Shown here piece by piece: positions 1 through 64,000 of a DNA stretch of 64,000 bases (position 1 is its first letter; each line of letters begins with the position of its first letter). Made by a program: the position numbers and the translations under genes. Source of the DNA: Dicyema japonicum. Taxonomy: Eukaryota > Animalia > Dicyemida. The stretch covers positions 271,445 through 335,444 of the forward strand of contig RDEW01000048.1 in NCBI GenBank assembly GCA_011109175.1. Direction: 5' to 3'. The notes below the pieces were generated by a model. The model saw only the letters and a list, made by a program, of their open reading frames with translations, was not told the DNA's origin and searched no databases.

Positions 1-860
1 TGACCTCGTCCTCAAAACTTTCAATATTTTGGAGCTTCATTGTGAGGAAACTGTACCTTTTGAGCAGCAGCCTTCTTCTGATCCTCCAAGGATCTGCTTT
101 TGCTAAGCCAACTCACAAGACTTTCATCATCCACGTTTCCCAGTGTTTGCACATGTCTGAAATAAGAATCAAGACCAACGAGTAGTTCATCTTCAGTCTA
201 TTTCTCTCCTTCAAAGTTTCCATCCTTTCCTTCATTTTCAAAGATCGTTGCGTGTCCCCGATGTTTATGGCGGGCTTGTGGATATCTTCTTCTATGGAGG
301 ACGCCGTGTTCAGAGGTGCCTTATCTATAATAAGCTCGGCCGAATACCGTCGGTAATATCCTCAGCAGTAATAGGCTTTAGCCCCGCCTCGATGCGATAT
401 TTACTAGAAATAAGTAAAAGTCTCATTAAATCCAAGTTGAAAGGAATTGTAAAAATTCTTACTTCACTTCTTCTAGCATTTGGTCCTGGGTCTGTTCCTT
501 GGGTTTCTCCTCGACTAAAAATCGGTCATGTCGCCACTTTTTACCTTTTTCTTTTGTTCGTTCGACTTTCTTATATTTATCATCGTGTTTTTCTCGTTTA
601 GGCCTTTCTCGATCCTTGTCACGATCACGTGAATGAGATCGCTTTCTATTTTATTGGTTGATAATATTGTAAACCTTTTGTGACTTTATCAGTCCTTTTA
701 TCGTATTTGTCGTGCCTAGATCTATGCTCACTATTGCGAACCATGAGAAACAATTTGACTTAAATAATTTTCAAATTTACTTAAAATATATTTTAAAAAT
801 AAAAAAAATAAATTTTATATCTTTTTGTATGATTTACAAATATTTTTATTTGCAAAATAC

Positions 861-1143
861 GAGCCTCTTAGCTAAAGTGACTTATGTTACGGGTTCGATT
901 CTCGCTGCTGTTCACCTGGTGGAAAGTTCCACGCATCTACGATGCCAAAAGGGTTTGACGAGTGACGCCGTCATCAGTGAATACTCACTGCGGAACTGGA
1001 TTGAAAGGACACTCACACAAGAAAAAGAAGTGAAGATCATTCTTTGGTTCTACGATTAGTTAAATTAACTGTTCTTAATGTGTGTTTCCTGCCTATGCGG
1101 AGCTATAAATACTATGGCTCTCGTGAAAAGGCTTTATTATTAT
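861..1143 (+). mobile_element. tRNA-derived SINE, copy 1
   Basis: B-box-like GGGTTCGATTCTCG, a core shared with copies at 4100, 23786, 53388 and 60747, and a GGCTTTATTATTAT tail. Confidence 0.8.
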
Positions 1144-2959
1144 GACACATATAACTGGACTACGGAAAACAACCACCAACTACCACATTTTCGGCAAGTA
1201 TCAACATAATCAAAATGAATAATATATTCAGCCTTTACTAATTCACATTTTACTGCAACACTCAAATGTCCCCCTCAAAATAGTTGTTCCTAAGGAATAT
1301 TAAAGTGTGATCTCTCCGGCTTACGTTGTCGACATCACCAATTTCTTTGTAAAAGGAAAAGTGATGAATCTCTATGTTTGCTTGACTACCAATAGATAGT
1401 CATGTAGGATCCTTGTTTTTGGACGACTTCCACCCAACGTTGATAGAAGCAAAGTTTCTTCATTGCGGGAAGTTTTTGTCTCTTTGGTGCACCTCCGTTG
1501 TGGTCACCATACGGATTTATTCGTATTTGAACATAATCAGACAATTGCCTTCATCGTTTTCCTTTTTCTGCTTTCTATTCGACCGAAGAAGGACTACCTT
1601 TTTTCTTGTATGAGTCCGCCGTCGAGTTCTGCGTCGCATCAAATATATCTGACAAATTCCTAAAGCGTCCGCTCTTGGTTGTGAATTTCCTGTTCGCCAC
1701 CGGTTCCCTTTATCAGAAGGGACCGCGGATAAATAAAAATGCGTACTGTATGTTTCTCTTCTCTCGTCACTTAGCCATTAACCATTAACGACTTTTTACC
1801 AAAGGAATGCAAGAACGTATTTTTGGGCTTCTTGTAACACAAGTCCTGCCACAGCATTGACTCCCCTCCTGTGACCTCAGATCCCTCTTATGATTCATTT
1901 CATGATTGGATCTCTTCAGAAAGTTTACCATCCTTTTTTCTGTTACTTCTCTGATCTACATTAATGCATTATCTTCACCCTCATATAAAGTCCCGTCGAA
2001 CCATTTATGTAAGGCAATCTCAATCCCTGCTCCCTTGACTTTTAAGAATCGTAATAACACGCTCTTGTATGATCACTTCCATATGAAGAAATGGAATGAA
2101 CGCACGCGAAAAAAACTAAATCCTTTACCTTCATTTCACATTGTTAGAAAAAACATCGGGAAGAAAATTTCATCCACTTTTATACTCTGTCTTCACGTTT
2201 TCTCGTTTATTTCTTTCTAAATGATTATCACAACCACGTGAACAGACCCTCCCAACTACCGGTCGTCACTATGGCCTTGATTGCAATCTATCGCACACTT
2301 ATATCTCGGGTGTGATCTATCTCAGATAGAATGGGAGCTTGGAAGAGGATGTGTAGTGGATACTCAACGTGGCGCAAGAAAACAATTACTTTATGTTGGT
2401 CTTCTGTGTATCTATTTGGGCACATTTCTTTTACTAATGTGTCCGGATCCTAAATAGTGTAAAAATAATTCTTATGATATAACATGCGGGTTAGAGACCA
2501 TAAGGGAGAGGTCCCCAAGTTAAGAGGTCAAAATTTTGAGTTAATAATAAGGACAGTCGGTATATTAATCATTGTCGTATGTCATAAGAACCCAGGGCGT
2601 TGATATTATCCGGGTTGATAAGACAAATTTATCACTTGAAAACAAAAATATTTTAAAAAATTTAAAATATAAAAGAAAGTATTAAACTATGTGTTAATTA
2701 CAAATAACTCAAATATCGATTATTCAAAGGTTTTTACATACTTTTTTAGACAAGATTTAGAGCAGAGTTTCCCGAAGTGAGCGATAAGAAATCCAAAAGG
2801 GGCGTTTATGAGTAAATCGTTTATCGGGGGCGATTTTAATTTCAAGTGGGCGATAATAAATTATTCGTAAAATTTATGTCATACATCTAATTAATTTAAT
2901 AGAATTTCAGTATGGTGAACCTGAAATTTTAAATTGACACTAGCATGTTTTGCGGTGTA

Positions 2960-4480
2960 CAGTAAAGTCTCTCGGATCCGCCAATTCTCGAATCCGCCGA
3001 TTATAACTAATAAATTCTATAATCCGACATTTTTTCTAACAAAATTTCTCGAATCCGCCAGATTTTTTTAATGAATCCGCCATGTCTCTTAATTTTAAAT
3101 AATTTTTAAAATAATTTGATAAATAATTAATTAACTTATTAACACTTTGTCATTGTTTATTGTTGTTTTCATGAAACGTAACCGTTAACGATTAAAAAAC
3201 AAACAAAAAATTGCCATTTTAAAGTTTATTGAATCGAATATTGAATTACCTTCGATAAAAATTTCAAAAATTTTTTTCCAAAAAATATAACGCACCTATT
3301 TCTTGTAGATCACTTGATGATCTGTGAAGTTAAAAGAGGATAAAATAATTTGAATAACTTACGATCTGACATTTCTCGCAAAGAATATTTAAAGTTTATT
3401 GTAATCGATTATGACACGATTTATTGGGTTAATTCAATGTATGTTAAATTTATTACTGAGAAATCCAAAACATTTGCATCGAAACGAAGGATTACTGATT
3501 TCATAGGAAGCAAGGGGTGGCTTGTTAAATTTAAAAAGAGGAATGGTTTGAAGTTACGAAATATGCATGGAAAATCTGCAACTTTAAATTTTGACCCTAA
3601 TGTGGTATCAGATTTTATTAAATTAATCAAAAATAAAATCAATCTCTACGGAGCTTAAAATGTTTATAATGTCGACTAAACTGATTTATTTTACAAAATG
3701 ATACCGTCCAAAAGTGTTTGTAAAAACCTTAAATCAGGTGATAAGGTATCGAAAAACAGAGTTTCAGTCATGTTATGTACAAATGTGGACGGTACAGATA
3801 AACGAACACCCTAACTAATTAGGATGTTTAAAATCCTAGATGTTTCAAAAATTTTGATATTAAAAAAATATGTCACATATTCTTATTCTTTAAAGCATGG
3901 ATGGATATCCGAATTTTAATCAATTTCTTTTGAAATGGGAAATAGAATTTGATTTTAATGATTGAAGAACTTGAATGATTTGGAGAAAATAGAACAAGAA
4001 ATTGATAGTGAAGAACCCCTTGAAGATAGTCAGAAAGGTGTAATTATTAGCGAGGCTTTTCTAGCCTTAAATAACTTAAAAGAATTCTATAATCAAGAAG
4101 ACTTAGTGGTTAGGTGTCGGGCTTAAGTGGCTTAGGCTACGGGTTCGAATCTCGTAGCTGTTCACCTGGTGGAAGGTTCCACACATCTACGATGCAGAAA
4201 GGGTTTGACGAGTGACGCCGTCATCAGTGAATACTCACTGCGGAACTGGATTGTCTAGAAAGGACACTCACACAAGAAAAAGAAGTGAAGATCATTCTTT
4301 GGTTCTACGATTAGTTAAAATTAACTGTTCTTTACTTAAATAAAGTGTGTGTCCTGCCTATGCGGAGCTATAAATACTATGGCTCTCGTAAAAAGGCTTT
4401 TAAAAAAATCAAGAATTCTTTAATGTCGAAATTTGAGTCTATTGAAAAGCTTATTTTCACATTCTTGTTCACTATTTTCT
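2960..4480 (+). mobile_element. pogo/Tigger DNA transposon, degenerate, right TIR not found
   Basis: TA then CAGTAAAGTCTCTC left end with internal GAATCCGCC repeats. CENP-B-like HTH (FIGSKGWLVKFKKRNGL) and DDE_1 remnants (NVYNVD*TDLFYKMIP, KNRVSVMLCTN) with stops. Interrupted by the SINE at 4100. Confidence 0.8.
4100..4406 (+). mobile_element. tRNA-derived SINE, copy 2 (most complete)
   Basis: A-box-like TAGTGGTTAG and T-arm ACGGG-TTCGAAT-CTCGT. 9-bp TSD AATCAAGAA at 4091-4099 and 4407-4415. Confidence 0.85.
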
Positions 4481-4543
4481 GAATCTTCTAAAGAATTTTA
4501 ATTAAACATTTCTTGCTACGTATTTAATGTTTATAAAATGCTA

Positions 4544-4910
4544 ATTCAAACATCCATGCCTATAGCAAGATAGTGTGAATTTAATCTACGAGATGAACCT
4601 AAGACCAATAATATTTTATTACTCTATGTGCTGATTAGTATTACTATTTGAATTCGAATGTTTATTTTAATTTAATAGTGACTATAGACCAATATTATAT
4701 AACAACATGGATTCAAACTACCATGTCTATACCAAGATATTATAAATTTAATATACGAGATGAAGCATAGACCAATAATATTTTATATGTGCTGATTAGT
4801 ATAACGATTTGAATTCGAATGAATATTTAAAATTAATAGTGACTATTTCCAATATGATATAACCACATGGATTCAAACGACCATGCCAATACTAAGATAT
4901 GGATTTAAAT
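4544..4910. repeat. Diverged tandem repeat, unit about 160-167 bp, about 2.2 copies
   Basis: ATTCAAAC..CCATG recurs at 4544, 4711 and 4871, and GTGCTGATTAGTAT / TTTGAATTCGAATG / AATAGTGACTAT are each duplicated. Confidence 0.8.
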
Positions 4911-4949
4911 ATTCAAAAAAAACTCATTCTTCCATTCAATAGTAAAAAT

Positions 4950-5720
4950 TAGTATATTCGAGTTGATGCTTTATTCTTGACTGATGTTAAACTACAGCAT
5001 AACATGCCGACATTTTTGTTTTATATAAACGGACAAATTAGATTAATCCAATATAGAATGGAATCAATTTTCGGGAGATTATTATTATTGAACCAGAAAA
5101 CCACCGTCATATCCAACATAAACAAAATTCAGTTGATCCCGGCCTCCACAACATTCTTCGAATCATTTCTCGGTATTTTGATAATCGTAGTGTACACATT
5201 TTTCAATTTGTTATATATTGATGTAGTGTTCTTTGACATAACAACCAAACACGTTTTATATCAATGATTGTCGTTACAAAATTTTAGCATTTATTGATAG
5301 ACCTAGGAAGGATAATCTTCTTGGATTGGAAAGAGTAGTGGGTTCTCTTTGATTGTGATTTAGAGTCCACAACCTGCGCCACCAGAAAATCTGAAGGAAG
5401 GGTATGTCCAATACTTTCAAATAGTTGATAATTGCTCTATTCCTCAATTTATAAAGTGGAATATATGCGGATACAAATGCGTCTGCTGCAAATTTTTTGA
5501 ACAAATCATTTTGAACAATATTCAATTGTTTATTTGTGGATATATTTATTCGTGAAGAGTGCTTTTATGCTTCCCTTTGTTTGTTGACAAAAAATTGTTT
5601 TTTGCAAGTTAAGGGTAATTCACATAATTTACAAAAAAGCATTCCATTCGGTGTAATTGAATACTCTTTGGGATATTTGTCACAAATATTCGTCGCCTCA
5701 CAGGTGAGATCTGTTTTTAC
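4950..5720 (-). mobile_element. hAT/CGGBP1-like transposase remnant
   Basis: Minus-strand peptides YPKEYSITPNGMLFCKLCELPLTCKKQFFV (BED-like) and DLFKKFAADAFVSAYIPLYKLRN resemble CGGBP-type hAT transposases. Stops and frameshifts are present. Confidence 0.5.
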
Positions 5721-5897
5721 AAGAATTGACCTACGCTGAAAACTCCATCTTTCGGATTTGAACGCACTACCTTCAGATCCGATGTCATCAGACGTTACAT
5801 TCAGCTAGAAGACGGTTTTGAATGTGGCATAACTAGGAATTGTAATTTTACACGTGTTTAATATTTTATTTTTATTAAAATTAAGCCTTAACTGATA

Positions 5898-7133
5898 CAA
5901 TAAACTCTCTCAAATTTGCCATTTTTGGTTCCAGCGAAATTGTGGCAAATTTGAGAATTGGCAGATTTCAGAATAAAATTTTATTTGAATTTTTAATTAA
6001 TTTATTAAAGGATAATTAAACTTTTTAAAATTAATAAATTTATTTTTAATGAAAACAATATTTTTAACCAAGGAAACAAAAATTAATTAAATTTTAATAA
6101 AGTAATACTCAATTCCCAATTGCCTCTTATTAGAATTTGTAATATTTTCTTTATATCTTCTTATAGAAGTAATGAATTCTGCATCATTGACATTTTCAAT
6201 GTTTTCTAGAAGATAATTTTTAATCTCTCTTAATTTTAAAAGCATTTCAGCCTTGTTTAATGACCCATGTACTTCTACACTACCGGATTCTTCTTGTTCC
6301 TCAATAGCAATTAATTTCTCTTCATCATCAATTGCATCCTTTTCACTGTAATCAATTGAAATAAATTCTTCTAATTTAATAGGATCATAAATATCTGTTC
6401 TGGATACGATTTCATCGGTTAAATTTATGTTGGTAAGTTCTGATTCGCATTCTGTACGTTCTAGACGTTTAAAACAGTTTGAAATTGTTTGGAATTTCAC
6501 ATCTTCCCATGCCATTTTTACAAACAATACAGTATCCCTGAGATTTAACTTCTTATATGATTCATATACTGAGTTCTCGCATTCCAATATATCCGTTAAA
6601 TGTAGTAATTTGTGCCTTGTAAAATGAACTTTGATGATTTTCAGATCCATAGGTCGAAAAATTCTGCCTTGTGTAATATTGAGAATCGTTCAATAAAGCA
6701 CCTTAAATGTTAGAGTAAATAGTGTACCTTTTGATTCCATTGAATCCATCCAATCTACTAGATTTTCATCAAGCTCCGGGTTTTTAATATTTACAAGTTT
6801 TTAGTTTAAAATTTTTGTTCTTAAACTGAAAAAAAACGATTCTGCATTCATTAATATTACATTGACTGTCTTTTTTGAGATTCTCATTTTAAAAATAGAA
6901 GAAAATCTGTTGCATTTCGTCTGACATGAAGCTGATTTATTGGTTTCTTTATACCAAAAATTTCTACTTTTTGAGCAATTGAAAGTCGGGGGTAGCCTCC
7001 AACAGGAACATTCCGACCCATGCTTACTTTAAAATATTTAAATTTTTAAAAATGTTGGCAAATTTCAGAATTGGCAAATATCATTGAAAAATAGAAAAAA
7101 TCGATAAAATGGCAAATTTAAGAGTGTTTACTG
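5898..7133 (-). mobile_element. Internally deleted pogo/Tigger element
   Basis: Imperfect TIRs (CAATAAACTCTCTCAAATTTGCCATTT versus reverse complement CAGTAAACACTCTTAAATTTGCCATTT) with flanking TA. HTH remnants are joined to the C-terminal RPMDLKII...AWEDVKFQTISNCF. Most of the DDE core is absent. Confidence 0.85.
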
Positions 7134-7439
7134 TACGTGATACATCGCCTAAAAACTGAAATTACTAAACAGCCTTTACTAATTTTGTTTTTATTTACAA
7201 TATCTCGTTCAGTAAGATGTTCATTTTCACTTATTTCCTTACCAATTTTAATCCTTAACTCAAGACTAAGCTTACGAGCCATAACCACAAGAAAGCAAAA
7301 ATTACACGAAACTTCAAAATAAAATTTTATATAATTAATTTTAATATTAATAGCAAATATTTATATAAATTAAAAATCCAGTGTCCCACTTAGAGGTTCC
7401 GATAATTTCCAAATTTGGAAAATACCGCATAAAAATTAT

Positions 7440-8340
7440 GCCATTTTTAAACTACCCCAAAAACAGAGGTTTCCCCAAGTCAAAGGTCTGCCCCAATTGG
7501 GGATCATACTGTATGAATGCGTTTCTCTCTTGTTCTACAACAACCAGATTTTCAATATGGTTTCAAGACAGATCGTTCTACAACGACTCATTTGGGTTCT
7601 ATCTCCCAGTTTATTACTGACGGCTTCAATATGAGAACACACTTACGGACGGCCTTAATATCCATCGATATACAGAAGGCCTTTGATTCTGTTCGGAGGA
7701 AACTTCTAACCCTAAAGTTATTTAATTCGAACTTACATCCGAACATCAAGCTATAGTTTGAAAATTTTTTAACTGGGCTACGTGGAAAGGTCCAGATTGA
7801 CATAACCACTTCAAAACCAAGACTGTTGTAGCAATAGTTCAGTCACACCTAAACCGAGTATCTGACTGGCTATCTGCAAATAATGTTATGTGTGTCAACA
7901 TCTAAATTCCAGTTCACCATTTTCACTACTGATAGAAGATTTAAGGATGGATTCGAACTGTTTTTGGAGATACTTCTATTACTTCTACGCGGACTCAGAA
8001 TTCCTTGGGGTAGTTTTTGACTTTTTGATGATTTTCTCGAGTCACGTGGAGGAGGTGCTTGTCAAAGGTCTCAGAAAATGGAACATTTTAAAAGCGATCA
8101 TAAAGAACAGCCCCTTCCCCCTGCTGCTTGCGTCAACAAGGTCTACCAACAAGCGACTGTTCCTACAATTGAATATGCTTGCTCCGCCTGTATATTCGCC
8201 ATTCCCTTTTCGAGAATTGATCGTTTCAACTCTCTCAGGCGGAAAATTTTGCACCACACTGACATCTTCATTGGCGGTCTCGTTTCCCCCAGGATCACTG
8301 GGTCAAAGAGAAAGAAATAAAAGTTCTCATCTAACTAAGT
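7440..8340 (+). mobile_element. Jockey/I-like LINE RT fragment
   Basis: FQYGFKTDRSTTTHL, IDIQKAFDSV and YQQATVPTIEYAC, with frameshifts. Confidence 0.8.
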
Positions 8341-11000
8341 GATCCCAGACCGACAAAGGTGAGGACGAGTCCAGAAAGGTCGAGAATCCTGAACAGCTCT
8401 TCTCATTGGACATGGCATCGGCTCAAAATTTCTGTATGATTGTAGATAATTCGATAGTATTTGGAATAAAGGGCAGCTCGGTAGAATAGCCTCCTTTAAT
8501 AGTTTCCGTTGTAGTTCGATTAAAAAGTTTTCAATGGTTGGATATTGTGTTCTGGTCCAATTAACTATATTGCAGTCTTCTCGGTTGTGGATAATTTCAA
8601 TGAGGAAGATCGTGACATTTTCATTGCCCATGAAGGACTTGCATACGTCATCGTTGGTCGGATAAATTGTTTGTAAATCGTGGCAAAGACACCAGTTTGG
8701 TCTCTAAGTGTTTTTGAGAGCACTTTTAAAATTCTCATTTTTTTCAGAGAAGTTACTTTGTTTTCAACATGCCGGATATAGGTGAGTCCCTGATCAAAGG
8801 TTACTCCAGAATCTTCGATGTTTTGTTAATAGAGATAGCTTCGTTTTTCATAAAGACTTTTGGTTCTATACAGAGCTGTCTTTTGTAGGTGGTAAACATT
8901 GTGACAAAGGACTTTGCTGCTGATGTGTCGAGTCTCCGCTTCGAGAGCCATAGTTCCAGGTTGTCGAGCATTTGTTGAGCCAACTGAGTCGCTGATTGAA
9001 TGCTTTTGTTCTTGGAAGCAAGAATGATATCGTCGGCATAGGAGAGGATTAAACAGTTTTCATTACAGGTTTGTGGCATGTCGTTTATGTAGAGATTGAA
9101 GAGTTGGGGTGATAGTGGGGAGCCGTGAGGGACTCCATTTGGGGAATAGCGAGATCTTGATTTGATGTTGTTGCAGAGTACTTGTGCTCGTCTTCCATTT
9201 AGGAAGTTTCCAAGCCAAAGTTTCAGGTTCGGATGGATGTTGGTTTCGTATATTTTCTTTGTTAGGAGTTTCCTAGGGACTGTGTCGAACGCTTTTGTGA
9301 TGTCCACGAATATAAGTACTGTCCTCTGATGGGGTTTTGGGGAGTTAAATCCTCCGCAATGAATTGTGTGAGGGTTGTAAGGTGTGTTGTTGTCGAATGG
9401 TTATCCCGGAATCCGTGCTGGGTCGGAGGTATTGCGATTGAGTCTTGTATTTTTTCCAAAACAAGCCTTTCAAGGATCCTTGAAACCGGACTTAGAATAG
9501 ATATTTGGCAGTAGGAAGATGGTTCATCTATTGGTTTGTTGGGTTTTCGGATATGTCTGATTAGAGACTTCTTCCATATTTCAGAGATTGTATTTGTGTT
9601 AATGGATAGGTTGAAGATATAGGCTAATAGTTCCAGGACTCGATGGCCTAGGTGCTTCAGTTCACATGTGGTTATTTGTCTGGTCCTTTGGCCTCTGAGT
9701 TGTAGGCCTTGGATATGGCTCTGCGAACATCCTGACTAGTAAATAGGATCCAGTCATCGGAGCGTTTCGGTTCAATCTTTTTCAGGAATACTTGGTGTTC
9801 TTTTGAAAACTTCCTGTAGGATATAGACGTGTAGTATTTTATCAGAGTGTCTGGTTTTATGTAGACTTCGACTTTTCTCTCTGGGGAGGATCTTTTGATG
9901 TTTTTGATCCACTTCCACACTCTCTGCATTGGGGGGTTTTTGTAGAGAGCTTTCGATAGTCTCGTCCATCTATTTGCATTTTCTGTCTTTATGTTGTTGT
10001 CGATCTCTCTGTTCAATTCTCGTATTTTCCTGATGTTCTCTTCTGTTGGCGATTTTACCATCTTTAGATTATTTCGTTCTCTGATCAGATGTTTCGTCGT
10101 TGTGTTAAAACGTTTTGATGACGTTGGTTGTCTCCCCATAGGAATGTACTTCTTTTTCGCATCGTTTATAATGGAGTTGAACCATTTCACTAATTGTTCG
10201 ACGGAGGGAAAAGTGGGGAAATTTAATAGTCCAATACAATTATCGACGTATTCCTTGAATCCTTTCCAATTCGCAAGGCTGTAGTTAGTTATTGTTGGGC
10301 ATTGTCCTTTTATCCGTGACCTTGTTTTGACCTCCAAAAATATTGGGTTGTGGTCACTCCTGGTGTCATACTTCACTGACCAGTCAATAAGTGGGGCCAA
10401 GGACGGTGATGACAATGAGATGTCGATAGAAGAAGGTTTATCATTACGTCGAGTAGGTGTTCTTGTATGAGATGCAGGATCGTTGAGTATACATAGGCTG
10501 TGGAGGTCCTCAATTATCATCTTCCCTCTTTTGTCGTAGGTTTGTCCTGTCAACCACAGTGGGTGCTTCGCATTGAAGTCACCACAGATAATCACATCCT
10601 TTAGTGATGCGAGAGGAGTGAGTCTGGGGGCACTGGACGAGCAGGAACTCAGCGGTGGGAGATATGCGTTGACAATTATTATTGATAGTCTTGGGAATCG
10701 TATTTTGATAATCAAAAGTTCGAGATTTCCATATCCTTTAAGCATAGTGTAAGCACTGTTGGTTAAGTCCTCAAACGGAATGCCGTTGCGGATAACTGTG
10801 AGAAGACACCCATCAAGTTTGCCAATTCTGTCACGGCGAATTACTGTGAATCCCGGAAATACTGGTGTTGAATTCTTTGGAGAAAGTTTAGACTCTTGAA
10901 TTAGCAACAGATCAATGTGATTTTCTTTCACAAATGTCCGAAGTTCGAGTATTTTGTTCTTGATTCTATTTATGTTTAGTTGGACTATTCTGGCTGAGGC
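8340..11000 (-). mobile_element. Jockey/I-like LINE ORF2 (APE endonuclease + RT), frameshifted
   Basis: ORF 9672-10931 has IQESKL, NAYLPP, GDFNAKH and SDHNPI. RT segments QHGFR, DITKAFD, GVPHGSPLSP and YADD lie in 8801-9459. Confidence 0.9.
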
Positions 11001-11381
11001 CTTCCTTATTGGTCCACCCGTGAAGATAGGTTCTTTTATGGAAAGTGTGGTTCTTTTATTTCAAATGCCACCACGTCGTCGGCGAGCCACATGACATTTT
11101 TTAGTAATCGTGGTCTCTGGTTTTTTTATTATTATTGTATTATGGCATTTAACATTTAAGTCACCTCAGATAATTATTTTGTTAAGGAGTTTTTTAAGTT
11201 TTGGAGTGTGATTGTATTTTTCCAATAGGATATATAATCGTCTGGAGACATAAAGACGTACAATTCTCAGTGTAAGTTTACTCTGTTGGATATAGGGACT
11301 TTCACATAATGTAGAAGTACTCCAAAATGCATAATAACCCTTTTAATAATATTAAATTCAAAATAATAATTATTGTTATAG

Positions 11382-12106
11382 AAACAACAATGTTATGTCA
11401 GATTGTTAAATGTGTTAATAAAATAGAATTCCACCAATAGCAGGAGCATTTCGTAAGAGGAAAGCAAAACCATCTCTATTTCGTTATTATTATGAAAGAG
11501 GAGATTTTCCAATTGCATTAGAACATGATGCTAAAGGGAATAAAATAGCATGGAAGGTTATCTTAATATATAAAGTAGGTGGAAATTGAAAAGCTTAACT
11601 ATCGCCACTATTTACCACTATTTTTCGATGGATTAAGTGAAACTGATCATCCTTACGAATTCTTTGCAAGACAAGGAGTTCATGATATGTTAGAACATGG
11701 ATCAGGACAAATAAGAGACATCGTCCCTCAACTTATTCTACCTATTAAAAGTTATATGTATATAATAATATAGATGCTCTTGAGACAAGAATACCACGTG
11801 TTATATGTACTACTCTTAAAGTAATACAACATTTGATTCTCTCTGATGATGTGGTTGGACAAGCACTCGTTCCCTACTACAGACAGATTCTCCCCATTCT
11901 CAATATATTTAAAAACTTTAATTGTTTGTTTTATTATAAATTAAGTGAACATTGGTGATGCTATTGATTATTCACAACAAAAAAAGGAGAATATTGGTGA
12001 TTTAATTAATGACACTTTGGAATTATTAGAACTTCATGGAGGAGAGGATGCTTTCATTAACATTAAGTATATGATACCTACTTATGAATCAGCTATTATT
12101 CATTAA
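11382..12106 (+). CDS. PACRG: Parkin co-regulated gene protein (axonemal inner-junction protein); 5' start uncertain
   Basis: Spliced product [32 protein letters not shown]|[27 protein letters not shown]|[29 protein letters not shown]. Introns 11557-11578, 11751-11773 and 11924-11945; stop at 12104-12106. Confidence 0.95.
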
Positions 12107-12439
12107 TATTACTAATAACGTCTCACTATTAATAATATTTCATTTCTTTTAACACACAAAACAAACATTATTTTAAAGTTTATTTCAATAAATAAAAAAT
12201 AAATAAAATAAAATAGTTCATTATAATTTTAGCTGGTGCCTTTGTTCAAAAATTGTTCAATAATTACTCAGTAATTTTTTAATAATGCTTCTATCATGCT
12301 TAAAATAACTCACTTCACCTATGAATCGTTTAATATTAGGTGGTCTATCTTGTCAATCGAAAAGAGAACATTTTGGAAAAACTTAAAGAGATACAAAATC
12401 AAGATTTTCCGAAACCAAAGTGCCTTGGCGGTACCTTCG

Positions 12440-13260
12440 GGAACTATCGTTTTATTTTGCTACCCTTGGAAAACTGATACTATAGCCTTGGTTTTGGAAT
12501 CAGTCTACCTTTGGTTGACCCTCTACACAAAGTATGGAGCATCAATATCCATATCGCTGTAATCCGGATATTATCATCCAGGAAGAATTCACTGATGACA
12601 AGAATCAATGTATATGCCCCCACACTGGCAGAATATCAGCAGACATGGGAGAACTGGATGAATTTTACATGAATCTATATCGAGTATATGCGGACCTGCG
12701 CAGATTTACTCTAACATGAATAAATGCGAAGGCTGGGGTACGAATGAATGGTGAGGATTGCTTTGGATTTCATATTTCCGGAGACTTTTCGGAGACTCAT
12801 TGTTGATTTCTGCAGCCCAATGGGCCTATCTATATCTGTGTAATACAAGTATCTGAGCATCTCGCTAAGCACAAGACGACTTAGATGGGCTAGGACACGG
12901 AATTAATGGGGAACCTATAACAATTTGACTACATCCTTTGCACAAATTCACTAAGAGATTACTACTGGATTAGAGAAGTTACGGAGGGACTTTACAGTAT
13001 CCATAAACTGGTCGTCAACGGTTGAATATGAAACGATATTTTGGCTTAATGGATGGAAAACAGAAGGTTGCAGTCATGGGTCGCCTACTGGCTACGAATA
13101 TTCTAACTGAGACATCACAAAAAGAAAGTTCTACTTAATTTTGTAGGATATCGAGGAAAGGGCCGGAAGATTCTAATGCGAGCAAGTAACAAAAGTTTTT
13201 TGAAACTGATGACAGCGATGATTGTCGAAAATATGGCTAAAGCGACTCCCAGGGCAACGC
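12440..13260 (+). mobile_element. RTE-type LINE endonuclease remnant
   Basis: Degenerate ICPHT...DEFYMNL...NAKAG... and HKTT*MG...QFDYIL-like segments typical of the RTE APE domain. Confidence 0.55.
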
Positions 13261-13290
13261 GGATGAGCTTTGAACTTACTAAATAAATTA

Positions 13291-14153
13291 CCGTATTTGC
13301 AGGTGTATAAGTCGACCTTTTTCGATCAAAAATCGACCGCGAATTATACACCGAGTCATGAAATTCAACTTCGTATTCATCGCTTCAAATGTGATGGTAA
13401 TTACTACACTCTTCACAAAAAATTCTTGCAAAAATCAATCTAATTATAGAAATGAATGGTATAAAATGATAACTACGTAAGCATTCAATCATCATATGTC
13501 CAAACGAATGAAATACTTCAAACTGCAAGTTGTAAACTTTGCCGAAGAAACTAACAACTGTGCTGCCTCAAGAAGTTTGGCGTAAATGAGAAACTAGTAA
13601 GCGATTGGAAACGCAATGCAACACAGCTATGCCAAAAAACAAATGTGCTAATAAAAGGAAAAGCTGCCAGTGGCCAGCACTTGAACAAGAACTTGTATGC
13701 TGGGTCGAGGAGCAACGAAAGTGTTGGTTCGTCGTCACACGAAATTCGTCTGCAAGCTTTGGCTTGTGCCAAACAAAGCAAGATTACCAATTTCAAAGAA
13801 ACTATAAGTTGGTGTTCACGATTTTAAAGAGAAATGACCTTGTGCTACGACAAAGTACTAAACTTGCTCAGAAACTGCCTGAAGATTTAGAGGAAAAGAT
13901 AACTCTTAATCCATCGTAATCAAGATGAGAAAAAAGAACAATATGACTAATGAATTAGTGACGATGAAGACGGATTTTGAACTCTATGTAAGCACTTTTA
14001 ATTCTAATTTATTGATCATAACTAAAAATAAATCACTTTCTATGAGTGTTCATTGTTGTTAGTCTCTCTCGGCGCGTAATATCGCAGGGTTACAAAGTAA
14101 ATAGTAGGGGGACGACTTATACAACGAGTCGACTTATACACCTGCAAATACGG
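13291..14153 (+). mobile_element. Non-autonomous pogo (POGK-like) element with perfect TIRs
   Basis: Perfect 26-bp TIR CCGTATTTGCAGGTGTATAAGTCGAC at both ends with TA flanks. BrkDBD-like (FKLQVVNFAEETNNCAA) and CENP-B HTH (WPALEQELVCWVEEQR) remnants. No DDE domain. Confidence 0.9.
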
Positions 14154-14439
14154 TAATTACGACACATCACAGCATTAGCTTTTACTTTGCTTCAATTTTC
14201 CTTTTCACACCACTGCTTAATGACGAAAAACTCAATAATAGGTACTCTCTTCAGTTTAGAATGATTAAAGCTCTTAGAGGAAGTTGATTCTTTCAATTGA
14301 TCCACTGTCATGAAATTTTAGAATGACATGTGAATAATATCTAAGGTTACCCAGAGTATTTTTAAGGGGATTTTTGTACCGTTTGTCTTGAGATCAACTA
14401 TTTGCCTTTTCATTATTTTCTCCAAAGTGAAAAGTGATA

Positions 14440-15400
14440 TTATGGACACCAGAAAACTGTGTTATGCTTATTAGACGTCCAAAAAACTTTCGACTCTGTG
14501 ACGAGGAAAAATCTATCATGGAAAATCTACCAATCAGATATCCCCTAAAACCTGAAACGCTGGCTGACTAACTTCTTTAGCGAAAGGAGAGGTAGAGTGT
14601 GCATTGGAAACATTCATTCTGTCTCCCGTTTATTCCCAAATGGAGTACCTTAAGGTTCTCTGCTATCACCATTCCTATCCAACTTATTTACGGCTGACAT
14701 TCCGACGCTGAATGGAGAAGTCGACCTGCTTCTGGCTTATGCAGACGATATCGTCTTAGCCTCACGGGATCAGAACACCCAAACAGCGACAGAAAGAATA
14801 CAACACCACATAGATCGACTACTCGAGTGGTTTAATGAAAATCGGATGTCAATCAATACCGAAAAATCTGTTACAACTCTCTATACCTCAAACAAAAGAT
14901 TGACGAACAAGACAATAGAAGTTACTGCGGAGAGAAGAGCATTGCCGTTCAGCAAATGGCAAAAAATATTGGATTCGACTTTCGATACGCACATGTACTT
15001 TACGAGACACGTCACTAACGTGCTGAACAAATGTGAGAAAAAAATCAACCTTCTGAAATGCCTAACAGGTCTAAAGAAAATTGGACATCATCCTATACTT
15101 AAAAAATTTTACTCACAGTACATCGAACCATGCATATCATATGCGTGTACTTCATGGAGACCACTGGCATCTTATACGAAGATCCAGAAAATCTCCGCAA
15201 CTCAGAAAAGGGCTTTCAAACTAACTGAGAGATGGTATACAAGGGAAAACATCAATGCACCGACGCCCATGGAGACACTAATCGAAAAAAAACTATTTTT
15301 GTCTCCTGTAGGCAAAGTAAGGATAGCTTGTATCGTTCCAGGTCTTGTCAGAACTAAAGTTTTTTTTATACATAGGATTGAGTCCTCTGGCATTTAGAGT
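14440..15400 (+). mobile_element. Jockey/I-like LINE RT 3' fragment
   Basis: LDVQKTFDSV, PNGVP*GSLLSP, LLAYADDIV and YSQYIEPCISYAC. Confidence 0.85.
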
Positions 15401-15569
15401 GCCAAGAGTGAACTGGTTGGTAGATATCAAAAGTGAGAGGCGTTTCACCTCCTCAACAAAATACCTAGTACTCTAGGAGAATGATCTCATGATAAGTTGA
15501 TTTTACTTAAATTAATCTTAATAATTTTCATTATGTTTTATATAATTTTTAAATATAAAATAATTATTA

Positions 15570-15931
15570 ATGCCTGATGGTTGTTTGTTGTGGTGATGAT
15601 AGATTTTTGGTGTGTCATTTGATTTATCCCAAACTGTGCATATTCGAGTGATTCAAAGAGGTGGAAAGAAGACTACGACATACATACAAGGACTTGATAA
15701 AAAATATAATTATGAAGAGATTGTAAAATTTCTAAAGAAAGTGTCAAATATAATAAATTGTAGAAATTGGCAACAGGTGCTGGCATATTAAATCATGAAA
15801 AGTATGGACTCGTCATGCATTTTCTTGGTAATCACAAAGACCAAATCAAGAAACTCCTTATTGAACATAAGTATGCTAATCCTCAACAGATACAAGTATT
15901 ATTTTATAATATTCAGACTCATGGATTATAA
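15570..15931 (+). CDS. EIF1: Divergent translation initiation factor eIF1/SUI1
   Basis: Spliced: ..FDLSQTVHIRVIQRGGKKTTTYIQGLDKKYNYEEIVKFLKK|KLATGAGILNHEKYGLVMHFLGNHKDQIKKLLIEHKYANPQQIQ|THGL*. Introns 15741-15763 and 15896-15916. The first exon/intron (15580-15602) needs a 1-nt correction in a T run. Confidence 0.8.
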
Positions 15932-16399
15932 TTTTGGTTTCTTTTAATTTATTTTCTTTAAATTATATAAGGTTAAGATTATTTTATTATATCTTTCCTT
16001 CGTAGGCTACTCAATGGGGTCCCATTCAATCAGTCAATCCAAGATATTCAATCCATTCTCCATTCAATCTTAAACTTTAGAAAACACATCATTCCTCGAA
16101 AATACTTTTTTTCCTGGTACAACATCTTCTCTGTATTTGTTTTTACCCCCCAAATAGTATAGTGGACTATATGCATACTAACGATTTTAACCGCTTTACG
16201 TTTGTGATATATATTAAAGTTTCTTAACATTTTATTCATTTGTCCATCAATAAGGCTATCTCTATGCATATTTTTCATTGGGATCATAAGATGACTTTGT
16301 TAACCTGTTTACTGAATGTCATGAGTGGGCACTACGTAATATCTAATAAGTTGACAGTTTGTTGGGGTCATAACCATTAATGGCTAAGGTCCTCTGAGT

Positions 16400-17877
16400 T
16401 TTCTTGTAAGCGGACAGTCGCATCGTGGACAGACTGGTCTCTTAATGTGATGATTACATAATCAGTATATGCGAGAACAATGTATTATTGGTGGTATATC
16501 GTTCATCTAAGGACTTGGAAATGGATTATTAATACCCATACAAAAACCGAACAAATCAAAAGGACCAGTAGAAAATCTCCGCTCGATAATACTTCTGAAT
16601 TCGATACGCAAGGTGCTGGCAAACATTGCACTAAGCCGGATAAAGGGTATGGCGAATCTATACCTACCAGCAAGTCAAAGTGGGTTCCGAGAAGGGAGGT
16701 CTACGGCAGACATTGTATGGAGCCACAGATGGCGCTGCGCAACGCACCAAAGATTCAAGAGCGCAACAACCGTGTTGGGAATAGATCTCTCCAGAGCTTT
16801 CGACTCAATAAACAGACAGAAACTGATGAATGTGCTTGAGCAAATATTGGATGAATCGTCGGTTAGGATAATCAGACTACTACTTGCGAACACAAGACTA
16901 TCTGTGAGGACAGAAGGAGCAACTTCCCGCAGTTTCAAAACAACGATTGGGACACCCCAGGGTGATTCCCTCTCCCCTTTACTATTCACCATATACCTTG
17001 AATCTGCACTCCGCGACCTCCGTAAATGCTATATAGGAGACATAGAAGAGACATCTTATGCGGATGATGTGGATTTTGTATCACGGGATGTGACCGCACT
17101 CCAACACCTGCTAGAAAATGCACCTGCGGAGCTTGAGAAATGGTTTCTCAGCGTAAATGTTAACAAAACTGAAATTACGGAAATCAAAAGAGAAGACGAT
17201 ATTACTCAAGAAAGATGGAGACGTACTAATAAGCTCGGCTCTCTACTAGGAGACGCTGAAGATGTACTGAGGAGGAAAACACTGGCAAATGCGGCAATGG
17301 CTAAACTGAAGAAAGGATGGCTAAGGGCCAAAGGACTTGGAATTGACATCAGATGCAGGCTTTACAACGCGTTTGTGAAACCGATCCTACTGTATAACGC
17401 TGGGACATGGGGAAGTTCCTTCAACGAACTATTGAAACTGGATTCGTTCCATAGAAGGCAACTAAGAAGCTTACTCGGAATGGAGTGGCCACGTAGAATA
17501 TCAACCACTGGTATCTACAAAAGTGTATGTGTACATCAGCAAGGATGTGATAGATGCCCGGTGGAGGCTATTTGGGCATGTACTAAGAATGAACCCGGAC
17601 GCACCCGCTAACAAAGCGATGGAAGATTACTTTGACAGATGCGAAAAACCCTTCCGCGGACGACCTAGATCGACACTTCCGACAGCCCTAAACAAAGACT
17701 TAAATCGTGTGAGAAAAAATTTAAAGACGGGAGACGACCTGGACGAATTGAGATCACTCGCATTCGACAGAGGAAGATGGAAAAGACTAACTATAAATAT
17801 TGTTTCTTTGAGTGTTGCACATGCGGGGCTATAATCATTATGGCTTTCGTGAAAGTGCTTTAATAATAATAATAATA
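16400..17877 (+). mobile_element. RTE-like LINE, 5'-truncated, with intact 3' end
   Basis: RT motifs SGFREGRST, GIDLSRAFD, GTPQGDSLSP and YADD. C-terminal RWRLFGHVLR..RGRPR. (TAA)n tail at 17861-17877. Confidence 0.9.
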
Positions 17878-20203
17878 TCGTTCAGGAAGAGGTCGAACAA
17901 ATATGTGATGGTGAGGATCCTTGCGGGACTCTTTTTGAAGAAAATTAAAGTCAGATTTTGTAGAACGTGCATCTACCTTCCCTCTCCTACCAATAAAGAA
18001 GTTTGTAATCCAAATTTTTGATTTGTTCTGGATTTCTGATACAAAGATCATCCTTTTAAGTTATATCATGTGGTTAAGAATCCTTATGCAAGTCAAAGAA
18101 AATACTAGAGAATTTTGATTGTAAGCATTTCGTGATGATAGGTAATAAGGTGAGTTGTACAATAGGATGGTAAAATTTAATCAGTTCAAGTATGATTTTT
18201 TAGAATTTTGCGATTATACATCAGTCTGAACACTGATAGTCCTTTGGCTTGGGTTTCAAAATGGGTTTTATAGCTTCGTATAACGGAAATGTGTTTTGTT
18301 GATTGAATATTTTAAATTTGAGTTTTGCCCATGATAACATTAAAATACATGTTCAGTACTTTGGTTAGGATTTAATCCGATCTGTTTCAATAGTTGATTT
18401 TTGTTCTTGAATCGCTTCTCACATCCTAAGAGAATAATTGTGGTGGCGTCTTTTTTGGATTTGATGGATGATAAGGTTGGACTTTTAAATTTCTTATGAG
18501 GAATTAAACTCACCAAGTATTTCATTTTATTTCTTAGTTTTTGTTTTGCAGGTTATATAAGAGGACGTTCTCTAAAGACTATAAAGTTACGAAGCGTTTT
18601 CTGCATTTTTAGACGTTCTGTTTGCTCAAGGATGACATAAGCAACGTTTGTTAGACATGCTCAAGGATGACATAAAACAATGTTCTTTAGACACGAACGT
18701 TCGTTATAACTGAGATGGGTCTTATTCCACAGGAGGAAATGGCTATTTGTTCAATTTAAGGAAGATTTCCTTGATTTTTGTTTTTTGTTAGGGAAGCGGG
18801 TATTCTGCGGCCAATCTAAAGAATGCACATATGGCCACGATCGCAGGATTCCTAATACAAAATTATAAGTGGGGTTATTTTTCTGAATTGAGTGTACGAA
18901 AAAAGATTAACAACAAATCATTCAGTATTCTTCAAATGTCTAAAATTGTTGACATTGCGCCATCCTCGATGACTTTCAAAATGAAGTAAAAGAAGGCTGA
19001 GACGATGTATTGTCTCCAATTTTGAAATCTACAATATCTAAATCTTTTTTTTGAAAATAAGGGATGCAAACACGTAAATCAGCAAAGAAAACAGTTGACC
19101 ATCTGTACAAGATGCAGTAGAATGCTGAATAGTGATTATGTACAAAGTCACAATGAGGTGGTTAGATCCCTTTATTTAATTTCTTGTTGATGGGATTAAA
19201 CATTCACAAAAACTATCCAGTAAATAGTTACTAGTAATGTGGAAATTCAAGTTGAGACTATTTATTGATGTTAAACAATTTTTGTTATCGATAAAAGGAA
19301 AATGAAATAACTCTAATAGAGATCGGAATCATTTTTCAGATGTTGAAGATTGTTAAGGTGGAAAACCTCCAAATATAACCTCCGTTCTGGAGAGTTGTCT
19401 CAAATATATAAAGTTTTGATTATTCCGATCATGTTGGGACAGAATTCAAAATTTAATAAGACATATATGGATGTTTCGGGTATATTCTCTCAAAGACATA
19501 TATTCAATCTGTCACAAGAACTTTTGAAAGAAGGTTAGTGAAACATAAGACTGAAATTTAGATTGATGCTTGTGAAGTTATTTACTACCTCCAACGAAAG
19601 TCTTTTGAACGAACAAAGTAAGATCTTGACTGGCTCATAGAACCAAAATGTTTGAGTGAACATCATCTGTACGATAGTGAGAAAAATGTGTAGTGAAAAG
19701 CGTAAGAGATTGGTGAATAATAAAATATAATTAGTTAATTAGACTTATTGATTATTAATGTCCTAATTGTCCTAATTTCTGTTAATTTCCATGTTAATGT
19801 TCATTTACTCTCAAGATTGATTCCAATATTCAGTTCTTCAATAACTTAATGATTTGTACTTTTCCAATTGAAATCGCTTTGAGATATTAAATACTTGTCG
19901 ACAAGTCAATATTTCCTTGTCAACAATTAAAATTATGAATAACCCCATTAGGACTAATATATTGAAAATGCAGAATTAAGTGAACTGGATTCAATAAAAG
20001 TGTGATGATAAAACAAAATATTAAATATGTCAACTGACAATTGTGGGTTACATATTTTAATATTTTTATGTAATTTATAAAACTTAACGAGAAAACCTAT
20101 ATTTTATGTTTGATTATAAAATTTATAATTATTTATATATAAAGTATAGATTAGATTGGTTAACCTATTAATATTATTCATGATGATGTGGTATTGATAA
20201 TCA

Positions 20204-23510
<3,307 letters not shown>

Positions 23511-23785
23511 CTATAACATTCATTTATTAACACATAGAGTTTTGTTCTATTCTTACTTCACATAAGACCCTCTACCCATTTTGTATTATCACAAATTCTG
23601 TTCGGATTACTACAACCGATTAAAAGTTTACTTATATTATTTGGCCGCAAATGGGACTAGAGTGAAAATATTGACAAAGCTGTGTTTGACCTTTTGAGAA
23701 TCATTCTGCCATCACTATATATTATGAAAAAGTCCAGGCGATTCACTATTAAGATTTCTCTCCGTATAGGATCTATAGGATCTAA

Positions 23786-24040
23786 TCCACTGGTTGAAGG
23801 TTCCACGCATCTACGATGCAGAAAGGGTTTGACGAGTGACGCCGTCATCAGTGGATACTCACTGCGGAACTGGATTGTCTAGAAAGGACACTCACACAAG
23901 AAAAAGAAAAAAAGAAGTGAAGATCATTCCTTGGTTCTACGATTAGTTCAAATTAACTGTTCTTTACTTAAATAAAGTGTGTGTAATGCCTATGCGGAGC
24001 TATAAATACTATGGCTCTCGTGAATAGGCTTTATTATTAT
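23786..24040 (+). mobile_element. SINE copy 3, 5'-truncated
   Basis: Same core and tail as the 4100 copy. 10-bp TSD TAGGATCTAA at 23776-23785 and 24041-24050. Confidence 0.9.
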
Positions 24041-24479
24041 TAGGATCTAACGTAAATTTGAATGAAGGACCAAGAGAAACTGAGACCAATGAGGGTGACT
24101 TTGGATGAGAAAATAGCGGCTTACATGTAAAAATCATAATCTGCCTTCATATGTCAGATTACTGAGAAATAACTTGATCATGAGAGACCATTCAATTATA
24201 TGATATCTGAAAAATAACAGATCGATTAATTTAAACAATTTAAAAGAATTGCGAATGTAAGTCAATAAACTTCGAAATAATGGAGTTCCATGGAGACTAT
24301 TTGGACACAACTTGGAATTGACACCGCAAAAAACAAAGCCATGGAAAATCTTGTGTTTGTAAAGAACATGCTTTCGTATACAATGGTCAAGGGTAGCTAT
24401 GTTGGTCGTCCTACAAAACGATTCCATTAGACAACTTTGACTCATTGGGAGTCCCAGCTAACAATAGAGGTGTACGGAA

Positions 24480-25050
24480 AAGATTTACATTCACAATTAT
24501 TTTTTGCGACTTTTTTCAAGCCTTGGAGGAGTTGGCCTAAGATCGGCTTTTGAGATCGCCCATCCGGCATACCCATCGTCGCATTCGAGCTGCATTCATC
24601 CAGTCCGGGAAATCCTACGTCACCCTACTAGACTTTCCTTGGACACAGTATTTGACGAAGCTTGCTTGCAGTGGAAGGAAGCAGGATTTTCAATCCCATA
24701 AGATGCCTCGAATCAGAATAAATGGGACGCAATTTCCTGCAATGTTAACGTTGATCGCTTAAAGCAAGAGTCGAATCAACACCAGCTTGCCTGTTTGCTA
24801 TATGCTGCACAATATGGGAGTGGTGTATGGCTCCCATGCATTTCCATGCGCTTCTTTTGAAACTCTTATGGATGGCAACTGAGTGAGAATCGTAATAGCA
24901 CAACGATTGGACTTGACGTCTACCAGAAACACAGATGCCGTGGAGAAACAGTTGACACCATAGGATTACATCCATTTTCTTGCAAATGGAGTGCAGTTCG
25001 CTCACTTCGTCACACCGCATTGAATAATGTTATTCTGCGGACCCTGTTCG
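24480..25050 (+). mobile_element. CRE-clade (RLE) LINE fragment
   Basis: LGGVGLRSAFEIAHPAY..., G.WL, and a CCHC-like HRCRGETVDTIGLHPFSC...RH..LNNVI segment. Confidence 0.7.
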
Positions 25051-25240
25051 TTGATGACAAGCAATTTTGTGCAATTTCTAAATATAGATTTTTAAAGTAG
25101 AATGCTGATCACAGTGAATGCTTGCTAAATGGAATTTTCCTAAAGAATTTTGTTTTCATACATGTTCTGCAGTGGGCAGTTGAAACAGCCTATCCAATGA
25201 GTGGATGTGTTTATATGTTAATAATTAAGAAGTAAATTTA

Positions 25241-26058
25241 TTATAAAAGCCATTGATAAACCGCATTACTTAAAGACCACGAAAGAGTAGCCCTGAATAG
25301 ATTAGTATTCCATCCAATAAAAATATGATGTTTAATATTATTATAAGCATTAATAATATTAATAAATTTTCCACCAATAGGTCTTTGCATGTGAACTCTG
25401 ATGACATTTAAAGGAAAGAATATAGTACTGAGAATAAGACCTGATAATGCTCCATATATAAAACTAGCCATAACTTTGTGTGAAGATAATGTAATGACAA
25501 ATTCTCTGGGAGAAAGAAAAATACATTACATAATGCATTTCGGAGGGCAAGAGGAGACCAACCTCTGTAAAATTCACAAAAGCCATGAGTGCGACTATTA
25601 TGCAATAAAGATAACTGACCAAAGAAGGAGTGCAGTAGTAAACGTGTTTCTGAGACGGGAATTATATGTTTTATCCTGTAGGAGAACTTGTATTCGTTCA
25701 AATGGGCACATAATAGACTCAATCAATCCAGATGATGTAGCAGCAATTGACTGATTGATAATATGATGATTATTAATATTGTCAAGTTTGTTTAATATAA
25801 CATTGTAACACCCAAACATTATTGTAAGACATATTGTCTTTTGAAATAGAGGAGGTAATAATCCTTTAATATCAATTTAATAATACCTCTATATAGTAGT
25901 AATAATCCATCCTCTTTTATATGTAATAATGCACTAGTTAGCGAATATCCATGCATTTGTTGACGAGATACTATTTTTGCTACTGGATATGTCAACATTA
26001 CTGACACTATTGAACCACCCATTCCACATAAGAAATGATGGTATACACTTTCTTTCAT
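25241..26058 (-). CDS. SLC25A51: Mitochondrial carrier, SLC25A51/MCART1-like (NAD+ carrier family)
   Basis: HFLCG..LTYPVAK..RQQ..G; LYRG|LLPPLFQKT; CPFERIQVLLQD; EFYRG; FFPLNV.R..MQ..IGG; LSWSLSNAVYQWL. Introns 25864-25886 and 25595-25619. One 1-nt frameshift near 25512. Confidence 0.85.
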
Positions 26059-26229
26059 TTTAATTTATTTAATTTATATTTCTTAAATTTATTAATATAA
26101 TAATAAAAAATTCTCTTAAAGCCCCCTCTCCCTTCATTTGTTGGTAATCCTCAATTAATTTAAATTAAAACGTGGAGTCATGTGGTCTACAAGTTATGAA
26201 AGTTATAAAAGTTCTGGAGGCGCTCAGGG

Positions 26230-28760
26230 TGCACTTAATGCACCGCGGAAAAGGACTATTAACTACCTCCTTTCATTGAAGAACAGAACATTGGATTTTA
26301 CTTCAAGAAAGCAGACTTACTCCATCATCACCTACCCCGCATTTTCCAGGATACCACTGCATCCGCCTAGACCGCTCAAACCGTCGTGGTGGGGGTCTCC
26401 TCGTCATTATAAGAGATAACATTCGATTTACGGACACCTCAGCGAAACTACAATCACTAATAAACGATGGGACCACGGAAATATCTGGGATATCAATTAC
26501 AAGTGGATTCGGGACTCTCAACATTACAAACATCTACGTCCCCCCATCTTCTTGCCCTAAAGGATTCTCTCTAAACCTAACCAAGTTAAACATGCTCGAA
26601 AACCTGATATTGTGCGGAGATTTTAATGCTAAACATCCAGCCTGGTTAAAATCACATCCAGCAGACTCAAGAGGATTATCCTTATTAAACCAACTCACCT
26701 CTCTGACTATCCTCAATAACTCCAGGAAGCACACTAGGACTCCTTACAAGGAAAACGAAGCTTCAACGTCCCCAGACATTACCTTCTGTTCCCCAAACCT
26801 TGTACCGGACACATCTTGGACGGTGCATTATGGATTATCTTCCGACCACAATCCAATCATTATTCGAATCAAAAAAGTTCTTTACCACAGAAAAGAGACT
26901 TTCATTTTTCAACTATAAAAAAGCAAACTGGAATGACTATTCAAAATACATCGATCAAGCTCTAGTAAACTTTGCTATATGATATTCCCCTTAATAGATA
27001 AAGCTATTGACTTTCTAAACAAAACTATTCTCATGGCGCGGAGAACATTCATTCCGGGTGGATCATTTAAATTCTACGATGAAAAACTTGATCAGAACAC
27101 CAAGTCATTAATTAAAGAAAGGAATTGAAAAGACATGTACCTTCCTTTCCCGGACAGAAAAATCAAATAAAAACTCTCAATGACGAAATATCTAAAAGGA
27201 TTAAAAAACAGAAGCAAACAGATGGGACAAACTAGTATCTTCCCTTCCATTTCAAAAATCTGCTCAGAAGATATGGAGAGAAATTAAACAACTTGGTCCA
27301 AAAGGAAATTTTAAAAGACAACAGACGGATCAGCACAGTCTTAACAAGCTCATGAAATATTACGCCAATATAAGCCAAAATCCTTTCAGGAAAATGGATG
27401 GGCCTTTTTATCCTCAATAAGACCGAAGAGAACACAACCGATTAACTTTATCTCTCATTCAGATGTCAGTGAGGGTTTGAAGAGGATGAATTCTTCCCTC
27501 TCATGTGGGCCAGATTCTATCCCTGGTATTTTACTAAAACACCTTGGACCTATTTCGATTGATGCAATCACAGTGATTTTCAACTATTCAATAAACGTGA
27601 ATACAATTCCAACTATCTGGAAACTGTCTTATATACGCCCAATCCTTAAGCCTGGCAAGCCTAAAAACAATCCTGCATCATTTCTACCAATCTCTTTACT
27701 ATGCACCTTATCAAAGTTATTGGAAAAATTGATTCTTAACCTTATAACCCCGTTCCCTCTCCTTTTTCGTCCTCACAACATGGATTTAGAAGGGGTCATT
27801 CAACTCCCACCCACCTAACTTCTCTCAACCAATTTATCATGAAGGCTTTAACACAAATCCTCGTCACCTCAAAACAGTCGTCTCGATCGATTTACAAAAG
27901 GCCTTCGACTCTGTCAAGGAAAATCCTATCCCGGAAATTGTTTGTTCTCTCCGTCAACCCTAATATAAAACTTTGGCTTGCTAACTTAATAAATGGAAGA
28001 AGGGCCCGTGTATACATGGATGGGACCAAATCAATTTCAAGATTACTACCCAATGGTGTCCCACAAGGTTCCCATTTATCACCCGCCTTATTTAACTTAT
28101 ACATGTCCGATTTACCGCAACCCGATAATAAAGACGATTTCATCCTATCATATGCTGATGACTTATTAATCAGATCCCGCGACCAAGATATCCCAAAGGC
28201 ATCAGAAAGACTACAAAAATACCTTCACAAGATTCAAAATTGGCTAAATTATAACCGGCTTGATATATCTACTTAAAAATCTTCTTCGTCTTTATTTACC
28301 TCAGACAAACGACTTGGACAAATGACAGTGGATATATTTATCAACCAGACAAAAATACCTTTCACGAAGAAACTGAAAATCTTGGGGATCACCTTCGACA
28401 CACACATGTCTTTTCACCTCACGTCGACGCTGTCTCTGGAAGCTGCTCAAGAAAGCTAATCAAAACTATTTTCGGTGGCATTAAAACCTTTTTCCCAGCT
28501 TTGAAATTGTTGTACAAACAATTCATTGAGCCTTCTGTCAGCTATGCCTGTACGTCATGGGGAATCAATCTGAACAAACAAAGAATCCGGGACATTCAGG
28601 CCTTAACAGCCACTACTATTAATAATCTCGGGAAACTAGAAAAACTAATACCCTCATCACTTGAAGACCTATCCGACAAAATAGAAAAGGATTTGCTACC
28701 CTGTGCAAGCAGTGCAACTCTCAACAATACACAGCCACCACTAGTGAAGATTACAATGTG
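26230..28760 (+). mobile_element. Jockey/I-like LINE ORF2 (APE + RT), degenerate
   Basis: CGDFNAKH, SDHNPI, GPDSIP, GVPQGSHLSP and YADD across frameshifted ORFs. Confidence 0.9.
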
Positions 28761-28789
28761 AAAACTATTCTCCGAAGAATGAAGTGATG

Positions 28790-29090
28790 TCTGCGACTGT
28801 AGGATGTGTGATGACAATGTAAGGGGGTCTACTTCTCCACCTCTCTTTGGAGGAGGAAATTTGTAATGGACTATCTGAGATGGATTTGGTCGGTAAAAGC
28901 AGATTTTCATCCTCAAATGGGGTTGTCCTTATTGGTACTCCTGTGATTCGAGAGATTGTTTTTGTCATATTGGATTCTTATTTGGGATTAGTTCACCATT
29001 CAAAAATATTTCAGTGGAGTAGCTTGATAGCCTTTATTCGACGTAAAAAGAGAGGTAAAGGACTTTTCTGTGGACGTTTAAATTGAATTT
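28790..29090 (+). mobile_element. Probable CRE-clade LINE fragment
   Basis: VVLIGTPV.. segment resembling the post-RT LLGAPI region of CRE elements. Confidence 0.35.
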
Positions 29091-29479
29091 CTTTTCAACC
29101 ATTCATGGAGTCTTTCCAGAGTAGTCTACAATTTGTTCGTAACTGTCGTAACACATAAATCCATGCAACCATATATTATGTCGCGAGCCACAGCAATTAC
29201 CGAGCCACAGACGTTACCATGATAGCTGAAATCAATGTCAATCATTATCAAAATGTACCTTCTTCACAATTTTCTCACTATCTTTAACGTTGACAAAATT
29301 GTTAGACAATTTTGCAAATAGTCCTTCTGAATACGAACCTTTTAAATAATTATAAATTGAATACACTATCTCCAATCTTAAATTCATATTTCGATCGATG
29401 CACTCCCATCTTTTTATTCATCCTTTTATAATAAGGAGAATTCAAGTTTACTCGAGGAAAATCAAATTTGTAATTACCT

Positions 29480-30600
29480 TTTGTATAATTAAAGACAAAA
29501 AACCTTTACTATATGTTTCGGGGCTGTCTTACCTTTTTGCTCTGGCTTTGGTGGCTGGAACTCTCCAGAAATGCAGCGTTCCGTGATTTTGGATGCTCTT
29601 TTTCGGCTAGCCTCGATCTTCAAGACATTCGTCCAAGAGATGAATGGGCCCTATATACCACATGCATAAGAGATGTATGGTTCATTGAATTGTTTATATA
29701 TACAGCTCAAAACATAATGCTTTTCGATCTTCCATAAGTCTGTGAGGCATTTTAGAACATTAGTTTTTTTTCGCATTTCGTAATTACGTTTTCAACATGG
29801 GGCGAGAATGCCATATGTATGTCAAAAGTAACCCCCTAAGGATTCTTTAAAATTTTCTGAAAGAAATAACTTCATTGTATGCCTTTATTTCGACCGTTCG
29901 TCTTCTCAATCTCTTGTCTGAAGTAAATAGGGTTGTGACGAAATTTTCACTGCTGGAAGTTAGGCGATTCTTCGACAGTCATTTGTCAAGACGGTCCAGA
30001 TTTTCTTGGAATCTCGAAGTGGCAATCTGGATGTCCTAATCGCGTGACACAATGACGATGTCGTCGGCATAAGTTAAAATAATATCATTTTTGGCGTCTG
30101 GACTGGGGAGGTCCGCCATGAATAAATTGTATAAAACTGGAGACAAAGGGGATTCTTGGGAAACCCCATTAAGGAAAGGCCGTGAAATAGACCTTGATTG
30201 GCCAATGCAAACGCGTCCCCTCCGACCACTAAGGAAGTTAGCTAGCCAGAATTTGAGCTTTCCGGGAATTTTGTTTGGTAAATTTTCCAAGCAAGAATCT
30301 TTCTTGAAACAGAGTCGAAAGCCTTGTGGACGGCTACAGAGCAAAGTACAGTTTTCATGTGTCCCGGCCTGTGAGAGAAACCATATCGTATAAAGTTAGT
30401 CAATGCAGAAAAGTGGGTAGACCTCTCCTTTCTAAAACCATGTTGAAATGACAAATCCGGGAGGAAATTTTTGATTTACGCAAGAATCAGCCTTTCCAGA
30501 ATTTTCGACACAGAACACAATAACGCGATCGGTCTGTATGAAGCTGGGTCCTTCTTCACTTTTCCGGGTTTTAAAATTGGACGTAGGTGGGTAAGCTTCC
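29480..30600 (-). mobile_element. Jockey/I-like LINE RT fragment
   Basis: FQHGFRKERST, VHKAFDSV, NGVSQESPLSP, TYADD and C-terminal KQFNEPYISYAC. Confidence 0.8.
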
Positions 30601-30619
30601 ATAAAGCTGGAATAGAATT

Positions 30620-31210
30620 TTTGTTAATAGTGGTTGAATATCCTCGTTAATGCGCTCTACATATAGAAGATCATTATACTCTCCCAAAATCAAATTGTTT
30701 GGATATGAAATTCCTATGAATAAGTCTCCAACAATACTAGGATTAAAGTTGGATACTCTCCTGACATTCGGCCAACATGTCAATGACGTTATTACCAGAG
30801 TCAGGAGGAGGACCAACATATTGAAAATTTTGTCCCGATCACCAATCGGGCACAACACCTTCTTACTACAGAAAATTTACAGACAATACATACAGCCAGT
30901 AATCGAATATGCATGTCCCTCCTGGAGCTCGATGATTTCTGAATCGTCGTCTCAAAAATTAGAAGCCGTACAACTTGCTGCCTTGAAAATAATAAATAAG
31001 AAAACTGTGGATAACATATTGAATGTTAAAGAACACCTAAGGTGGAGAGTGAAGTTATTTCTACAGTGGGCAATAAAAACCGGCGGTCCGCTTTCACTCT
31101 CTATATCTGACTATCTAGAAAATGCGGGAAATCTATGGAGAATGAGACCGTCCCCGTTTCTACCAATTCTGTTGGATCTTCGAGGACCCGAACGAGAGCC
31201 ATAACCCGGA
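30620..31210 (+). mobile_element. LINE ORF2 C-terminal fragment
   Basis: ILGLKLDTLLTFGQHV and YRQYIQPVIEYACPSW. Confidence 0.75.
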
Positions 31211-32049
31211 AAACCGGGATCACTTAGTTAGTAGTCAACTTTTAACTTTTTCTAATCCGGTGATCTTGGGGTAAAAAAAATGCAGCGATTCCATAGTCCC
31301 CAAGTTTCTTCCAGCCGCACCAGACGTCTCTAATCAAAAATTGCCAAAAACTAATCAAAAACTTTAATAGATAATAATGTGGAAGGATATTTTTCAATTA
31401 GCCGTATATGCATTCAGAAATATTTTTTTCCATTTTTTACAGAAAAAACTTATTAACAGAAAGTCTAGATTCCAGATCTTTTTACTCTGTAATAAATGCA
31501 TTTAAAAAACTCAAAATAGCTTTTTGTCAAGTTACCTTTGGATAAATTCTCTACATTTTCGCATAGAAGGAAGTAAAACAATATCCTATACCCTCAAACA
31601 AGTTTTGTACACTTTACTGTTCAACTTATATAAGCATAGTGACCTCATTGATCGTAGAGTCCGTAGGTGGAATGAGAAAATCAGATATTTTTACAGTAGC
31701 ACCTGTGAAATACTAATAAAAATGATAAACCTGCTAGTTTGAAATGTTTCCTTGACAAAAAAATTCAATAAAAAGCTGTTGTTAGAAAATTTGTGAGTTG
31801 ATTGAAAATTCACCAGAATGTTTTCTATAAACAGTCTTAAGCTTTTCAATTACCTTCCTGATTTGAATGCGACATACCAGACACGTTAGTATTTTATTCA
31901 AAAACTCTAAAAAATAATAAATAAAAATCAATAAAAATTTTGACCTTTTTTGAAATTATAACTATTGACTTTATTGACAAAATCTTCCTACTGATAACTT
32001 TTAAGGCAGTCTTTAGATATATTATGAACAGGACTGGAGTTAGTGAATC

Positions 32050-32410
32050 TCCCTATGCGATACGTATGAATATTGAGGGTCTGCATTTTTCAGTTTGACT
32101 GCAAGGCGGGTGTTTATCAGAACCTCCATCAGGTTGTTTCTGTTTACTCTGTCGAAGACCCTCGAAGGATCTATCTCCATAATATTTATTTTTTATATTT
32201 TCGGAACATTGCAGCATACCATTTGTGCGCCTAGACAACGTCTGCAGTTGACCGTCCAGTTCAACTCCAGTTTGAGGGAAGATATTCTTCCAAATTGTGT
32301 CTTATTGGGAATAATATTGAATGATATTTTTCGAATGATCGTATGTAGGATTATTGCGCGTAGTTTTTTAGATGACCTTTCGGTTTCCAATGTTTTTCTA
32401 GGGTAAGCTG
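32050..32410 (-). mobile_element. RTE-like LINE RT fragment related to the 16400 element
   Basis: LRAIILHTIIRK, GRSTADVV*AHKW and DPSRVFDRVNR match the 16613 ORF. Confidence 0.7.
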
Positions 32411-33249
32411 TAACACTTATTGAAAAATAATCTATATTTATTGAAAATAGTTTTTTATTGTTAACAAAGACAAGAAGTTCAGATAAGGAAAAACTGTAAA
32501 TTGTATCCTGTCTTGACTACTGTTATCAGCAGATTAATCCACATCTTAATGTAACTTCCATACTCTGAAGTAATCTTAGGGAAGGAATTACTGATTTGTT
32601 TTAATGAAATACATATTCAAATATCGACAGTACTATATGTTATTTCGCCTGTACTCTGATTTTGGTTAGTGATTTGCAAACCAAAGATTTGTGTGGCATT
32701 AGTAGAAACCCATAGTGGAATATATTTTCAGAAAAAATAGAAAATACGAATTTCATCTTCGAGGATTGATATAATTTTCTTATATATATTTATATCACTT
32801 GCTGTAGGCTACATAGTCATGTGTTATACATTCACAAAATAATTATAGGTCAAATTTGAGGAAATGATTTTTGATAAAGTTTTTAGACATTGTGATCGTT
32901 TATAGGGTGGAGTTTTGAATCATTTATTGGGTTGAGGTTGGTTATATGTAAGAATTCCAAGTAAATACGACTTTTTTAACATCGGATAAAGTAGTTGTAG
33001 GTTTTCATTAGGCTCTCCTTATTCTGGAAAAATGATGTACATTATGGGAATTGATTTTTCTAAATAAACTACTGTTCAAGGACATATTAATACTACCAAG
33101 AATTATACTTTTTGTTGGCATATACTTGTCAGAATGTGATGGCGGTAAAAGTAAATATTCACGACCAGTAATAGTGCTTTTGAGTGTGAATCACTTGCAA
33201 CAGTACTCTTCAATTTATTTGGAAACTGTTTTGATGTTCAAAATTACAT

Positions 33250-33530
33250 AATTATTAAAAAGCACTCTCGAGAAAACATAAAATTAGTTAAGTTTCCCTT
33301 GTGCCGTATTCCGAATCATCCTCTTTGTCAGCTTCGACCATGATCTCTGTTGCGCACTAGTTCTCTTAGGAGTCCAGGCCGTCCGCCATTTTTATTATAA
33401 AATAAGATGATGTCCACACTCTTGTAACGTAGTGAATCAGGTCCTGGTGGACTGCAAATCCGAGACCATAATGTCGGCAGGCTGACGGGAGGATAAAAAG
33501 GTGAAATTTTCCAAACAGTTCTGTACATTG
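33250..33530 (-). mobile_element. RTE-like LINE 3' end
   Basis: Ends GGCACAAGGGAAACTTAA...GAGAGTGCT(T)n-TAATAAT, matching the 3' end at 42470. Confidence 0.65.
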
Positions 33531-34813
33531 TACGGTCGTTTTTGTCTCTTGTAGACAGCAGACAGAGACGTCATATTTGGTTAGATTGGTGTTTCATGTA
33601 AGGTTGTATAAGTCCTCTGCAATTAAAAGATCCCAGAGTGAACGGAGAAGTCGGTAAGGAATACGAATAAGACATAGTGTCGTCACCACCTCAACCAGAA
33701 TTAAATAAACGAACGTTTATAGAATATGGACGACATTGATTTTCAGACAAAGTTATTTATTTCAGTTGTGGATAAAAGCATAAATATTTTGGAGAGATGT
33801 TCATTAAAAATACAAAGAATATTGTTGTTGAACATTGGAGTTTATAAAAGTTTGAGGTGTTAAGGATATTGCTTTACAAAAATGTTGTCATGTGTGCAAT
33901 TAAAAAAGATGTGTAGAATACGTTTAGAAAGTAAATTTGAATCTCTGAATATTGTTATATAATGCATTGTGATAGAATAACTCAGGAATGTGGAGAATGT
34001 CGAAAACAGATATTGAGAGACTTGATGGATATCCCACAAATCAACTCTCATTAGTCAAAGAATATAAATACGACTTTTTGGCATATTTTTAGGGGACAAC
34101 CGAAAACAGAGACAACCTTGATAAAACCCGGAAGCGCGGAATAATGAAAGTTGAATGGAATAAATTATTAGAAAGGATAATAAGTAGTGAAACCGTATAA
34201 ACTAGTAAGTAGTATTAACTATCACAAGATTACCCTATCACCCATTTAAATAAGGTCACATTGTGTCATTATTATTGGTGTTTATAATGAGATTAAATAT
34301 ATTAAGCTTTTCTACTGAGATGGATATACAATATGGAATTATGTTAAGGAGATTCCATCAACAGCTCATAAAGTCTATAGGTGATGGTGGAAACTTGGTA
34401 AAAATTTAATCGAAGAATGACTTTCAAGACTTACGATTGGTAATTTTGGATATAAATCTACTTATTGGAATGAATATCACAAAGAATATTTGAAATTCTT
34501 TACAAAATTTAGTTACTCTAACCTCATTAACATGACCGATTGTCATAAAGCGTCCAGCTTAGAGTGTCGGGGCTAGTTCCTTAATGTAATTTGTGGTCCT
34601 GGTCTGGAAAAGGAACCAAGCTGTTCAGGTGAGAGGAGGACAAAATTCGTATCCATCCCATAGAAGTAAATGATTTTTGTGGAGGGAATGGTGGGTAATG
34701 AGATTAATATTAAAAAGTATAATTATTAATGATTATTAAATATTATTAATAATAAAATTATTAAAATAATAAATGCAAATATATTGAATATATTAAATTC
34801 CTTATACCCGATT

Positions 34814-35475
34814 ATGATAGATAATAATCTAACAATGAAATGTGTATTTATTGGAGATGGAGGAGTTGGAAAGACAAGTTTATTGTCAACATATGCTAAT
34901 AAGAGTTTCCCAACACAATATGTGCCAACAGTAATAATAATAATGATAAAAGGTGTTTGACAATTATACAACAACAGTGAGAATAAATTCAGGAGAACAA
35001 ACTATATCTGTAACGTGTTGTCTGTTTGACACAGCAGGACAGGAAGACTATCAAAGATTACGTAGTTTGTCATATCAAAAAACAAATGTCTTTGTAATTA
35101 CCTTCTCTTTAGTTCAACCAAATTCTTTCCATAATGTCAGGGATAAGGTAATAATTAGTATTACTTAGTGGGTGCCTGAAATAAGACCTCATTTGATTAA
35201 TAATTGTTTCATGGTTTTAGTGGGAACTCAATTGGATTTAAGGAATAACTTTATTAACGAAAAGAAACCAGTAGTCACTCATGAAATGGGAGAAAAATTG
35301 GCTAAAGAATTAAAATGTGATAAATATATGGAAACTTCTGCTTTAGAAAATGTATTCATTATTATTTAATGTTAAGAAAAATATTGGGGAGACTATGAGC
35401 CACGTTGTTGTCAATTTTGTTAACAAAATTATTATGGAACATCAAAAACCAAAGAATAAATGTAACATCATTTGA
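34814..35475 (+). CDS. Rho-family small GTPase (Cdc42/Rac-like)
   Basis: [25 protein letters not shown]|[16 protein letters not shown]|[19 protein letters not shown]|..CNII* (CAAX). Three micro-introns. Confidence 0.92.
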
Positions 35476-36299
35476 CATACTAACCTTTATTCAATATTTT
35501 GGGAATTATTAATATTATGGACACGCTACAGTACTTTGGAATATTAGCTCTCCAAAGACAACCTTTCTTATCCACAGAACCATCTACAGTTTACGTTGAG
35601 GAATGCCTCCTCTGGATCCCAAGAGCACCAAGAGTAGGCTATAGTTTTTCCAAGTTGATTATCAGAGTAATCTAGGATAACACTCGAGATGCTTGGATAT
35701 GTCTTTTCTGTGTTGCTACTCATCCTCTGTTCGCATACTAATGAAAGAAATAAATCTCAATCATAAAGAAGAACGCCTCAAAATACGAAAACATCAACCT
35801 ATCGACTACGATCTATCAATTGAGGATAACTTCTGCTTAAGGTCAAGAATTACAAACATGATTTACGTACCTAAGTAAAAAAAAATTTGGGTCTTGGATA
35901 TTCGATACGGAGACTCTTTAGTAATGGTACGGGAGATAAACTCAAAAAATCGCACTAAACACCTATCGGTTTCATGTAACTTAACCACGACAAAAAGAGA
36001 GACATTATATACTAGTCCTCGCCACTGAAGACATACGATCGGCTATTACATCCTTCCCAGTGACCAGTTGTGTTCTCCTAGAAAGTCTATGCCCAAACCA
36101 TATAAATGATCTTACTTTTGTTGATTTTCCACGTCATCTCAGATCAAGATTACGATTACAGACTAACCGAGTACCAAAAGGTTTTCCGTTGTTTTCGACC
36201 CCTTTCAATCTTTTCCTCCACAACCTAACAAATTACGAGGACGAAAATTTTTCGTCAGTAACCCCAGCCTCGCTAACTTGTAGGAGGCCAGCAGCTATT

Positions 36300-37500
36300 A
36301 AATAGGGCGCAGCTTTAACAATTCACATCAAATTTAAAAACCCTGGACTCCCACACGTCTTTGTTTATCCTCAGGAATTTTCACCTTAGTCGTGGCGACT
36401 CTTTTTTATTCTACGGACAGCCCCATGTTTAACGGAAATGAACTTCTTAAGAGCCATCAACGAGAAGCTGAGTACAGCTGTTGAAGAAACTCTCAAAATT
36501 TATTTTAATAAAACTTGCTGGATCCGATAAAAACTACCTCTTCGCTACGGAGGAATCGGAATACGCTCACCACTGGAACTCGCCCTCCCGGTCTTATATC
36601 TTCGAATGCGCTCACCACTAGAACTCATATGCTTCCAATGGTCTCACACGCCAAATCCTACTCTACATTAACGGATCGGACGCTGAAGGTACGCATGGCT
36701 CAGAAAGTTTGGATGCGACTGGACGTTGAATTCCCGAAGAACGCTAATAAACAACGAGAATGGGACAAGCTTTTATGCTCAAAGATCATTGAAGAAATAA
36801 AACCTGTGCTTGATCAGCATCCTCTGGCTTCTCTGGCTTCTGCATCGACGAACGAAACTGGAGCCTGGCTCAGAGCATTACCATACACCTCACTTGGGAC
36901 ACGATTGGATGACGACGCGACGATGATTGGGGTATCCGTCCGCTTCAGAATAGATGTTTGCACAATCCATCACTGTCGATGTGGAGGAATGGTCGACGCG
37001 AAAGGTCTTCATGCTCTTTCCTGTCGGAGGAGTGCTGAAGGAGTCCAAGACACTACACAATCAACGGAGTTATTGGTTGGGGATTTGAGGCCGTTTGATT
37101 TCCTATCTTATTGGAGTCGCTTGGACTTGCTCAAGCCAACCGAAGACCGGATGGAACCATTCTTTTCTCACGGGAAAGTGTAAATATTTTGTTTGGGGTG
37201 CCACCTGTGTAGATAGCTTCTCTCCTTCTAACCTTGCAACGACAGCAACTAACCCAGGCTCTGCTTCGGAGAAGGCTGAGACCCTAAAGTTAAAAAAATA
37301 CGCATGTCTTGGTGGACTTTTCATTTTTGAACTAGTCGATGTGGGAACGTCAGGAATCGTAGGAAACATCTCACTGGTCCTGCTAAACAGAATCAGTTGC
37401 TCATCGCCAGGTAAAAATGATGGGAGAAAAGGAGCTGGCTCATTGTGCGCATTTCCTTGCAAATTGTCAGGGGAAATGGGTTCTCAATTATGAGAGCAGC
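36300..37500 (+). mobile_element. CRE-clade LINE, C-terminal CCHC + RLE region
   Basis: GAWLRALPYTSLGTRLDDD, HHCRCGGMVDAKGLHALSC, WGATCVDSF and KLKKY. Confidence 0.85.
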
Positions 37501-37799
37501 CAGCTGTTGTTAACTGTTATTTTTTACGTTAAATAAAAAATTGAAATTGTTAATTCCAGGAAAATGTCAATATCAAGAATACCTATCTTGTTAATCCCTC
37601 CAACTTTTTGTATTATTGGTTACATGCAGAATTTACTTCCTCTTCTGTTAAACATATTATTATGCGGAAATTTCTACGTCCACCATCTTATACCTGGTAG
37701 TTCTCTAACAATCCTAATCACCGTGGATTGCAAATCATGCACGATATTACGGATTTTTTGTTTTTAAGATCCAAATTTTACATCTGATTTGCTTTACAA

Positions 37800-39950
37800 A
37801 CATAATTTATATCTCATTATGTTCTCAGAGTCTGCATTATTTTGGTTGAGGTGATGACGTGCCTCTCTAGCTATGTCTCAAACATGTTTTATTAGATCGT
37901 CTTCTGTATATTCCAATTTTTTCCAACCCTGTTAAGATCGTTGTTGAGGTCCACAAAAATAGTGACTGTCCCTTTCACTAACGGAGGTCTGTTCTCATTG
38001 TTGAATTATTGTTCCATTATTATTTTGGCAGTAGCATCACAGAGTCTTATTCAGAGTCTGATAGTTTGCTTATTCGGAGGGCGCATGATTTTACAGCAGA
38101 GAGCTTTAACCCTCTCATGTTGCATCGGTGCTCAATCTGCTGCACATACTCCAGGATTCTTCCTTCAGATATAGAAGATTTTAGAGATGTGGCCATCACA
38201 ATTACGTCATCCGCATAAATAAGAAGACTAGTATTAATATCCTCGGACGTGGAATACTCGCCATGAATATATTAAACAAAATAGAGCTCAATACTGAACC
38301 TTGTGGTACTCCTCTCTTGAATGATATTGCATCAGATATATATCCACACACCTTCACAAAAGATTGTCTTTCCTAAAGATAATTTCTTAACCAAATAAAT
38401 AAGTATCGTGGAACACATACTGATACAAGCTGTTTTAGCAACGCTTCACGACATACACTATCGAATAATTTTGAGATATCAAGACATATTAAGTTTATTT
38501 GCCTTTTGGAATCCCTTGCTTTCATGATTTCAGAATTTAGTAGAAAGAAACAGTCTGCACAGCCTCTTCCGGGACGAAAACCCCACTGTTCCGGAATCAG
38601 AAATTCATTCTTCTCCATATGTCTGTCCTCCCAATAATAAGAAAAATGGTTTGGGTCATCCGACGTAAGGATCACAAATCCAGATTAATTAGAAAATAAT
38701 TCTAAACGCCGTTCATCCTGCAACAACCATAAATACTATTCTTAGAATTAAGATCGCCAATTAAGATAGTATAGGGATTCTTGTTGTAGAACTCAGAGAT
38801 ATCTGTAGAACAAGTCTTAAGATTCTTGGAGTATAGACCTCAAACACTAATCCATATTCCGTCGCAACAAACGTCTATGCTTGCAAATTTACACAATACA
38901 TCACAAACGATTTTTGGATTACGAATTCGGAGGCAGTCGAAAATAAACGTTCTCGTACCAGCAACTGCTTCAGCCTTCTATAAAACGTTCACGGAATTGT
39001 ATCCAGTCATTATATTACTCTTTGCTTTTCTTAATTTCAAGGTGTCGATCTTGGAGGCCCTCACAAGTAGTGTTAGTTCATTATGCCTTTTCCTTAAGAA
39101 TCTGCCATTCACTAGCACTATTTTTAGTCTTTGCTTCAAACATTTTGGTGACCTTACTTCTTCAAACCCTGTTCAATCGAGCAGATATGGTTTAGCCGTG
39201 ATATAATATTCAATATTTTCATATTTACCTTCTCTAATAGATTGGGTGGGACTTTATTCAATTTTCGACAAAATTTTAGGTGCCTTCTTTGACGTAACTT
39301 TCCTTGCTATCCATGTCCTCTTAATATTGCCTGTCCATCGTTTTTCGTTGCTCTCCTCTGATCAGACTTTCTGGCAACTGGAAATCCACCTATCTGGTCA
39401 ATGTGAGGGCGAACCACTATTTATGAAATTCATTGTGTTCCTAGAAGTCTCTCCACATGGAGTCAGGTCGTGTTCCCCTGCGCAACTGAGAAATCTTGTC
39501 TTCTTACAGAAGGAGGATATGTGTCCATGGCAGTTGAAACATTTCTGTGGGCTTCTTCTGTACCATTTACATGTAATTAACACGTGGGCTATGTTGAAAA
39601 CAAGACGGACAAGCGATGTAGCCTCCACCCTTGATCTAGAACTTTTGCAAGAGGGAGTCTCCTATCTCCCTTGTAGAATCGACATATGCTCATGGTAGAG
39701 GAAGCTAATTACTTGATATTCATGAAGGTCGTTATCATCAACCCAAAATGGCAGATTTCTCACCACAATTTCGGACGATCTTACTCGGATTTCACTGAAG
39801 CGGTGGTTTCCAAGACCAAATGTGAAGTAGCATTCACATGTTCACAAAAGTTCCTTTTGTCCTCCTCCTTTCTGAATTTGATGCGGAAGATCCCGGAACC
39901 CTGTGGCTAAATCTATAGACCTCGTCAAGTCGAACGAGTACAACAGCTTA
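37800..39950 (-). mobile_element. I/Jockey-group LINE with ORF1 zinc knuckles and RT fragment
   Basis: ORF1 remnant PQKCFNCHGHISSFCK..CAGEH. RT EQWGFRPGRG, LDISKLFDSV and GVPQGSVLS. Confidence 0.8.
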
Positions 39951-40944
39951 GAAATTTTTATGACTTCCATATTCGATGTTACCAAATCTGTATAAATACA
40001 TTTCTAGAGTATTCAAAAGCTGGAGGGTCGTGATCATTCCGAGAAATGATGTGACGCGCTTCTCACTTAGTCTAGAAAACCCTGAATATATATTTTTACT
40101 CCTCTTGCAGGCCTTTCAGGATAGGCTTCTCTCAATAGACAATAACCGACTTTCGCGTTCAGTCACAACATAAAAATGTTTTCAAGTTATTCTTTTTTAT
40201 TTATCATTAAGGTTTCGAACATTGAATGACACTTAGTGTTAAGAGTTCACTCAAATCACGTGAGACTTTTTATCTTAGAACCACGTAACCAACTAAAAAA
40301 TGCAAAGATAGCTTGACTATCATCTAGGGGGAATTTATCAGAATGAAGAACTGTGGTTTTCTTGACCACAAGAATTCCTGTTTATCAAAAATGAACCCCT
40401 AAGTAATAAGACTAAAAACTCTTTTTAAAAACAATTACTAGATGTCTATAAATACCAATTGACCAACTACGCTGTGAATTAAAAATTATCCCATTCAGTG
40501 ACCACATCATGGTGTTTAGTATATAACGAATGGATAATACAGGACCATTCAATTCAAGGCATTTGGAACAAATAAAAAGATTATGCCTTCTCTTGTGACA
40601 AAGTTTGTATTCTTCAAACTATTCCAGAGACTGAGCTTACTCACACCAGGATTCCTACTAATTCCCTGTATTAAAAAGCTTATGTGAGGTGTTCCGTCGA
40701 ATATGTTATAAAGATCTGTAAAAATATGCGGTAATTAATTGACCTCTGACTTATGTCATATAATTGTACTTTAAGCAACATAAGTACATTGTAGTATAGT
40801 TTGTAGGCAGATATGCCAGAGGTGTTAATTTGATGAAATGTGTGAATGATTGTTGGTTGAGGTAACCATGACATATTGATTATTTGTCGTAATAATTTAA
40901 TAATAAAGTGACGATGATTAAAGGTGTATTAGTAAGAATAGTAG

Positions 40945-42252
40945 ATGGACAAAGATTGGGAAAGAAAAGCAACAGATGATGGAATTCCCTATTATGTAAT
41001 GTTAAAGACAGGTGAGTGTCAGTGGATGAACCCTCGTTTAATGGAAATAATAGCATTAAGCAGTATAAATATGAATAATATTAAGAGAAATTCAATAATG
41101 TGGTGTATTCTAGTTGGAGAATTGGAGAGAAAGTAAATTTTATATCAAAAGAGTTATCAAGTAAGAATAATATTATTGTAAGTTTCATCGTTAAAGTACT
41201 CGGAATTTATAGATTTGTTTGATTGTAATTGTTGTGAAATGGAAATAAATGAAGTGGTGGAAGTATTAACTCGAATATATGAGCATTTGGGGATTGTAAA
41301 TAGTGATTTTGTTGATAAAATATTAAATTGTGTGATACTGCTATCAGATAAAAAATCAAAAGTAAATGTTGAATGTTTAAATTTATTAATAATAATTTGT
41401 TGTGTTAGAAATATAAATATAATGCATAAAAGTATTATTATATATAATATTTAGGTATATTTAAAGCATTTACACAAAGTAATATAATGAGAGTTAATGA
41501 CTTTGATAGATTAACCAAATATCTTTATAAAATAGCTGAAATGATTGGGGAAACTGATTCTTTCAATAAATATAATAATCAATTTGGACACAATAAGACA
41601 TATCATCAATACTATATGTGGGCTAAAAAGAATAATTCTATCCTCTCTTGGTTACAATGTTTATGCCACTTATCACATAATATATCATATAATGTCACCT
41701 GTACTATTTGTGGTCGTAATCCCATTTATGCACTCATGTTTAAATGTCTTCACTGTAAAAACTACAATTTATGTAAACAATGCTGTCTTGAGGTAAAACA
41801 TCAGATAATCACATTCTATCACATCAAATTACACCACATTCTAAACATGTCACTTTTATATTCATTCATAGATATCTAATAAAATTAAACTAAAGGAGTA
41901 CTACAAAACTATCAAGAATGCTCTCTCCAAAGATAAAACTAACAAGGCACTCTTTATGACTACTTTTAATGATCTTAAATTTAATAAGTTTTTAATATTT
42001 TATATTTTAGTTATAAATTAAGACAATCCACCTGTCTTAAACTATCACAACAAACTACACTTAATAATCAAAATTATAAACTTGAAAGACAGATTAAATT
42101 ACTCAAAACACTAATTGTTCAGGTTTTATTAATAACACTAATATTAGTCACAACTTACAACACAACATGATCACAATCAATATGACTACAATCTATTAAG
42201 AATGGCTGATGATCTTGGAACATCATTGTGCAAACTTATTCAATCACTATAA
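40945..42252 (+). CDS. Miniature dystrophin-family protein (WW-EF-ZZ-coiled coil, Dp71-like)
   Basis: WW DWERKATDDGIPYYV..QWMNP; FNNVVYSSWR; EF region ..IAEMIGETDSF..SILSWL; ZZ CTICGRNPI..KCLHCKNYNLCKQC; coiled coil NQNYKLERQIKLLKTLI; C-terminus LRMADDLGTSLCKLI*. Introns include 41063-41085 and 41161-41182. One 1-nt frameshift near 41790. Confidence 0.85.
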
Positions 42253-42469
42253 CATTATTAATTCACTTACATCCTCTTTAATATTCCTTATACTTCCGAT
42301 TATTACTTCTACAACGGACAGGGATCACTTCTCCCCTTCACTTTTCAACACCCTACTGACATTCCCATAACTCACCAAATCTCATAATATTATCCGAATA
42401 TAAAAGCATTCAATCAGATAATGTTCAAAATCACCTAAATATTATGTTAAGTGACTTTAACTTAATGTT

Positions 42470-42790
42470 TATTATTATTATTATCAGCACTGCCGAGAAC
42501 ACATAAAAAAACAAAAGTCAATTAAGGTTCCCTTGTGCCGCGCCGGCCACCCTTTGCACCAATCGGATCCAAAGGCCTCTCCGTTTCGCAAGATCTCTTA
42601 GTTCATCGAGGTCATCCATTGTTTTCAACTCCCTGCCTATGGCTTTTAGGTCTTCATTTAGCGTGATAGGTAAGGTTGTTCTAGGCCTTCCTCGGAATGA
42701 TTTTGTTTTTTCCATGAAATAATGTTTCCATATCTTAAATAACTTTATCAAAAACAATTCATTTACACAACCAGTTCTTCCAAACATTTG
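42470..42790 (-). mobile_element. RTE-like LINE 3' end
   Basis: FRGRPRTTLP..DDLDELRDLA..W aligns with the 17523 ORF; (TAA)n tail. Confidence 0.8.
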
Positions 42791-43379
42791 TAAATTTTCA
42801 GAGTCATCTTTGCTTCTGGTTAAGCAAACACGTCATAAGTAAAATCACACAAAAACAAATGTTCATCGTGGAGTATCAGCTCACTCAAATTGCCAACCTA
42901 AAATGTCTTACCCTCATATAGAAATAATTCACAATAACGAAGCTTAATTATGCCCCCTAGCTGGGTCCCATAGATATCACTCACTCTTCTACAAATGATA
43001 CAAAGAGTGCAAGGCTTGAGATCCATAACAAGGAGCTCAAACGTACTCCCGTTGGTTACCTACGCTGAGAAACAAAGATTCTGACACTGGGGGATCAATT
43101 CGAAATAATTTGACTCTAACCATTAACCTTTCTACTGCTCAAACCCACTAACCGCTGTCTCATCAGTAGGATCTTTACTGACATCCATAGAACACTTTAT
43201 AAAATCTTCACTCGACCAGAAAACCTATCCTGGACTGAAAACGCCAAAATACAGAGACTAATGAATCAGAATAGTTATTCCAAAGGGCTGTTAGAGTGGG
43301 TTGGCATGCTTACGGTGTGATCATAAAAACTCAGAAACCGTTTATTAAATGTATTATAGTGTTTAATTTTGTGTAGAAA

Positions 43380-43900
43380 ACGTGCAAATATTAAAAATAT
43401 AATAGTTTGTGTAGTAATAATGATTGCAAATACAATTTCCCATTCCTTGAGACTATAATAAAATTAACAGCTAATGCTGATGTAATAGAGAATCCTATTA
43501 TAGAACCAAACTGCATTCCTTCATCAATATATACAAACCTGGTATTATAAATCCCACTGCTCGTGATCTACGGAGGATGCCATTTTGAAATTATTACATT
43601 CACAGCTGGAAAATAGGGTCCCTATTTTAATAATATTTACAACATTTGCAGCATTAATATTTAACCACACTTAATTGGGGACTTTTCCAATGCAAATGGA
43701 GAAACCAAAATATTGATGATATTACTACACAGATCCCCAATACTATTTTAGGACCATTTTTTCAGCCATAATTCCTCCATATATTTGAGTAATCATAAAT
43801 CCACCATAATATTATGATTTGTGATTCCCAGTCCACTGTATTATTACTCACTATTTGTGTTATTACATTTATCTTCACTCTTTGAACAAATAATACCATT
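43380..43900 (-). pseudogene. SLC17/anion:cation symporter (MFS)-like gene fragment, disrupted
   Basis: DWESQ, GFMITQIYGGIMAEK.GPKIVLG, GPYFPAVNVIISKWHPP and GMQFGSIIG in shifting frames with a stop. Confidence 0.5.
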
Positions 43901-43983
43901 ATATTTATTATTCTTTACTTTTCATTAGTAAACAACATTTTTATATACTCTGTGCTACACTTTATACGCTTGTTGTGGTTGTC

Positions 43984-44650
43984 TCATTCGATTATTAACC
44001 AGAATAACATCCAAGAAACTGGCAACCGTCTAAAAACTCGCCAAAAAATAGAGAGATTCATTACTTTCATGTCGAATCCTGGTGGTCTAGGACAAGCAAA
44101 GAGATCCTGAACTACTCTCTCAGCCTGAGACGGATAATGTCCATATTGTAAACGAAAAAGTTCACTCTGATGGACTTTGGAAATAACAGTTCTCAGGAGG
44201 TCTGCGCTCAAGTATCTTGTTATCTTCGTATAGCACGCAAGTGATCCCAGCCTCTATTAATTCCCGGATCCTCCTTGCGTGGTTTTACAATGTCCCAACT
44301 GTAGAACGGTATAGCCTCCGCGAATGCCTACAAAGGAAATCGATCAAGATGCCCTTCTTTAGGACCGATTGATGTTTTTCTGTATGAACAATCGAATCTC
44401 CCAATGGGTTTCTTGGTTCTTTGCATAAACACGGGAATCCGCTGCCATGGTTCCTTGAGACTTTTCTGAAAAAAGTGAGAAAGGGGGTTGTAATAGCGTA
44501 GGATGTCAACGTGTAGTCTGATTGAATTTAATTTACTGAGTTTGGAAGAGGATATCGCAAATTTCCATGGAGGACAGGCATTTTCAATTGTTGGAATAAT
44601 GATCTGGCTATACATCTGCAGTCCACAGGAAAAAAGGGGCATTTCTTTAT
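43984..44650 (-). mobile_element. LINE ORF2 C-terminal remnant
   Basis: YSQIIIPTIENACPPW..SKLSKL resembles the other Jockey/I-like C-termini in the window. Confidence 0.55.
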
Positions 44651-44747
44651 AATTGCCTTTGATATGATGAGGTGTTATTGTGGTTGTGTCCTAATTATTA
44701 TACTTATAAAATATTAATAAAATATTAATAAAATATTAATAATTTGA

Positions 44748-45154
44748 ATGAGGAGTTTGTTTGTAGTGAGAAATGTAAAATGATGATATAATGTTAGTGT
44801 TGTAGTTATAATTGTATTACTTTAAATAATAGAGAGGCAGTAGTAAAGAAACTAAATGAGAGAGGATGGAGACAAGTAGAGACAAGGACATATAAAGCAA
44901 TAGAGAAAAGATTACAGTTTAGTACATTTACTAAAGTATTACTTATTATTTATTAGACTTGGGAGTTCTTGAATAGTTTAGCAAATGAAAGTGAAAGAGT
45001 AGACCACCACCCTCGTATTACAACAACATATGACAGAGTAATACATAATATATTAAAATAGGTTAAGATTACATTATATACTCACACTGTTAAGGATATT
45101 ACACAAGCTGATGTTAATATGGCTTATTATATTGATAACACTTTTGGCTCATAA
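44748..45154 (+). CDS. PCBD: Pterin-4-alpha-carbinolamine dehydratase
   Basis: MRSLFVVRN|..GWRQV..AIEKRLQFSTFTK|TWEFL..RVDHHP..YDR|VKITLYTH..DVNMA. Introns 44775-44797, 44936-44956 and 45038-45061. Catalytic-type His residues are retained. Confidence 0.9.
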
Positions 45155-46345
45155 ATCATTGTTAACACAACCTGGCTTTAGGGAGACTACATAAATGCTG
45201 CTTTAATTATAATCAGATTTGGTAATTGACCACCTGTTTTATAAGTGTCCCGAAAGTGTTCATAATTGGTGGAAACAATAATCAGAACCACTTAAGACAG
45301 ATACTTGTCCCTGTAGTTTAAGATTTCTTTGCAATAGTTACAGGAAGGTTGAAAAATTCGTTGACCTCAAAATATTCGACTCACGTCACAAGAGACCTGT
45401 CCTTGTGCAAATGGACATCACCAACGCATCTTCCTTGGAAAACTCTGACAGAAAATATTCGGAACAGACATCCATCTCATCGTAAAACTATGCTTCTCTA
45501 CTTTTATATGCGGAAGGTGTGGTCAATGATTTGCAAATCTGAGATTGAGGACACGTTTTCTATCCAATTGAGTCCTCCACGCTTCCTCATTTTCACCACT
45601 TAACATATGCCACGAAGATATTGATGGAAGAAAGACACGTGCAAATTAAGCATTACAAAACCTCATGTGGTTTTATTATTAACGTAGCTTGAATGATTTT
45701 GCTTTAACCAATCGAATATTCAATTATTCACAAACCTATGACTTCAAAAAAACCCGATTTACTATGACATTGAATTTCCTAGAACATTTTGATACTATTT
45801 CCTAATGGATTGACTTAATCACTTCACACTTCTCTATCAAGTCAGCTATAACCACTTTCACTCAGTTTAATCTAGAACTAAACCTCCTCTAGACTCCTGT
45901 CGACATAAATCTTAAACCCTCCCAAAATTACTTCATTCATCGTCTTCCAGTACTTCTTGCGTTAAGTCCTTTAATGTCTACCATCTTTCCTCATCTGCAC
46001 TAGTAGTTCATAAATACATTGAACTCAAGTAGAGACAGATTTCCAATCGAGTTGTCTCTAAAAATATTCAAAGCGATGCACATGGAAGAGCCCTAAGCCA
46101 CGCAACGCTCTCACATGTAGATGTTTGATCTAGTTAGATAATTAACCCCGGCTTCTTTAACTTGTAGGAGACAACGTTATTATGTAAGACACACCAAATG
46201 TCGATTTGGTGTGATAGACGGACAGCTTATAATTTCAAAACATACAAAGTGATTTTCTGTCAACTCAGTGAAGTTGCAAAAGAAACACAAGAAATTTTTT
46301 TATCATCCAGTTTATATACGTAGGTTTTTAGAGAGTAGTGATATA

Positions 46346-47788
46346 CAGAGATACAAATAAAAAACGGAAAACTCATTTTCTCTTTTTTCTTTTTTTCTAT
46401 TGAATGATTAATTTTTTTAACAAAAATAGAATTTTAAAAATACAAATTTAACTTTAGTCTTTTAAAAAAATTAAAACGCCCTATATTTTGGTACGTAATT
46501 AGATCCAGTTTTTTCCGAACAAAAAAAATTCTCTATTTTTTCCAAAGTTTTTTGAACCATTTTTATTTTATTACACGTGTTGTTTCTTGTTACATGGTTC
46601 TACAGCTTACATACCAAGAAAAAAGAGAAATTATTGCTTATTATAAAGTTGGAAAGTCATATCGACAAATTCGAAATCTTACCGAAAGATCCCTCAGTGC
46701 TTTCTCGAGAGTCATTAAAAACTTCACCATGAATGATTCCTTCGGGGGAGAGAGAGAAAAAAAAGGCTCAAGGTGAATTTCCTTAACTCTGATAATCTCG
46801 AAATAATTGAAGGTGAACGAAAAAAGTGATGTTAATTTCAATTCTGTAAAATGTTCGGAAATTACGTTATGAAACGGGAACTGTTGTCAGATCACAGACA
46901 GTGAGGAACTACCTGAAAAGACTGAATATATCGACGTTTCAGCCTACAAAAGGCTATATCTATCGAAAAAACACAAAACAACGAGACTTTCTCAGTGCAC
47001 AAAGTGGAACATGTTACCAAATGTGTTCTGGAATCGAGTTATCTTTAGTGATGAATCTATTTAATCCCGATGGACGAAAATTTATCTGGAAAAAGATGGG
47101 AGAAAGGCTTTTAAACAAAAATGTTACCACAACAGTAAAGTTCGGAAAAGGGAACGCAATGGTTTGGGGCGCATTCACATCGGAATGTTTTTCGGAACTT
47201 GTGTGGATAATAGGAATTATGAATGGGAACTATATGTAAGCATCTTAGCGGATAATTTGTTGCCTTTTTTGGAGAAAACAGGAATCCGGTCTACAATTTT
47301 TCAGCAAGATAATCCAAAGCATACCTGATAGGTGGCTAAAGATTTTTTCAATCAACACGGAATTGAGTTATTACAATGGGCCCCTCAAAGTCCCGATTTG
47401 AATCCAATCGAGCACGTGTGGGCCTTCATAAAACAAAAAATAAGGGGAACCGAATTTAAAAAAAGTGACATATTCTGAGAATTGAAAAAGATTTGGAACG
47501 ATCTCACGATAGAATATGCGAAATCGCTTGTTGGATCAATGCGGAGTAGAATTTTAGAAGCAATAAGTGCTCAAGGGGGTCATACTAAATTTTGAACTGT
47601 TTTTGTTCTTTTTGTATTTTGTTTGAAAAAAATTGGGTTTAAATACTTGCCAAAATCTTTGACGCTTGAATTTTTGTAAAAGGCAAAAGTTAAGCTTATA
47701 ATTTAAAATTTAATTTTTTATTAAAAAAAAATCTTTATTTAGAAAAAAATTGAGAAATTGGCTGTTTCGTTTTTTATTTGTATCGCTG
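46346..47788 (+). mobile_element. Tc1-family DNA transposon, full length but degenerate
   Basis: Long imperfect TIRs starting CAG(A/C)GATACAAATAAAAAACG, similar over about 170 bp. Transposase motifs MVWGAF, FQQDN, SPDLNPIEHVW and GGHTKF. Confidence 0.92.
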
Positions 47789-47789
47789 G

Positions 47790-50400
47790 ATGTTATATTA
47801 TCCAAATTAAGTCGTGTCCGACCCTTGGAGATCTCATGAGCCAATTTTCTTCACTCTCCCCGATCCGTCGCATTTTAGAGCAGTCTTGATATAGGCATTT
47901 CCATGACGTCTTTCACCGTGGATAGCCATCGAGTCCTCGGTCGACCAGTTCTTCTCTTCCCAGTAAGATTGTTCAGCATAATGGTTCTTTCCAGGAAATC
48001 AGAGCCGACAACATGCCCAAAGAACGCCAATCTGTGTTTTCTGATTCTTCCTTCTAACGAAATGTCCGTTTCTACCCGTTTGAGTACATCGGTGATTGTT
48101 ATTCTGGAGGTTTAAGGGATTCTTAGTAAACTCCTCCAGCCTAAAGTTCGAAAACATTTAATTTTTCGTCTATCCGCTTTTTTCAGTATCCATGATTTTG
48201 CGCCGTATAGAAAAACCGGGAACACGATTGCATTAACCAGTCTGCATTTGGTCCTTAAGCAAATATCTTTGCTTTTCCAAATTCTATTCATTCTCTGGAA
48301 GGCGTCCCCGTCCCATGGCAATTCGCCTCTTGATTTCCAAGCCTCCGTCACTACTCCGATTAATTAGACATCCCAGAAAGACAACATTATTGCAACTCTA
48401 TTTTATCATTCTCAATTATTAGTTCCATTATACCATTATTAGGCCATCTTCTGTTTCAGTCAGTAAGGTTGGATCGTCAGCATTGCGGAAATCATTGATT
48501 TTCCTGCCTTCCAATTTTAATCCCGTTATTTGATACAGTATCCAACAGTAACTTCTTGATCCTTATAAAGAGATTTGATAAGCAATATCAGATGGGCATC
48601 GAATCCGAATTCTTTTAAAGCGGACCACAGCTTGTCATGTATAACGGAATCAAAAGCTTTCCGATAGTCAATAAAGCACATGTATACACTCTTTTGGGAT
48701 TCATGGGCTTTCTCCATAATCCACCGGATATTTGCTATATGGTCACGTGTGCCTCGTCCCTTCCTGAATCCTGCTTGGACATCCGGTAGAATCAGTTCGG
48801 CATTAGACAATGTTGTATTATCTTTAGAAGTATTTTGCTGACGTGAGGAATTAAGGCTATTGTACGATAGTTTGAACTGTCCTTGCTATCCCCTTTTTTC
48901 GGTATTGGAATAAATATAGATCTTTTCCACTCGCGTAGCCAAATACATGTTTCCCAAATTTTTTGACATAGACTGGTAATAGCTGTCACCGGTATAGACT
49001 TCAGCAATTCGCTCGAGATGTTGTCAATCCCCGGTGCCTTGTTCCCGTTAATTGCCATGTAGCCCACACGCATTCCTCTTCAAGTATTTTATGCCCTCAC
49101 CCAACGTTGCTTCATCAACATATATGGGTGGGCACACAGTCTCTGAATATAGTCGTTCCGTATATTCTCTCCAACGATTACGGATGTTCTGTTGGTTTAG
49201 CAATTCTACTCCATCCTTGTCCTTGATTTTGCCCATCATTTTCGTAAAGGGGGTTCGTCCATTTTTTTAGTTGTAAATACGCATTCCTAGTGTGACCTCT
49301 CTTATAGCCATCTTCCATTTTTTGCAGCGTAACCTCCAGTAGTCTTCTTTATCCTTCCTGGCTACCTTTTTGAATTCAGAGTTAAGTTTTCTTGTCTCGT
49401 CTATATTCCAGAGACTTTAGCAGCTTTACGAGCCTCAGCAATGTTTGGGGTGTTGACAGAGTGGCACTCAGCGCACTTGGCCGGCGTTTTGTATTTGACA
49501 TGTTTTATTTCAGCGCTCCTGATAACCAACTGCAAATCATTCCATAATTCATCAATCATCCTTTCGTTCAAATTCAGTAATCCAATATTGTGCTTAACTT
49601 CCATTGCGTATTCTGGTGGTATGTTTGAGACATCGAATTTCTTTACTCGGGGGTATTCCAGGTGTTACTGAATTTCGTTCTAATTTTTGCAACAAGTAGC
49701 TGATGGTCTGTTCCATAGTCTGCCCCTGGATATGTTTTGACGGCTGTTATAGAGCTTTTCCAGCGTTTGGCGCACAAAATATAATCAATCTGGTTCCTAG
49801 ACATTCCATTTGGCGACGTCCAAGTGTTAATCGTCGTTTGTGCTGTTTGAACCTGTGTTAGTTATCTGAAATCCATTTTCCTGACAGAATTGGACCAGTC
49901 GATCCCCAGCATCATTTTTCCCCAAACCAGAACTTCCCACAATATACACCCAACTTTTGAGTTGAAATCCCCATTATGTAGGTTATGTCCTTTTTGGGTA
50001 TTAGTTTTTTCAATTTCGTCATCCTTGGCAATAGATGTTGGGGCATACACTTGCATGACCGTAATATTCAATGGTCGTCCACGGACGTGGATTAGTATTA
50101 TCCGATCATTAAATATTCTATGACTTTCAATAGCACGTGTAATTTTCTTTGAAGCAATGAAGACCACTCCGTTTCTTTTCGCATTAACCAGAATAATATA
50201 TGACGAAATCATCCAAACAAAAAAAACCACTGTCGATCCAGTTTCGCTTACTCCAAGCAGGTCAATATCAAGCCTTCTCCTTTCTCTTTTTACTTCTAGT
50301 TTCCCTTCGCTTAAGCCTTTTACGTTCCATGTTGCGAACTTGTGAGTTCTGTGTGATAAAGACTCGAGATTTGATGTTTTGTGTTTCATTGATTACTCGA
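47790..50400 (-). mobile_element. RTE-BovB-like LINE, near full-length, degenerate
   Basis: ATWNVKG, QVYAPT, NQIDYI, EWKRSIFIPIPKKGD..NYRTIALI, QAGFRKGRGTRDHIAN and CFIDYRKAFD. 3' end CATGAGATCTCCAAGGGTCGGACACGACT. Confidence 0.9.
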
Positions 50401-50583
50401 ATAAACCAGATATAAGAACATGTCCTATACATATGCCAAAAGTATCAAAAGAAGCTCACCTTACTCCGGGACATTATGGATACGTCACCAAATCACTAAA
50501 AACTTAACAACTATCTATAGGAAATTTATCAGAACGATTTACAAGCCTATTTGAACAGAATCGGACAATAGCCACACCAGATA

Positions 50584-50802
50584 TTAACCATCTCTGTTCT
50601 TGTCCGAACCATCCTTTGAATTGAGCGCCACAGTAGATATACCTGACGAATCTATGGGATCGTCCGCGTTTGGTTTTATTTTTCTGTTAGGAAATGGTTT
50701 ATTTACATGAAGGGAGTAAGGGTAAACAATAAAGACAGAAAGATAAATATAAAGCAAACCACCATACAAGAAAAATAAAATATAGAAATATAGGTTAACC
50801 AT
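50584..50802 (-). CDS. Unidentified ORF with hydrophobic N-terminus, head-to-head with the HMG gene
   Basis: MVNLYFYILFFLYGGLLYIYLSVFIVYPY.. starts 69 bp from the HMG ATG. No family recognised. Confidence 0.3.
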   Translation of the reverse strand: MVNLYFYILFFLYGGLLYIYLSVFIVYPYSLHVNKPFPNRKIKPNADDPIDSSGISTVALNSKDGSDKNRDG

Positions 50803-50870
50803 AGTATATAATAATAAAGTAATAATAAATAAAATAAATATTAAAAAAGTAAAAGTGTGTTGTAGGTGTG

Positions 50871-52067
50871 ATGAATAAGGAAATAATATATTTAAATAGA
50901 AATGACATAAAGGATGGGTGAGATTAAACTAATGTTAGAGGAGTAACATTTGAGACAAGATTGGAGGATGGTAGTGTTCAGCAACTTTTTATAAGTTTGG
51001 AAGATTTATTAACATTTCGTACTGAGGATCCCGAGTATGATGATGTAATGAATATAGTTTGGTAGCAATAGAATTTGAGGAGGGTGGAGAATCAACAGGG
51101 CCAGTAATTTTATCAATAGCAAACATTCGTGACTTAATAGTGAGTAAACCAGCAATATCTGAGGAGGCAGTAATGGAAGCAGTATTTGGTAGTAAATATA
51201 AAGTTTATGTCAATGCCACTGCCAGGATCTCGTCGTCGTCCTATGTTGAATAACTCGTTGATTAGTAGTCTGCCTCCGAAACGTCCAGCGAATGCGTATG
51301 TGATATGTGATTGTAGATACACAATGTTTTACCGAAAACAGAAAAAGTCATTGAAAGGACTGACTAAACGAGAGATATCAGTTCGTTCAGGGAAGGAATG
51401 GAATGATATGGATGATTGTCAAAAGTCAGAGTTTTACAGATTAGCGGACAAGGACAGATTCAGATATGCTAAGGAAATGACTGAATACAAAAACTCTGAT
51501 TCTTACAAGGAGATTATGAAATTAAATGCACAAAACATATCAACAGGTGGAGAGACATACCATTGTGATATATGCTCTGAGACATTCTCCACTTCACATA
51601 ATCTTCATGAACATTTGATTGGACAGTACCACATGAGAAATCTATCCAGTTTTAATATTTTATATTTTTAGGTTATCTAACTATTCAAAAGGCTAAGGAT
51701 ACTGTTAATAATCTATGTCAACAAGTTGATCCTCACAATCTAGCACAGGCACTATTGAATATGTGTCCTGAGTGTAATGGTCCTCTTGATATACAGTCCT
51801 TTATTCTTACTTTTCACTCTAAATTATATCGTTCTCTTTTTTATTACTTTAGAACAACAAAATGAAATCAAATTACTCACTCATAAACTTTACGACATTA
51901 AAAACAAACGAAAGGCACTCAAAAAGGAGGCTGACGAACTTAAGGTTCACTTTCTAGTTATTTAGAAAAATAATTATAAACTCGACAATGACATTCATGC
52001 TCTCTTTCATTCTAATCTTCTTTTGGTTGAAAAAATTGATCTCTTAAAGGCTGCTCAAAATAATTAA
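50871..52067 (+). CDS. HMG-box + C2H2 zinc finger + coiled-coil protein (HMG20/BRAF35-like)
   Basis: PKRPANA|YTMF..EWNDMDDCQKSEFYRLADKDRFRYAKEMTEY; YHCDICSETF..HLIGQYH; GPLDIQSF; coiled coil; several 21-23 nt introns; stop at 52065-52067. Confidence 0.75.
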
Positions 52068-52399
52068 TTACTTTTCATAATACTTTTTAATTATTAAGAA
52101 ACACCATTTCTACCTAATTACATCCTGAGACTAAACATAACCACATTCTCAGAAATTACAAAAGAGTTGCTACAAAGATTCATTGGAAGGATCATTGTAG
52201 TCTTATCAAGATTACCTTGCTTTCGTGTTTTCATCAAAGTAGGTTAATTCTTGTTCCCTTTTCTGTTTAATAAGAGATAATAGAGCATACAACCTATAAT
52301 TTTGTGGGATATTTTTGTGTCAGATTATTCAATTCCCAGTGGTTGAATTAAGTTAGTTAGTTATTAACCTCTCTACCTTTTAGGAGGCCGGCCGTTCTC

Positions 52400-54010
52400 A
52401 GGTATCCAGCAGCTAGTACTGGACGCTTCCACAGGTATTCGATGTTCACTGGAGGTACTGCAGGAGAAAGCTTCTTGTAGAATTATGATAATCGGTCCGG
52501 TGATGGAAGCCAAGAGCTCGATTTGTCTCAAAGGAGGAAGTTCCCAGAACATCGTTGTGTTTGGGTCCTATTCGTTTCTCTGTTGAGGGTAGTTTCTCGA
52601 GGCATCCACCAATGTGGAGGGCCATCTAGTAGATCGTTCCAAACCAGTCTTCGGATTGCTTGTAGAGATGTGGAAATGTATTGTCTTTGATTTGTTTTAT
52701 TTGGAGGAGGCTTATGAGTTCTAGTCAGTTTACAAAACAAGTGTGTTATGGTCAGAATTATCTAGGTAAGGATTGATTCTGCAGGTTGTCAGTAATTGTA
52801 CAGTAAAGTCTTCATGTTTGTAGTTGAAGTGAAAATCTATCCAATAAAGGTTTTCCATCATAGTCTACGTAACGCCACAGATTTAGATAATTGAGAGATA
52901 TCCGACGATGCTTAAATAATCAAATGAAGAGTTTTCGTGCTTATTTGATTACATCGTCAGGTAGCATAGTGCCTCGATTCATGATGAGCTGTGAGTTCGC
53001 TGCTAAAGAGGGTGAACATAGGGATAAATCAGGAGAGGTGCATCTATCACTGCTCCTTAAAGGGATTCTTGTGTGTAATTTAGGATCATTCAGGATAAAC
53101 ATATCAATATGACCATTTGCGATGAACTCCCCTAGGGTGTCAGAGAAATGTGAAGCTATCCAAACGTGGTGTCGGGCATTTAGGTCACCGCATATTATAA
53201 CGTTCTTTAGTATTGAGAGGCAAGGTATACTTGGGGAGTGAGATTTTGGGCAGGATCCTTGTGGTGGAATATATAGGTTAATCAAGTTGATCCAAAAAAA
53301 CGAGTACAGCATTTTGATGGTGATCTTCTCCATGGTATCGTCTGAGTCCAAAAGTTCTGAGATCCGTCGACTCGCGTCAAAAAAAGGTATAATAATATAA
53401 TAATAGCCTTTTCACGAGAGCCATAATATTTATAGCTCCGCATAGGCAGGACACACACTTTGTTTAAGTAAAGAACAATTAATATCAATTAATCGTAGAA
53501 CCAAGGAATGATCTTCACTTTTTTTTCTTGTGTGTGGGTCCTTTCTAGACAATCCAGTTCCGCAGTGAGTATCCACTGATGACGGCGTCACTCGTCAAAC
53601 CTATACCGTTCTTAATAATTGTGAGTATTCATCCACCTGGTCTTCCCAGACGGTCCTTACGGATTACTGTGTATCCCGGGAAAGAGAGGCGTGGGCGGAT
53701 GAGAGCTTGAATTCCTGAATGATAGCAAGGTCAGCTCGAGTTGAGGAGAAGAGAACTCGAAGTTCCAGAATCTTCTTTTAAATTCCATTTGTATTTAGTT
53801 GTAGAATTATTAAATCTCCGTTGGACCAGGGTTTGTTTCAATGTCGTCACATAGCAGGATCAAAAGTCCAGAACAATGATGACACAAATCGGAGTCGGAG
53901 GGACATAAGTTACGGGAGCCCCCAAGAGGTGGGGAGAAGTTGATGGCTTTTATCGTTCCTTTCCAGAATGAGTGATACCTTATATCGCTGCGTTGAACCT
54001 TCTTCAAATC
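52400..54010 (-). mobile_element. APE-type LINE with an N-terminal 2A-like peptide, degenerate, interrupted by a SINE
   Basis: LLILLCDDIETNPGP (53822-53866) precedes APE remnants FPGYTVIRKDR..GG..NGI|PF and ICGDLNARH, similar to ORF 9672-10931. Confidence 0.75.
53388..53601 (-). mobile_element. SINE copy 4, 5'-truncated, nested in a LINE
   Basis: Reverse complement of the SINE core and tail. It splits LINE codons N-G-I / P-F. Confidence 0.9.
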
Positions 54011-54183
54011 CTAAAAAACGTCATTCGATCCAATTATCTCTTCCCTACTCAGTAGTGGAGCTCTCACAAGGGCAAATATTAATGATTGGACAGGATGTGT
54101 TTCACTCCACTCTAGGGATATATCCAAAAATTATTTATCAGGTTTAATAAGTGAAATTATTTTAAAAAATTAATTATAAAATA

Positions 54184-55548
54184 ATGTTTAGTGTGTCAAG
54201 ATTGTTGTTAACAAGTATATGTATAATAATAATAAATGAATATAAAAGAGAGATTAAAGAATTGGTAGAATGAATAAATGAAAATAGGGGGATATTGTGA
54301 TTGAGAAAGGTTATTCGTGGAAAGAGTATTCAGTAATAACAGAAGATGGATATATATTAAGATTACAAAGGATTGGAGGTAATGTAAGCAGAAAGGAATA
54401 TCCAATATTACTACAACATGGATTACTGACTAGTAGTGTTGATTGGATTGTTGGTGGTTTTGGTAATAATGTGTGTTGTATAAATAGCATATTTGTTGGT
54501 AAATGAAGGATATGACGTTTGGCTTGGTAATCTTCGTGGAAATATATATTCAGTAAATCACACAACACTGTCACCAGATGATGAGGAATATTGGAATTAT
54601 TCGTATTATTGATAAAAATAGTTAGAATTGAAGAACATGCAAAATATGATATAACAGGAATGGTAAATTATATTACAGAAAAAACTGGTAAAAGAAAAGT
54701 AATAATGATTGGCCATTCTCAGGGTGCTCTGATTAGTTTAATACAATTGTCACGTGATGTAGAATTTAGTGATAAAGTATGATATGAATATATGTAGATA
54801 TTACTATTTGTAGGATTAGCACCAGCAGTATCATTTAAGGATACAAGTGTGTATTGGTTTATTTGTCTCCATATTATAAATATTTTAATATATTGGGAAA
54901 TAAGTGGTTTCTGAAACCTCATAGAATAATTGGATTAATAGGAAGGACTATTTGTGATAGTCTATTATATAATATTTGTTTATTTATTATTGGATTATTT
55001 AATGGATTTAATACAAATAATATTGATTTAGTAATATTATATTTACATTAGACTCGTCTCCCATTGTATTTGCAATATCAGCCATCCTCAACCTCCGTCA
55101 AGAATATGATTCACTTTGCCCAAGTTTATATATTTACTATTATTAGATGATTGTCAGTAATAAACTACAATATTATGATTACAAGCATAACAACCTACAA
55201 TTATACAATCAAACAACACCACCAATCTACAATATCACCAATATTTATAATCCACTAATATTTATAGCCAGTCAGCATGATTGGTTATGTCCTGCTTATG
55301 TACTATTTATATTATTATAGAATCTCAAACAATTTACATTTCCTAATCTTTTACATTCAATCACCCTCAATCACTTTGCACATCTTGACTTTATTTTGGG
55401 AAAACATGCATTATCATTAGTTTACTCTCCTATTATTCATTTAATCAATATCTCTTATCACTACACATTTTGCTTTATGATTACTTGGGTATTCGGGACC
55501 TTTCTCCCATTTCTCATTCACCAAATCAAATATATCTGTTTCTCTTAA
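54184..55548 (+). CDS. Acid lipase family protein (LIPA/Lip3-like)
   Basis: VITEDGYIL, LLQHGLL, GYDVWLGNLRGN.YS, GHSQG, SQHDWL and FAHLDF (triad motifs); micro-introns. The first in-frame stop is 55546-55548. Confidence 0.9.
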
Positions 55549-56330
55549 TTCTTTATCCTTACTATATCCTCCCACTACAAATAGTCGTCCAAAGTATAAT
55601 GCACTACCAACATAACTACGTCTATTTGGAGTACATGTCAGGATTGACCAAACATTCTTTACTACGTCATACTTTTCTATTATATAAACACCCATCCATT
55701 CATTCTCCACCAAACATTCTCCCCCAACAGCCAACAACATATTCTCATACGATATTAGTACGTGTCCTATTCGACCCACCAACATATCACATTTCCTTAT
55801 CCATTCCTCTGATATTATGTCATATTCTATTGTCATCTCCAATGGCGGACCATTCTCATATTCTTGACCCCCTGATATGTAGATACCACCAAAGTGAAAT
55901 GCCATTCCATGATTCATTAAATTACATGGAAGAGGCTCTAATAATGACCATTTTGTATGTCCATTAATCATAATATTAGCACAATCCAACACTCTTGTCT
56001 TTTTTTCTCTCTCCTCAATCTCCCCACAAAGTAATAGTTCTGTAATACTATCAAAATCATCACTAATAGTTTGACATCCACCAGTCATCACAAATTTAGT
56101 ATCATCAATTGCAACAGCACATCCATATCTACCAGGACACACTGATATATCTGTCCTCCATAGATTATTACAGGGATTTACTATTCTTAAATATACTATG
56201 CTTGACGTTGATCTCCCAGATTTTGTCCGTCCTCCGATTATTAAAAGGGAGTTGTTTAAGTAATTTAATTCAAAATCTGTTAGATAATTCAAATGTTCGC
56301 AAATTCTCCATAATTTCCAACAAAGTGGAT
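55441..56330 (-). CDS. Kelch-repeat beta-propeller protein (upstream exons to about 56620 unresolved)
   Basis: Repeated GG..Y..W kelch units in ORF 55441-56292 (LLIIGG, FVMTGG, IYISGG, LLAVGG, LFVVGG). Confidence 0.85.
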
Positions 56331-56779
56331 ATAAATTAGGATTGAGTGAGTATATTATTGTTGGGTCACTCCCATCTATTTTATCATAACAAACTAACCT
56401 TTCCCAACATTAACTGATATTATAAGGTCTTGTCCACTATTCATTACTTAACACTTTTATACGTATTATATAGATTTGGATTTATATAATCGATTATTGA
56501 TTAAGGACATTATGCACTTGTTTTTCCTATCCAACATATAACTGCACTGGTCTCAGGAGGTCTCCCACTACAACATTCCTGAATACATCAAAAAGGATAG
56601 AATTATTAATTTATGAAAAGAGAAACAGTCCTGATTTCAGCAAGTCGATAGAATTATAAGTTGTACGCGTAGAACCTCATAAAAGTACGAGGGTCCTCCT
56701 TTGTCATTGATAAAACCAAGATGTGGTATGATCATTCTCACCAGTTGAGGTCAAAAATGCCATTAAATTCCAAAAACTA

Positions 56780-57400
56780 CTAGTCAAGTGGACAGATAAA
56801 ATTCCTATGATTGTTATAAAAAACTGGACTCAGGACACTCCCAGCACTAACACATATACAACATATCCATAAATAACAACACAATTACAAGTTGCCCCAC
56901 ATCCACCCATTACAGAATCCTGGAAAACCATAGGTTTTCATGAATGTTGAACACAAATTCAATGTCAACGTCCACGGAAAATTACTTTACTTGTCTGTTT
57001 ACGTCGAATAGAAGACTAAGTTATTCCGTCGAACTAATTTTTAATGGTTAACTAATCCCACACAAGCCTAGATTCTGCGAGTAACATTTGACACCCTTAT
57101 GACTACCAACACACATGTGTGTCAAACGTAATCAGTTCTTGGGGACGAAAGCTTAACTTCGTGAAGGTGCTCATCTCAAATTTTAAAGGATCCTTAAACC
57201 AGTCACTATCCACGTTTTACACTCAATTCATCGAGTCAACTATAAGTTATGGATGTGCAGCTTGGGAACAAAACTTGCCAGAACAACTCAAATCAATGAC
57301 TAACTCTTTGAGGTCCTTTTGAGTAAGTCGGCCGGAATATTTACTTAAAATGGAAAACCGCCAGAAGAACGGTCTTATCGAAAACATTTAGGTTTCCGAG
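56780..57400 (+). mobile_element. LINE RT remnant
   Basis: Degenerate RT segments plus FYTQFIESTISYGCAAW. Confidence 0.5.
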
Positions 57401-57989
57401 AGCAACACCGGGAAACGATAAGAGTGTTACTGAGAGAAGCCGGGATGATGGCCTTTTTTAATTAATTAGTATTTTATAAAGAACTTATTGATTAGTGGAG
57501 GTTACTCCTTATTTAATATAAGGTAGAAATATAATATGGTGGAGGATCAATGCTTCTGGATGAGATCAGAAATCCTTAACTCATACTACCAACTGCATGA
57601 GGCAGGACTAATGTTTGAAAGTACTTTAATATAAAGTTTTTTTGAATATTTTTTCAAATCTTGTTCTCCCTACCACTCCGTGGAGTTCCTTGGAGGTTAA
57701 TTCTCTCCCTTATTTTTTAATCTTAAGTGGCATGTCAAAACTCATGAAATATTGCTTCTTTACTGATGATCTTATCAATCATGCAAAGATAAAAGCATTT
57801 AAATAGCTTAATGTTCAAAATCACCTAAATCTGTATGATTCGTGCTATAATTAATGGTTGTACCCACTAACTTTAGTCTTAAACAGGGGAAACACAATTC
57901 TGTAGACTAGTAATGTTTTGATCAAGGTATTTGTTATTTCACATAATCTTCCTGTACTCTCTACATTATAGAGGTGAGGATTTTATGTT

Positions 57990-58540
57990 GTAATGTGAGA
58001 AAGAGAGGTTCTACGGCTGACTGATAAAATCGATCAACTTGGTTGTCGCAAAAAAAACGACGATAATCAAGAATAACTGTATCTCTGTTGTAACCACAAT
58101 CGTAAAAACGCAGTGACCAATAAAATTTGTAGTTTTTAATAAGGATTTTAAGCTCAACTGGAGCCTTTCGGACTGGATCGTGCAGATGGCAAAAAGCCAG
58201 ACGGTATGACGCTTTTCCCATATTCATACTTTTAGTCATTGGTCTGGTATGTAACCTGTGTGGATACTTTCTCCACTTCGCTCCTTCTGAGATCTGCTCA
58301 GAAACCTGGATCTGCGGCCAACACAGCAGATTGGCCAAAATCCAGAAGTACTTGGCCATTGGAGACCGATAACGATTCACACAGTGGCTATAGAACCTTC
58401 ACTGCGGCCTTTTTGAATGAAATAGGAAGGGAACTAGCAAGCCGAAAAAAAAGTACCCGCGAATTGTTCTGGCTAAGACAACGAATCTGGATTGCCGTAT
58501 TACGTGGATACGCACATGCAATCCTGTCTGTATAGGATTA
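57990..58540 (+). mobile_element. CRE-clade LINE RLE fragment
   Basis: DGKKPDGMTLFP, VWYVTCVDT, and LRQRIWIAVLRGYA. Confidence 0.8.
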
Positions 58541-58659
58541 ATTATCTAAATATTTTTTATTAATTATTAATAAATTTTTTTCACATTATTAATGATGCTT
58601 ACAAGAATGATTGACACTAAATTAAGTATTATACATCAATGGGAGTTACCTCTCATGAT

Positions 58660-58990
58660 CGATCACAAGTCCAATGTTCTAGAAGAGCCATCGCGTCATT
58701 CTAGGCTCACACTTTCGCAGCCCTGCAAGCCGCCCGATTAACCTGATAAACTCATACGTTTCAGGGCCAATAACGACAGACGTCTCAATGGAGATCGTCT
58801 GGAAAGTGAACCGGTCCACAATGCAGCGTTGCTTCCTCCTTTTCAAATATTCAGGAGTGTTCGCTGCGGAACTCCCACGCAACGATGACATGAGCAGATT
58901 CGCATTATTGAAAGTTTTCATGCACGTTGTCCCAACTATGGTTCTTTCAGAACATTGGACTCGTGATCATGAGGTAACTCCCATTGTTTG
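58660..58990 (-). mobile_element. CRE-clade LINE RLE fragment (tail-to-tail with the previous one)
   Basis: GSSAANTPEYLKRRK..FTFQTISIETS..GPET..FIRLIG. Confidence 0.7.
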
Positions 58991-59302
58991 CTCAATGCCT
59001 GCATGCCATAATGAAGACCTTGTCATAATAACTTTAATATATTTGCCATTTATGCATCAATTACGGGATATCAAGATAATGATTTCTTATCACTACTAAA
59101 TTGCGTTCTTATCGTAATAAATGTTGGATTATTATGGCATACACAAAGTTCCTAGTTTATAAGGAGGAAACAAATTTTCAATCAGTAGGGGGGAATTGAT
59201 TAAAGCATGATTGATTAAATCAATATGTAATTTAATAAGTTATTTATTATAATAAATAAATAAAATAATAATAAAATATAAATAATTGCAACAATTTATT
59301 CC

Positions 59303-60640
59303 ATGTTAGGCAAGAGTAATTATAGATCAATGATATCAACAAATAACACATTAAGAATGATACCAATGGATAGAGTAAAGACAGAAGTGAAAATGTCAGG
59401 AATGATGGTGTCGTGTAGTGTGGTGCATATACAGGAGAGGAAATAATAATGGAGATTGATGTAATAATGATAAAAAATATAGAAAAATGTAACAGGAAGA
59501 ATGTTATTGGAGATGTTTTGTAGTGATAATCGTATTAATGATATTGAATTCTTTTCTTTCTATAGAATGGTCAAATTATCAGAGAGAGTATGGATTGATG
59601 ATAGTAAAAGTGTATATAAACAAAACAAACGTATATATTATTATTATTATTATTATAGATGATAAACTATTTTTTGGGGTTAAATTCTACCCACCTGACC
59701 CAACTAAGGTCACTGATGACTTTACTAGATATATTCTATGTCTCCAAATACGCAAAGATTTCCTTTCTGCAAGGTATTCTTTATATATCACTACTGAATA
59801 TTGGCTTGTCTCAATGTCACTGTACAATTGGCTGCATATGCTGTACAGAGTGAGTATGGAGACTACAGGAATCCAGATAGTGTTGAATACAGGGACTGTC
59901 TTACTGCAAACTCTCTCACAGAGTCACCTTCTCTTGAGTATTTGGGAAGAATAGGCGAAATACACAAAACACTAAAGTAATATTAACTAACATTTCAGAG
60001 AATTATCTAATTCTGAGGCAGATTTAATGTTTTTGGACACTTCTAGGAAACTCCCTCGATATAGTTTTGACTTTTTCATTGGAGAAGTAACATTTAATAT
60101 AATCACAGACTAAACAAGGATCGGAGGTTACCATTGGAGTTGGTTGTACTGGCCTTTGTCTCTATTTGGCACAGGTCCGTATATATCGATTCACGTGGCT
60201 CAAAATTATTAAACTATCCTACAGAGGATATCATTTTACCATTAAATTCAGAGGAAATAACAATTCTGGCTATTCCTCACAGATTTACAGAATGAAGGAT
60301 AGGAATGAGGCTAAGAGACTTTGGGACAGGGCCATTGAATGTCACATGTTCTTCAGACTCAGTGTTGCACTCCCTGACAAAACTGCACTCAAATTTAATT
60401 CATCAATGAGAAGGTCTTTCAGGGATATGCTTACTGACAAACAAAACATTACTGTATCTATTACATCTTCTATTTAGGTCCCTGATGCTACAAGAAAACA
60501 GTCTTTCACGGAATATGACACCAACTATGATGTAATCTTTTACATTATTGCAGGCACTAAGGAAAGCTGTGTTAGAGGTTACTAGAGTCCCAGAATTTGT
60601 TATGGTGGATAAAATTAATATTAATAATCTTAGCTATTAA
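59303..60640 (+). CDS. Compact protein 4.1/Coracle-like FERM protein
   Basis: [71 protein letters not shown] and C-terminal [14 protein letters not shown]. Micro-introns and at least two 1-nt frameshifts. Confidence 0.85.
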
Positions 60641-60746
60641 TTCTCATTTTGTTATTTAATTGGCTTAATTCACATTATATTCCTTTTTATTGAATTGACG
60701 GGACTCACTGTTGTCCATGGAAAAAGTTCTGATGGCCGATGCAGTA

Positions 60747-60971
60747 CATTCAGGTTAAGGCTTCACGTATCTACGATTCTTTGGCTTGACAAGTGACGTT
60801 GTCATCAGTGAAAATTTCAACGCGAAACCGGATCGTCTATAAAGGACTCACAGACAACAACAACAAAAGAAGTAGAGAGCACTCCTTGGTTCTCCCTCTA
60901 CGATTAGTTATGATAGCTGTTCTTTGCTTAAAGTGTGTTTAATGCTTGAATGGAGCTGTAGCTAATATGAG
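60747..60971 (+). mobile_element. SINE copy 5, old and diverged
   Basis: CACGTATCTACGAT..GACAAGTGACGTTGTCATCAGTG..CTACGATTAGTT..CTGTTCTTT align to the younger copies. Confidence 0.7.
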
Positions 60972-61580
60972 TAAAGTGCAGTATTACTATTGAATGCTAT
61001 TAGTTTGGAAGGTAACATGATAATTAATTTCCGGAAAACATATTGTTGATTAGTTTCGGGAAATGGTTGTCCGCTGGTTTGGAAGAATTGAATGTTGCAC
61101 AATGAGGGTTGTGACATTTCAGATGCCTTCAATATACAGTTTTGATTTGTAAGAATGACAATACGGATTCCCCCTTCAGACAGTGGGACGTATCTAACCT
61201 CTTAATTATTGCGTGTAGATGTTTGCTTTTCAGTTTTATATGTGTGTTTTGGGGTCAACCATTAAAGTTTCAGAGGAAAACATGTTTTCTTTCGCTATGG
61301 ATGTGAGTGATTTTTCCCTAAGAGGTACTTGCTCAGAGTGATCTGAGGATGTCATATTTCCTGATAGAAGGCCTGATCGTCAATGCTACTGGTAATTTAT
61401 ACAATTCCCGTAGAAAGAAATGAACTCTTTATTTCATCTGTTTTAAATAACTTCTTTAGCATTCGGACATAAGAATTCGTTAACTTTTCCATACTGACAT
61501 TGGGGAGAACGATATCAAAATTAATTTTAATAATCCTTACAATATTTGTAAGTTTAACACAAATAGTCACAACTAATTAA

Positions 61581-61830
61581 TCAAAGGAAGGAACCCATGG
61601 AAGACTGTCTGGTTGTACCTACCAAATTCATCCTCCAATAGTCCATTACAGGTTTACACGATAGTGGACAAGTATGTCCGCTCTCTTCCATTTTCATCAC
61701 ACGTCCTACCGTCGCAGAAATCACTTCATTCTTATGTTGAATAGTATTCATTTGGTAATCTTCATTGAGTTGATTAGAAAAGAGGTTGTCCAAGAAGGCA
61801 AACAACGTTGAACAGTTCATGGTAGACAAT
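61581..61830 (-). mobile_element. Probable CRE-clade fragment
   Basis: LSCKPV.. followed by degenerate PDG/PW-like segments. Confidence 0.35.
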
Positions 61831-62204
61831 TCCTAATAAAAGTTATTTAAATATTAAATACAAAATTGTACATTTTCATGTTTTATATCTGTTTTAAGTT
61901 TTCCCTATAAAAAGTTTTATTTTATCCAACTTAACCATTACAAAAGGTGACAGGAATACTTTAGTCATAAATTCTCATATGCTTTTGTCTCCGAATATTG
62001 ATTTCATCAATTAAAACAGACTGCTTCAGTTATGATTGATTAATTTTTTGGAATAGATTCTCAATGTCGACAGTATTAGGGAGTCCAGTACACTTTATAA
62101 AATCTTTATTATTCAGTTTATGCTACAGAATGACAAAGACCTTAATACGTTATCCATGAGTCAGTAGATGAGTAAGAAATATTGTACAATTTGGACATCT
62201 TTGA

Positions 62205-62350
62205 AACATAAATAAAAATGTTGGTTTATATATTTGGATTTAATTCGATAAATAATATTTGGATAACATAAATAAAATGTTGGTTTATATATTTGGATTT
62301 AATTCGATAAAATGTTGGTTTATATATTTGGATGTAATTCGATAAATAAT
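62205..62350. repeat. Local tandem repeat, 3 copies
   Basis: AAAATGTTGGTTTATATATTTGGAT(T/G)TAATTCGATAAA occurs three times. Confidence 0.9.
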
Positions 62351-63186
62351 TGTATAAACTCCACATCACATTGTTAGTTACAATAATTTGAATATTTTCC
62401 CTCCTCACGACTGTCATGAAGGCTATCCAAGACCCCAAGTTTACTTGCTTTTGGAATCCGCCTCATTTGTAGAGGTGATGATAAGAAGCGAGATGACGTA
62501 ACGACCACGAATATGGAGCCAAGTGAGGTTTCTTGTTTGGGATTCAACGTGCATGGATAATTTCTCAAACACGAATCTGTTGGAGTCATCGTCGTTCGTG
62601 GGTTCCGCAGCGAATACTGTTGAAAATTCCAAAAGGAGAAAATACCGTAGTCTAAATTTTATAGTAATAAAAGTATAAAACCCAATATTTTTGTTGAGGC
62701 GGTGAACTAAGAAAATAAGAATTTTCTCTTATGATTCAATACAAATTTTTTCCTAAAAACGAAATTATGACTGTTCACAAAAAAAAATACTGGAGGATCA
62801 ATGATAAGATCTGCATAATGAAATTTTAATCGAATGATGGGAGCAATCTGTAACCTCAAAATACCATGAAGAGGTCTCTATTTTAGACAGAGTTGTCAAC
62901 TACCTTGGATTTCGTACCGTTTTCATAGTTGGAAATTGGAATTCGAAAGTGAGAAGACGATCCAAGGTGAAATTTTGAATAAGTCATGAAAATCCTTAGC
63001 ATAATTCTCTTTGATTAATCTATTTTTGTGTAGTATTGTTTTATCCACTTCATGACATATGGATGGACTTAATAATTTATCGGTGATTAAAGTGCTCACA
63101 AAATTGAAAACGTTTTTGTAAGAAAATTGTTTATATTAAATGATTATAATAATTATTTAATAAAAATTAGTAACCAAGGAATAGTA

Positions 63187-64000
63187 ATGTCTCAATGTAT
63201 TTGTGAAATTTGTACTTGTGGGTTAATAATATACAATTACTTGTAGTCGCCATGCATGTAAGCATGAACATAGAACTCCAAAGGGAGATATTGGTCATTC
63301 AATGTATACAGAAACATATAAAACCCCCAACTACAAAAGACAACCTGCTGCAAGCCACCACCAACAGTAAACGTATCCTCAGAACCTTTGGAATCAATGA
63401 CTACTCACAAGTATGTATAACTAAAAACCATAGAACTGACTATATAAAACATGCAATGAGTAGTAGACACGTGATTCCTAAGAAAGAGGGTGAATATGAG
63501 ATCCCAAGGCAACCATTCGAAAAGATGACGGGTTACCAACAGGACTATAGACGTATGATATGTGATTAATTGTAGGATTCCGTGGAGAAAAGACAAAGTC
63601 AATGAAACCGTTGAATATTTACAAAAGTGGTGGTGAGTTTAAGGGAACCTCAAATTATAAAAGTAATATGAATATGTCATATTAGATGATTATGTGCAGT
63701 GGAATATAGAAAAGAGGAAACCAATAGAAGATGCTTATTCGTGGAACAACCATCACCAACCATTTGAAAAATATACTACTCATCAATTGGATTATGTCTC
63801 CAAACCCATTTCTATTAGAGATAATTACAAACCATCTGCACATGCCTCCACATCCACTGATCCACTCAGCAGTAATACTGATTACAGGTATTCACTACAC
63901 ATTATTGAGGTCCAACTACACAAAACATCAAATTGCTCCCAAATTTATAAGACAATCTCATGAATATGTCCCCAATCCTACACCATTTGAAGGATTTACT
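63187..64000 (+). CDS. Stabilizer of axonemal microtubules (SAXO/FAM154-like), truncated by the window end
   Basis: MSQCICEICTCG|RHAC; repeated Mn-like motifs PLESMTTHKTDY, PFEKMTGYQQDY, FKGTSNYKNDY and PFEKYTTHQLDY. Intron 63222-63246 among others; one 1-nt frameshift. Confidence 0.88.

Follow-up and report, generated by a model that had tools for sequence, protein, structure and literature searches.

A dystrophin-family gene that opens directly at its WW domain, in a host that is a dicyemid and probably muscle-less, raises the question of whether a giant dystrophin gene has been reduced to its C-terminal part or whether the gene was short from its origin. We have analysed this gene within the window, i.e., the whole stretch of 64,000 nucleotides of Dicyema japonicum DNA in which it lies. 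A sequence-only reading of the window had proposed that the dystrophin locus may have collapsed to a Dp71-like scaffold of roughly 390 amino acids in a probably muscle-less parasite. The gene and its domains have been borne out, and a different origin is favoured here.

Gene structure, conserved introns and domains

The gene occupies positions 40945-42252 of the + strand in seven exons and encodes a product of 389 aa, in which the WW domain is followed by the EF-hand region, the ZZ finger, a short linker, a single coiled-coil helix and an amphipathic C-terminus. The ATG is at 40945 with in-frame stops upstream at codons -1, -2, -4 and -5, and the TAA is at 42250-42252. All six introns are GT..AG, with lengths of 23, 22, 23, 23, 23 and 25 nt; introns of D. 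japonicum have a mean of 38 bp according to the dicyemid genome paper. The features are as follows.

Exon 1, 40945..41062, + strand: start codon and complete WW domain, first W at residue 5, ending in phase 1; Pfam WW E 2e-4, tblastn from ten dystrophin-family queries
Intron 1, 41063..41085, + strand: 23 nt, GT..AG; frame change demanded by tblastn of Owenia P0162 and Trichobilharzia P0278 at 41085-41156
Exon 2, 41086..41160, + strand: probable first helix of the EF-hand region, NNV.YS.WR motif; EF-hand_2 positions 9-31, E 0.046; tblastn
Intron 2, 41161..41182, + strand: 22 nt, GT..AG
Exon 3, 41183..41431, + strand: probable remainder of the first EF-hand pair, strongly diverged and lacking about 20 residues in comparison with relatives
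Intron 3, 41432..41454, + strand: 23 nt, GT..AG
Exon 4, 41455..41848, + strand: second EF-hand pair and ZZ finger; the frame needs the extra G behind 41791
Intron 4, 41849..41871, + strand: 23 nt, GT..AG
Exon 5, 41872..41987, + strand: post-ZZ helix, motif KTIKNALSK; profile scores and alignment
Intron 5, 41988..42010, + strand: 23 nt, GT..AG, phase 2
Exon 6, 42011..42122, + strand: single coiled-coil helix, equal to helix 2 of the dystrophin coiled coil; alignment
Intron 6, 42123..42147, + strand: 25 nt, GT..AG
Exon 7, 42148..42252, + strand: amphipathic C-terminal helix (..MADDLG..L..LI) and TAA; translation

The window carries a 1-nt assembly deletion at 41791..41792 (GAGG, where the reads have GAGGG), which breaks the ZZ finger. 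The extra G behind 41791 is present at full depth in every contig of four public runs, and the reading frame closes only when this G is inserted: the exons total 1169 nt as they stand in the window and 1170 nt with the read-supported G, corresponding to 389 codons and a stop. At about 27% G+C, chance alone would give an open frame far shorter than 389 codons. The reads also have C for T at 42038 in exon 6, a synonymous change, and contigs from the four DNA-like runs have none of the six introns spliced out; among the public runs, none recorded as RNA was found to contain the locus. A model with exon 1 read to 41133 and followed by a 79-nt intron after ..CCLE was ruled out by the extra G and by the tblastn frame change at 41085, and GA-AG and other odd introns became unnecessary once the read-supported model was adopted. 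The product ends in ..LRMADDLGTSLCKLIQSL, three residues further than the end quoted in the sequence-only reading.

All six introns coincide in place and phase with introns common to both dystrophin-family paralogues of the annelid Ridgeia, intron 5 being near with identical phase. The counterparts are listed below.

Intron 1: (44,1) and (319,1), same place and phase
Intron 2: (69,1) and (344,1), same place and phase
Intron 3: (171,1) and (441,1), same place and phase
Intron 4: (317,0) and (587,0), same place and phase
Intron 5: (361,2) and (632,2), near, same phase
Intron 6: (491,0) and (810,0), same place and phase

Since all six are common to both paralogues, intron positions do not discriminate between them. 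Two introns specific to the short Ridgeia gene and four shared Ridgeia introns are missing from the Dicyema gene.

All homology searches, profiles and trees have used stop-free exon pieces. The eight pieces map in order onto family profiles, as did an earlier split into seven. The WW domain of exon 1 reaches 21.6 bits in Pfam (E 2e-4), which is below the gathering score, and has the W-x21-W-x2-P pattern; it scores 29 bits against the short-clade profile described below vs 19-20 bits against the true-dystrophin profile, and dystrophin in the PDB (1eg3) aligns to residues 4-51 with E 0.0045. Both tryptophans are kept. In WW domains that bind PPxY, a His, a Gln and a Thr form the Tyr pocket and ligand contacts; the present domain has Leu, Gly and Cys in their places, and binding of the dystroglycan type is doubtful because of these replacements.

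The sole Pfam match of exon 2 is the start of EF-hand_2 (PF09068 positions 9-31, E 0.046); a PDB phmmer search with the exon 2 piece of the discarded exon model found nothing. Exon 3 has no Pfam match. It takes its place in the order on the family profile at positions 86-155, with a score that 3 of 500 shuffles also reached, and is flanked by two conserved introns. In exon 4, ZZ (PF00569) has 27.6 bits vs a gathering score of 21.4, all eight zinc ligands (three CxxC, then HxxxH) are present with the read-supported G, and residues 7-112 align with EF-hand_3 and ZZ of family proteins, with 63 bits against the family profile. In a phmmer search of 1.8 billion proteins, this exon matched proteins called EF-hand_2/EF-hand_3/ZZ by Pfam with E 1e-8 to 4e-5, and its best PDB sequence match is dystrobrevin (9c3c chain V, E 0.0018). 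Ahead of the ZZ finger, the motif of the type W-L-x-x-[LM]-H-R is degenerate and reads WLQCLCHL.

In the alignment, the post-ZZ helix passes directly into coiled-coil helix 2, and the ..HPR.GYLPVQ stretch, the DMHSRLE-type and DEH.LI..YC-type stretches and coiled-coil helix 1 have no counterpart. Exon 6 corresponds in the alignment to residues 455-491 of P0165 and 774-810 of P0193, and its end is at the phase-0 intron common to both, and exon 7 maps solely, and weakly, to the true-dystrophin profile. The whole-library search of 1.8 billion proteins returned neither a self-match nor a full-length model of this gene. The dicyemid genome papers and their supplements make no mention of dystrophin, dystroglycan or the relevant Pfam families. 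From gene structure, domains and homology, the gene is a member of the dystrophin / dystrotelin / dystrobrevin superfamily, and the domain content given by the sequence-only reading (WW start, EF-hand region, ZZ finger and short coiled coil) has been recovered exon by exon with Pfam, profiles, phmmer and alignment, the first EF-hand pair tentatively.

Short WW-first proteins, true dystrophins and the affinity of the gene

There is a pan-metazoan clade of 'dystrophin-like' proteins that are natively short (565-790 aa), stand-alone and WW-first, and they begin 4-25 residues ahead of the WW domain in sponge, corals, echinoderms, hemichordates, amphioxus, annelids and molluscs. The short gene of Ridgeia is a locus of its own apart from the spectrin-bearing gene, and upstream of it the opposite strand carries a kinesin gene. 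In our tree, the dystrobrevins form one clade (100/100), the true dystrophins another (100/98) and the short proteins a third (83/84), whose bilaterian part including shark dystrotelin has 93/98. Judged from these sequences, the short WW-first clade is placed as the sister of true dystrophins and includes vertebrate dystrotelin. This clade is widely annotated and little discussed, and it should be considered before any short dystrophin-like gene is called a 'collapsed' dystrophin. For the present gene, the collapse of a dystrophin locus is not needed, since a natively short WW-first paralogue spans sponges to deuterostomes and spiralians. The MADDLG-type C-terminus, which the sequence-only reading had called the ancestral dystrophin C-terminus, is not specific to dystrophin: proteins of the short clade and shark dystrotelin have an amphipathic C-terminus of the same kind as true dystrophins.

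We lean towards regarding the Dicyema gene as the dicyemid ortholog of this ancient, natively short sister gene of dystrophin. The protein starts with MDKDW, and the short proteins of asteroids start with MDKLW and MDKRW. Summed clade-profile scores are 75.8 bits for the short clade vs 60.8 for true dystrophins, and 83.8 vs 69.8 in another run; the branch is very long, however, and scores of this kind lean towards whichever family is more variable, here the short clade. Among 12 diagnostic columns, five match the short clade and one matches true dystrophin. The WW signature GIPYY and QW agrees with the short clade (NGIPYY, TQW), while true dystrophins have NKVPYY and CW, and the post-ZZ KTIKNALSK agrees with KTIRN.LSKKH of the bilaterian short clade and not with KNKF.SKRYF of true dystrophins. 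Exon 5 scores 7-8 bits with the short-clade profile vs -1 to -2 with that of true dystrophins, and the best family matches in the whole-library search are mostly short-clade or dystrotelin-like.

The other origin to be weighed is that the gene is a dicyemid ortholog of true dystrophin that no longer has the actin-binding domain or any part of the spectrin rod and has acquired a new start directly ahead of the WW domain, which we consider possible and the less probable of the two. Exon 3 scores 6.6 bits with the true-dystrophin profile vs -1.1 with that of the short clade and its IVN..VD..LN resembles LVNVP.CVD..LNW of true dystrophins, exon 2 also scores higher with the true-dystrophin profile, and the C-terminal NLLRMADDLG is closer to N.G.LFHMA..G of true dystrophins than to the short-clade ending. 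The top tblastn score on exon 4 (56.6 bits) is from a flatworm dystrophin. Ciona dystrophin provides a precedent: in a streamlined genome, it has 802 aa, a degenerate C-terminus and just two spectrin repeats (Jin et al. 2007), and the origin considered here would carry such streamlining further. Schistosomes have been reported without the third paralogue (Jin et al. 2007); should dicyemids be allies of flatworms, their ancestor may already have lacked the short gene.

Against a true-dystrophin origin, a loss of about 3000 residues would have to be combined with a new start exactly at the start point of the short clade, the WW signature and the post-ZZ motif are of the short-clade type, the summed profiles favour the short clade by about 15 bits, and the post-ZZ hallmarks (..HPR.GYLPVQ and the two syntrophin-binding helices) are missing. 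Phylogeny, which the sequence-only reading had named as a check, gave a divided answer. Free maximum likelihood (ML) placed E1 and the exon 4 piece E4a inside the short clade and E3 beside true dystrophins without support, and placed none of these three exon pieces in dystrobrevins. Per-exon AU tests, with p values of 0.46, 0.55 and 0.48, reject neither origin: holding E4a with true dystrophins gave delta lnL 1.16 (p 0.46), and holding E1 there gave delta lnL -0.89 (p 0.55). Synapomorphy counting polarised by the dystrobrevin outgroup had too few usable columns.

Upstream region and integrity of the locus

The protein starts 4 residues ahead of the WW domain, and no CH or spectrin exons were detected in the 41 kb upstream within the window by tblastn with spectrin-bearing queries or by Pfam, in agreement with the earlier observation that actin-binding and spectrin-repeat exons are not evident there. 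A 2229-aa flatworm dystrophin used as a tblastn query matches solely this locus in the window. The opposite-strand ORF and the LINE debris that had been seen upstream could also be located: the former corresponds to minus-strand ORFs at 40683-41056, without Pfam match, and the latter to a high-copy repeat at 38400-39900, whose summed depth exceeds the depth of the gene 10- to 400-fold. From 35.9 to 40.7 kb, Pfam matched none of the + strand ORFs. Two further features define the upstream side.

39900..40944, no strand assigned: single-copy 5' spacer of unique depth; ORFs without Pfam match, no tblastn match, no recognisable coding exon
34733..35366, + strand: unrelated Ras-family small GTPase gene in three exons; Pfam Ras positions 1-32, 34-92 and 93-147 on three consecutive pieces

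The Ras-family gene, 5.6 kb upstream on the same strand, bounds the locus, with repeat debris in between. Within the window, the gene is intact, compact and stand-alone.

It is very unlikely that the locus is the 3' part of a larger gene, with upstream exons beyond the repeats or the window spliced to an acceptor near 40944. An AG does stand directly before the ATG (..TAGTAG, then ATG) and the window reaches just 41 kb upstream, but two in-frame stops directly precede the ATG, the upstream DNA has no likeness to the 2229-aa dystrophin or to spectrin-bearing queries, its + strand ORFs from 35.9 to 40.7 kb lack Pfam matches, and a complete unrelated gene intervenes at 34733-35366. Next to introns of 22-25 nt in this gene and the genome mean of 38 bp, a multi-kb intron that spans another gene as well as LINE debris would be exceptional.

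A decaying or non-functional remnant, with its divergence, lost WW pocket residues and frameshift ascribed to relaxed selection in the absence of muscle or basement membrane, is equally improbable: only 35 of the 83 columns conserved in both clades are kept, exon 3 has no Pfam match and the window sequence is frameshifted at 41791, but this frameshift is an assembly error with the extra G in all reads, 389 codons are open where at about 27% G+C a stop is expected about every 12 codons, the six introns retain GT..AG and correct phase, the eight ZZ zinc ligands and both WW tryptophans are retained, and dicyemid genes are highly divergent in general according to the dicyemid genome literature.

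Putative role and comparison with known systems

If the gene is the dicyemid ortholog of the short WW-first gene, its WW-first architecture would have been inherited and not derived from a collapsed giant dystrophin gene, and the dicyemid copy would have shrunk further behind the ZZ finger, where it has no long linker, no helices of the syntrophin-binding type and no coiled-coil helix 1. By analogy with dystrophin and beta-dystroglycan, the WW-EF-ZZ block may dock on a membrane protein at its proline-rich cytoplasmic tail, and the remaining coiled-coil helix may pair with a partner from the same superfamily. Since the protein has neither actin-binding domain nor rod, it would not itself bridge to actin, and a small sub-membrane adaptor role as proposed for Dp71, dystrotelin and DAH is conceivable.

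At 389 aa, this is the shortest WW-to-C-terminus member among these searches, and it marks what can be lost from such a protein: rod, linker, helices of the syntrophin type and one helix of the coiled coil. A muscle-less, extremely reduced animal retains an intact dystrophin-family scaffold under selection, which agrees with the view that the core function of the family is not tied to muscle. A bolder proposal, which we regard as rather unlikely, is that this protein is the sole remaining member of the dystrophin superfamily in an animal of about 30 cells without muscle or basement membrane. If it were the sole member, it would be the smallest natural WW-EF-ZZ-coiled-coil core still kept by selection, whichever paralogue was its source. 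It would then define how much of the C-terminal scaffold of dystrophin is required for a function that has nothing to do with muscle or matrix, and would indicate that this function persists in a WW domain whose canonical PPxY-pocket residues are gone.

The closest known systems include the short WW-first proteins, e.g., those of Patiria miniata (XP_038068197.1, 773 aa), Ridgeia piscesae (P0165, 694 aa), Owenia, Haliotis and Ephydatia (565 aa). The Dicyema protein shares with them a stand-alone form that starts just before the WW domain without CH or spectrin, the order WW - EF-hand_2 - EF-hand_3 - ZZ - coiled coil - amphipathic C-terminus, intron places and phases, GIPYY and K-T-I-x-N-x-L-S-K. 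Unlike these proteins of 565-790 aa, it has 389 aa without the long low-complexity linker and coiled-coil helix 1, and its gene has lost the WW-internal intron and several others and is far more diverged.

Likeness to Dp71, pointed out by the sequence-only reading, is partial. Both have the EF/ZZ cysteine-rich and C-terminal parts without actin-binding domain or rod, the exon-78-skipped form of Dp71 has an amphipathic helix end of the same kind, and Dp71 has non-muscle expression. However, Dp71 is an internal-promoter isoform of a giant gene, while the Dicyema gene stands alone with no larger gene around it in the window. The Dp71 promoter lies between two WW exons, so that Dp71 lacks a whole WW domain (Jin et al. 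2007), which the Dicyema protein has; conversely, Dp71 keeps the syntrophin-binding sites and both coiled-coil helices, and in the Dicyema protein these sites and helix 1 are missing.

The ascidian dystrophins (Ciona intestinalis 802 aa, C. savignyi 842 aa) are similarly short and degenerate behind the ZZ finger in a streamlined genome (Jin et al. 2007), but they keep two spectrin repeats and are encoded by a single exon, whereas the Dicyema gene has no repeat and seven exons and is perhaps not a true dystrophin. Dystrotelin and DAH of Drosophila are, like the Dicyema protein, fast evolving with EF-hands, ZZ and a poorly constrained coiled-coil C-terminus; they have about 640-670 aa and no known link to actin (Jin et al. 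2007), and the described dystrotelins and DAH lack the WW domain (Jin et al. 2007) that is present here. Dystrobrevin shares EF-hand_2, EF-hand_3, ZZ and coiled coil, and it too differs from the Dicyema protein in having no WW domain.

Gene structure and genomic surroundings

In three-frame translation, this AT-rich animal DNA shows pieces resembling WW, EF and ZZ domains, which begin on the + strand with the ATG at 40945. The final model comprises seven exons (E1-E7) separated by six GT..AG introns of 23, 22, 23, 23, 23 and 25 nt. Total exon length is 1169 nt as in the window and 1170 nt with a read-supported G, i.e., 389 codons plus the TAA at 42250-42252. The position (40945-42252) and length (roughly 390 aa) proposed in the sequence-only reading were thus exact, and the C-terminus extends three residues (QSL) beyond the end quoted there. 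The extra G lies behind 41791 (GAGG in the window versus GAGGG in reads) and is present at full depth in contigs of all four public runs with the locus, which represent one sample of one 2019 study. Positions 41791-41792 of the window therefore contain a 1-nt deletion relative to all run contigs, and the apparent frameshift in the ZZ finger is false; with the G, E4 continues G-KTSDNHILSH... up to a 23-nt intron, by which the HxxxH ligands of the finger are supplied. Other fixed differences between window and reads are an extra C behind 40191 and T>C at 40202, 40480, and 42038 (the last synonymous).

Two in-frame stops directly precede the ATG, and the product starts four residues ahead of the first WW tryptophan. 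An uninterrupted, longer exon 1 was ruled out, because the tblastn matches of family members from annelids and a flatworm switch to another frame at 41085-41156, over the conserved NNV.[FY]S.[YW]R helix, which places a 23-nt intron inside it. When the exons of two genes of the annelid Ridgeia piscesae were mapped from their genomic loci, all six introns had the same place and phase as introns common to both, which independently supports both the gene model and homology. At about 27% G+C, 389 open codons in a row are not a chance product. The gene is real, was correctly delimited, and adds a new, strongly reduced member to a known superfamily.

Introns of 22-25 nt, a G+C content of about 35% and abundant LINEs in the window fit the D. 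japonicum genome, which has a mean intron of 38 bp, 36.7% G+C and 49% repeats (reads under PRJNA496385). Comparably short introns among animals have been described only in myxobolid myxozoans (Henneguya, 29% G+C).

Features in and around the gene
20372-23560, + strand: Na/K-ATPase alpha-like P-type ATPase gene, split by many micro-introns (read from translations)
34733-35366, + strand: Ras-family GTPase gene, three exons
38400-39900: flanking high-copy repeat (read-contig depth)
about 39900-42407: single-copy block with the dystrophin-family gene (read-contig depth)
42408-42741: flanking high-copy repeat (read-contig depth)
51186-51668, + strand: ORF with HMG box and C2H2 finger, next recognisable downstream
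55441-56289, - strand: Kelch-repeat ORF, next recognisable downstream

Within the window, the gene stands alone. Summed contig depth reaches 200,000-360,000 in the flanking repeats, versus about 760 for the gene. The repeat at 42408-42741 bears an RTE-like C-terminal tail ORF (42518-42787, - strand) similar to 17466-17831. The opposite-strand ORF and LINE debris noticed upstream by the sequence-only reading were both recovered, as two minus-strand ORFs overlapping the gene start (no Pfam match) and as LINE pieces further upstream than the GTPase gene. Its observation that no actin-binding or spectrin-repeat exons are evident upstream also holds for the window, since in tblastn a flatworm dystrophin of 2229 aa, like six dystrophins with spectrin repeats, matched only 40945-41950, and + strand ORFs at 35.9-40.7 kb had no Pfam match.

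Domain content and probable role

Homology searches were run separately on stop-free exon pieces. E1 matched Pfam WW (E 2e-4, under the gathering score), gave 29 bits against a clade profile, and aligned over residues 4-51 to the dystrophin structure 1eg3. The sole match of E2 was Pfam EF-hand_2 (positions 9-31, E 0.046); E3 had no Pfam match, and mapped in order onto the family profile with a score equalled or exceeded in 3 of 500 shuffles. E4 exceeded the gathering score of Pfam ZZ, scored 63 bits against the family profile, and in phmmer against 1.84 billion representatives gave single-stretch matches (E 1e-8 to 4e-5) to proteins with EF-hand_2, EF-hand_3 and ZZ, some also with WW. Its best family match (E 1.2e-8), the 373-aa protein P0031 from a Logan contig of SRR13555242, combines a degenerate WW with EF-hand_2/3 and ZZ, stops shortly behind the ZZ finger, and groups with mollusc short proteins. 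In the alignment, the counterpart of E5 is the post-ZZ helix, and that of E6 is the second coiled-coil helix. The exon matches follow the proposed order of WW, EF-hand region, ZZ and coiled coil, the assignment of EF-hand_2 being tentative.

The ZZ finger has all eight zinc ligands. Behind it, a single coiled-coil helix and an amphipathic C-terminus remain; the alignment gave no counterpart of the syntrophin-binding-type helices or of coiled-coil helix 1. In the WW domain (40957-41034), two groove residues (Tyr and the second Trp) are kept, and Leu, Gly and Cys replace the His, Gln and Thr of PPxY-binding WW domains, residues that, by the YAP and dystrophin WW structures, form the Tyr pocket and touch the ligand. 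Given these altered residues and the absent helices, the ligand may not be a canonical PPxY tail. The dystrophin coiled coil pairs with dystrobrevin. Since neither CH domains nor a rod are present, the protein itself would provide no actin link, and family knowledge points to a small sub-membrane adaptor. Its WW-to-ZZ block, in dystrophin the dystroglycan-binding unit according to a review, is complete in outline. Although without true muscle cells, dicyemids have retained contractile genes, troponin among them (Zverkov et al., 2019); the dicyemid genome papers do not mention a second dystrophin, dystroglycan, syntrophin or dystrobrevin.

A short WW-first clade and the origin of the gene

A word search with the echinoderm protein P0140 found many 565-790-aa proteins with WW, EF-hand_2, EF-hand_3 and ZZ and no spectrin repeat, beginning 4-25 residues ahead of the WW domain, in sponge, corals, echinoderms, hemichordates, amphioxus, annelids, brachiopod and molluscs (P0140, P0157, P0150, P0161, P0162, P0165, P0170, P0176, P0246 and others; loci L002 and L003). 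In Ridgeia, P0165 (short, with a kinesin gene upstream on the opposite strand) and P0193 (spectrin-bearing) are encoded on different contigs, so the short proteins are not isoforms of a rod-bearing gene. Two Acropora proteins that represent the two kinds, from A. palmata and A. digitifera, share only 47% identity. With nine dystrobrevins as root, a careful ML tree gave support of 100/100 to dystrobrevins, 100/98 to the spectrin-bearing branch (true dystrophins), including a coral one, and 83/84 to the short clade, whose bilaterian part (93/98) includes shark dystrotelin and two tunicate (dystrotelin-like) proteins. Judged from these sequences, the short clade is pan-metazoan and sister to true dystrophins; a 2023 review states that a dystrophin paralogue is absent from invertebrates. 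Dystrotelin and DAH have been described as lacking WW, whose gain was proposed to have accompanied that of the rod on the line to dystrophin (Jin et al., 2007). The position of dystrotelin inside a WW-first clade suggests, on the contrary, that WW predates the split between dystrophin and this short branch. The 1018-aa protein P0205 of the nemertean Tubulanus polymorphus has spectrin, WW, EF-hand_2/3 and ZZ and groups with an annelid true dystrophin, whereas the dystrophin complex has been stated to be absent from Nemertea (2023 review, PMC10293626).

From architecture-based parsimony and mixed sequence signals, we somewhat favor descent of the gene from a natively short paralogue. It shares architecture and start point with the short clade (MDKDW here versus MDKLW and MDKRW in asteroids), and behind the ZZ finger its motif KTIKNALSK agrees with KTIRN.LSKKH of bilaterian short proteins rather than with KNKF.SKRYF of true dystrophins. 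Summed scores against clade profiles of 17 sequences each were 75.8 bits for the short clade versus 60.8 for true dystrophins, in agreement with a separate profile run (such scores favor the more variable family, here the short clade), and among 12 columns conserved but differing between the clades, five match the short clade and one true dystrophins. Collapse of a true dystrophin locus, as the sequence-only reading proposed, appears the less probable origin, at perhaps one chance in three. For such a truncation speak the better scores of E2 and E3 against the true-dystrophin profile, a precedent in ascidians, and the reported lack of a third paralogue in schistosomes (Jin et al., 2007). The C-terminal NLLRMADDLG is also nearer to the dystrophin ending; the resemblance of MADDLG..L to that ending is real, but it is not specific to dystrophin, as the short clade and dystrotelin share it. 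The phylogeny, in which the branch of the gene is very long, was divided: free ML placed E1 and E4a (a piece of E4) inside the short clade with dystrotelin and E3 near true dystrophins without support, and AU tests rejected neither E4a (p 0.46) or E1 (p 0.55) with true dystrophins nor a placement of E3 in the short clade (p 0.48).

Comparison with known short dystrophins

The label "Dp71-like" is inexact. The promoter of Dp71 separates the two WW exons (Jin et al., 2007), and Dp71 keeps the syntrophin-binding helices and coiled-coil helix 1, both missing here, so that it is a poor template for this gene. Natural truncation of a true dystrophin is known from the 802-aa ascidian protein.
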